A program made the position numbers and the translations under genes. The notes beneath the pieces are model-generated. The model was not told where the DNA came from and did no database searches. It was given only the letters and a program-made list of their open reading frames with translations. A stretch of 62,785 nucleotides of DNA, filler included, from Dugesia japonica (Eukaryota), in NCBI GenBank assembly GCA_001938525.1. It is 7 parts of 7 records of this genome, joined end to end, with 100 filler letters (N's around TTAATTAATTAA, not from the genome) between each part and the next. Parts side by side here need not be neighbours in the genome. Positions count along the whole stretch, not along the records: positions 45,320 to 54,386 come from MQRL01633247.1; 6 more parts are not named here. One strand, written 5' to 3'. Shown one piece after another: positions 1 to 62,785 of the stretch (position 1 is its first letter; each line of letters starts with the position of its first letter).

Positions 1-72
1 TATGTAGATCTTTCGAATTCCGTGTCTACTTACGCCATTATATTTTCCTTAATCCGGTGTTTCACCCCAACA
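1..72 (-). mobile_element. Terminus of an LTR (TGTTGGGG... end), same family as 45320-45528
   Basis: Minus strand reads TGTTGGGGTGAAACACCGGATTAAGG..., nearly identical to the sequence ending at 45528. Similarity stops exactly at the TG/CA terminus. Confidence 0.55.
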
Positions 73-1556
73 GATGTATGAAATTTAAGATTTAGAAATA
101 ATAAATAAATGATTTTAAAATTATTGATTTGAAATCAAAAATAATTTTTGGATAAATTTCGAATGTTTGCGTACTGTGATTTCAGTGTCATGGACAGACA
201 ATGTCCTGGTGCTACTAGAAAATGTAGTAATGAATATAAAAATAAATTCACAAAGTGAAATTGTTGTCAAATTGTCAAAATAATCATATTGAATTGTTAA
301 TCTTCTTCAGATAATTGAGAAGTTGACGATTTGCTGGATGTTGAATGGTTGAGTTCATGATCTTGAGCTGATCACTGAATTCTGATTGTTGTTGTTTGTC
401 ATGTATTATTGTATGCATGTATGTTTGTTATATGTTGGATCTTATNGTCTGCTTTCCCCAACATTATCATATGAGATAGGTAAGATCCAAAAGAAGGAAA
501 ATGGGTTCCTTTTAAACTCACTCAATCCAGCAAAGATCAACGAATGGGAACTTGTTTCTCTCTTCTCAATAGACAGTGTCGAAAGTATTTCATGTGGAAA
601 ATTGTGACGGGAGATGAGAAATAAATACAACATAATCTGAAACATAAAAGTCTTGAATATATTCCAGAAAACTATCAATATCAGTTGCAAAGCCCAATCG
701 TTTCGGAAAAAAATAATCTTGTAGGATATTAATATTAAATATGCATATCTCACAATTATAAATTGTGGTGGACTACGAGTTCTATTTCCTTTCGTTATTC
801 TTCTGCAAATAGCATTATAATTTATCTTTATCAATTTACTATTTTCCAGTGACCTTTTCCAATTTCACTAAATGAATTAAATTAACTCATGATTTTCTTC
901 GTTAGCGCCGTATAAACTTATCAAATTACAATTTTTCACTGATTGATTGTATAACATTACGATCTTCGGGTCGAGATTATTCACTATACCGAAGCACATA
1001 TCTAACCTCGCTTGTGTCGAATTTTAACGGTACATGAAATGAACTTGTGATGTGAGTTGAAGAGAAAATCATGTTCTCTGCTACTCTTTTGTGATTTTCG
1101 TTTGTTCTCTTATTCCCTATCAATTTAATCTTTAATTTCAATCATTAAGACATCCAACCATTTTCTTGTAAACACTTTGTCATCTTGCTTCTCATTGGTT
1201 GCCACCATTATACAATACATCTTGTTTAATCATGGTCAAATTATCGGTCTTAGACTTATTGTTATTTCTTTTAAATGCATTGATTCAATGAACCATTATT
1301 TCACATCAACATATTTTGATATAATGATGATATTTAGTTAACTGGATTGGTCTGATTGTTTCATCATTTTATTAAATATCTGGACCGGCTGACATTATCA
1401 ATCAATGAAACTGANGACGATGATAATAAAAAACTTTTAATGTTAACATAATAAATAATATTACAGAATTATAAATGAAAATATAAAATTTAATCGTAAA
1501 AATAAAAAAAATTTAATACGATAATGAATGATATATAGTAAATATAGTGAATGATA

Positions 1557-2490
1557 TTATGTGTATGCATTAATTTTAAAAGGTTTTTATACAATAATCT
1601 TTTCATGAACAATATAAAAATAGGGCTTTATTATTAAAAATTATTACAAATATCTCATTCTAAATATTGTCCATCACTGTTCACTACCTTTTCCCATTTT
1701 TTGTAAAAAATGTATTCTACGGCAAAAGAACGCAACATCCTTTAAGGCTATCCACGATTCAACCTATTTTCTGGTATTCTCATAATCAGGGCGTTACAAT
1801 GAATTTTGATGGTTCGCTTGGCCTGCACCACGATTTTATGCGCTTTTTATTATCGAATCGTATATATTTCTCATCACTTGTGATGATACTATGTAAGAAG
1901 TTTTTTTTCTGTGTCTTTGAAGAAGCAATTTGCAAGTCATTTAACGCCTTTTCACGTCTATTCATTTCAACACACACGAACCCGGTTTCCTTGCTTTTAA
2001 ATTATTCCAATAGTTTTCAAACGTATAGAAATTGTTGACTGGTTAACATTTAATGATTCTGTGTGTTCTTCTTGCGTTAAAATAGTGTATTGATTGACTA
2101 AAGCGTCTAATATATCATATCTTTCAATTTTTTATCCTCATTAAATACACAACTTTTAAAGCGGCAAAATCAATATTGATACGTTGAAGTAGACGAATTG
2201 TAATAGCTATATGCTTTTATCAGCATTTGTTGACTTTCCATAATACTTTTTTTCAAATAGAAGCAAAATAGTAAAGCTTTCTGAAAATTGTGTTTTGTTG
2301 GGACAAATATCAACATAATCAAGTCTAAAAATGAAAAAAAATTATTACATTATTTTTAGATGAAGTACAATGAGAACTATAGTTAGATAATGTTTATTTG
2401 ACAGGAGGATTCCAAAAAGTTTGATCGATGTAATATAATACTATTAAGACAATCAATTTAAAAGCCTTTAAAATCAATGCATACATTCAA
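1557..2490 (-). mobile_element. Mos1-like (mauritiana subfamily) mariner, internally deleted, transposase pseudogene at about 1655-2316
   Basis: Imperfect TIRs (TTATGTGTATGCATTAATTTTAAA / TTTAAAATCAATGCATACATTCAA) flanked by TA. N-terminus MLIFVPTKHNFQKALLFCFYLKKS resembles Mos1 MSSFVPNKEQTRTVLIFCFHLKKT. Also FLHSIITSDEKYIRFDN and the C-terminus WEKVVNSDGQYLE. Contains stops and frameshifts. Confidence 0.9.
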
Positions 2491-2697
2491 TATATCAATT
2501 GTAATAAACATTAATATCCACATGTTAGCCTGGTCTGGTTTAAATCAAGATTAAATCTTTTAGATTAAGTTAAATTTAAATATATTAATGATTGTTGGTT
2601 AAAAGCTAATGAATTATTTAGAAGACATTTTTTACTTTTTATTCAAATGAATTAATTCTTACTTTCATAAATTTTTAAATTTAATTTATAAATTTAG

Positions 2698-2807
2698 GTC
2701 AGATCTTTTGGTGGTCTTTTAAAATATTTAGAAAAGAAAAAAGTCAGGATTGAATTGGAATCAGAAATAGCTAGTATTCCAGTATTAGATATTCAAATAT
2801 TTTCGAT
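2698..2807 (+). CDS. MSH5: MutS homolog 5, internal exon
   Basis: AG/GT bounded. VRSFGGLLKYLEKKKVRIELESEIASIPVLDIQIFS matches the remembered MSH5 segment [22 protein letters not shown]. Confidence 0.9.
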
Positions 2808-2847
2808 GTAATCTTTGAAATATAATGTTTTAATAATATTTCTGTAG

Positions 2848-2972
2848 AACAAATACTCTATTTATTGATGAAAATAGTTTAAAAGCTCTGAATATATTCA
2901 ATAAAATTAGCCACCCTTCTTGTTTTAAACAAGGAATCAAAGGAGAAGGCAAAGAAGGACTAAGTATTTTCA
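2848..2972 (+). CDS. MSH5: MutS homolog 5, internal exon
   Basis: Follows a 40-bp GT-AG intron in phase. TNTLFIDENSLKALNIFNKISHPSCFKQGIKGEGKEGLSIF carries the MSH5 HPS...KEGLSLF motif. Confidence 0.92.
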
Positions 2973-3059
2973 GTAATAATATTTTTTATTTTAATTTTGA
3001 ATTATTATATTTAAGTTTGAAAATTTTGAAAATTTGATGGTAATTATTTCAATTATACT

Positions 3060-3256
3060 TTTTATTATTAATAAAATAAAATTTTAATGCCAATAAAATT
3101 TTGATAAAATATAAAGAATTTTGTAACCAAGATCTATTATCGTTTGAATCTATCAAAAAAATCATCATATTCCTGAACAACACAATTGTCGAAAATTTGA
3201 ATTTCTATAAAAATATTTTTTATTTTGATCGAAGTTTTTTTTTATTTTAATGAAAC
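3060..3256 (+). mobile_element. Penelope-type pseudo-LTR fragment with degenerate hammerhead (about 3168-3202)
   Basis: Homologous to 61690-61873. Contains attc-CTGAACA-acacaattgtc-GAAA-att-t-gaat, with core G8 mutated. Confidence 0.6.
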
Positions 3257-3419
3257 CTGTTTCTTCTGATTTTTAAAAAAATTTATTCGATTTATTATTA
3301 ATATAAAATTTATAAATTTTTTAGAAAAAAAAATTGTACTTAAACAATTATTTCAATCAACTAACGTTAACAAATTTTTATTTCTTGTTTTATATATTTT
3401 ATATAATACAATAAAAGGC

Positions 3420-5707
3420 CAATGAATAAAAAATCTTATTTTATAAATTATTTTATTAAAAAATACAATGATATTGTCNCCTTTTGTAATGAATGTGAAC
3501 AAAAACTTGTTTGCAAAGCATCTCAACGATTCGTCAACATTTACTTAATGTCCATCACATTGACAAAAACAAGAAGGAGCATAAAAAAGAGTTTGAAGAA
3601 AGTCAGAACAATTGATGCTTTTTTAGTAAAAATTTCAATCAAAGAAATAGTTTCAAAATTAGTCGAAGTTAATGGTTTATTAGTTAAAAAAACCAGACAC
3701 TCGGAATTTATTCGACAATCATCACAATTCAACCACCAAGTATGAACTTCGTTATGCATATTATCCATTGTTTTGAACAAAAAGAAAAAATAAAAAGTTT
3801 ATGATGAAATTAGAAAAGATCTTACTGAATTAAAAAAAATTTCAATTACATGTATGAATGAACAAGATGTGGGAATCGTCGATATCTCAATCTAAATATC
3901 TATTCTTGTCCAANNNNNNNNNNNNNNNNNNNNNNNNNNNNNNNNNNNNNNNNNNNNNNNNNNCAGACACTCGGAATTTATTCGACAATCATCACAATTC
4001 AACCACCAAGTATGAACTTCGTTATGCATATTATCCATTGTTTTGAACAAAAAGAAAAAATAAAAAGTTTATGATGAAATTAGAAAAGATCTTACTGAAT
4101 TAAAAAAANNNNNNNNNNNNNNNNNNNNNNNNNNNNNNNNNNNNNNNNNNNNNNNNNNNNNNNNNNNTATCTATTCTTGTCCAAATAAATGTATCAATCT
4201 TGGATTTGTCAGAATTATTGACTTTTGTAATCCAAAAGCCATAGAAGAACTTAAAGAAAAGCATCTAAAATCATTTGAACTTTCCTTTGAGCATGATATT
4301 GTAGCTGCCATGGATGATGGAGCTAGTATCATGAAAAAGTTTGGAAATGAGTCACCAGCATTTATCAAGTTTGTCTAAATCATGGGCTCCATTTGGCTGT
4401 TTTAAAACTTTCTACAAAAATACTAGTATATTATAAAATCAAAGTATAATATATATGAGAAAATTTGAGTAAGGGATAAATTTGATGAAATCAATCACGA
4501 TTTATGCTCTGAGATAATAGAATTGCAGAATGACTCTAATATGTGTTTTAATAATATTGACATTTAGTGTAATTTTAAATAGATTTTAGTAACTTCATTG
4601 CTTCTCAATAACAGACTCATTAAATGAAAACTCGTAATGAAAAAAATCTTAAAATATTTTAAAAATTCAGCGAAACTTACGAATTTAATTAGAGAACAAT
4701 GTATAGAAAAATGAACAGGGAACAACCATTTTCACTTGATTGCAAAAATTGAAGGAACTCCATATTAACAATCTCTTGAAAATTTTATTAAGTTATATGA
4801 TAGTATAAAAGAAGTGCTCGGTGACGTAGGATCTAAGCATTTAAAATAATTTAAATTTAGAACAATTGAAATCAGTTGTTAATATTTTAAAATAACTTGA
4901 ATGCAAGGAGTAAATAAGGCACCACTTTGAGTACTGCAAATATTTCTATATAAGTTTAATGAGAGAAAAACTAATTGAACAAAACAGAGATCTAAGTTGT
5001 GCTCTTTTAAAAAACATGTATTATTATATTGATAAAAGAATGAATCAAGAAATTTTAGTTTTAATAAATTCGTTATGTAATCTAGATTCTAGAGTACATT
5101 TCTTCAAAATCTTGCATGAAATTGGCGACGAACTTGATAAAACCTTTACCATTGTCAAATATTACAAATTCACGATGAAGCCTTAACGACAAACAATATT
5201 GGAATTTTACTAGAAGAACTTCAATTTTGTTTCCAAGCTTCAATATCACAATCTATTTTTGCTGATCGATTCAAAAAATTACGCCAAGTATTTGCTTCAT
5301 TTAAAAGTAATGACGAATTAACAGATAATTTAAAACGATTATTTGATACCATTAACACAATAAAACCGAGTTCCATCGATTCTGAACTAGAATTTTCAGT
5401 TGCTAATAATTTCGGAAAAGTTACTATATACTCGTGTTACCTGATATAAATTTAGATACTACGGTGTTCTTTTGATGTAAATAATGTTTAATTCATAATA
5501 TTTTTTTAAAAGATGTGTTTAAATTACATTTATAATTTCGATTAGGAAATTCTTGCCTATAAACTGGTATTTTAATTTATTTTTATTGTGTTTTCGTAAT
5601 CCCGAAATTCTATGATTAAAATTTTATGACGCACAGTATAAATTTATGTAATTTCAATAGCTCCTCTGTTAGAAAGTTTTTGAATCCGACTCTGATTGGA
5701 AATCCTA
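3420..5707 (+). mobile_element. hAT DNA transposon, decayed transposase, inside an MSH5 intron
   Basis: BED-like FCNECEQKLVC; INLGFVRI...DIVAAMDDGASIMKKFG; CLNHGLHLAV (CxxH); LDCK; and C-terminal IKPSSIDSELEFS (PxTSxxxERxFS-like). Many stops and frameshifts. Ends are approximate. Confidence 0.85.
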
Positions 5708-6715
5708 ATATCAGTCACATATAACAAGTTTTAGAAGCATTGCTCTAAATTACACAATTTTCTTGAGCAAATACATTTCAATTAATTTCATTATTTTTAA
5801 AAGTTTATTATTTTATCATAATTCTTATATTGTTTTTATAATACTTTCTAATAACTTTAGATGATTAATTCAATAGGTTCTGTAATTTTTTTAAACTTCA
5901 ATTTAAATAATTATTTTTTAAATTTTATTTAGAGGTTTCGTCTTAAATGAATTATGTTTCCTTTATTAAAATACTTGCTTTTTGTGTTAGTAATTCTTTT
6001 TTGCTAAATGTGCTGGACCTTTGGAATATTTATTATTAATTTTGTAGAAATCATTACTTTCATTTTATAGTTAATTTGTAATATATTTATTGAGATAGAA
6101 CACCATGATATAAAGAGAAGGGAAAATCAATAAGTAGGACAGAAATTATAAGGGAAGATATTGATGAAGGGAACGAACGTCTAAATATTTGGGATAAAGG
6201 AACAGATAATATAAAGTTCTATTAATAATTCAAGAAACGAATGGAAAGTCGTAGAACGGAAAATTAGTAAAGCAAACAGGAAAGAAACAATTAGATGGGG
6301 ACAACAAGAGATAAAGCCGGAATAAGAAATAAAAGAACGACACGAAGAAATTCTTACTATTAAACTAAGGACAGGATAAAATAATTTATAAAATCTCAGC
6401 CATATAAATATTATATAATTATTTAGCAACAAAGTATAGAAGCAAAACGAACTAATTATGAAATTATAAATTCGAAAAAATAATTTCAAAAATATTTAGC
6501 ACAGAATTGTTAATTAGCAACTAATTAGTAGGTTATTTAATAGAAAGGTGAAATAAAGAAACAATTACATTATAAAAAATGAAATAAATCATTTAAAATC
6601 AGAATGGTTTATTATAAAATGGATCAGGTATTAGCAATTCTTAATTACTTAAAAAAATTTTAAGAGTTTGAAAATAACGTTTTTTTATGAAACAATTTAA
6701 TTTTTTTATTTTTAG

Positions 6716-6900
6716 ATCTTTTAAATAATTGCCATTCGAAATTAGCATCTGATTTATTACATACTTGGTTAAGAAGGCCTCTTACAGATGTTTCAATAAT
6801 TCAACAGAGACTTGATTGCGTCGATTTTTTTCAGAATAGCCAAAATCATGATTTACTTCAATTGCTTCTGAGAAAATTGAAATCTGTAGGAAATATTAAG
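6716..6900 (+). CDS. MSH5: MutS homolog 5, internal exon
   Basis: Phase-compatible with 2848-2972. LLNNCHSKLASDLLHTWLRRPLTDVSIIQQRLDCVDFF carries the MutS domain III motif W..RP..D...I..RLD.V. Confidence 0.92.
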
Positions 6901-6945
6901 GTTGTTCATATTGTTTCAGAAATAATTAATCATTTTATTTTGTAG

Positions 6946-7008
6946 CAAATTTTATCACGTATGAAAAATTCAACAGCATTAATATCAGATTGGAACGTTT
7001 TAATTCAA
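6946..7008 (+). CDS. MSH5: MutS homolog 5, internal exon
   Basis: Follows a 45-bp intron. QILSRMKNSTALISDWNVLIQ matches MSH5 [20 protein letters not shown]. Confidence 0.9.
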
Positions 7009-8414
7009 GTAAATGTTATAAATTTAATAATTTTAATTTAATAAATTTATTAAATATTTAATCAATAAATTTAATATTAGTTAATAAAAATATTTACTTT
7101 TACTTTTTTATTACAATTTTGATTAATTTTCGATAATTATTTGATACTGTTCTCTTATCCATCAAAATTAAATGGATTTAGTTCTCTTATAAATCAGTTA
7201 CAATCTTTAAAGAATTTCGATATATTTTCAAAAATGTTTTATATGGAATAAAAGCATTCAAAACAATTTTTTTATTAAGCATTTAAAACTTTATAAAACG
7301 TTTTAACATTATAATGTTATTTTTGAAATTATCCTATCTGTGTTATAAAAAATTAATGTTGCGCTTACGTATTGTTAGATTTATTTGTTTTCTTCATTTC
7401 AATAAACTAAAATAAGACTTTTGATTCAATACTTTATTTAAAATACAAATAATTCTACTTTGAAATTCTTCTTGCTTTTTGAACGCTTCTTTCAAAACTT
7501 GCCTTTCCCACTTAATATTTTTAAATAATAATAAATTTAAACAAATTTATAATATTTATTAAAAATATACTTTGCAAATATAAAACTTTCGAATTTAAAA
7601 TAATTATAAAAATAAAGCGATAAAATCTAATTATTAAACTTTTCACTAAATATTTACATTTAAAAACTTTTCGAAATAAATATTTTTATAATGCTTTCAA
7701 ATTTACATTAAAAAATTTAAACAAATAAACATTGATTTAATAAAAACCTTATTGAATTAAATTTTAAAAATATTTACGAATTTTTAAAATTACCTAACAT
7801 CCCTCTTTTTTAGAAATTTTATAATTTTTTCAACGTTTAGTTCTAACATCTTCAATATTTCGACAATTTTGTTTTTGTTTATGAATTTTTAAAATTACCT
7901 AACACGTATAACGAGTAAAAATCTATCAAACTATAATTCTACTTTGTAAAATTAACTCTNNNNNNNNNNNNNNNNNNNNNNNNNNNNNNNNNNNNNNNNN
8001 NNNNNNNNNNNNNNNNNNNNNNNNNNNNNNNNNNNNNNNNNNNNNTAAAACTTTATTTAAGACATAATCAAATATTTTTTAGGATTTAGGAAAAATTTGA
8101 GATTGATAGTTTTAATTATCGAATTTTGTTTTAAAATTCTAATGATCTAATTTTATTATTAATTTAAAAATTAATCTTAGGACTTTCATTAGAATCTATT
8201 TAGTTTCATGATTTGATGAAAAATTTAACCACGAGTTTAAAATCAAGTACTTATCATTTATTTACCTTTTTATTTTGTCACATAATTTGTTTTCAATATT
8301 TATGATATTTTGATACCAATTGAAAGCTAATAATGATTTATTTATTTCTTAATGTTATTATTGATGGTTATTAATGGTTATTAATGATCCATTTTCTAGA
8401 CTGTATAAATAAAC

Positions 8415-8473
8415 ATGGAAAAGAAGGAAATCCGAACCATTATTTTATTCAAGTTCCAATTTGGTAAAAAAAA
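8415..8473 (+). mobile_element. 5' end of a cecropia/Hsmar1-like mariner transposase, cut by the linker
   Basis: MEKKEIRTIILFKFQFGKK resembles Hsmar1 DKKQIRAIFLFEFKMGRK. Confidence 0.55.
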
Positions 8474-8573
8474 NNNNNNNNNNNNNNNNNNNNNNNNNNN
8501 NNNNNNNNNNNNNNNNNTTAATTAATTAANNNNNNNNNNNNNNNNNNNNNNNNNNNNNNNNNNNNNNNNNNNN
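8474..8573. other. Artificial 100-bp contig linker N44-TTAATTAATTAA-N44
   Basis: Identical structure occurs six times. The 12-mer gives stops in all six frames. Confidence 0.95.
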
Positions 8574-9523
8574 ATTAATAGTTAAAATATTGAAAATGAA
8601 TTGCCTTCAGAAGATTTTCCTTAACATGGTGACAGCTGACTAATACTGTTTAATATATTTATTATATCACGAGATGCATTATCGACTGGATTCCATTCAA
8701 ATTATGACATTCAACTAGATGTTTACTAATAATGTATCAGATGTTTCCTGTGTTGCATTAATTTGGTCTAGACTCTAGATAGACTTAAATGCATATTTAT
8801 ATTTTCTGGTATTGAGTCTTCAATTATTTGTAATGAATACTATGAATTTACGAACCGATAATTTTAACATGGCGATTTTTCAATAACTCTAATTATATAT
8901 TTATTATATTATTTTTATTGTACGTATCTGCCTTCTAATCATTCTTAACACATTTTAAACAACATACTTTTTATATCTATTAAGAAATAAATTTTCTTTC
9001 AAAAAATACTAATATTAATAAGATATTATTATGATGTTATTTTGATTCGTAATTTCTTATCTTTCATTGGACATTCATTTTATCTTCAGTCTATGGAATT
9101 TCAAAAAACAAACAAAAAAATTATTAAATCAAATTTATGAATTCTGAATAAGAATTTAACTGAGAATAAAGTTAAACTTCATTTCAATTTGAAGTTGTAA
9201 AACTTTTTTTTAAAAATGAAATAAAACAATCAAATATGTAGTCAATANAAAACATTTTCTAATTATTATTCAAAACATAAAAGCCTTAATTTTAGATTTT
9301 TTTAAATCTGAATTTAATTTTTTATAATTATTGTTTCACCATAGAATTTCTGTATTTATAATCGACTCTTAGTTGTCTTACAAATCTCAAAATATCAGAT
9401 TATAAAAACGATCAATTTATTATTGAACATTTCCAATATAATTTTGTTCAGTCTTCAAACAGATAAAAAAATTAATTAATGAAAATTTCCAGTATTTAAA
9501 TAATTATTCATTCATCTACTAAC

Positions 9524-9629
9524 CTCCAACCATGTAACTGAAAACCTTTACATCGATCATTACATTCTAAACATGGACTACCAATATCTTGTTTCAGAGC
9601 CATTATTAAAGCATACAAAAACTGATTAT
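9524..9629 (-). CDS. Exon of a testin/LMCD1-family (PET-LIM) gene, N-terminal cysteine-rich region
   Basis: ttttcAG...GTtagt bounded. Encodes MALKQDIGSPCLECNDRCKGFQLHGWR, matching testin [20 protein letters not shown]. ATG at 9603. Confidence 0.8.
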
Positions 9630-10099
9630 CTGAAAATTGTCATTATTTGTCAATAAAATTATTTAAATAAATAAATAAGAATATTTGTATAATAATTATT
9701 TTATTTCTTATTTGAAAAAAATATATTAATAGCTTTTTTAAAAAAATAAAATACACTAACAATTATAAATTAAAATAATAAGTTATCGTTGCAGTTTTGT
9801 TAAACAAATGATTTTTAAATTAATGTAATTTTAAATTAAATATAATAATTTACATTTACAAAATATCATATAATTTCATATGTATGTATAAGAAAAGTAC
9901 ATGAACTGTCAAAGGTTTGATTAATATTTAGTCAAAATAAAGGTTAGCTTTCGATGATATTGAAATAAATTCTGAATGGATTTAACTTGAATTTGATAGC
10001 AAGTTGTGATGTAACATCTGAATAAATTTATAAAATATTTTGGGATTGATACAATAAAAAGGAAATAACAAATAGAAATAATAAGAAAAAACTGTGTGG

Positions 10100-11250
10100 G
10101 CACTAAACTAAATTCTTAATTGTTGTCCACATCGATAATATTGTCCTCATCGGATCCCGAAGACCAATATTATTAGAAAAATAATCTGTAATAATGTTAT
10201 CACTCTTGTTTATTATGTATTGATTTGGATAATTGTAAATAATTCTGTACTTTATAAATAAAGCTTCTGTTTTTTTAGTCAGATATTTTAATTAAATAAA
10301 TCCCAGTTTAAAGACTAGCTTCTTTTCAAAAATTCTCATAACTCTGTAAACAAAGGTTTTCCACAATTGATTCGTATTTTCCTCGAAAACCAAATTTCAG
10401 TATCCACTTTTCAAAAATAGCTTTCCTTATTGTTTCCTCCTATTTTTCGGTTGTGAAATGAAGTCTAGATATTTGCGGAACTGGTTTGTTGTGACAAGGA
10501 TATATCTTTTTAGCTATCTTGTTCATCGTATTAGCGCACCTATATTTGGAAACACGACTTCAAACAAATTTTTAGGTTCATATATTTTTATCTTCACAAC
10601 AAACTTGATCTTCTGGCAAACTGCACAACTATGAACAATTTACTGTATCCTGGCTCCAAGATTTTTTCCGTTGTATATCTTTCATATGCACAGACACTTT
10701 TTCAGTTCCGGCATTGCGTAATAATTTATGTATTTCTTCTATCGTTTCTCGTATTTTATCATCCGGATTTTTTCTTTTCTTTGTTTTTCCCTTTTTCTAT
10801 AAAACTATTAACTTGCCTCTCATTTTCTTTTCCAATCTCAGATAGTTAATTCATGTCTAGAGTTGTAACGTGATTAGTTTCTTGATCGGCATTGTGAAAG
10901 TAATGACCTTATGGTCTCCTTGCTTTACGATCTGATTCATCAAGGTAATAATCCCTTTTATATCCTTTATGTTTTCAATTTGCACAGAATTATCACCTCT
11001 TCTACTTTTTTACTTTCTTAGCAAAGTACCAGAATCTTTGTTGTAAGTTTCTCTTTTGTGAACGTTTTATTAAAGAATAATCTTTCAACTAAGTCGTTTA
11101 CATTTTATCTTCGATATTTTATCTACAATTTATTAGATTCTACTTTCAAAAGTTATTCGCAGATGAGCCTGAAATCCATCAGTTTTAACTTCTCATTCTT
11201 TGTCTGTATGATGTGCTTACCGTTGCACCAGGTTAGGACAATCGTTAGGA
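10100..11250 (-). mobile_element. Decayed Gypsy LTR retrotransposon fragment (gag knuckle remnant and integrase)
   Basis: Integrase IVHSCAVCQKIK...EPKNLFEVV and WILKFGF, plus a CCHC-like remnant near 10950-10990. Heavily frameshifted. Confidence 0.6.
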
Positions 11251-13170
11251 AACGGTGTAGTTTCAATTGAAATTCATTCAAATTTCATTATAATTTTATT
11301 CAATAAAAATAAAATTTTCTTTTTAATTTTTATTATATAAACCAATTAGATTCTTCAAAACTTCAATTTACTGGGGTATACCAACAACAAGCTCGTAATA
11401 ATTATCTTTGCATTTACTACTAACAACTGACATAATTCTAATGATCAGGCAAATGTTCGTCTATGAGTTAAAAACACATATTCTGCTCAATACATTTTTT
11501 TATCTTTAAAATCAGATAATTTTCTCCAAATCAGACTAATTTCGCAAATAAAAATAAGACTTCTTAGCAAAATTATATTTGTAATAATAATACTATTTCT
11601 TTCGTAAGACGAGTCAGCTAAATATTTCCAAAATAATTCGTAAACAAACCTAACTAAATTACATAAGAAAAATTTCTAAAAAATTACATTATCTGCAAAA
11701 TTGTCCGCTGCTCTTAATTAATTTATTACTAAACATTTTTTAGATAAAATTTTCATTAAAATTTAATAATTCAAAATTTTACTAACACTTAACCTGCTAT
11801 TCAATTTTTAGAATGACTTCGCATCATTTGAAAATAAATTACGAAACTCAATTATTTCATTATGTCAATACATTCTTTTATATGTTCTCTTATAATTAAG
11901 GGTTGTTAACTGGTAATTTGTTTTTAATTTAAGGTTTTTTTTACATTAATATATACATTTAAACTTTTCTTTTTGATATGTTAATGTTCATTCATAAAAA
12001 TTATTACGATATGAAATTATAATACAAATTTATTCTACACTTTCTATTTTCTTACCTTAATTTTATTTATTTATTTTATTTACCATTATTTTGCTATTAA
12101 AATTTTAAAATAAAGTATAACAAATAATCAGATATGGGTAATATACGTTAACAGTATGATCCCCGCACAAAGTAAACAATTCCAATATCTAGGAAAAGTA
12201 AACGAATAATTCATCCGCCAAAAAACAAATTATCCGAAACGATTAATACACCACAAAGTGCTACCAGTAAGAAATCATTGTCCAGTTCTAGTAAATTNNN
12301 NNNNNNNNNNNNCGTTGCGGACAATGGGAAGAAATTGACTGCTCTGCCAAAATCGTCAAAAGTACAATTTCCACCGGAAAATGTTTCAAACAATAAAATT
12401 CTTACGAAAAATGAAATTTTTATGACTACTTGACTCTTGAAACTTCAGGTACACATTTTCGAATAGCTTAACTATGTAATTTAACCTATTTTGAATATTT
12501 GTTTTGAAAAAATGTATTTTCTATATGTATGCAATAAGATGCATAATTTATCTTTCTAATAAATATATTTCGAATAATTTTGTTAATTATTAATTTTCAA
12601 AGACGATTGGTACACAAATTTATTACTCTACAGGACTGATCAATTTTTTTAAAAAAATCAAACCATAAATTTAATTTTAATCAATAATCATAAAGAAATC
12701 ATTTAAATTGAGTGAAATAAAAACAAGGATATCGATAAAAAAAACTTGATTGGCTCAAATATCTTTAATCAATTTAATAAATAATTTTATAGAACCGTAA
12801 TAGGAACATAAAAGTTTACTTAATCCAGTTACGTGATTTTAAAAGTGAGCTTTATGAATGAGAATCAAGTTTTTTTTAGAAAAATTTTAATAAAGAAAAT
12901 AGAAAAAAATTAAATTAAAATAATATGAAAATCTTTCCAATATTTTATTAAAAAGATGTAAATCAATTAAATCTTTATTGTACAAAAAATTATTAATTAG
13001 TAAAATAAGAATGATCATGCTCTTTATAATAAAGCAGTATAAAAATGCTGAAAGTGAAAATCATGTCATAGATATACATACACACATAATATACAAATTT
13101 TGAGTTTACTCGAATTCATCCATCTATCTATGTTGATATGATAACCAACAATTAGTCAGATATTCATTAC

Positions 13171-13283
13171 CAACATAACACCGTTCCGGTGCATATTTGG
13201 AATTTTAATATGATGTACTTCCTCTGGTACAAAACCTCTGAAACTATCACTTGATTTCTCTCGAAAAGTTCCAATAATCTGAC
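13171..13283 (-). CDS. Exon of an unidentified host gene
   Basis: Joined in phase to 13333-13512 by a 49-bp GT-AG intron. Encodes GQIIGTFREKSSDSFRGFVPEEVHHIKIPNMHRNGVML and ends at GTAATG. Confidence 0.55.
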
Positions 13284-13332
13284 CTACATAAACCATTTAT
13301 TTAACGAAAAATATAAACCGAGCACAGTTTAC

Positions 13333-13512
13333 CTAAAACATTCATTTCACTAAATCTCTCATCACTTTGTTTTAAAATCGTTTCAAAATCATCTTGATGA
13401 TTTCGGCATTTTAAAATATTTGATTTTAAAACATTTATGCTTTCTTCTTGCAGTAAGTGGCCCTCAATAATTTCATCTTTAATACTTTCAACAGGAATTG
13501 TTAAATGGAATT
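13333..13512 (-). CDS. Exon of an unidentified host gene
   Basis: 180-bp open phase 1-1 exon bounded by tttcAG and GTaaac. Encodes FHLTIPVESIKDEIIEGHLLQEE...SEMNVL. Confidence 0.55.
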
Positions 13513-14279
13513 CTGAAATTAATAAAGCTATTTGCAATTGAAAATTCCATGTAATAATTTGAAATTTATTTCATTTCAATAACTAATTTCTGTATAATTA
13601 TATTATTGCTGACATAAGAGTATCAAAAATGTTTGCCATATGTTTATCAACTTTAATTATAGCAAAGAAAAAAATTGTAACTCGATATTGAAAACTCAAT
13701 TATGAAAGTTATTATTACAATATTTTGAAAATGAGAAAACAGTAATTATTGCTGCATGAAAAATTTGATAAATAATTCTAACATTTTGAGTGTGACAACA
13801 CTATTAACATTAACAAATTAAATCGCCTGCATTTCATATGTGCAGATAAACAAAGTAATAATTCAAATCGTAAATCTAATTTTATGTAATAAAATTAACT
13901 TAAACAATATTCAGAAAACCTTAGAAAATACATTAAACAAGGTCGGCTTAAGTAAATAGCTGCACTAATTTTTCTATAACTTCAATAATTAAAAAATTAG
14001 ACCAACAAGTTTTTAAAGCAGCTCACAATTTAAACAAAAATAATTTTGAGAAATAATATAAATATATNNNNNNNNNNNNNNNNNNNNNNNNNNNNNNNNN
14101 NNAATTAATTGCACTTTAGGTTATTTAATATTCTATATAATTTATATTAGTTTATTCAACTACAAACAAATTTGTGACATTTAATATTTTTAGAATAGTT
14201 TCTTTCTGTTTCAACGATTCATCAAATTTCTCATCTAAATTAAGTGTTGACCAAAATAAAATTTTCATTATATTTACAT

Positions 14280-14317
14280 AATCTCTGAAGAAGACGATAC
14301 TCGAAAATTTGGAGATT
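14280..14317 (+). ncRNA. Hammerhead-like motif with intact core but weak stems, next to the 3' end of a Penelope element
   Basis: aatct-CTGAAGA-agacgatactc-GAAA-att-t-ggagatt. Stems I and II are imperfect. Confidence 0.4.
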
Positions 14318-14399
14318 TAATAAAAATTTTAAATTAACTTTTCATTTAAATAACGATTATTACCAAATAGTATGACCAACTCAAATAATATAACCATAA

Positions 14400-15420
14400 A
14401 ATATGTGCTTATTATTTGCTCCAATCTATATTCACGTTTGGATAACATAAAAATAGTATATGTGTCTGACCAAACTAATTAATTATCTAAATTTTTATTC
14501 TTTTGTCATACTATTTAAATAGTATAACTCATTATTACATCACATATAAAAAATATTAACATTTAAATTAATTCCATTATTATATTATTTGAAATATATG
14601 CGTTTTGACTCAGGCGCAGATGCCGGGAAGTCTCTCCAATGTACGTAGAGTTACATTACATCCAAATTGATAAACTAGATCAGAACACAAGCCTGAAGGG
14701 GTTATAGATTTATTATTTAACATATTTACAACTTTATGATATTGAAATACAACTTTCATATTTGAAATATCCTTAAGATCATTTTCAATTAAAAGTTTAA
14801 ATTTTTTAAAGCCTTCGAAATAAGATATTTGTTTCTACAACATCAAACACATCAGAACGAAACAAATCACTATTCAGCCTATTCAAAGTTTCATAGACTA
14901 ACTTGTCTGTAAATAATTTAGAATATCTATATCTTTGAAGAAATCCAATTAATTTATTTAGACTAGAAGAGAGATAGAAGAGAGAAACCAAGAAAAATGA
15001 ATTAGTCCTTTAATTATATTACTTTCATTACAAAAATTAGGAGGATTTGTAAACATATCGGTATCAGTTTTCCTTCAATAGATTTGTTTCCAAGGAGGTA
15101 TTCTTTCTCTCAATAAGCATAACAATAAACAGAATAGTTTTAAAGAATAGCTTTAATCGTAAAGCCTATCAGCTATACTCCCAAAATGGAAGTACTTTGG
15201 AACTATTTTCAAAAACAAAGAAATATCATCAACATAACGTATATAAACCAAAAGATTAACAGACGATTAATCTTGCTCTTTAGTTTAGGTAGGAAAGTTG
15301 AATCCAATATTGGAGCTAATATGGATTCAATCGTCACACCATACCATCCATCATTAAAAATCAATTGAACATTTGATTTCATTAAATGATTAGCTTCGAT
15401 CACAATGATGATTTATTTCT
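14400..15420 (-). mobile_element. Penelope-like retroelement (RT and GIY-YIG endonuclease), decayed
   Basis: GVTIESILAPILDSTFL (GxxMGSPLxP-like), IRYVDDI at about 15223-15243, KETDTDMF...NIIKGLIH, and LVYQFGC/CNSTYIGETSRHL at about 14610-14690. Confidence 0.85.
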
Positions 15421-15427
15421 TTTCGGT

Positions 15428-15471
15428 AGTTATTCGAATTTTCGACAATTGTCTTCTTCAGGAATTTAACT
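15428..15471 (-). ncRNA. Minimal type I hammerhead ribozyme in a Penelope pseudo-LTR
   Basis: AGUU-AA-AUUC CUGAAGA A-GAC-AAUU-GUC GAAA AUU C|GAAU-AACU: complete core, stem II, bulged stem I, and a palindromic AAUU mini stem III. Confidence 0.75.
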
Positions 15472-16170
15472 TTTTTATTGAATTGGCCAATATTAGAAAA
15501 TTTTAATTTAATTTAAGTTATTATAATTATTATAAACTACATTTAATTTAATTTTAATTTAATTATTTTAAATTTATTTTAATTATTATAAATTATTTTG
15601 ATTTTAGGTTTATCGTCTTTGATCAATATTTTTTCGTGTTTCTTCCTATGAAGTGCAAAATGGTAACCTGTTTCTAATGTTTTCTATGTTATATGTTTTT
15701 CTGATGAAATTTTGTGTTTGTTTTGAAAGTGTTTGGAGGCTTCATTTTCTTTCTGTTTAAGATGTTTTTCTTAATTCTTGTTCGGATAGTTCTGCATATT
15801 TCTCCTATACATGTATCCTTACATAGGGTGCATGTTATTTCATAAATGCTATTTTTTATTTCATATATTTCTACCATCACAAAAACATTTGGGCCCACAA
15901 AAGTTTGATGTTGGTTTCTGTAATTGGTTGCCCAAATGTGATTGTGTTTTGATTATTATTATATTTTGCATGATTTGGCTACATTTCTCATTGATAAACG
16001 GTAATTTAATTTTTTTTTTTCGATTTTATTAAATTTTGTATTCGAGGATAAATATTTAGATAACTTTATTTGAATAGCTAATATTTAGGAATTTATTTTT
16101 TATCAATCTAGGGGAGTCAATTTCATTTCTTTATTTGAAGATAGTTTCTCAGCTCTAATTCTTTCACCCT
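15428..16170 (-). mobile_element. Penelope-like element 3' part (RT thumb, GIY-YIG, pseudo-LTR)
   Basis: KGERIRAEKLSS and IYEITCTLCKDTCIGEICRTIRTRIK. Homologous to 59513-60055. Confidence 0.8.
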
Positions 16171-17246
16171 TGATTATTCTAATTTTCTGTCTGGTGATAG
16201 CATTACTACTCCAGGGTAATATATGTCCACTGCGAAACGGTTTCATATATAATAATATTATCCAATTATACATGAAACCATTTCACAACATTATACAGTT
16301 AATCATCAATAAAATTAATTTCCATGAAAATTTTCAGAATCATGTTATTTGTTTGAAAAGAAAGCGATATCAAAATAATAAAGGACAAAGCTATAATTAA
16401 ACGTGACAGAAAATAAAACCATGTAATATACATTTGTTGATCTAAAATTGAACAATGTTGATAAATATTTAAGTATCAATGTTCAAGAAATTTTGTTTGC
16501 AAATAACTGATAAAGAATTAATTGAAATTTACAATTAATCATATATAAACTGAATTATTTTCATAAAAAGAAAATTATTTTGAATTTAATTTCATCCAAA
16601 CTAATTCAATTAAATTTCTCTTAATAATTACTTTTGAACCAAACTTAACTAATAAATAATCAAGCATTTTTATATTGCAATCATTTTAAAGAAATTAAAT
16701 ATTAAAAAATATTTATTTTAATTTTAAATGCTTTAAGATACTTTATTGATATCAAAAAAATAACTTAGAAAATTTTTCAATATTAAATTACAACGGATTT
16801 GGAATAGCAGTTCGTCTGAAATCAATATGAAAATTTGAATTAATTTTTTGTTACACTTGAAATAAAATATTTATTTGACAGGCGGATGATATTTGATAAT
16901 AGAGCCAAAAGTATTTATATATCAAAAGATATTCTCCTGAATTTAACTGAATTAAGTTTTCGACAATTTTATGATAAAACTTTTTGTTTTGATTTACTGT
17001 GTATATATTTATGTCAGTAATGTCACTGATGTTTCAAATAAATAATATATACAATAGAACCCCCGAAACGGAGCACATTCTTATGTGAACCATTTTTTGT
17101 AATGCCCTTTAAAGTTAAACATAGGGCAAAAATTTAAGGAATTATTCCTTGGATGTTTATACATATAAATATATCATTATATATTTTCAAAATGATTTCG
17201 TTTCAAAAATACATGCCTGTAAAGATTTTAAAAACACGAATATTTT

Positions 17247-17346
17247 NNNNNNNNNNNNNNNNNNNNNNNNNNNNNNNNNNNNNNNNNNNNTTAATTAATT
17301 AANNNNNNNNNNNNNNNNNNNNNNNNNNNNNNNNNNNNNNNNNNNN
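17247..17346. other. Artificial 100-bp contig linker
   Basis: N44-TTAATTAATTAA-N44. Confidence 0.95.
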
Positions 17347-18109
17347 AATATACTACGTTGTGGTATTTTAAAATATGTTACGTTGCGGTATTTTAAAAAA
17401 TTTTGATACACACTTACAAAAGGGATAGAAAAATTTAATACACATACACAAATAGTTTCATGGGGATAGAAAATATATGATACACACATACAAAGGGAAT
17501 AGAAAAATGAATTTAACAGTGAACATTATAAAGTGGTTACTTTTTAAAATTTTTCACAATTTTATTTAAACTATTTTTAAAAGCGACCTTTTTTTATATG
17601 TAAGTTTGTTATTTTTTGTATCTCTTTTGTATATATATTTTCTAGATTATGAACAATAATAAAAGCATATTGAGATCATTGTAGAGCGAATTAAATATAA
17701 ACTATTTTCATTATTATTATTATTATTATTATTTATTAATTTTTTTCTGGTTATGAACAATATAAACGATAATAAAATTGTGAATTTGACAAGTTTAATG
17801 ATGGATAATGTAAATTTATTATTTTTTTTATAAATGTGTATCAATTTTATTGTAGAATTATAATAATTCAAATCAAGGATGGAAGAGTTATCAAGAGAAA
17901 GAGCTTTATTAAAGTAGATTTATTATCAACACTTGATATTTGTTTAAATTATTTATTTTAGAATTATGATGCTTCTGTTGTTGCTGCTCTTGTTGCTGCT
18001 CCTTTTTATGATAAAAATTAGTTTTATTTATTTTATAATTTTTTTATGTTAATTTTTAAATGAAATTTTAATAATTTTATAAAATGTAATAAGCTTAATT
18101 TTTCCCGAA

Positions 18110-18700
18110 TGTTGTACAATGTACAAACATTATTGGGCAAATTAGACTCATAAAGGCGACTGCCATAGTACTTTGGAGAGAAACTATGCGCAATCCTTTT
18201 ATGAGGAAAAGTATTACATATGTCCATCATGTATGTCTATAGGAATAGGTGAATATTTTGACTTTTATAGCTTGCATGTAGAACACTTTAGGCAGTTTGC
18301 AATAAATAAGAAACAATTATTAAGGATGATATTAGATAAAGAGATGGATGGTCTACTAACGAAAAAGCGAAAAGAAGATGTTATCTCAGAAGGAAAAATG
18401 AAGGTGGAGTCTCAGATAATTGAATATGATTGGTCCAATTTTAAATCATAGATGAAATGGATGAAGAAAATATTGTCATGCAAAATTTTATGGATGAAGA
18501 AGAAGCACAAGTTGGTGGCTCACTCAATGAAGATGTGATAATAGAAAGTGACTTATATAAATGCCACCTGATATTAAAAATGTATGTTTCAAGTTGGAAT
18601 ATGAGAAAATTATTTTACCAAACTCCTTGATTGAGCAGTTATTAAAAATTATTGAAGAATTAAAAAATGTCAAGATCTAATTCGGGATAAATGTTGAATT
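18110..18700 (+). pseudogene. Probable N-terminal region of a Polinton pPolB polyprotein (Cys/His finger-like, acidic stretch, QVGG)
   Basis: YYICPSC...DFYSLHVEH and EEEAQVGGSLNEDVIIESDLYK. Lies upstream and co-directional with the PolB remnant. Paralog at 31386-32030. Confidence 0.55.
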
Positions 18701-19719
18701 GAAATGTTTTGACTGAGAAATCTTTTAAAACAAGTCAAACTTTTCTCATGCGCCACTACACTTGTAGCGAGAACCAAACATGTTTTGAGAAAAGTAAAAT
18801 TATATTCTTATGCAAAATTTAATTACAAGTTCATATATTCCAAATTTGAAGTCATACCATAATAATTCGCTGAAAAATTAAATTCCGAAAATTCAAAATT
18901 TTGAACTACCGACCCAAAATTTGACAAACCAAAATCGAAAAACTTTTCATGTATTTTTATTGGCCAATCAAATTGCTCTAATTTTCAGCAGTTTTTTCAG
19001 CACAGGTTTTCAGCACAATATAGTTAGATGATTACGCAACTGTGCCAGTGCGCCCATATCTATCTACTGACTAGCAGAAATAACGAAATGGCAAGAGGAA
19101 CGGGAAATCGGTTACGTTACTTATCAAAACGACCGGGCTTGTGAAACATCAACAACATCAAATCCAAACTATGAGAATGACTCAGCTGGAGGCAGAAGAA
19201 TATACAAACCTATCGGAGAGATTGTCCACAAAAGCCGAGACAGTATTGCAGCAGATCCTTTCTCCTTTGGACAAAGTTACTGACATCAAAGAAACTATCT
19301 TGTAAATTGAATTCCCTTTAACAACAATATAATATTGTTAACAACAATATAAATTTTTTTCTACTTGTCTCTTTTCCTGATTTACATGTAAACTGGTAAT
19401 ATAGCATTTAATGATAAATTAATCTGATGATGATGAAAGATAATAGTCAAAATCATTAGTTATTATTTGATGAACTTTATTAATATACAATTGTTCTAAA
19501 AATAATCATAAAACAAACCTGACATTTTTCATTTTTAAGTGTCGAATGCAAGAAAAATCACTGTGGAAACGTCTATGACCTTTCTACGCAAGTCGTGGAG
19601 CTCGTTACACAAGAAACTTCAAAAATAAAAATAAGCTCCATTGCAAGAACACCATACTCATACAGAAGAATACTTAGCAAAATAAACGAGATCTTGGTCT
19701 CTCACATTATGGAATTATG

Positions 19720-21587
19720 GCCGACATCAATAAAGTATATGACGATAGTACTGTTCCAGTGAGCGATTGTTTTTCGAAGATGGAATAAAACAGTTAAATG
19801 AGAAGATAACTACAAGAAGCGAGCTCGGATCTAGTTGGATACTGAGTCGCATATTGGAAATAAATTTTAAAATCTCAAAGGTATTAGAGATTAGGCGATT
19901 ATCTGTACATGGCTACATTCCAACACAAAAAAAACTTGGAAAAGAAAAAAGCAAATGTCAATGTATAAAAAAATGACAATTTATATTTAATATACAGTAT
20001 CCTAGCAATTCTTAAACAAGAGAAAGTTAATAAAACTCATAGTTATCGTGCGGCACCATATAAAAAATACATGTTTGATCTTGTATTTGATGGAGGGGAA
20101 ATGCCAATGAAGCTCGCAAACATATCGAAATTTGAGAATCAAAATCCGAGCTAATCAATTAATGTTTTCTCATGGAATCCTCAATCAGTGGAGGACGATG
20201 ATGATGTTATCATGAAACCTCTGAATTTAGATATTATACATCGGTCTAAATGTGATGGAGAAAAAATCAATTTATTGTTTTTGGAAGATGCCAACAAATT
20301 TCATTACACTGATGTAATGAATTTGAATAGATTGATGAACAGAGATATTAAAAAAGGTGGTGTTCGAATTCAATCAATCTGGTCCAAAGATTATCTCAAC
20401 GGATTCTGGGATAATATGACTTACAAGACTCATGAGCCAATTTGAGAGAAGATACAGAAGGGCACCGCATTATACAACATGACGACAGAAAGAATTTTGG
20501 AGTTTCAAGATTACTCCAAAACTATAACTCCACCCTTTGTTATATATGCTGATATATTGATTGAATCAGTAATACCAAGCGATGAAAAGCATTTCTAGAA
20601 ACATTTACCTGTTTTATCTGGAATGTTGTTGGTAAATAATTTTACCAACAAAGTCAAATACAGTCAGTATATTGGAAATGAATGCGTATATAAATTCCTA
20701 AAGGCAGTGGAGGAAATTGGTAATAACATAGTATGCCCATATTATGTAAAAGAAGGAACAAAGAAACGGATTATAAATCCGGACCAAGAAATAGAATTTA
20801 AAAATAGTACAATATGTCATTTGTGTAAAAACCATTTAAGTAATCTAGTTCGGGATCATGACCATTTTAAAAGCAAATATATAGAAGCTGTCGGTAATAA
20901 ATGCAATTTAAGCAGAAGAATCAACTACCATTTACCAGTAATCTTCCATAATTTGAGAGGATTTAATCTTCACCACATATTAAAGTTTAGGTTAAATAAA
21001 TTTCAGAATTGGACCATATCGTGTATACCAACTACATCAGAAATATTCCTATGCCTCATTGAACATATGAAAGAAATTACCATCAGATTTATTGACTCGT
21101 ACCAATTTATAAACTCTTCATTGGATGTAGCAATCAAATCCTTAAAAGAGACACCTTTGACAACAAATAAATTTAGAGATAACAGAATAACAATGTCAAA
21201 GGATATATTTTCTTATAATTATGCAACCAGTTTGGAAGTTCTGGTTGAAACAACAACAATGCCACCAAGATGGGAGGGAGTTAGTGAGCAAGATTATCAA
21301 AAAGCATTATAAATGTGGACTATAACAGGATGCAACAATCTCTTGGGTATATGCTAGTATATTTGAACATAAAATTGGAAAAACTAACCCGATTAATGGT
21401 GAAAGACCAGCTATTGGAAACATCCAATTACTGCTCAAACCATACCCTTTACAGCAACAATTTAAATTCAGTAATTGGAAAGTTTAAGGATGAAAGTAAA
21501 GGGAAGAAATATCAAGAATGGATATTTTTGAGACCAAATAGTTATAGCTTACTTAGTGAGAAAGAATCAATGAAGCTAAGGGCATAA
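19720..21587 (+). pseudogene. Polinton/Maverick (adintovirus) protein-primed DNA polymerase B with endonuclease VII-like motif
   Basis: GSSWILSRIL...GYIP; INLLFLED...HY; PFVIYAD; CHLC...VRDHDH...CNL...LPVIFHNLRGF; IRFIDSYQF; TSNY..NHTLYS....VIGKFKDE...FLRPNSYS. Frameshifted, with an internal deletion. Confidence 0.9.
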
Positions 21588-23949
21588 CATTAAAAGGTAC
21601 TGACATTTGTCATCAGCACTAGTAATTCTAATTCGAGTAACGAGAGTAATAATCGCATAAAGAAATTGGTAAGAATACATTTAAATGATAATAATACTGT
21701 GGGTACTCCCATCAACGCCAATACTTTTTTAATCTTGACTGTTTTGATGTTAATAATATGAATGGTCCTAATTTTCATGGTGAATTTATTGGTGGCAGTT
21801 TGGGTAATAACAGAAATTTTCTAATAACAATATTAATAAATGAGAATAATAAAAGAAAATTTGTTAAAACAACAAAAACATTCTCATGAATAATGAATAT
21901 ATTTAACGTAATCTTGCTATTATTATTTATTATTATTAATATTTAGTCATTACACTGATAAAGATGTTACGGCTTAGTTGGATTGCCATGACATTATTCC
22001 TAGTTATTTGTTAGTAGCGCTCTGACTAACGAGTGTGATGTTATTATTAGTCACTTCCACTGCCAGTCAAACATGCCAACTCTAATGGATATTTCGCACA
22101 ACAGATATGCGTGTGAAATAATAAGTACTTGAAATCGAACCAAAATAGTGATATCTTTAACCACAGTTATGCTGAAATCAGCACCATGATTCCGTGTGCG
22201 GGTTAACGATGTATAGATATTTCATCATATGTAATTGTTTTATTTTCTCTTTTAACTATTCAGTGCATAACCTTCCTCTAATTTAGCAGTGGCTCAATTT
22301 AATGTACACCATTGCTGACTGACTCATAAGGATTATAAAGAATCGTGTATGTTGAAAAACATGAGTTAGTGTGCAATAAGTTGACTAGTAATGTGGGTAG
22401 CATTTAATGGTAGATATACCGATATTGTGAATTTCATAGTTCACGTTAATCGCGGTAACACACATGTCACCAGACTTATCAATCAACATACTGTCTCTGA
22501 AAAAAAACTTTGTGAACATCGATTACTGGAGCGACAAATCTAATTGAAAGAAATGCAGCAACAATACGCAGCAAGTAGACACTTTCTTTAAATTTATTGT
22601 AACTGAACTTTCACGCATCACTCGATCACAAATAGAAATATATCTCATGATATCCGTTCATGTCGCCTAATTATTTAATCAATAGACAATTAATAACATC
22701 AATTCTCATAAAGAAGTATCTATAAAATAATACTGAAAATAGAATAAATATTTATTACATTTAAATCATTATAATATATTGACATAAATATCCATTAATA
22801 AACAACACTACTTACTAGTAGTTGATAAGATTTTTGCAACGAGTATGAATACGAAACGAATCGGTTCCAGGTAATTTCGATTAATATTACTGCGACTCAA
22901 TTAGATTTTTTCCGTTTTGTGGGCGATAGTTTTATTCTACAACTTTTGTAAAGTAAAATTGAAAATCAATTTATAGAGATTTCTGGCTTACACTTGAATT
23001 CGTGATAGTAAAGTTGCTGAGAGTTTCTTCAATAGTTTTAAAGATTACGTAGTTGTAATAGTTACAATTCTCACAAAATTCTTTATATCCGTCTAAATTT
23101 TGGGGCGTTTAAATACCATTTTCTGATGCAACTTTGAATCATTGTCATTGGTTGCTATTTCTAATTCAAATTTCTTACTTTCCATTGGTTCTGGTGTTGA
23201 TTTTTCAGATTTTTCATGGATTTCTTGAAATTTTATTGGCCTCTATTTTTAAATCAACATGTGATGCTCGGGTCTTTGTTTCATTTTCTTTTCTTAACAC
23301 GTTATTGACCCAATCTTTGACCCCTTGCAGAACCTTTCCTGATGGTGATACGATTTTCAGGTTGCGAAATTTTATTGCACAGGTACTTTTCCTTTTCAGT
23401 TTTTCTTATTAACAGCTTCTGCAATTTTCCTGAGCAAAGTTATTCGTACAAAACGGATTTTTGACTAACTTTACTTCATATTTTTTCAAAATTAATTAAT
23501 ATTTTTCTGGTAATTAATTATTTTCCCATAATAATTTTCTTATCTTTTATTATTAATTCAATAATTTCTTTTAATTCTTAACATTGATGCGTTCGCCCAA
23601 GTTCTTCATATCAATCTTCACTTTTATTTTATTCTTTTTTAATGGTTATTTTTATTATATTCTATCCATGATCTTAATTGCTTTTCCTTTCGAATTCCTT
23701 TATTGATAATTATAATAGCCCTGCCGTTCTTCTTTACTGATTTGAGCCTTTGGCCCCATTTTCTTCTTTAACTGGGTNNNNNNNNNNNNNNNNNNNNNNN
23801 NNNNNNNNNNNNNNNNNNNNNNNNNNNNNNNNNNNNNNNNNNNNNNNNNNNNNNNNNNNNNNNNNNNNNNNNNNNNNNNNNNNNNNNNNNNNNNNNNNNN
23901 NNNNNNNNNNNNNNNNNNNNNNNNNNNNNNNNNNNNNNNNNNNNNNNNN

Positions 23950-24012
<63 letters not shown>
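23950..24012. repeat. (TTA)n microsatellite; similar tracts at 31134-31320, 35746-35815, 41876-41926, 42318-42358
   Basis: Directly visible trinucleotide runs, often abutting N gaps. Confidence 0.95.
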
Positions 24013-24015
<3 letters not shown>

Positions 24016-24099
24016 ATTATTCCGAAAATGAGTGGGTATACAGAGAACAAGAGGTTACAAACAGAAGATTATCATGAAGATCATAGTCCATTTTCTTAA

Positions 24100-26780
24100 A
24101 TAAGTATTTAAAACGAAATTTATTGTGTTTTATTGTTAAGTATTTTAATTTTCAAAAGTATTATTATAATAATATGTCAATAGATTATACACATATTACT
24201 TAGATAAACAATAGGTTTATTAAATATGTTACTCCTTTTATTTAAATTAGCATTAATTTCAATAGGATATATACTCGTTTTATACAAAATTTAATAAGTC
24301 TACCTAAATGTATGTTCTAATATTTTACGTATGCAATACTTTCATACAAATAGAACCTGATTTTATATACAATTAACCATCATAAATTTTATTTATAAAA
24401 TGAAATTGCAAATTTTCAAATCTTCAAAAACTTTTTTATGAAAGCTGAATTTTTAAACAAAATTTTTAAATATTTTAAAAAAATCTTGAAATCTTTTATA
24501 ACATTTTCTTCTTCAAACTTTTAATTGCAATTTTTAATCCTTACATTCCCTCGATTAAAAAATTTTTTTAAGCTTTTCAACGTTTCTTTCTAGCTCTTTT
24601 CTATTTGAATTTTGCAGACGATATCTTCTCTCATGTACCGTCTCCGTGATCTTGTATGTGACCAGTGTATCTTTCATTGTCTTTTGTTCTAGTTTCTAGT
24701 TTTATCAATACTTCGTCTCCTACTTAGAATTGTCTTTTTGTAGGTATTTCTTCATCGACTCTTTGTTATGTCTTGGGCTGTCGAACAATTGTTCTATGTA
24801 AATTCGTCTACCGAATATTAATTCTGCTGGTGATATCCCCAATGTCTTTTGCCTTGTTGCATACATCATGTATTTGATACAGTCTCTGATTGTGTGGAAT
24901 TGTCTCTCTATAATCACGTTTGTATTGTGATGGTATGGACCTGAAAAATGCACTTCTATATTCATCGATTCCATCCTATTCTTGACGTTTTTCAATTCAA
25001 ATATTTTACCACTGTCCACGTGAATTTCTCTCAGTGCTCCAAATCTCATGATACATTTTTCCATTATCACTTTTTTAATCGTCTCATCATCTTGTTTGTT
25101 GATTGCCATTAGGCTTACATATCAACTATATTGGTTTTTATCCCACATATATGTTTGCCTGTTCACAGTCTCCCGAAAAAGCTCACATATGTCCATATAA
25201 ATATTTGCAAATAGACAATTTGCGCTTAATTTTACTGTTGTCTCTTTTGATGCCACAGTATTAACTTTGTTCTTTGCACACGCTTCACATTGTCTTATCA
25301 CTTCTGTGACTGTCTTCTTCAGTTCCTCCATGTCATATTTGCTGATTATGAAGCTGATCATTTACTCTGTTCATGCATGTATTAACAATGTATGTATCTA
25401 TTTTATCATTGATATTCTTATCTCTTTTGGAATCCAAGTTTTCCCATCACTTGTTTTCACTATAATACTTTCGAATTTATACTTTGAATCCTTTTCTTCT
25501 TGAATATCTTGTTTGATTAGTTTGATTTCCTCCATTCTTTCTTGTCAGTTAGATATTTTTATCTTTATCATCTGATTTATCTGTCTTGTTTTCGTCCTCT
25601 CCATCTTTTGATCTTCATGTTGCATTTGACATTGAGTACACGTTTCGTATTTCATTCTTGAGATCATATCTGCGTTTGCGTGTTTCTCGCCTTGTCTATA
25701 TATTAGTTCCATGTCTAAGCTGCTAAATTAATTCATTCATGTCTGGAAATGAAATGTTATCGGTTTGTTTGTCTTTTTCATGTATACGATGGCTTTGTGA
25801 TCTATCCGTGTTATGAATTTTTGTTTCCATAAAAATAAGGTTTAAAGTGGTTGCAAAGTAGTAGATTGCTAGTAATTCCTTCCATGTGATACAGTAACCC
25901 TTCTCAAGTGATGTCATTGCATGTGAGCCTTAAGCAATAAGTATTTCTATGCCATCGTTATCGTTTTGTAATAGGATATTGCGTCGAAGTTGGCATCAGT
26001 ATCTAAAATAAATGTCTTCTTCATATCATGAAATCCTAGAATAGGTGCTATTATCAGTGCTTGTTTCATTTCTGCAAAAGCTTTTTCACATCCATCTGGC
26101 CATATTAGCTTGGTGCTGTGGTTTCGACATAATGATTCTAGGGCTGTTGATTTCTTTGAATAATTCTTGATGAATTTCCAGTAGTAATTGCATATTCCTA
26201 GGAAACTTCTTGGCAGCTTCGATTTACATGGGATCTGTACAAACTCCTTCTTTATCTATTGTCAGACCAAGAAATTTCACTTCTTTGAGTAATAAATGAC
26301 ATTTTTCTGAATTCGCTCACAGCCTTATTTTTTGGATCCACTCTAATACCTTACACAAAGTTATATAATGATATTTTAGTCATTCTGAGAATATCATTAT
26401 GTCATCCATATACTCCATTGCTATATCTGGACCGTGCAATGCATTTGTCATTAGTTTTGGAATGTTTCTGTGGCTTCTGCTATGCTGGATGGCATTCATG
26501 TGAAGCAATATTGATCATTTTTGTCGAAAAGGCTGTTTTCTCTTGTGAATATTTTTCTTATGGTACCTGGTAATACACGTTTTTTAAGTCTATAGTACTG
26601 AAATAATATGCCACATACAAATTGTCTAACATTTCTTCCACGTTTGTCATCGGGAAGGCCTGTCGTTCCTTAAATGCCTTTAGTTTCCTAAAGTCCAAGC
26701 AAAGTTTCACATCCTTTCTTTTTTTCTTCCAGACGCATATCAGTGGTGTGTTCCACTGCGAATTCCATTTTCTTATAATA
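24100..26780 (-). mobile_element. Gypsy LTR retrotransposon pol (RT, RNase H, integrase) with PPT and 3' LTR, decayed
   Basis: WNTPLICVWKK...LCLDFRKL, YMDDIMIF, FILDTDA, CEACAKNK, FGALREIHVDSGK...PYHHNTNVIIER. PPT-like GAGGGAA followed by TGTAAGG at 24545. Left boundary is approximate. Confidence 0.9.
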
Positions 26781-27531
26781 CAATGCCGTCCATATGTTTT
26801 GGACCACCCCTATAATATCCATAAAATAATGAAAATATATAATTATAAGTACTTTAATTTAGTTTATATTTAAATATATCAAAGAATATGTTGAAATACA
26901 TGTTTCCAATCAAAATCGTTGAAAGTAAAATTGTTGTAAATGTAAAAAAACCGATTTTTCCAAAAACATCAATTTTTAGGTCATTTTGAATACAAGAGTA
27001 AAAAATCAATAAAACATCTATTATTTACATTTCAAATGAGGAAGCACATTATAATAAAAAGTCAACCGCATGAACAATCAAGACACTCGAAATTAGTACC
27101 TTGTATTCATACCTTTATTTTTAATTACCTTTTGAATCCTTCTTGGCATGCTTTCATAAAGGTTTTTAATTTTAGATGTTGGAATCATCGCCCATTGCTC
27201 CTCGGAATTCTTCCACAGTGCCTCAATATTTGCTGGCTTACACATAGCAACTTTGGCTTTCATGTCAGCCTACAACGGCTCAATTATATTCAGGCCTGCT
27301 GATTCAGCTGGTCAATTACTGAGTACGCAGATTTTATTCATGTCTAAAAAAGAAGACACCAATCGTGATTTATGGCATGGAACTCCGTCTTGTTGAAATA
27401 TATTCTGTCCCTCATATATTGGCAACAACTCTTTCTTCAATACATTCATGTAGGCAGCAGAATTCATCCGATCCAGACACCTTATCAGAACTCTGGTACC
27501 ATCTTCTTTGATTGCACCCCAAACCATCAAA
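26781..27531 (-). mobile_element. Tc1-family transposon 3' half (DD34E transposase) inserted in the Gypsy RT
   Basis: MVWGAI...IFQQDGVPCHKS...PAESAGLNIIE...LYESMPRRIQKVIKNKGMNTRY, stop at 27093. The terminus CAATGCCG follows a TA. Confidence 0.9.
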
Positions 27532-27631
27532 NNNNNNNNNNNNNNNNNNNNNNNNNNNNNNNNNNNNNNNNNNNNTTAATTAATTAANNNNNNNNNNNNN
27601 NNNNNNNNNNNNNNNNNNNNNNNNNNNNNNN
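27532..27631. other. Artificial 100-bp contig linker
   Basis: N44-TTAATTAATTAA-N44. Confidence 0.95.
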
Positions 27632-27848
27632 TTTCGGAAATCAACTGAATATTAAATAATAAACATTTATTTCAGTTCTCTACCCAAATATTTTAGATAT
27701 TTAAATATATATATATATAGAAAATGAATACAATAGAAAATACTATTTAATCACCGCAATTTCATTTACATCCTTAATCTTAATATTTATATTTTTGTAA
27801 CTCACTGTTTTGGAAACAGTTCTACATGATTTGTTTCAATGCACACAG

Positions 27849-27856
27849 TATATAAA
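27849..27856 (+). promoter_or_regulatory. Candidate TATA box of the four-TM gene
   Basis: TATATAAA about 70 bp upstream of the ATG at 27919. The AT-rich background lowers specificity. Confidence 0.4.
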
Positions 27857-27918
27857 GCGTTGATTTTTATTCAATTTTGTTGTTAGTTAATTTTCTTTTT
27901 AATTAATTATTTTGAAAA

Positions 27919-28467
27919 ATGTATTATTACAGATGCGGCAGAGCTTATCACTTTCTAAGTGGTTCCATCTTCATTTTATGCGGCATTATAATTTTCATAT
28001 GTGAAGTAGTTTACACAGCATTAGGAATGTCAACTTTCGTTGTACCTTTTATCGCTGGAATCTTATCAATTATTGGTGGAATAGTATTGATCATTCTAGT
28101 TTCGAAAAAAGAGAATCATAAAATTGCATCACTATTATTGGATTTTTTTATATTTATGCTAATTATTATTTCAATCTCACTTAGATGCTCTTATTCCGTA
28201 ATCTGTTCGATATCAGGAGGGTTTCAATGGTTGAATTTCTTGTTTTTAATAAGTCATATAATATATGTAGGAATCGAGATCAGAAAAACTGTTCAACATC
28301 AACAAAGTAATATTCAAGTGCAAAATACTGTTATATATAGCATTCGACAACAAGTTATTCCCCAACAATTATCTACAAATAATTATTCAGCTCGACCTCC
28401 ACCTTATTCAATAGGTGCTATTCATCCCGCAAATTCTTCGTCATATCATCAACAATCTAGATATTAA
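27919..28467 (+). CDS. Intronless 182-aa four-transmembrane protein, MS4A/CD20-like, with a Q/S-rich tail containing PPPY
   Basis: Intact ORF with AAAAATG context and four hydrophobic segments. PFIAGILSIIGG resembles the CD20-family PFWGGxxFIISG. AATAAA at 28583. Confidence 0.7.
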   Translation: MYYYRCGRAYHFLSGSIFILCGIIIFICEVVYTALGMSTFVVPFIAGILSIIGGIVLIILVSKKENHKIASLLLDFFIFMLIIISISLRCSYSVICSISGGFQWLNFLFLISHIIYVGIEIRKTVQHQQSNIQVQNTVIYSIRQQVIPQQLSTNNYSARPPPYSIGAIHPANSSSYHQQSRY

Positions 28468-28825
28468 TTCATTAGAAATTCTATTTATTAACTTGTTATA
28501 ATATTAAAAGATTTTAAATAATTTAGTTATGGAATTGAATAATATATTCCTTATTTTTTGGTTTTTTGTAATTGTTAATGACAATAAAATTACTTCTGTG
28601 AACTTTTGTGGCTCTTTTAGATGCATCTCATTATCTTATTTCTTATTCTCATTATCTTGTTTTTAGGTCCTTTATGTGTACGTTCAGTGTTGGTTTTTTC
28701 AATGACCTTTGTTATCTCTATGTTTTCCATAAATTGTTAGAGATGCTGTTTTATTAAAGTGTACAAGTTTTCTTAACTCTTCATTAATTTTTTTAATATT
28801 TTAAATAAAAAGAAACTTTATAATA

Positions 28826-28935
28826 ATTTTATAATTACAATTATTGCGAGAATAATTGTTGGACTTAACCATTGATCGCATTTGAGATTTCATTAAAATA
28901 AGAAAAGGCTTCGATCAAAATAAAATTTATTTGTA
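28826..28935 (-). mobile_element. Fragment of the same pseudo-LTR family as 3060-3256 and 61690-61873
   Basis: Reverse complement reads ttttgatcgaagccttttcttattttaatgaaatctcaaatgcgatcaatggttaagtcc. Further pieces at 36829-36882, 59068-59115 and 62759-62785. Confidence 0.7.
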
Positions 28936-29939
28936 AAAAGGTTCAAATATGACGTCATAATAACTACATGGATATGGAATTGTTATATAATGATTACATA
29001 ACCACATATTCGATAAATAGTAATTATATTATTAATAATTTTATTCAAAGTAGAATTATTAATGAAATTTTATGAGGTCTTAAAATTAATCATATAGTGA
29101 TTATTTTTAACAATTAAATTAATTATGCATCATTAATAAGTTTTAAAGAAATGATGGTTCAGTTAATCAGTGGTGATTTCAAATCCAATTATTGGCCATT
29201 TAGTTTTTTATTAAGGTTAAATATTGATAATTTTTAACCATGTTATTCTTTCTTAACGCAAAATTCTCTATCGAATAAGTACTTTGTCCTTTACATTTGA
29301 ATTACCTTTTATTTTTAATAGTCCTTTATGGAGACTCTAATTTAAAAAGCATAATTTTATCTATTTATTTTAAAATTTGCCTAAAGTTAGCGTGTTTTCA
29401 CACAAATTCATGTTTTTCGTACTTTTTCTGATAATTATTTGAAAATTATTCAATTAATTATTCTCTATAATATGTTATGTTTTCAATGAATATTTAGAAA
29501 TTATTTAAAATTTATCTAATGCTTAATAAAAAGTTCCGATTATAAATTAAACATCAATTAAAATACATACGAAATCTAATTTAATTTCAAAATTAAAAGT
29601 AAAATATAGATCATGTTAAATAAATACATATAAATGCAAGATTTATAGATTTAAAAAAAATTTAAGAAATAAATATCATCAAATTAATAATTACTCGATT
29701 TTTAATGAGTAATATAAAATCCCTTAACCATTTATGATAATTTTATTTATTTTTCTTAGATATATTCACATTAATTTGATTAAAAGGAAATTCTACTACC
29801 ATTAAAAATAATTATTTGATGCTTTCACTATCAATGAAGTACGGGAAAGTAATTGAAAACTGAAAATTCGTGAACCGTGAGAAGATCATTGATGACTGAA
29901 GATCAGTGAAAAGTGGAAAATCCAATAAGTGAGAGAAAA

Positions 29940-30195
29940 GACCTAAATTATCATCTAAAGAGTAAATTATTACCCAAAAGAGACAAAAACAATCAAAATA
30001 TTGACTTTATTCGACCTCACCGAGGAAACAATTTGATACTGAGGAAATTCTAGATCGAAATACACCTGATTTGACCTCATCGAGTAAATTCATGACCGAA
30101 ACTAACTCTAGATTGACCTGATTCCACCTCACTGAACTAATTATCGCACAAATTCCCTTAAAAACCACCGAATCAACCTCTCTGAGTAAATTATC
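29940..30195. repeat. Degenerate repeat, ACCTCNNNGAGTAAATT motif every 50-60 bp
   Basis: Motif copies near 30014, 30074, 30126 and 30176, with a weaker one near 29955. Confidence 0.55.
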
Positions 30196-31131
30196 AGCTT
30201 ATTTTTATTATAATTTTGTTCTCACAAGAGTCTCCAAAATTAAGTACTTTTTATTGATAAAACTTTTTATCTATAAGTTTTGACGATTTTAGGTGATGTC
30301 TTTTGTGATCAACGTAAAGTCTCTATCGAATGATCAAAGTTGAGCTACTTTTTATTATTTGAAAAAATTTAACCAAATCCAGGAGGACAGTTGTACATCT
30401 TCCTTAGGAAGCATTTTTGCCGAGACGATAATTTAACTTTATTTATACGCTTTTATTCCTAAGTTAAATAAAATCAAATTGAGGAAATTGTGTCAAAATT
30501 TAAAATTTACAATTTTTCGAGACAAAACCACATTTATTTAAACCAGGATAAAGTTTGAACAATTTAACTATGAACATTATGATCAGCAAAATATTCTCTA
30601 ATAGTCATGCCAATTTTCGTTTCGGAAAGAAAGAATTTATCCGAAAATTTTTTATTTTTTAAAAATGATCCTCATCGAATTCTGGATCAATTGATGTAAA
30701 AATCTCGATTAAAAATATTTTTGAAATTTGGAATGTTCTACCCGGATTCCCAAAATTTTTTTTTAAAAATTTGAAAAGTTAAACAAACATGACCTAATTT
30801 CACCGATTTTCAATAAAAATTTCCATTAACAATTTTGGCCACCTAAAGAGCATGAAAAATACTGCTGTGTAGGAAGACTAAAAAATACTATCGCTTAAAA
30901 AACCTAAGTAATACTGCCACTTAAAAAGCCTAAAAAGTTCTAAAAATAGTAAATAACTTAATCTTTTACATAATAATCGCAAAGATGAAATTAATCCATT
31001 ACATAATATCTGTGCAAAATTATCACCGTTTAAAAAGCTTGAAAATATACAATCACTTGCGTAATAATTTTTTACGTCAGCGGGGGGGGGGTAATCTAGT
31101 TTGCTATTATTTACCTACTTTTATCATTTGG

Positions 31132-31197
<66 letters not shown>

Positions 31198-31259
31198 NNN
31201 NNNNNNNNNNNNNNNNNNNNNNNNNNNNNNNNNNNNNNNNNNNNNNNNNNNNNNNNNNN

Positions 31260-31304
<45 letters not shown>

Positions 31305-31385
31305 TTATTATTATTATTATAATAACTATTTTAAAGATCCTTTTTTAAACTATAAAATTTTTAAGTTACTTTTTTTCTAGGACTA

Positions 31386-32030
31386 TGTCTATTATGTAAA
31401 AATTACTGTTCAAATAGAATATATAACACGTCTCGCCATACTGTAATGAAAAAGTTCTATGGTCGTTTAATTAACAGAGTAGTGTATTATATATGTCCAA
31501 CATTCACCACATTAATTACAGGTTTATACAGTGATTTCTATAGTATACATGAACCACATTTATCGCAATTTAATAAGAAAAAAAATATTTTTTCAATTAG
31601 TTGATAGTTATTTTCAACCATGTAAGATTTTAAAATAATAACCTGAAGTTATAGCTATGAGCTATGATGAAATAGAGGTTAAGGTTAAGTTTTTTATGTT
31701 CAAGTTGTTTATCCGGTTGTTGATCTGACTGTTTATTCAGTTAATCATCCAACTATTGATCTAGATGATTGTTATATTGATCTTGATACGGTAATATTAG
31801 ATTTTACGATAATTGATGAATGGGATAGATAGGTAATGACTTTTGATTATGAAATAGGTGATGAAAACTTTGTTTTGAATAAATCTTTGTAAGAGGAATC
31901 CAAGGTTGGTGGTTTTCTTATTCCTGAAGATTCTGTTGTTGAAACACAATTACATAAATATTATCAAATATTAAAATTAAATATTTCTAATTATAAAATA
32001 GAAATTGTGCAAACAGATAACTTATTAAAT
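31386..32030 (+). pseudogene. Second copy of the Polinton PolB N-terminal region
   Basis: CLLCKNY...VYYICPTF...DFYSIHEPHLSQF and EESKVGGFLIPEDSVVETQLHKYYQILK align with 18110-18700. Confidence 0.6.
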
Positions 32031-32569
32031 TAATTATTTGAAATAGTAAATAAAATGAAAAATGGTAAGATAAAATTTGGTATTGAAATTTAATTTATTT
32101 AAGATGGGGAAATTAAGACTTGTAGCTTTTCTAAAAGGGCTGTTCTTTTGACTTATGATTTTTCTGTAATTAAGAGAATTAATATAAGTAGACTCTCTGA
32201 AAGTAGCTGGATTGATGCTCCAAAAGAATTTGATATTAAAAAGGCTATTGTCACTTAAAGGCATAATGATGATTAATGCTTCCAATACAGTATTCTTGCA
32301 ATACTTAAGAGAATATTTAGTACACAAAAAATCATAGTTATCGTGCTTCACAATATATAGAGTACTTAATTGANTTAAAATTTGATCATTCTGACATGCC
32401 AATGAGGTTGGCTAATATTTTTAAGTTTGAAAATTAAAACACAGGGTTATTGATTAATGTTTTATCTTGGTATTCTTTTTCTGTGTATCGATGATGTTAT
32501 AATTGCGTTACGATTACGTAATAAGTTGTGTTTTTGTTTTAATTGAGCAATATTAACATTAAACATATT

Positions 32570-33010
32570 CCGGGCAATATTAACATTAGTTGCTCAGGTT
32601 TCATACTAATGGATGTTTAATGGCTCATACTATTAGTTGCTCAGGGCTTATACTAAGAGATGTCTATGGGTTTATAATCTTGACCAAACCCGACATTAGA
32701 TGCTCCATGACTCATACTATTAGATTCTCCGACCATAGATGCTCACTGGCTCATACTATTATATGATCCGACATTAGATAATCCCTGAACAAACTATTCA
32801 ATGCTAACTAATCAATATTGATATTCTTTCAACGAAACGACTTAAATAATAAATGTTTCAGGGTTTATATTATCAGATGTTCGTTGTAAACATTAGTTGT
32901 TACAAGGTACAAACTATGAAATGTCTATGGGTACGCACTCTTGGCTGTAATCGACATTAGATGCTCACTTAACACACTGTGCAATGCTCCTGACATTAGA
33001 TGTTCACAGT
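32570..33010. repeat. Degenerate minisatellite, unit about 21-23 bp, core (G)ACATTAGATGCTC
   Basis: Core variants recur more than ten times, e.g. 32583, 32691, 32952, 32991. Confidence 0.7.
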
Positions 33011-35469
33011 TCTATTAATGTTTGCTGCTGACCCGAATAAATGATTACCATTCCACTGAAAATGATCTTTAATATTTCTATTCTAAGTAAAATTATTATC
33101 AATAATATCATTAAAAATTATTTTCATACATTGTTTCAATAACAGTTTTGTTTGAACTCCATACCATTATATTACCTACTCCAACATGTACAGTCTGGCG
33201 GAGCAAATCCATCAAGGTTCATTAGCATCCAATTGAATCCGTTCATGATTGAACTTATCGATCACCTTTTATTTATAAAAAATCTGTAATTTTAATCTAT
33301 TAAAAAATAGTTTTCAATTATAGCATAAAGTTTTAATTTGTTGGAATAAACAAATAATTATGTTATAGTTTTTGTTGGAAATAAATTATACTATGGAGTT
33401 GAATTTTGATATTGATAATTCTATGAGTATTCAAAACTCATCTAACAGTTATCATAGTATGTATATTCAATCTTTTAAATTTAAAAACGTCTTTGTTACA
33501 GTATGACACTATCTACCTACTCAGCTAATAAAGTGGCAAATTTTCCAATTAAAAGCGTGGATAGAGAATTTTCAAAGTGGGAGAGTGGGTGTTATTTTGT
33601 ATAAAACAACAAAAAGAAAGAAGAATAATTTACAATATGAAGTTAATTTACTGATAATTAAGTTAATATCAGATCGGCAAATAGAAATCAAATTTCCTCG
33701 CGGTTTAAAGTAAGGAATAATAGAATGGTTAAAGAATTGGAAAGGATTTTGATGAAGGGAAGAGTTACAACGATTAACAAAAAAGTCAATTTATTAAAAA
33801 ATTTATTTATCAAGAATGACGTCTATACATTGTTAACGAAAAAATAATTTAAATATCATTCATGAAATACATTAATATGTTCCTTTAGTTTGTCGTATTT
33901 TTTTCTTTTTTCTGACTAGATACAGTAGAATTGACAGTTCGGATTATATTTATTATCTATTAACAAACCAAAGTAAGAGGTCTTCTTCGGCAGCTAGATC
34001 TTAATGGTAGTTTCATTATTTACCACCTTGAGATTTAAAATCCGTTAGCTTCTGTCATTTGATTTTTCGAGAAGAAATTTTAAACAATGAAGTAACCAAC
34101 ACTGATGTTGCCGTTTGATTTACTCGATCTGATTTTAATTGCTTTTTCTCTTGAATGACCTAAGTAATATATTTCCAGCATTTAATGGTGTCTTTCTACT
34201 AATTGAAAACCATAAATTACAATTAAAATTTATATACGAGTAATTAATATTATTATTATTGGTCGTATTTGAAGTTACTTTTTCGGTAGTGAGAAATTAG
34301 ATTTTATAATGTAATCCTAACGTAGTATTAAGCTGATGTTCTGATACAAATCATTTAAAGTCACTAAAGCAAATTAAAAAAATTGAAAGAAATAACTACT
34401 GTCTGATTAACTAATAATTCATAGACTATTTGTTTATTTATGAGTGACAGAATAAAACAGGAAAACAACAAGAAATTTGAATCATATTCTAATGTTTATG
34501 AAATTTATTTTAAATTATTAAATTGATTTTGTTTGATAGATTGTAAGTAAAAGCGTTTACAGTTTTGGATTATAATCCACCATTCTCGCGGAAAAACAGT
34601 TAATTCCCCCTTATATTAGTAAATCTCTCCCTATTTTAAAAAATTTCCCGTTTTTTAGTAACTAAATGTATATTACCATTTAACTATATATTGCACGACT
34701 AGATGTAAAAAATAAGTAAAACAGCTTATCAAGACATTTAAAAAGATTAAAAATATTAAAAACATTTTTATACAAATTTAATTATTAAATTTTTTTGATG
34801 AAAAAATTCATTTAAAATTTTTTACAAGCAAGAACAAAATTGCTATTCTTCTATTTAAAATGTTTCGGTAATGTGTTCTTCAGGAACTATTATTCAATTA
34901 ATTCTGTTATAAATCTTCAAATACAAACACATTTATATTAATCTGATTAAAATTAATTTTTATTGGTTGGTGATTATAAAACTAAATTTACTGAAAATAT
35001 TCAGTCTCTTGTTGCTAACATTATTAGAAATCTTTATTTTTAAAATTTTCTTAAAATTTAAAGAATTTCTTTTAATTATTTAATTATTATTTAATTAATT
35101 TTTTTAAACTTTACTAAGACTTATGAACATCCTTTAATTTTTCTTCCTCACCATTCTTCTTTTCAAATTCTTAATGGAATCCAAATTGCACCTGATTTCT
35201 CACATGTTCTGGAATTTGAACCGATTTCAATTCTAAATTTTTCAACTTGAATTAGAGACTTGAAAAATGATTCATTAAAATCTGATTTACGAGTATAATC
35301 ATTGTTAATCCTTGTTATTCTTCTTTAATTATTTCCAAATTTTCAGTAGAAATCTCCTATTTCATATTTTCGTTCATAACTTATTCATTCTAAAACTAAA
35401 TACAATTCATTAAAATCTTAACTAGTGGACACCATGCTTCCCTCATTTTTTCACTAATTTTGATGAAAA

Positions 35470-35745
35470 CCCTACGACACAATCATAAATGTTATTGTAA
35501 AAATAAATGTATTGGCATTATCTATCTTATTAGACTGTCTCTTACACGATTTAAATGAGTGGATTAAGTAACCCGAACAAAAAGAGTTCAAGCAAGCACT
35601 CAAATTGCGTGTTCCGAGTCGCCAACTCCATTCCGAAAATCTAGCTCACGGACACTAGATCAAATTTTAGCAGGGTTTCGCTGAGAGACTGATTCCCCAG
35701 TCATAAATTAAAACCACCCGACTTAGATGGGATTCCAACAACAAC

Positions 35746-35815
<70 letters not shown>
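35470..35815 (+). mobile_element. Probable 3' end of a non-LTR retrotransposon with (AAT)n tail
   Basis: Decayed frame ending RVQASTQIAC..VANSI.KI*, then a GC-richer 3' UTR with hairpin GACTG-attccc-CAGTC, then directly (AAC)(AAT)n. Confidence 0.45.
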
Positions 35816-35915
35816 NNNNNNNNNNNNNNNNNNNNNNNNNNNNNNNNNNNNNNNNNNNNTTAATTAATTAANNNNNNNNNNNNNNNNNNNNNNNNNNNNN
35901 NNNNNNNNNNNNNNN
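35816..35915. other. Artificial 100-bp contig linker
   Basis: N44-TTAATTAATTAA-N44. Confidence 0.95.
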
Positions 35916-37800
35916 AATTAACTTATAAATCCAATAAATTAACCATATAAATACCAAATAAAACCATATAATTACTATATAAGACCCTAGAAAAACTAAT
36001 AAAACCTAATGAAAACACTATGAGAACATATTAAACCGTATAATTACCTTATAAATCTAATAAACCCTAATAAATCCATTAAAGAAATCATATAATACTA
36101 TATAATTATCTTATAAAACCTATAGAAAACATATTGTAGTTTGTAAATTATTCTTAATAAAATGTATATGTAAATCTATGAAACTTTGAATGAACTTTGC
36201 ATATTTTATTAAACAAATGATATATAAATTAAGCAGGTTAAGTATATTAATGGGTATATGAATGTACTGAATACATTTAATCTATAGATTTCTTTGAAAT
36301 ATTTAAGTTCATGTAATTATTGAATGTATGCTGTGAATTGTTTCATTGAGTGCATTGAGTTTATTTCATGATTTTAATGAATGTATTAGATTTTCATAAC
36401 TCTAGTAACTTTTCAGGAACATGGAGTAAATATTTAGAAATAATTACATGATATTAGGTAACTTTTTAAAAATATTTTAAGGACCTCTGGTAACTTTTTA
36501 CAAAAATTACCGAATCTCCGGTAACTTTTTGAAATATTTTACGGATATCTAGTAAATCTTTCAGTTATTTTCCCTATGTTTTACATGGGAATTTGGAAAT
36601 TTTTGTGACATCTAGTAACTTTTAGAATGAATTACCAGATTTCTGATAAATCTTTTGAAATAGTTACATGACATCTAGTAACCTTTCATTGAAATATATG
36701 CAATTTTAAAAGAATTGATTAATAAGCTCATTTAAAAGTATATAATTTCTCTATAAAAACCTATGATTACCCTATAAAACATATATAATTACCATATTAA
36801 ACCCGATAAAAGCATAATAAGAACATATATGCGATCAATGGTTAAGTCCAACAATTATTCTAACAATAATTGTAATTATAAAATATAAAACCCTATATTT
36901 ACTCTATAAAAATCTTAAAATTCTTATAAAATCCGTATGAAAAGTAATATAATAACAAATTAAACCATATAAATACCTTAGGGAAACATATAAAACCCTA
37001 TTAAAAGATATAAAAACCATCAATCAGATAAAACTCTATTATAACCCTATAATTACCTTATAAAAAATTATAATGACTCTAATTACCTTAGAAATCCATA
37101 TTATAACCATATAAGTCCCATATAAATACCTTATAAAAATCCTTTATATAATTACCTGATTAAACCATATAAAACCCTATTAAACCATACAAAAACCATA
37201 TTAAAACAAATAAACCATATCAAAATCTATTAAATTCATATACTCACCATATAATTACTATATGAAACCCTATAGTTACCCTGTAAATCTTTACAAAATT
37301 ATATAAAAACTTTATTTTTGCTTAGTAATTGACCTTTTATATATTTACATTCCTACTTGTAATCTATAATGTCTTTGTTAACTTGCACAAGTATGATTCA
37401 TGCTCTTTGTTCTAGTTGTAATCGTGTTGCAATGTCTTTGTTAGACTTGCATCTATGTTGTATAGATATTGTTTGTTGTGCGTGAATTATTCCTTATACA
37501 TGTATATGTTTCATTTTGTGCGTATATTATTCATTATGCATGTGTATGTGTGTATTAGTTGTTTATTATGTGATTAAAACCTATTATAAAATCGTTAATA
37601 CTTAATAAGATTATATAAAANNNNNNNNNNNNNNNNNNNNNNNNNNNNNNNNNNNNNNNNNNNNNNNNNNNNNNNNNNNNNNNNNNNNNNNNNNNNNNNN
37701 NNNNNNNNNNNNNNNNNNNNNNNNNNNNNNNNNNNNNNNNNNNNNNNNNNNNNNNNNNNNACAAAACACCTGGTAAAACGTAAATATTTCTCAAGTAACA
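35916..37800. repeat. AT-rich composite repeat (AAACCATATA/TTACC and CTAGTAACTTTT subrepeats), possibly a long LTR
   Basis: About 36390-37487 is colinear with 40255-41287, with a partial third copy at 41730-41870. Ends in ...GTAACA at 37800. Confidence 0.65.
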
Positions 37801-39449
37801 TTGATATTAATATTACTCAGAGGGTATGAAAATTAATTTTGTCCAGAAGATAGCGTTAATAAATAATTTTAAAAACAAAAATAAATTTCAAAAATAAAAA
37901 AAAATTTCAAAAAAAAAACTAACAAAAATTTGAATTAAAAAATAATAGTTTTTAAAAACAAAATATAAATTCAGAAAAAAATAATAATGAATTTCGAAAT
38001 AAAAAAAAAGAGTTTCATAAAACAAAAAAATTGAAGAAAAAAAAGTTACCAAAAAAAATATTAATTAATTAATTTAACATTAAAACAAAAATTTAACTAT
38101 AACAAGGAAAATACAGCTATAATTCCTCAACTATAACAAAGAAAATACAAAATGAATTCTATTAAACATAGAACGTCAGTCATATTTGTTTAACATTAAT
38201 GCAATGGAAACAATGAAAATGCACGGTAAATCAAAGTTTTAATTAGGTTTCTTTAGAATATTATTGGATTTTATAGGTTATCTATATAGTTTCTTANNNN
38301 NNNNNNNNNNNNNNNNNNNNNNNNATTTTATTGGTTTGAAAATGTTTTTAAAGTTCATAAGATTTTAATTAATAAATTTTAAATTAACAAAAAATTAATT
38401 TTTGTTAATTAAGATGTTAATTAATAAATTTTAAATTAACAAAAAATTAATTTTTGTTTAGGTATATTAAATTAATTATCATTATATAGAAATTATTTTA
38501 GTTTAACTAAGCCAAATAAATAAAATAATAGATGACCTTAAAAAATCTTTAATTCCTCATTATTTCATAATTCAATTACAAAGTAAGTGACTATTTATTC
38601 GTTAATTTATTTTAATGATTTTTTTTAATCTTCATATTAACAGAATGAATTCAAGGAAACATATTTCAACGATTAAATTAAGGTTAATGACTTTCTTTAA
38701 TAATTATATGTTAATGATTTTATTTTAATTTGATTATATTTCATTTCATTTTATTTAAATTGTTAAGTTAACTATCATTACAATTTTTATTGTAATGATA
38801 TAAAATTTTCATAATATTATCAATATTTTTAGTGTATTAATAAGGTAATTTTATTCCAATTTTTCTTGTAATGATTTGATTTACATTATTAAGTTAAGTA
38901 TCATTATAATTTTCATTGTAATAATTTAAACTTTACATAATATTATAAAATTTTAACTTAATAATTTTTACTTAATTTAATGATTTTGATTGAACACAGG
39001 GATTTCACTTAATGATATAACTTAATTATTATAACGAAACACATATACAGGTAATTTATTTTGTTATTTAAACTCATTAACTTGTACTATTAAAATCTAA
39101 TTTACAATTAAGATTCAGATTTAAACAACTGTTCATAATGACTGTGATTATCTGTTTTATCAACAATAAATTTTATGTTTTGATTAGTCTTTTCATTTGT
39201 CTTTTATATATTATTAAAAATATTGTCTGAGAAGCATCTAATCTTAATATTTCTTGGAGCGATAAATATTGATGTTAATATTGGTTAGGGAAAAATCACT
39301 TCAAAATTTGAAAATTTAAACAAAATAAGTTTTCCCATGCATTTTTTTGAAAATAAAATCCGTAAAAGTCATTAAATCACTTAATTTAAATAAAAATCTC
39401 AAAAATCAGTAAATTTAAACAAATCACAAAAATCAATTAACTTAAACAA

Positions 39450-39934
39450 AAAATAAATAAATAAATAAACATTAAAACAAAAAATATTATTTTTGTGCAA
39501 GAAATTTAAATATTAAATCTGTTCGGATGATAGTTGTCATGGAAATAACTTTGACCTACATTTACTCGACCTTGAAATATTACACCGATCAGAACTGNNN
39601 NNNNNNNNNNNNNNNNNNNNNNNNNNNNNNNNNNNNNNNNNNNNNNNAAATAAATAAATAAACATTAAAACAAAAAATATTATGTTTGCGCGAGAAATTT
39701 AATTATTAAATCTGCCTAGATAATAGATGTCATGGAAATAATCTTGATCTACTTTTTTGACCTTGACCTACTTTTACTTGACCTTGATCTACTATTACTC
39801 GACCTTGAAATATTACACCAATCAGAACTGAGTTAACTAAATCAATCTGGCCTTGAGAACTTCCAACAATCAAAATCAAGTATACTAGATCACTGACCTT
39901 GAAATTTTGACCTTGAATTATTTTAGCCAATCAG
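39450..39934 (+). repeat. Left arm of a foldback/MITE-like element rich in TGACCTTGA
   Basis: Inverted homology to 41288-41665, e.g. tatactagatcactgaccttga / taaggtcagtgatctagtata. Confidence 0.7.
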
Positions 39935-40229
39935 NNNNNNNNNNNNNNNNNNNNNNNNNNNNNNNNNNNNNNNNNNNNNNNNNNNNNNNNNNNNNNNNNN
40001 NNNNNNNNNNNNNNNNNNNNNNNNNNNNNNNNNNNNNNNNNNNNNNNNNNNNNNNNNNNNNNNNNNNNNNNNNNNNNNNNNNNNNNNNNNNNNNNNNNNN
40101 NNNNNNNNNNNNNNNNNNNNNNNNNNNNNNNNNNTAATAATTATAATAATAATAATAATTATAAAATAGTTTTTTAAAAGAACAGATTTTAAAGTTTTTA
40201 TCTTTAAAAACGGAATTTAGTAAAATCAA

Positions 40230-41287
40230 AATTATATTTAAAATTATATTATATATTTTCATAACTCTAGTAACTTTTCAGGAACATAGAGTAAATATTT
40301 AGAAATAATTACATGATATTAGGTAACTCTTTAAAAATATTTTAAGGACCTCTGATACCTTTTTACAAACGTTACCGAATCTCTGGTAACATTTTGAAAT
40401 ATTTTACGGATATCTAGTAAATCTTTCAGTTATTTTCTCTATGTTTTACATGCGAATTTGAAAATGTTTGTGACATATAGTAACTTTTAGAATGAATTAC
40501 CAGATCTCTGGTAAATCTTTTGAAATAGTTACATGACATCTAGTAACCTTTCATTGAAATATATGTAATTTTAAAAGAATTAAATAATAAGCTCATATAA
40601 ATGTATAAAGTTACTCTATAAAAACCTATAATTACCTTATAAAACATATATAATAAACCCGATAAAAGCATAATAAGAACATATGAAACCCTATATTTAC
40701 TCTATAAAAATCTTATATTTCTTATAAAATCCGTATAAAAAGCAATATAATAACAAATTAAACCATATAAATACCATATAAATACCTTAAAAAAACATAG
40801 AAAACCCTATTAAAAGATATAAAACCCATCAATCATATAAACCTCAATTATAACTATATATTTACCTTATAAAATCTTATAATGATTCTAATTACTTTAG
40901 AAATCCATATTATAACCATATAAGTCCCATATAAATACCTTATAAAAATACTTTATGTAATTACCTTATTTAACCATATAAAACCCTATTAAACCATACA
41001 AAAACCATATTAAAACATATCAAACCCTATAAAACTCTATTTAATTCATATACTCCCCATATATATACCATATGAAACCCCATAGTTACCCTTTAAATTT
41101 CTACAAAATTACATAAAATCTTTATTTTTGCTTATTAATCGACCTTTTGTATACTTACAATCATACTTGCAAACCTATAATGTCTTTGTTAACTTGCACA
41201 AGTATGATTCATGCTCTTTGTTCGAGTTGTAATCGTGTTGCAATGTCTTTGTTTGACTTTGTATAGATATGGTTTGTTGTGCGTGAA
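40230..41287. repeat. Second copy of the AT-rich composite repeat, lying between the foldback arms
   Basis: Colinear with about 36390-37487. Confidence 0.8.
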
Positions 41288-41665
41288 AATCTCAAGGTCA
41301 AATTCTCAATTTCGAATGTTTAAGGTCAGTGATCTAGTATACTTGATTCTGATCGGTTGAAAATTCGAGGTCAAAGTGACTTAGTTTACTCGATTCAGAT
41401 TAGTTGAACTAATTCAAGGTCAAATTTTCAAGGTCAGAATGATTTAGTATACTCAGTTCTGATTGGATTAATATTTGAAGGTCAAATGAATGTATACCAA
41501 TGACATTTCCATGACAATCTTTATTATGCCAATGTCAACTATTATCCGGACAGACTTAATAATAAAGTTCTCCGGCAGACTTAATATTAAAATTTTCCTT
41601 GCAGGCATAATATTTAAATTTCCAGCACAGACTTATTATTAATAATTTTTTGTTTTATGGTTTCA
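41288..41665 (-). repeat. Right arm of the foldback element (TCAAGGTCA-rich)
   Basis: Reverse-complement similarity to 39450-39934. Confidence 0.7.
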
Positions 41666-42317
41666 ATATAATAATAATANNNNNNNNNNNNNNNNNNNNN
41701 NNNNNNNNNNNNNNNNNNNNNNNNNNNNNATTTAAAATTATATTATATATTTTCATAACTCTAGTAACTTTTCAGGAACATAGAGTAAATATTTAGAAAT
41801 AATAACATGATATTAGGTAACTCTTTAAAAATATTTTAAGGACCTCTGATACCTTTTTACAAACGTTACCGTTATTATTAATAATAATAATAATAATAAT
41901 AATAATTATAATAATGATAATAATAACTGCTAGGTGAGATTGAAGTACTCGTCGGATAATTAATGTCAAAACGTATTTCCATAAAAGATTTATTAACAAA
42001 ACAAAACTATATCCAACACTATTTGTTTATTCAAAGAAATTAAAATTCTCTATTATTTTTATCTATGTGATTATTTTTCAAACATTAAAATTTTAAACAA
42101 AATTTTTACTTCATTANNNNNNNNNNNNNNNNNNNNNNNNNNNNNNNNNNNNNNNNNNNNNNNNNNNNNNNNNNNNNNNNNNNNNNNNNNNNNNNNNNNN
42201 NNNNNNNNNNNNNNNNNNNNNNNNNNNNNNNNNNNNNNNNNNNNNNNNNNNNNNNNNNNNNNNNNNNNNNNNNNNNNNNNNNNNNNNNNNNNNNNNNNNN
42301 NNNNNNNNNNNNNNNNN

Positions 42318-42353
<36 letters not shown>

Positions 42354-42368
42354 TAATACATCTCTTTA

Positions 42369-42456
42369 TCTAAATGAGTAATTTTAAAACTATTTATAAT
42401 ATTGGGTAATATAAACCTTTAAATATTTTTGGGTAATTTACTTAATATATATTTTT

Positions 42457-42493
<37 letters not shown>

Positions 42494-42676
42494 TAACTTT
42501 TTAAAATTATTAAGTAACCTATATCTTTTTATTTCCATTGAGTTACTCAATAAAATAAATAGTTTTGGATTATTTTAAAATTATAACTTGTTTAAATTAT
42601 TGAGTAACTTATAACTTTTTATTTCTTTTGATTTACTCAATATAATTTACTCAGTAGAATAAGTTACTCATTTAGA
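42369..42676. mobile_element. MITE-like element with 13-bp inverted ends
   Basis: TCTAAATGAGTAA at 42369 and its exact reverse complement at 42664-42676. Internal TTGAGTAAC/TTACTCAA subrepeats. Confidence 0.45.
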
Positions 42677-42727
42677 CATGTTCTTTTATTTTAAATTTTT
42701 TTTTAAAAATTTTTATTATTAGTAAAA

Positions 42728-42758
<31 letters not shown>

Positions 42759-42835
42759 TGAGTGTTAGAACCGATATTTTCAATCCTGTTGGTGTTACTG
42801 TGTATAAACAAACCAAGAAATTATTATATTTTAAA

Positions 42836-43267
42836 ATGGCGAAATTTCAAAAATTTGTAGTTGATCAGATAAAAAGTATTCCTAAAATGAAAATAGTTAA
42901 ATAAACAAAAAAGCGTATTGTAAAAAAGATAAAGTGTGGAAAGAGGCAACAAAATAAACAGTTGAACATTTTTAAGAAACTAGCGAAACTGTATGGTAAG
43001 AAAATGACGAGCGTAAACGGACAATTTCCAACATTTGTTACGGATGATTTAATTGAAATTATTGTAAATATTGTTCGCGGAAATGTAAATGTGAATAATG
43101 CTAAAAAGGAAGTATTGAAAAAACATAAAAGAACGCTACTAACGCTTGTAAATACAAAAAATAAGAAATTGATGAGGCGAGTAATACGAGATAATCAAGA
43201 AGGTGGCTTTATAGCAGCATTACTACCAATTGCATTAGCAGCACTAGGATTAATTCATTTCAAATAA
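42836..43267 (+). pseudogene. Polinton/adintovirus small basic protein ending QxGGF plus hydrophobic tail (one premature stop near 42902)
   Basis: NIVRGNV...KKEVLKKHKRTL...QEGGFIAALLPIALAALG matches the conserved Polinton ORF pattern N.LxGNV....K..L..YK..LR...QxGGFL..LL. Confidence 0.75.
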
Positions 43268-43359
43268 ACAATTGATTTCGCCACAGTACTATTATAAACT
43301 CATTCCAAATAAAAAATGGGCGGTTTACATTCAATACCTAATTTTGATTTCAAATTTTC

Positions 43360-43562
43360 ATAAAATTGATGTAATCGGCAAACTGAAGACGATATGGACG
43401 GACGCAGAAAATCCCGTAGATTTTCGTGGCGTAAAAAAATTGATGAAAGCAGCACAAAAAACAAAAACAAAGACAAAAAAGTGGTTATCGGGTCAACTGG
43501 CTTACAGTTTGAACAAACCAATGTTGAAAAGATTTCCAACAAGAGCATATAAAACGTTTGGT
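43360..43562 (+). pseudogene. Polinton integrase N-terminus
   Basis: LKTIWTDAENPVDFRGVKKL...KKWLSGQLAYSLNKPMLKRFPTR resembles LxxIYYDPxNPxSFxGVxKL...WLxxQxAYTLHKPxRxxFxR. Confidence 0.8.
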
Positions 43563-43959
43563 TTTCTTTTATCACTAAATGCAGCTTTTTAAAGATAATT
43601 GAAGTGGGGTCTATGAAAATATGAAGCAGAAATATGCAATTAATTCAATAGTTAATAGAAATAATATGGCTAAAAAGGGGTAAATATAGTTAAACAAATA
43701 AATAAGTAAGGGTAAATAATGGAAAAATGGCTAAATGAAGGGAATATGGCTAAAGAATGGTAAATCAGGAAAATATGTGAAATGATGGAAAATGATTTAC
43801 ACATGGAAGAAAATCCCACTGCAACATACCGTAGTATTCACTACTTGTGTGATGACGGGGAAGGAAATAATGGTAAAAAACCATCAGAAATAGCGAATAT
43901 CAGCATAACCCGATGTTCAAGGTGTACAATCCAAACATCGTATCTTATAAAATAACAAC

Positions 43960-44987
43960 AACCAATGAAATAAAAATAACAATACCTCATTTTTAAATTG
44001 GATCAAAGCTTGGCAATACTTATGACGAATCTATACAAAATCCGAAAGGAAGTATAAATTCTAAGGGCCGAACAATGAGAAAGAAGATCAATGGGTTGAA
44101 AATCGGTTNNNNNNNNNNNNNNNNNNNNNNNNNNGTAGAAAAGAAAATTCAAATTGAGTGAGAAGTAAAAGATAACATTTTAAATGACCTCATGATCATG
44201 TTCAGTACAGAAGAGAACAATATACAAAGGTAGTGTAGAAATCGGTAAGACCAGAACAAACGGACTAGGATTCTTAATAACCAGCAAATTTCAAATGCAA
44301 TATGATATCAAGTTCAATGTCATAAACGACATAATATCAACAATTGACTTGGCAAATAAACGCAAAAACAACAATAATCAAATCAACAAACTCGTAGTAT
44401 GTTATGCATCAACAGAATGCAATAGCACAGAAAGTGAGATAAAAAATTTCCATGATAAACTTGCAGCCGTAACCAAAAGAACAAAACGACAATCATTAGA
44501 GGAGATTTCAACTGCAGCATCTGAAGAGAAAACACTAATGTATAAGTAATGAATTAAAAGTAATTAAAACTTAATGAATTAATCAAAGAGATAATAAGAG
44601 CAAGAGATAAAGAAGCACATACTAAATATGGAGTAACCATGCAAGTCATCAGCGATAAAGAACTACCAAGCCATTTCAAAGAACTATTCAAAAATCAAGA
44701 AAGAACAACTGAAGCACCAAATAGTAACTAACTAGAAAATACAAGCCAAAAAAACAAAGAGGATAATAACGAATCACCAACGAAAAAGGAAATCACTGAG
44801 GCAATTAACGAACCTAAAAATAACAAAGCGCCTGGAGAGAGCGGAATACCAGCTGATGCCTACAAATATGGAAAGACAGAAATACTAGAAAGAATGTACA
44901 AAGATCTCAAAACCATATGAACTGGAAAAGATGAATTCTCAAAAGAGTGGAGAAACACAGGAGTAAAGATCCTATACAAAGGCAAAA
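43960..44987 (+). mobile_element. RTE-like LINE remnant (APE endonuclease and RT start)
   Basis: VVCYASTE...EIKNFHDKL and PTKKEITEAINEPKNNKAPGESGIPADAYKYG...EWRNTGVKILYKGK. Confidence 0.8.
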
Positions 44988-45219
44988 NNNNNNNNNNNNN
45001 NNNNNNNNNNNNNNNNNNNNNNNNNNNNNNNNNNNNNNNNNNNNNNNNNNNNNNNNNNNNNNNNNNNNNNNNNNNNNNNNNNNNNNTTTTTTGAATAATA
45101 ATAATTGTTAGAATAGATTAATGACAAAATGAAATTTGGCGTATCAACGGAAATTCATTTAAAACAATATTTTCTTAAAATAATTTGAAAATAATTAAAA
45201 CTAAATTATTAAAAAGATA

Positions 45220-45319
45220 NNNNNNNNNNNNNNNNNNNNNNNNNNNNNNNNNNNNNNNNNNNNTTAATTAATTAANNNNNNNNNNNNNNNNNNNNNNNNN
45301 NNNNNNNNNNNNNNNNNNN
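45220..45319. other. Artificial 100-bp contig linker
   Basis: N44-TTAATTAATTAA-N44. Confidence 0.95.
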
Positions 45320-45528
45320 CGTTATCTCCTGCTGTAGTTCTAGTTCTTTTATCCTTCGCACGAATTTTAGCCTTCTAGTACCATTTTGGTTTTTGTCATT
45401 CTTCTCTCTAACTAGATTATGGCCTTCATGGGTCTGATTTCTTCATTTTCTTTTCTTATGTGGATTTTTCAAATTTCGTGCTTACTTACGCCATTCTATT
45501 TGCCTTAATCCGGTGTTTTACCCCAACA
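45320..45528 (-). mobile_element. LTR terminus inserted into a Gypsy RNase H coding region
   Basis: The RNase H frame ...CSHFKHFL is interrupted by TGTTGGGGTAAAACACCGG. Same family as 1-72. Confidence 0.6.
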
Positions 45529-46603
45529 TAAAAAGTGTTTAAAGTGGCTGCAGAAGCAGTAGGTTGCTAGTAATTCATTCTGGGTAAAACAGTAGCCTTT
45601 ATTATGTGATGACATTGCATGTGAGCCGTAAGCAATAACTCTTTCTCTTCCATCATAATTTTGTGATAAGACCGCTTTTATTGCGTCGAAGCTGGCTTCA
45701 GTATCTAAAGTAAATGTTTTCTTGATATCCAGGAATTCTAGAATAGGTGCTTTTATTAGTGCTTGTTTCATTTCTGCGTAAGCTTTCTCACATTCATCTG
45801 ACCATATTAGCTTCGTACTGTTGCTTCCACATAATTCTTCAAGGGCTCTTGATTTCTTTGAATGATTCTTAATGAATCTCCTGTAATAATTGCATATTCC
45901 GAGGAAGCTTCTCAGGCTCTTTACTCATTTTGGTTTCTCAAAATTATTGATTGCTTCGATTTTAATTGGATCTGTTCGAATTTCTTTATCTATTATGTGA
46001 CCAAAAAATTTCACTTCTTTGCGTAATAAGTGATCTATTTCTGAATTCACTTGAAGCCCTGTCTTTGGATCCATTCTAATACCTGACCTAGAATTTTATA
46101 ATGCTCTTTTTATATTATGCTTTTTTAAATAAATGTGTTCATTCATTCTTTTGTATTTTAAAGCTTCCTCCAAGTCTTGCATAGTCTTTTTGTGGAGCGC
46201 TTTCCTCAGTCGGTCCTCAAAATCTACTAATTCAACTTGGCATTCACATGGTTCTCTTAATTCTCGATCAATTAAGCCAACCACCAAGAGGTTTTTATCC
46301 TTTTTCTTACACCAATTCATTCGAAGTATGTGTTGCAAACATTGATAAACTGTTCAATATTATCACCATGCCGGTAAATTCCAGGGTGTAGAACTTCTTG
46401 AATGTAGTCCATTGAAGAGTTGGTCGCCATGTTATTTACTGATAAACTTTCTGAAAAGTCAACAAAATTTTATTATTGAAATTCCAAATCTTCAAATCTT
46501 AAAAATCTAATTTTTAAAGGCTGAATATTTAAACAAAGTTGTTTAAATATTTTTAAAAAATTCTTGAAATCATTTTAAGCTTTTGCCATTTCAATTTTTA
46601 ACA
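45529..46603 (-). mobile_element. Internally deleted Gypsy element: 174-bp LTR (46430-46603), PBS, gag start, RT/RNase H
   Basis: TGT...ACA LTR followed by PBS-like TGGCGACCA (46421-46429). Gag ATG at 46412 (MDYIQEVLHPGIY). LRSFLGICNYYRRFI and FTLDTEASFDAI...VIAYGSH. Confidence 0.85.
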
Positions 46604-47249
46604 ACTGAACCAGACATCTCTAACTCTACAACATATACCTTTGTGGACACTAAATCCAAGATCAGAAGTAAGTTTTTTAGAAAGACTAAATTCAAATAAA
46701 TCAATTTATGCAAATAATTTAAATGGAATTTGTTCTGTAATTGATATGGGTGATGAATCAACTTATTCATTCAAATTAGAAAATTTAGCTTATAGACCTA
46801 GATACATTTTAATTGGTTTTAAAGATACAGATATTTCTTTTCAAAAGAATAATAACTTAGTTATAGTTAAAGACGGAATTAATAGTTAAAAATCCATACA
46901 AATACAGTTAAACAATACATTTGATCGAGTTAACAGAATGGAGTTTAATGTATCAAATAGCGAAATAATATTTTCTTTTGGTTCATTTGTAAATTGTTGT
47001 AAAGATTTTTAATTCAAGCCACAACGTAGTTTATAAGATTTTAAATATATATATCCAATTTTTTGTATTGATACGTCAGTACAAGACAATAAATTAGCGA
47101 TAAATGATGTTGATGTAAATTTACATTGTACAAAAGATACATGTTTTAAAGCTAAATTATACTGTTTAATTCTTGAAGNAAAGAAAATTTAAATGAGGTT
47201 AAGTGGAGACAAGATATGTATAATAGAAAATGTTAGAGGAGACGCATAA
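46604..47249 (+). pseudogene. Polinton major capsid protein (double jelly-roll) C-terminal part
   Basis: FLERLNSNKSI...RPRYILIGF...IQIQLNN...YPIFCIDTSVQ, typical of the Polinton MCP C-terminus (KPRYxIxGFQ, PxFxIDxSxQ). Confidence 0.65.
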
Positions 47250-47367
47250 ATTTTTATAAATAAATGAATAAATATAATTCATGATTTAAACGAAATAAAA
47301 AGTCCTTCATTTAAAGAAAATATTTAAAGAGCTTTAGTTAAATTAACTATGGAAGGTAAAATTTTAG

Positions 47368-48050
47368 TTGGATGAGGATTATATAGACCTGCTAAAAAAT
47401 AAAGCCAATCAAAAGATTATTGAACAGGCTTCGCAAGAAAGCATAGAAAAAGATAAAGATAATAATACTAAAATTATTGAAACTCAAGAAAATCAAATAA
47501 ATTATGCAGCTGAATTACATCACGAATATAGAAAGACTAAAATATTTTTAAAAGTACAAATACATAATAAATATCACACATGGGAATGTGATATTGCGAA
47601 TATGGTTAAAAATCTACTGATCAAGAAAAGTTTCGTTATATTTTAGTTTGTATTAGTTTATACACAAAAGATATGATTTTGTATTCCAATGATAAATAAA
47701 AGTCAAGAATCTTTAAGAGAAACTTTTGATAATATATTTGAAGATAAAATAGAATATCTCATTATATTTGGTTCGATAAAAAATCAGCAATAAAATCAAA
47801 ATATTTTGAAAAATTTCTAAATTAAAATAATATTAAATGAATGCAAATCAGTTTTTGCTGAAAGATTAATATAAACCTTGAAAAATAAAATGTTTGAATT
47901 TTTTACATCACTTGGAAAACAGTGTTGAAATGAAACATTATTAGATAAAATAGTTATTGAACATAATAATAAATCAATTCATTCAAAAATTAAGCTATCA
48001 CCGAAGGAAGCTTCAGAAAATCCTGAGAAAATAAAAATAGATAGATTCCA
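47368..48050 (+). pseudogene. Polinton retroviral-like integrase
   Basis: AAELHHEYRK...HTWECDIANM...RYILVCI...IWFDK...FAERLI.TLKNKMF...HNNKSIHSKIKLSPKEAS. Frameshifted. Confidence 0.85.
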
Positions 48051-48170
48051 TATCTCATAATAACAAGGAAAATATTAAACTCACATAACACAGTATCAAG
48101 TGTAGTAAATAATTTATTTAAATCGTCGATATACAACAAAAGAACTTAAAAAAATGAAATCAATCCTCGT

Positions 48171-48338
48171 TTAGATCCACTTTCCCTTCGGGTGGAAACA
48201 TTTCCGCGAGACAACAAAGGTCTCGTCGGGGTGTTCAATTTTTCCTTTCGTCAATAGATGGGCGACGAGTTGTTTTAAGCGAGTAGATTGCCGTCGTCGT
48301 CTTATCCATAGGAGGATATGATTCAACTCGGCTGACAT
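48171..48338 (-). CDS. Orphan ORF A (55 aa), paralog of 51218-51364
   Basis: MSAELNHILLWIRRRRQSTRLKQLVAHLLTKGKIEHPDETFVVSRKCF. About 29/48 identities by eye to the inverted copy, with many synonymous differences. Confidence 0.45.
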   Translation of the reverse strand: MSAELNHILLWIRRRRQSTRLKQLVAHLLTKGKIEHPDETFVVSRKCFHPKGKWI

Positions 48339-51217
48339 GACTAAATAGAAAAAATGGAGCTTTAAATCATAACCCGGGGTTCATTTTCTAAGATAGATAT
48401 ATAACGTTTTACTAGAAATCGCTGATAGGATGACTCGCTCCAACAATCGTGATATTAATTCATGGAATAAGTTCAATTTAGTCCCCGANNNNNNNNNNNN
48501 NNNNNNNNNNNNNNNNNNNNNNNNNNNNNNNNNNNNNNGACGAGTTGTTTTAAGCGAGTAGATTGCCGTCGTCGTCTTATCCATAGGAGGATATGATTCA
48601 ACTCGGCTGACATGACTAAATAGAAAAAATGGAGCTTTAAATCATAACCCGGGGTTCATTTTCTAAGATAGATATATAACGTTTTACTNGAAATCGCTGA
48701 TAGGATGACTCGCTCCAACAATCGTGATATTAATTCATGGAATAAGTTCAATTTAGTCCCCGAGGTCAAATCAAGATGGTAGCAATATTTCTAACATTCG
48801 TCATGTTGATAGTAAAACAACGCGCTATTGATTTTTCTAATAACGTTAATAGTAATTGTAGGGGTATTGCGAGTCATATTTCTGTATCTGGTAATGATAA
48901 CAATAGAAATTGATGATCGATTTATTTCGGGATTTACTGATATTTAAGATGTTACTAATCCTCGTTACCGATTGTTTTCCCGTAACCCCAAGATGAGTAC
49001 TCCTAAGAATAGCATCAGAAATTTTAATAACACCAGTAGAGATAATATTAAAATTACTCAAAATAATAATCGTTTTACTTAATAATAAAATTAAATACTC
49101 TCGGGTTTTACGGGGTTTGATTTTCTGCACATTGTGGTTACTTAGGAACCTGCCTGTATGTATCTCACTATGGAGATTAAATTATGCGTGTGCCAGATCA
49201 TCCAGTTGTAGGCGTGTTTAGTTGGAAATTTAAGCATAAAATCAATATGATGATTCAACTATTAGTGACAATAATTATTGCGCCCTCATGCTAACTACAA
49301 TTCCTAGTTCTAGCGTGATATTTTTATTTTCTGGAGAAATTATGATAACTAATTCTACACTGGGTAGGATTATCAAATCTTTATTAGTGGATTTTAACCA
49401 ACAACAGCAGGAGTCTCTTTTTCACGGACATTCCCGGATTTACTTACAAGCTGAATTATTCTAGGTAATTTATCATTTTCTGATGAAATAAATATTTAGA
49501 ATTACGGTGGTTTTCTTTTTAATTCTAATAATTGTTTTGATTGGTATATTTTCTAACGGTATGGTCACAAGCTAAGGAAAACAATCCGATCTAACTTTCG
49601 TTTTAAATATGAATCTTCGTAATATTACTCAAAGGGAATTGGGCCTGATCACACTATTTTCCAGTATATAACCTATTTCATACAATGAGGGAAATTAAAG
49701 GTTTTCTGCAACGGGTTTCTTTCCTTCGAATAGCTATTACCGAGTTGGCGATTCCGGATCTGAGACTGAGATTTTGAATTCTATTATATTTTGTTCCTTG
49801 AACGAAAGAAGTTTACTCACAATGTGAATAGAAATTTAATTTACTATAATTCTTTGGAATTCTAATTGAGTTTTACGGTTCACACAGAGATTTTTACAGA
49901 ATTTTCTTCTTATGAATATGCAACAGTCAGGGCTTAGTTTGAAGTTTTAAAATTTGTGTTGTTTTTTCTGCTAAAACTAAGGGTCCTTTTATAGGGTTTT
50001 CCGATGCAACTCGGTATCATTCTTATTGGGGGGTATTTTTGTATCAAAATACTGGTATCTCATTGGCGCTAGTGCCACAATTCGAGAATTTTCACAGAGT
50101 TTTAGAGCTCTGATTGGTAAGTATTTTTAGAGGGCCATGTGATGGTTCTTTCTTTGTGTTATTTTTATTTTTAGGCCTCCTATTCATTCAATCTTGTGGA
50201 CCCTACAGCAGCCTTCTGGATGAGCGTAAGTTTTTCCTTCTTAGCAATTTTAATGCATCTTGTTGTTCTCTTTTCATATTTTCTTCTCCGGGTTCTTTCN
50301 NNNNNNNNNNNNNNNNNNNNNNNNNNNNNNNNNNNNNNNNNNNNNNNNNCATCTTGTTGTTCTCTTTTCATATTTTCTTCTCCGGGTTCTTTCCGATTTC
50401 CTTGAGCGAAGTTATTCGGGTAAGACGGATTTTGTCTTAATTTTAATTAATTTTTTTGTTGAATTAATTATTATTTTTTTTTATATTCATTCCTTCTTTT
50501 GTTACCCATTTTCTTTAATAATTTTATTAATTTTGCGATTATTATAATTATTCGTATTTGATTTGGTCTTCTGAATTTCCATTTAATATCATTGTCTGGA
50601 TTTTTCCTCCGGTAATCTCTATTTTAATATTGGGTAATTCCTAGCCCCCCTTTGACTTTGCTTCTCATTCCTCCGGGTGTTTCGCCCCAACATTATTATT
50701 AGAGTCATTGTTATTGTTGTTGCTATTATCATTATTAGCAACATTAAAATTAATATTACTCACATTACTATAGTGATTAATATCATTATTAATAAAATAA
50801 TTACCCATCATTATCACCCTAACATTTTTGGGACTACTTTCCTCCTTAGATTAGTGAAAGGTATTATTGTCGCCTTTATTAGCATAATTTTGTATAACAT
50901 TATTATTAGCATCAGTCTGAAGATTCATTCTCACCAGTTTAGTAAAAANNNNNNNNNNNNNNNNNNNNNNNNNNNNNNATTATCATTATTATAATCAAAT
51001 ATATTATTACTATTAAAACCATTGATAGTAGCGTAATAACTATTCTTATTTTTCTTAATAAGGGTATTATGATCATAATGGATATTATTCGGTTGATTTA
51101 ATCTTTTTATTGTGACGAGAATCATATGAATAATAACAGATAATAGCGGCTATTCTTTGTAGGGAACTAAAGTGTGGANTAATAAGTGCGATTAATGNCT
51201 TAATTGTTTTTTAATTC

Positions 51218-51364
51218 ATGCCCGCGGAGTTGCGTCGTACCCTTCGATGGATAAAACAACAACGCCAAACTGCCCGAGTAAGGTAACTACTAGCTCATCT
51301 ATTAACTAAAGGGAGGATCGAGCATCCAGATGAGACAGACCTTTGTTGTTTTACCGAGATGTTC
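51218..51364 (+). pseudogene. Orphan ORF B (one stop, 4-bp insertion), paralog of 48171-48338
   Basis: MPAELRRTLRWIKQQRQTARVR*LLAHLLTKGRIEHPDETFVVLPRC; runs into an N gap. Confidence 0.5.
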
Positions 51365-52049
51365 NNNNNNNNNNNNNNNNNNNNNNNNNNNNNNNNNNNN
51401 NNNNNNNNNNNNNNNNNNNNNNNNNNNNNNNNNNNNNNNNNNNNNNNNACGTTTTTCTTTTTATATTAGAATAACTATTTATATAAATTTTTCATTATAT
51501 CATAATGCTGATTTCTATGAATCTCATGCCAATTATTCTCACTTTTTACTTAGAAATAAAATCTATATGGGAGCAAATAATAGATAGGAGGACTCGCAGA
51601 GTGATTTTCCGTCGCCACTATAACCTACATAATAGAGATGCCGGTATTTTAGTGTATAGGTCTAATTTACCCCCCGTGGCTCGCATTCAGAATTTCGGCG
51701 AGTGGGTACATTTCCAACAATGGAACGAACACTTACCACGGTATTTAATTACCAACCGCTCGCTCCTCCCCCGGTGGTACAAGCTTTCATCTCCAATTTA
51801 ATCTGGGGTGTGAGAGAGCCGTCCGGTGTTAGCGAGATCGAGAACACCGCTCCTAATGTTGAAAATACTATGAACCCACAATAAAATATTTTTCTTGTTG
51901 ATTGTCTATTTAAAACAATAAATAAGTGACTCTTTTATGTTAATTTGCTTCATTTCAATGTGTATTTTTCAATGGAAACTTCTATTCCACATTAATATGA
52001 GGATGTATTTTTTGAGCATAGTGTATTCTATTGATTATAATTATAAACG

Positions 52050-52937
52050 CCTAGTGCATTCCTCTTTGAATCGACCTGCAGCTCTCACGAAAAAATTGAG
52101 AGACATCAGTAAGGACATGGAGCTCACTTGGGACCTATATCGACTGGCAAAACGTCGATGGGAGGCCGAGATGGCCACTGCCAACAGTAAGGTGATTCGT
52201 TATAAGAAAAAGTGTGTCACTTTCAAAAAGGAAGCCGAGGCCTCTCACTTGCAGGAGCAAACCTGGAAGAAACAGGTTGAGTCTTTTGCGTAAGTTATTC
52301 GGTCCAGCCATGACCAAGAGAAAAAACTGGTTAATGATATTTTACTTCTCCAGGAAAGAATACCTCTCGAACCGTTGATAATCCAAACATCAAACACATC
52401 GAAACTAACTCACAGTTTTTTTTTTGTAAATAAATTTGCCGTTCAGCCTTTCTTACGCATCATCTTTCCCAATAGCATTCGCAGGTGCCACCGCATAATG
52501 CGCCGTCTGCTGGTTGAGCGCCATCTAAAGCGGAAAACCGATAAAGCTCTGCTTAGACATCTGAACCAACGAGATCGTATAATTAAGAAGCTTGACCACA
52601 TTGTGAAAAAAAATGACCTAGCGGCGCAGACAAAGGCCTTAGAGGAGGAAAGTAAACTATTATTACAAAGGAAAATCGATTTCNNNNNNNNNNNNNNNNN
52701 NNNNNNNNNNNNNNNNNNNNNNNNNNNNNNNNNCAGACAAAGGCCTTAGAGGAGGAAAGTAAACTATTATTACAAAGGAAAATCGATTTCCTCAAACAAT
52801 ATATATCCGACCGGTCATGTAAATTAAGAAACCCTACCTAGGTTCAATGGGACGACAACAACGATGTCGCCACCTTCAATTTTTCGATAACTGATCCGGA
52901 CCAGTGGTTAGACCGTGGCGTACTAGCCGAGTTATAA
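52050..52937 (+). pseudogene. Unidentified coiled-coil reading frame with few stops
   Basis: ORFs 51937-52293 and 52375-52749 are in the same frame, separated by one TAA. K/E/R/L-rich helical sequence, GC-richer than the flanks. Confidence 0.5.
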
Positions 52938-54386
52938 ATATTATACTAATAAATATTTTCGAGTATCTTTAGTTTGAATTCTATGTGTAACTTAAGGGAA
53001 AATAGTGAACCTTGATAAAAAAAACCTATGGGCGCTAACCTCCCATTAAGAGAGAGATCAACCACCATATGCTGAATACCTGACCAAGGGGCGTCAGGTT
53101 AAATTCTTGAAAGGGTTCCCCTTAGGGTTGTTTTTTCCCAGCCACTATTTTCGTCATTCGACTCAGGTGGGACCCCAACAATAATATCATTAAAAATAAT
53201 AATGAAAAATCTTTCTGAACAAAACTTTCAATTCTCGTGGCAAAGAAAACTTCTTTTACAGTGACATTCAAATTGATTAAATTGAAGAAAACAGTTTGTT
53301 TATTGGTAAGAAACTAAACTAAATTCACGGATTATCCAAAAGTAATGTATTGAAATTTTATATCAACGCTTCATTCAATAATAATAATAACAATAAAACT
53401 TTCTGAATATAGAATCATAAATAATAAATTTTTCGATTGTTTTCAGTCTTCTATTTTTATTAAATTTCTTCAAACATATAGATACTGATATGATCNNNNC
53501 TCGTAATAATAAGTGTGCTGAAGTATTGTGTTTTTGTAATTCTGTGGCTGTGTTTTATATTAACTCGATGATGATTAAGACGATCTCATTCGCTAACCAA
53601 TCATCTCGCATTATATCTTCAACCGCATTTTACTGCTTGCAACGATACCGTATATACTTACAGGTTTGTTTCCTTTCTATATCCGCTTCACTATATGGTA
53701 GTTGAGTGATAGCAAATTTGATTTTCCAAATGTGTTATCAATTTGGTAAGTTCTTTGTTTAAAATTGAACACTTTTTAACTATTCCTCTTTCTGTATCGT
53801 TTTTTATCTCCCATTGAGGGTTATTTTTGGTAACCAACTGACATTTTTTCTTTGTATTTACTCTTTTGTGGCCTCTTATAGGTCTTTTTACGAATTAAAA
53901 TTTTAAATAAAATAAATCAATTTATACATATCTGTAAACTTAATGATCAGATAATAATCAGTGACTTTCCTTTTAAAATGTACGATAAAAAACTTTATTA
54001 ATGTATTATAAATTTTATTTATATCAGTGAAAAACAGTTTTTTAAATAAATTTTATATATTTAAATTATTATTATGATTGCCATATACGCATAATCACAT
54101 CTGATTGGTTAATTTAAAAAACCCTTGATNNNNNNNNNNNNNNNNNNNNNNNNNNNNNNNNNNNNNNNNNNNNNNNNTGAATTTTCAGAGATAAAAAATA
54201 ATTTATTATTTTCTTATTTATTTATTATTAAGCTGAAATTAAGGTTAAAGAACAGAGTGTCGTGAATAATTTTAATGTAGGTCAAAGACATAAATTAAAT
54301 GAACAAGAAAATATTGATGAATTCTTTCAAATGGTCACATTAATTTTCAATATTTTTCTTCTGGACTTTAGAAAGATAATTTGATA

Positions 54387-54486
54387 NNNNNNNNNNNNNN
54401 NNNNNNNNNNNNNNNNNNNNNNNNNNNNNNTTAATTAATTAANNNNNNNNNNNNNNNNNNNNNNNNNNNNNNNNNNNNNNNNNNNN
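54387..54486. other. Artificial 100-bp contig linker
   Basis: N44-TTAATTAATTAA-N44. Confidence 0.95.
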
Positions 54487-55275
54487 CAATTGTCTGAAAT
54501 CCAAACATATTCTTATGTCCTTCTTTTCCTTTTTCCGAACACAAATCAGTGAGGTATTCTATGGAGAGTTGCATTTCCAGATAATATTATTCTCATAAAG
54601 GCTTTTATAGCTTCTTCAATTTAAGATTCTAAGTTCATTGGTTGCAATACGGTTTTACATTGATTGGTTCACCACTTGTGATTATTTTGTGTTTTGTCAG
54701 ATGTGTACGTCTTATATCTCATTTTCTGTCATGAAAACAATTTCTTTATTTTCAAAAACCGTTGATCGTCTTTAATAATTAGAGTATTTAAAGCTTTTGT
54801 CAATCGATCTCCAATTTTTAATTTGTCTTCCAGACTTTATTTCAATTATGAAAATTTAATTTCCAATCTTTTCTTTTGTTTTAATATCTACCTTTTGAAA
54901 TAGTTGGCATTCAAAGGGCTTCTGTATATCTATTCCTACAATCATATCTGGTGTCACTCTTTCTGCAACTAAGAAAGTAAGCTCTTTGAAAATTCTATCA
55001 ATTGTCACTCTAGTCTTAACATTACCAACAATATTCAGTGTACTATCTTTTACACAACGCAATTTTTCAACGCTAATTTCTAAATGTAATTATCGTATTG
55101 TATTCTGTGTAATTCCTTTAGCATCAAAATGCAATTCACAACGCTTTATAAATTTTTCAACATTATCTGTGTAGAACATTTTTGGCAATAGCCTATTGGT
55201 AATTGAATCGGTATTTACCGCTGCCATTATTTTAGGTAATTTATTTTCTAACCCACTACTAATCATTTCAGACAT
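54487..55275 (-). mobile_element. Gypsy gag/protease/RT-start remnant
   Basis: Gag PKMFYTDNVEKFIKRCELHF, protease FLVAERVTPDMIVGIDI, and KHKIITSGEPI. Confidence 0.75.
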
Positions 55276-55459
55276 ATTAACAATTTATTTCATAATCAAC
55301 AACTATATATGTATATATTTAGTTGTTAAATTTATATATATAGTATACAATCAACAATATTAAACCAACTAAAAGTTGTAATATTAATTTACTATAATAA
55401 AATATGAAAGTTTAATAAATAATGAAATCTTTATAAAATCACACCTAACACTCGCCATT

Positions 55460-57110
55460 TAAAAATGTTCTAAATCTTTCAATGTTTTGAATTATTTCTT
55501 TTCCTATTTCATCAATCAGCACGTTCTATCTGTCGTGGATCTCTTTTTTAATATTTGATGGTCCTTCATATTTATTCTTCCCTTTGTTCCTGGTTTCAAT
55601 TTCGACCAAAACTTCGTCACCTATTTAAATCTCTCTCCTTGTAATAATCGTATTTGGAATAAAAACCTTTGTAATCATTGTCTTATCCTCTTTCTTCTCC
55701 AACTGCCATTATTTTCCATTAGTTAACTACCCAAAACCAACTCTTCCGAGCTGGTTTATTTCGGATTTTGCTTAGTCGCCTTAAGTGCAAACTTGATTTT
55801 CGGCAATAACTCGGTCTAATCTCTCATCTCTGCTGTATAGTTGCATTCAAACATTTTCGTATCGTCCCAAATTCCCGTTCAATTTATCCATTAGTTTGAT
55901 GATGGTATGGACTTCCCCATTGTCAACAAATTTTCAACTTTTTGTCCAATCCTTCATCTATTTAGATTCAAAAACATTATTATAATTGGATCGAAGCTCT
56001 CTAAGGCATCTAAATTTCCAAATCCAATTCTTCCATTAGCTCATCTGAATTGTTACTTCATTCTGTAATGTCAATGCTACCAGTTTAATATATTTGCTAC
56101 CTTGATCAATCCTACACAAAATGGATTTCTTCCTCACTTGCTTTTTCTTCAACGGTTCCCAAATATCCACAAAACCACTTTGAATGGTTTAAAACTTGGC
56201 GAAAAAACCTTTTTGATACTTTTTGACACCACTTACATATCCAAAACAGTTCTCTTATCCTGTATTTCACGTCGATTTCCTCGTATCTTGACAAAATATA
56301 ATTTGCTGTATTTTTTGGATCTTTGTTGCATAATAATCTAAGGATCTTAGCAATTTGTTTGTCTGTTTTGGCTACTGCTAACCAAACTTTGTCTCCTATT
56401 TTTAGCCTATATTTTCATTAGGTCTGTTTGGATTTATTTCTTGCAGATTATATGATCTAAAACTCCTGTCAAGCACCAATCACCTGATAATTTTCTTCCT
56501 TTGATTTAGAGAAAATCAAAATATTGTCTAGATCTACCATCGATCTTCAAATCCTCTGAATTACTTCTGTATTAATCTTCTGAAATTTCCCCTTTTGCGA
56601 CGGCTATCACAAGCGGAATCCTGTTTTTTCTTGAGATTGTTTATCTGATTCCACTTAATAATATGCATTTCCTAGATCTTTAAAGCTAAAATAAATTGCC
56701 CACACTAAAGTATCTAACGTTCTATCACATTTTTCATAGGAAATGTCTCTCTCTCCGTAATTTTGTTCAATCTCTTAAAATTCAAGCATAACGTAATAAT
56801 TTATTCCTCTTTTTTTCTAGACACAATTCATGGAAGTATTCCATGGCGAGTTACATCTCCTGACAATATGATCTATAACGTTTAAATGACCATATTTATT
56901 ATAGCTTCCATCGTTTATTTTATTTCCATTTATTATCCTTTTTCCTTGATAATAGTTTTCATTTCTTCCTGTCTCATATCATCCACAGGTATTCCCTCTA
57001 TTGTTCATTCTTTGACATTCTCTACGAATATGACCTCTTCATCCACAACGATAACATTGGATCGGCTATGTTTCCTGGCACATCCTGCTGGTATGTCTAA
57101 CCACCTCCTT
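55460..57110 (-). mobile_element. Gypsy remnant (gag knuckle, RT, integrase)
   Basis: CNSPWN, integrase PYHHQTNG.IER and WIWKFRC. Heavily decayed. Confidence 0.75.
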
Positions 57111-57519
57111 CAACATAAAATCATATCAAAAAGCAATGGAAATGTGGGAAATAAATGGATGTAAAAATTTATTTGATTAGATGCTAGTTTATTAAAAGTT
57201 GAACGTCCGTATTTTGGTTGATATTTTTAAGTAATTTTGAGCCAAACCGATAGCTTACAATAACTTGGAACAACTTTCTTAAAGAAACAATTTGTTTGGA
57301 CTGACCAAGTTATATTTGTTAAACAGTGTTGGATCTATCAAAGCTAAGAATGGAACAGAGGCAGTAAATTGAACTTGAAAACTATCATAAAAAAGAGTAC
57401 TGTACAATAAACTTAGTAGCTGGAGATATAAATAGCTTCTTCATGAAAGTAAAAAAGCATTAGGAAAGAGAACCTAATAATAATGTTAATAAGTAGAAAT
57501 AAGAAGTCTAGAGGATGAA

Positions 57520-58060
57520 GTAGTGGTTGCCATGCCAATCATGATGCAATTATTACACAAGTATTATTTAATCGTTATATAAGTGGTACGTAATCATCCC
57601 GTAACTATTATAGAACTATTATGAAACTGTTACATGATAATTATGTAACGATTCCATTATTATTACTATGCTTAATGGTTACAATGATAACGAATAAACA
57701 ATAGTTGCCATAGTAGCGTTTATCATGGAGCGGTTTCCATGGAAACAATGACGTACTTCTTACATTAGAGAGCATTGCGTAACTCCGTCACGATGTTAAC
57801 CACAATAATTGTTTCCATGGCTACCATAACGTAACTATTACGTACGCATTAAATAATCATAATGTAATTATCACACGATAATTTCGTAAATATTACGTAA
57901 CTGCTATGTAACTATGGTGTAAATACTACTATATGATTGCCATGACAGCTAGTACGTACCAGTTTACATTGTAATGGTTGTCATGGAAACCATGAGGTAA
58001 CATCATTATTAGAGACTATTGTGTAACTCATATACGACGGTTTGTATGCTGATCAAATTT
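57520..58060. repeat. Degenerate repeat packed with RFX X-box-like and TTAYGTAA motifs
   Basis: GTTTCCATGGAAAC at 57733, GTTTCCATGGCTAC at 57811, GTTGTCATGGAAAC at 57977 and others. About 244-bp internal periodicity. Confidence 0.65.
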
Positions 58061-59512
58061 TACCAGTAACGTTTAACATAATCATATAGCATAATCATAT
58101 TCTTCCATTGAAAATGTGTAAATAGATAAACTTACCTACATTATTTCTCTATAAATTTTCAAATTTATACAAACCATAGTCTGCAAAAATGAAAAATACT
58201 GCCAATCCCAAATTCATGATGATTACCATAAAGTAATTGTTAGATGAGTTTGGATTACCCATCGATGAATTAAATTTACAAATTTATTCCATTAAAGATT
58301 TATTCACAGTACAAAAACAATGACCATCATTATTAGTTTATTCAAACAAATTAAAACTCTATGCTTAGTTAGAAATCTCAATCTTTTTTATTTATTAAAA
58401 TTTAAAATAAAATACTTATGTTATTTCAGCCAAAATTACAAGATAGTTCATCTATGATTTCCCCATTATAAAACAGAAACATTATGAATAAAATTTAATT
58501 TTCCTGTTGTTATTTATCTTTTAACAATTATGTTTAATCCTAAGAGTGCTTATGGATCTTATCACTCACATCCCTTTTTTAATTTGTTTTCAAATTTTGC
58601 TTCAATATTACATATGTAATTTACAACTTGTGCATCCGTTTCACTGTCACCTTTTTGTACAAGGTAGTATCCAAAAGTCTTCTACATATTTACTACATTA
58701 GTCAGATCTGATGTCCCTCTTTCTGCAACTAACAAAAGAACAACTTAGTAAATTTCATCAATTGACATTTTAGTTCTAACTTTCTCAACAATTTCAAATG
58801 TACTATCGATTGCACACCTCAATATTTCATCTTTCATTCACAAGTGTAGCTTTTATAATTTTATAAAACAACTCAAACTCATAATATTAATTCGAGCTTC
58901 TGTAACTAAAATACGCTCAACTTTTTTTCTTCAAATAGAAACCATTACAATTTCTCTGCCTTCTAATTTATGGTACGAAATATTCGTTTTGTTAAGATAT
59001 CACCGTTGATTCAAACAATTTAATCAATTTTAATCAATTTAAACAATGTAAACAATTTAATTTTTTACAAATAAATTTTGTTTTGATCGAAGCCTTATCT
59101 TATTTTAATGAAATCAATTTAATCAGGTTGATATATATCAAATCGATAATCTTCTGTGTGGTACTTCATTGTAAATCTCATAATGATGTTTATCATCCAG
59201 AGAAATCATTTATAAATATAAATATAAATATATAAAATAAAATCTAATTTAATAGTACAGAATGACTCACGGCGGTCTATTATTTTCATTAAACAATGTT
59301 ATAATAACTGGGCAATAACACCTGACCTGGGAATAATAACATGTAAACACAAAATTTCAAATAATATACTTGAATTATAAATAAAATTAACTTTCATTTA
59401 AATTATTTGCATTGTTTAAAATTTCTTCATGCAAACTTTTGTAATATTTATATTTATTTATTATTAAATTTTTATCTAGGTGGTTTTTGTTTCTTTTTAT
59501 TTCTTTTTTAGT

Positions 59513-60055
59513 AGTTATTTGAATTTTTGACTATTGTCTTCTGCAGGAATTTAACTTTCTGATTTATCTAACCAAAATTAAGATAATTTACAAAATTTTT
59601 TTCATTTTATTGAAATTTTATTTGATAATTTTCCATAATTTATTTAAGTTTATTTTAATTATTATAAATTACATTGATTTCAGATTTATCCTTTTGATTG
59701 TTATTTCTTCATGTTCCTTCCTGTGAAGTGTGGAAATTTAAACTGTTCCTAATGCTGTCCATGTTATATGATGTTGTTCAAGTGAAATTTAATATATTTG
59801 TGTGGAAAGTGTTTGAAGACTTCACTTTCTTTTTGTTTGAATTGTTCCGTAATTCTTGTTAAAGTGGTTCTGCATTTTTCACCTAAATATGTTTCTTTTC
59901 AAATGATGCGTTATTTTATAAGTGGCATTTTTCTACCATAATAATGTATTTGAGAACAGAAAAGTGTTGGTTTCTGTAATAGAATACCCAAATGTGTTTG
60001 AGTTTTGAATTCTTTATTATATTTTGCATGATTTGGCTACATTTTTCATTAATAA
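59513..60055 (-). mobile_element. Penelope-like 3' fragment with mutated hammerhead (59513-59556)
   Basis: Colinear with 15428-16000. GIY-YIG remnant TYLGEKCRTTLTRI. The ribozyme core reads CUGCAGA...AAAA. Confidence 0.75.
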
Positions 60056-60928
60056 AATATGTCTAATATAACAATAATTTAACATTTATATTGAAATTTA
60101 TGTAAAACATGGGAATATTCGATTACATATGGAATATAAATCTATCATTTTACAGTTTCTGCATGCATTATATTTTAATGAAAGAAATTGTGCTGAAAAA
60201 TTGCAGATCGTATGTCCACAGTAAACTTGGCGTCAACATGGTTATATTGTCGTATTCAAAAAAATATAAATGATTATAAAAAATATTAATGCAAATATCT
60301 ACAGACAAACAAAAGATTTCATTAAAATAATAGCTTTGATTATAATGTTGTTTTGTTTCTTTTTATTTGCGTAACTACCAAAAAAGAAATAAAATGAATT
60401 TTATCGAAATATTGGAAAAAAGTAAAACATTTTTTCATTCAATTTTACAGAAAATTATCTGAATAATATAATACTTACAGAACAATTTTAATATGGATGT
60501 AAGAATTAGCTTATATTTTAGGAATCTTTTTTAATTTTAAAGAGTGAATTAAAAAGAGCATATTAAAATTAATCCTTAAACTTATTTAGTATGTTTTTAG
60601 GTAAAATTTTAATTAAATGTAGCAAAGTCTAAATTTTTAAATTGAAAGATAATTTCTGTAAGATTATATATAAATATAAACTTAAAACTGTTTGGTATAT
60701 TTTTATTTTCTGTTAAACTTTAATTAAATATATTAGGATGAATTTATTGAATGTTTTAATATTTAAATATTAACTTGTAAATATTTTTGAATTTCACGGC
60801 ATAAATGTTTCTAAAATATTCTTTCATTGAAATATTAATGAAAGTAAATTTGTTTGAATATTTGGTATATTCATCTTTTTTAAAATTAAAAAAAAACACT
60901 AAAACAATTTGTGATTAAATAAATATTT

Positions 60929-62755
60929 ATGGAAACGTGCAATATTGTTAACCAAACTAATATGGAGACAAACATATCATTGGATTTGCTAATGGAAGGA
61001 ATTCATCCCAGAACTTTCAGAAAAGCCGATTATGTTGAAAACTTTTTGTCGAGAATAACAAAATATTTTAATGGATCGGGAATAAAGAAAAACCTTGAAA
61101 ATTTTTCGTAATTGCTTTTCTAAATAAAATACTACGAGAAAATTATGAGAATGGAGAGGAAGCATTAGAATTCGAAGAAAGATCAAGGAACGCCTTTTTC
61201 AAATCGTCGCCAATTCTTAAAGATTTGGAATAAGCTTTAAGTTATCGAAGAAATGGAAAGCATATAAGTATCTATCGGATGAATATATAAGAAATAGTAG
61301 AAAATTTATTGGCTAACAAATAAAACAAAAATGATTTAACAAAGAAGCTAATAATGAATAGTTGCAATGACAGAAAGGTAAAATATAAAATCAAATCAGG
61401 AAAAATAAAAAATGTAAAAGATGTATTTAGAACAATAAAAGAATGGGAAACATAAAAGACGAAGTAAAAATTGAAGAAATAAAAATTTTTTTTATATATG
61501 AATTGAGAGAAGTTTTTGAATGTTTGTTAAAAGTTAATAGAAAAATAATTTTATTTTAATATTTTTATTGTTTTGATATTTTAATGTTTTAATATTTTAC
61601 TATATTTGTTTTTTTAAACATTAAAGAGATTTTCAATTCAATTTAATTAAAAAAGATTTTTTTGAAATTTAAAATAAAAAAATTTATAAATTAAATAGAC
61701 CAATAAAATTTTGATAGAATATAAAGAGTTTTGTATCAAAGATCTATTATCGTTTTGAATCTATCATTCATGAAGAAGACAGGTGTCGAAAATTGAAATT
61801 TCTATAAAAATAAATTTTGTTTTGATCGAAGCTTTTTCTTTATTTTAATGAAATCTCAAATGCAATCAATGGATAGATACAGTTTGCAGAAGTTTAAACA
61901 AGAATCGTAACGAAGGTATACAGCAGAACGAATAATCACGTATAGTACTTGTAACAAAATATGTCATGTAAGCAGAAATTGTAAGAAAAGAAAAAATGTG
62001 TTGTGATTATGGATCTGAACAACACTGATGAATAGACTGTACCGTAGTTAGTTGCTCAAGATGCAATAAGAAAGGACACTTAAAAAAGGATTATTACACA
62101 AATATGAACTGGCAGTTTTATTATCAGAATAAAAGTGAACATATCAGAAAAGAATTAGGAAATGGCAAACAAAGATATTATCTAAAAAAATAAATAAGAA
62201 CACAAGAAGTAATGGAGGTCATGTCAATACTATTGAGAAAAATGAAAGAAATAGTAGATGTAGAGAAGATAAAGGATATTGTTACAAGAAAAAAATTAAT
62301 ATATTTCAGGAGGAATCCCCAAATGCCGAAGCTCTGACCAAAATTGAGAGTGTTTGAGTGTTGAATTAAATATCACAAAAAATTGTAATAACGTTTAGTA
62401 AAACTAGTGTACACAATAAAATAAATGAACGAAAGTTAGATAATATAGTGGTTAACAACGGTGATGTAAAATAAAAGGTTTACAAGTTTATTAATTAAAA
62501 AAATGATTGAAAGCAAACCAGAAATGATAAATGATATAAATAATGAAGATAGTAATGCAATTTCGACGATGAAATAAATGAAAAAAGCAAAGTATAAATC
62601 ATGACAAGATGCAAGGTAGACCAAGTGTAAAGGTTGAGAATCAACAAATAAGAATTGACTGTATGTTAGACACTGGATCAAGCGTTAATGTAATTAGATT
62701 GAATATTTTTGAAAGATTAGGAAAAGTCAATAAAATAAAAAATGAAGATTATTTA
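60929..62755 (+). mobile_element. Gypsy gag-protease remnant interrupted by a pseudo-LTR
   Basis: Gag HPRTFRKADYVENFL, CCHC knuckles CNKICHVSRNC and CSRCNKKGH, and protease LDTGSSVNVI near 62665. Confidence 0.8.
61690..61873 (+). mobile_element. Penelope-type pseudo-LTR with degenerate hammerhead (about 61766-61798)
   Basis: Homologous to 3060-3256. Reads attc-ATGAAGA-agacaggtgtc-GAAA-att-g, with C3 and the cleavage site mutated. Confidence 0.6.
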
Positions 62756-62785
62756 GGATTTTATAATTACAATTATTGTGAGAAT

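What the first reader, a model, noticed from the sequence alone, without database searches (positions are those of the whole stretch)
48100..53180. Unclassified GC-richer multi-ORF element with back-to-back paralogous orphan genes
Seen: a roughly 5-kb segment with no recognisable transposase, RT or capsid motif. It carries two copies of a short ORF pointing away from each other (48338 minus, 51218 plus). They share about 60% amino-acid identity (core AHLLTKG[KR]IEHPDETFVV) with largely synonymous or conservative differences, which indicates past purifying selection. Behind each copy, on the opposite strand, lies a decayed Asn-rich frame (about 48830-49083 plus; about 50600-51150 minus). Further open frames follow (51505-51884, 52050-52937) and the segment ends in an LTR-like CCCCAACA at 53180. 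Inference: accessory genes of an undescribed large mobile element or endogenous virus, such as a giant planarian Gypsy or cargo of the adjacent Polinton.
Basis: partly seen in the sequence, partly recalled or inferred. Interest (0 to 1): 0.72.

Follow-up and report, generated by a model that had tools for sequence, protein, structure and literature searches.

The report
Gene-carrying giant LTR-like insertion
This 5-kb block is a decayed, multicopy piece of mobile DNA that likely jumped into a dead virus-like transposon; it carries two related tiny genes kept under selection in the past plus other unknown small genes around a conserved predicted promoter, and it is most likely the lone end-repeat of a giant retrotransposon whose small genes may have regulated it.

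Summary
The block is real: 35% GC against 23-25% in its flanks, and tens of diverged copies in sequencing data. The two back-to-back ORFs are true paralogs (30 of 46 aligned residues identical, pN/pS 0.22). The long right-hand ORF is a real, decayed coiled-coil gene. The Asn-rich frames are not shown to be coding. Three short duplications are assembly overlaps, so the true length is near 4.6 kb. New here: the block interrupts a Polinton-type integrase gene (left side strong, right side weak), ends in a perfect LTR integrase-recognition motif at 53180, and has a non-coding triple-CCAAT plus TATA core. That core recurs, 61% identical and gap-free over 303 nt, at 23077-23379. No homologue was found for any ORF. 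Best reading: a solo LTR of a giant planarian-type gypsy element (Burro-like) carrying accessory genes on both strands (55%). It is not ordinary Polinton cargo and not a single-copy host locus. LTR identity is unproven: the left end and the target duplication are ambiguous, and no copy attached to gag-pol could be examined.

The parts
48114..53180 (-). Whole insertion, likely solo LTR; left end uncertain (48101 or 48114); about 4.6 kb without assembly overlaps
   Evidence: GC contrast, and flanks match consecutive parts of one integrase with 5062-5080 nt of implied extra DNA; multicopy
48160..48338 (-). Micro-gene A, about 60 codons, basic N-half; frame shifted near 48223 in this copy; acceptor-like tract before the ATG; AATAAA at 48118
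48539..48763 (.). Second copy of 48264-48488 beside a 50-N gap: assembly overlap, not a third gene
   Evidence: 225 nt, 99.6% identical
48705..49083 (+). Opposite-strand region behind A; ATG 92 nt from A's ATG; weakly homologous to the region behind B; coding not shown
   Evidence: 1 of 1000 shuffles as similar; Asn content at background
49240..49464 (+). 74-codon open frame followed by AATAAA; possible small gene, no homologue
   Evidence: (5 of 300 shuffles, region chosen because open)
49955..50257 (-). Non-coding promoter-like core: CCAAT boxes at 50113-17, 50062-66, 50025-29 and TATAAAA at 49993-87, all on the minus strand
   Evidence: highest depth inside the block
50600..51125 (-). AAT-rich, Asn-reading tract behind B; ATG 93 nt from B's ATG; coding not shown
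51218..51364 (+). Micro-gene B, paralog of A; stop at codon 23; end hidden in gap 51365-51448
51487..51884 (+). ORF3 region: two overlapping open frames, probably one frameshifted small gene; AATAAA overlaps the last stop
52051..52937 (+). ORF4: decayed, basic, predicted long-helix/coiled-coil protein of about 260 codons; AATAAA at 52948
53174..53180 (-). Perfect LTR integrase-recognition end (7 of 7 to YNYAACA / TGTTRNR)
   Evidence: consensus from PMC3601003
47268..48113 (+). Left flank: decayed Polinton-type integrase (residues 58-320 of a 389-aa relative; weak trace to about 330)
   Evidence: P0011 tblastn E 7e-49
53186..53284 (+). Right flank: weak match to the tail (residues 336-370) of the same integrase
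   Evidence: 16 of 1000 shuffles; anchored test 2 of 500; 15 of 1397 windows
22831..23650 (-). Second, diverged copy of the central core on another scaffold piece of the window
   Evidence: 303 nt gap-free at 61%, same CCAAT offsets

Best explanation
The block is a decayed member of a dispersed repeat family, likely a solo long terminal repeat (LTR) of a giant Ty3/gypsy retrotransposon that inserted into a dead Polinton integrase gene and then lost its interior by LTR-LTR recombination. Read on the minus strand, it starts with an integrase-recognition end at 53180. About 3 kb of predicted U3 follow, then a triple-CCAAT plus TATA promoter predicted to fire leftwards near 49960, then a predicted R-U5 part with a polyadenylation signal near the far end. 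The repeat itself carries small genes: micro-gene A in sense, and its paralog B, ORF3 and a coiled-coil ORF4 in antisense. A, ORF3 and ORF4 each have a polyadenylation signal behind the stop; B's end is in a gap. SHOWN: multicopy status, paralogy, past purifying selection, the coding character of ORF4, the conserved non-coding core and the att-like right end. INFERRED: LTR identity, U3/R/U5 layout, solo-LTR origin, and the role of the proteins. The most likely role is as the element's own regulators (small basic helical proteins acting on its transcription, RNA or host silencing), by analogy with accessory genes of complex retroviruses. In this copy A, B and ORF4 are broken.
For: Insertion: a 389-aa integrase relative matches the left flank up to about 48080-48113 and resumes weakly at 53192-53284, implying 5062-5080 nt of extra DNA against a block of 5067-5080 nt. 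Right end 7 of 7 to the LTR att consensus, chance about 0.03 within 25 nt. TATA and three CCAAT on one strand; only 1 of 1720 130-nt windows has three CCAAT. The core is conserved gap-free with no codon phase (40/36/43, p 0.73) in a second copy. Multicopy: in one DNA run 2199 contigs were laid on 47180-51178, 167 of them at 99% or more; summed depth is about 6-44 times single-copy over 47984-49859 and 336-1000 times over the core (a rough measure only). Selection on A/B. Plus-strand excess of long frames: 4 of 95 aa or more against a mean of 0.5, 0 of 200 shuffles (one of the four lies in the AAT tract). No terminal inverted repeat. Burro elements exceed 30 kb with up to 25 kb internal, leaving several kb for LTRs, and carry accessory ORFs (PMC6431247).
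Against: The left end is ambiguous. TG at 48101 (6 of 7 to consensus) has no target duplication. The 5-bp duplication ATAAT needs a start at 48114 that reads TT, and it has about a 0.2 chance probability. No primer-binding site, polypurine tract, second LTR or gag-pol is adjacent, and none could be sought elsewhere (no genome). The right-flank integrase match is weak (p about 0.004-0.016) and two frames compete. AATAAA only 5-17 nt from the end leaves almost no U5. The depth jump between core and arms shows the block is not one uniform family. In two RNA runs (about 6% and 25% read) no read lay on 48118-49859; all 29 and 83 reads laid were partial matches, so this copy and close relatives gave no sign of expression there. 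No homologue or fold supports any function. Planarian origin rests on earlier AI notes and composition; I did not verify it.
Confidence: 0.55

Rival explanations
1. Composite: two fragments of diverged subfamilies (or an old internal inverted duplication) joined back to back, so A and B are the same gene from two sister elements, not a designed pair in one LTR.
For: A/B silent sites are near saturation (dS about 1.9). Homology extends to the opposite-strand regions behind each ATG at equal spacing, 92 and 93 nt. Depth differs more than 20-fold between core and arms. Two N gaps without overlap (50949-50978, 51365-51448) lie in the block.
Against: Diverged contigs span internal points such as 49533 (records 6 and 11). 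The two internal att-plus-duplication pairs found are at chance level. Both arms have similar depth.
Confidence: 0.17
2. A self-standing, non-autonomous gene-bearing element (mini-virus or satellite-like DNA element) that is integrated in trans by a retroviral-type integrase and is not an LTR of anything larger.
For: Gene-dense layout on both strands with AATAAA within 50 nt of 5 of 5 stops examined (chance about 0.15 each; the earlier ORF3 stop at 51801 was not among them and is 79 nt from one). No retroelement interior beside it. One att-like end.
Against: No terminal repeats and no replication or capsid gene. No relative in viral or metagenome contigs.
Confidence: 0.15
3. Cargo genes of the neighbouring Polinton.
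For: Flanked on both sides by Polinton-type sequence. Compact genes with their own poly(A) signals.
Against: It appears to interrupt the integrase coding region. GC is 35% against 23-25%. Depth is about 6-44 times single-copy in the left arm against 278-1090 in the integrase.
Confidence: 0.08
4. A host multigene cluster or segmental duplication.
For: Purifying selection; promoter and poly(A) motifs are host-like.
Against: Tens of copies, most at 85-95% identity; A, B and ORF4 broken; insertion in a transposon gene; no RNA reads on A in two runs.
Confidence: 0.05

Closest known systems
Burro / GYPSM1 giant Ty3/gypsy LTR retrotransposons of planarians (PMC6431247, section 7 read in full; Grohme et al. 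2018 not held, not read)
   Same: Multi-kb LTRs implied by over 30 kb total and up to 25 kb internal; thousands of copies; accessory ORFs; AT-rich animal host.
   Different: The section read describes accessory domains in the internal region and polyprotein, not small genes inside the LTR. No sequence comparison with Burro LTRs was possible.
Metaviridae/retroviral LTR architecture (PMC3601003, passages read)
   Same: TGTTRNR/YNYAACA end (one end perfect), TATA box and AATAAA on one strand.
   Different: Second end imperfect; length about 4.6 kb; several ORFs on both strands; AATAAA very close to the end.
Plant Retand elements with antisense ORFs (PMC11963269, abstract read) and rotifer LTR elements with extra ORFs (PMC5408684, passages read)
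   Same: Extra ORFs of unknown, possibly regulatory function in gypsy elements, including antisense and coiled-coil ones.
   Different: Those ORFs lie between pol and the 3' LTR; here they appear to lie within the repeat and include an ancient divergent paralog pair.
LTR-encoded or antisense accessory genes of complex retroviruses (MMTV sag, HIV nef, HTLV-1 HBZ; recalled, no call)
   Same: Small genes in or driven from the LTR.
   Different: No sequence or fold similarity shown; usually one gene, not an array.
Polinton/Maverick elements (PMC4028283, passages read)
   Same: Form the flanks; compact genes.
   Different: The block has no Polinton core gene or terminal inverted repeat and appears to break the integrase.

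Membership tests
Solo LTR of a Ty3/gypsy (Metaviridae) element | Short inverted repeat ends TG...CA (TGTTRNR...YNYAACA) at both ends | tested here: inconclusive
   Right end 7 of 7; left end 6 of 7 at 48101 or starts TT at 48114
Solo LTR of a Ty3/gypsy (Metaviridae) element | 4-6-bp target-site duplication | tested here: inconclusive
   ATAAT at 48109-13 and 53181-85, chance about 0.2, and not compatible with the TG start
Solo LTR of a Ty3/gypsy (Metaviridae) element | TATA box upstream of AATAAA on one strand | tested here: met
   Minus strand TATAAAA at 49993 with three CCAAT; AATAAA at 49385, 49328, 48926, 48118; motif matches only, activity untested
Solo LTR of a Ty3/gypsy (Metaviridae) element | Dispersed multicopy sequence inserted in unrelated DNA | tested here: met
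   (47180-51178 only); insertion in an integrase gene, weak on the right side
Solo LTR of a Ty3/gypsy (Metaviridae) element | Other copies occur in pairs around gag-pol with PBS and PPT | not testable with these tools
   No genome held
Burro/GYPSM1 | Sequence identity with a Burro LTR | not testable with these tools
   No repeat library on hand; source paper not held
Polinton cargo | Continuous part of the Polinton with like copy number and composition, core genes intact around it | tested here: not met
   Integrase appears split; GC and depth differ
TIR DNA transposon / Polinton / Ginger as the block itself | Terminal inverted repeats | tested here: not met
   Best end-to-end inverted match is 10 nt
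Single-copy host genes | Single copy, intact | tested here: not met
Winged-helix regulator (FeoC-like) for the micro-proteins | wHTH profile or fold match | tested here: inconclusive
   Pfam FeoC E 0.018 and 0.0056, below the cut-off; three-helix model with pTM 0.38 and no significant fold match

The most novel reading that the evidence does not exclude
A lineage of giant animal gypsy elements has turned its LTR into a two-strand multi-gene cassette: an ancient inverted pair of micro-genes and further orphan genes around a fixed-spacing CCAAT/TATA core, each with its own poly(A) signal. Every solo LTR would then be a self-contained package of regulatory genes scattered through the host genome, able to act without the retrotransposon.
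Probability: 0.35. Interest if true: 0.72.

Novelty: new variant of a known kind. Interest (0 to 1): 0.47.

Why it matters
If the LTR reading holds, it shows retrovirus-like complexity (several accessory genes inside the terminal repeat, on both strands) in an invertebrate gypsy lineage. It would supply a new orphan micro-protein family and a conserved promoter module that can be tested by RNAi and transcript mapping. It would also mean that solo LTRs in this genome are mobile gene packages.

Tried and rejected
Homologue searches, all blank or chance. Word search with ORF A: no candidate. ORF4: 0 of 183 candidates. HMMER against 1.84 billion representatives with ORF A: 1 hit, P0007, a tandem-repeat protein matched by summed 20-residue stretches, rejected. 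Atlas: no usable hit for A; IQ/lever-arm helices under 0.9 with low recognition for the ORF4 half, rejected as generic helix. Viral contigs: 7 of 34 candidates with 18-21-residue matches for A, taken as chance; 0 of 8 for ORF4; 0 of 13 for the integrase piece; 0 for a core motif. Metagenome contigs: 0 of 458 for B. The triple-CCAAT pattern gave 121+ stretches; none of the 127 loci then held matched the element by blastn or tblastx, best core identity 36%. Pfam, NCBIfam, PHROGs, Rfam and tRNA scans gave nothing above cut-off inside the block. Fold searches of the micro-protein model: no significant match. The ORF4 model (pTM 0.27) was not fold-searched. No RNA holder was listed by the run index, which is no evidence. 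Read depth, variants and expression were obtained only for 47180-51178; B, ORF3, ORF4 and both junctions remain untested by reads. Rejected: an internal element 49533-53180 with an ATAAT duplication (chance-level, and spanned by diverged contigs); coding in the core (no codon phase); similarity of the 92-nt spacers between the back-to-back ATGs (284 of 1000 shuffles); openness of 49500-49770 and of 51652-51881 in one frame. The sigma-70 scan does not apply to an animal. Literature searches for a description of genes inside planarian LTRs found none. Grohme et al. 2018 and its supplements were not held and may annotate such ORFs. Four short motifs were absent from the 7 supplement files of PMC13524379, whose table gives no LTR coordinates for its six Smed elements.
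Full report
SETTING. The window is several scaffold pieces joined by N-flanked linkers; the finding lies on the piece 45320-54386. The window is 27% GC and full of decayed gypsy and Polinton pieces. No whole genome is held. Earlier notes of this scan call the genome planarian; I did not verify this.

THE BLOCK. 48114-53180 is 35.2% GC against 23.0% and 25.3% in its flanks. Three near-identical duplications (225, 44 and 57 nt) each sit on both sides of a 50-N gap and are read as assembly overlaps, so the length is about 4591 nt and there is no third micro-gene. Contigs of one DNA run laid on 47180-51178 numbered 2199: 167 at 99% or more, 473 at 95-99, 874 at 90-95 and 685 under 90. Against a single-copy depth near 9, summed depth is about 6-44-fold over 47984-49859, 336-1000-fold over 49860-50261, about 20-fold in two AAT-poor bins of the right arm, and 278-1090-fold over the neighbouring integrase. 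The tool warns that summed depth is not a copy number; it still shows a dispersed, diverged repeat. No read data were obtained right of 51178.

THE PAIRED ORFS. A (ATG 48338, minus) and B (ATG 51218, plus) are 70% alike over 148 nt. Over the first 38 codons 23 of 37 comparable residues are identical with pN/pS 0.26; the other five frames give 0.36 (the antisense frame in codon register) to 2.68. The copies differ by 4 nt near 48223/51337. Both segments together give pN/pS 0.22, Fisher p 7e-9. Silent sites are near saturation (dS about 1.9), so the duplication is old. B carries a stop at codon 23 and ends in a gap. The corrected frame here fits it with two substitutions, and that note prompted the frame test.

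OTHER FRAMES. ORF4 (52051-52937) has 1 stop in its first 211 codons (0 of 300 shuffles), is basic (46 K+R, 24 D+E) and is predicted as long helices (pTM 0.27). ORF3 is two overlapping frames. A 74-codon frame lies at 49240-49464. Long frames are in excess on the plus strand (4 of 95 aa or more against 0.5; 0 of 200) but not on the minus strand. AATAAA follows within 50 nt of 5 of 5 stops examined. Behind each micro-gene an opposite-strand ATG lies 92 or 93 nt away, and the following 145 nt are weakly alike (1 of 1000 shuffles), but the spacers are not (284 of 1000). The B-side tract is Asn-rich beyond all 458 other windows yet shows no excess of the silent AAC codon; the A side is background. 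These two are therefore not shown to be genes.

THE CORE. One strong TATA match occurs in the block, on the minus strand at 49993, with CCAAT at 50029, 50066 and 50117. A second copy of this region lies at 22831-23650 on another scaffold piece. 303 nt align without a gap at 61%, mismatches are even across codon positions (40/36/43), and all three CCAAT boxes sit at identical offsets. This is what a spacing-constrained promoter would give; activity is untested. In one oligo-dT run, partial reads from relatives over 49860-50127 lie mostly with the first mate on plus, which in a stranded library would mean minus-strand RNA; strandedness is not on record, so this is weak. Neither RNA run gave reads on 48118-49859.

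THE ENDS. A 389-aa protein with an rve core and a phospholipase-A2-like N-terminus (P0011), an architecture I recall as Polinton-type, matches 47268-48042 (E 7e-49) and continues to about 48080, with a trace to 48113. Its tail, residues 336-370, matches 53192-53284 weakly (16 of 1000 shuffles; anchored 2 of 500; 15 of 1397 windows; two frames compete). The anchors imply 5062-5080 nt of extra DNA, which fits the block. The right end matches the LTR integrase consensus of PMC3601003 at 7 of 7. The left end is either TG at 48101 with no duplication, or 48114 with a 5-bp ATAAT duplication (chance about 0.2) and a TT start. There is no terminal inverted repeat.

HOMOLOGUES AND FOLDS. None for any ORF. 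The micro-protein model has three helices (pLDDT 71, pTM 0.38) and no significant fold match. Weak FeoC hits are below cut-off.

INTERPRETATION. An integrase-type end, a probable insertion into unrelated DNA, a CCAAT/TATA core with a downstream AATAAA, no inverted repeats and a length of several kb fit a solo LTR of a giant gypsy element best (0.55). Burro elements are the obvious candidates in a planarian (PMC6431247, section 7 read), but membership could not be tested. The small genes were under selection while the family was active, and most likely served the element as regulators; this is analogy only. Rivals are a composite of two sister fragments (0.17), a self-standing gene-bearing element (0.15), Polinton cargo (0.08) and host genes (0.05).

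LITERATURE SEEN. PMC6431247: passages and section 7. PMC3601003, PMC5408684, PMC11410931, PMC4028283, PMC10175614, PMC13309565: passages. PMC11963269: abstract and outline. PMC13524379: passages and supplement rows. Grohme et al. 2018: not held; it or its supplements may already annotate ORFs in Burro LTRs. Eight of my nine paper searches bore on this and listed no description of a gene array inside a planarian LTR. Retroviral parallels (sag, nef, HBZ) are recalled.

VERDICT. A real, decayed, gene-bearing repeat; probably a new variant of a known kind. Interest 0.47; 0.72 if the multi-gene LTR cassette is confirmed (probability 0.35).

Noticed in passing
window 22831-23650: Second, 61%-identical copy of the element's promoter-like core on another scaffold piece, with a TATTTAAA variant where the element has TATAAAA.
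   Followed up: yes
   Followed up: partly
window 46450-47270: Decayed frame just upstream of the integrase that looks like a Polinton capsid gene (from memory; no Pfam or NCBIfam support).
   Followed up: partly
window 42830-43560: More Polinton-like pieces: a basic ORF ending in a GG..AALLP motif and an integrase N-terminus (recalled resemblance; the two frames scanned gave nothing above cut-off).
   Followed up: no
window 20599-21312: Type B DNA polymerase fragment (Pfam DNA_pol_B_2, E 3e-5), likely another Polinton remnant.
   Followed up: no
window 27916-28467: Intact-looking 183-aa frame with a hydrophobic N-half and a PPPY-bearing tail; no Pfam hit; may be a host membrane-protein gene.
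   Followed up: no
window 24384-26377 and 45527-46584: Two decayed copies of an ordinary gypsy element (RT/RNase H, integrase) sharing a 120-nt piece that lies on opposite sides of pol, perhaps its LTR.
   Followed up: no
window 50062-50071 and 49939-49944: E2F-like TTGGCGC overlapping the middle CCAAT box and a CHR-like TTTGAA beyond the TATA box (motifs recalled); neither is kept in the second core copy.
   Followed up: no
window 57500-58000: Patch of short repeats built on GTTTCCATGG/GTTGCCATG units with many palindromes.
   Followed up: no
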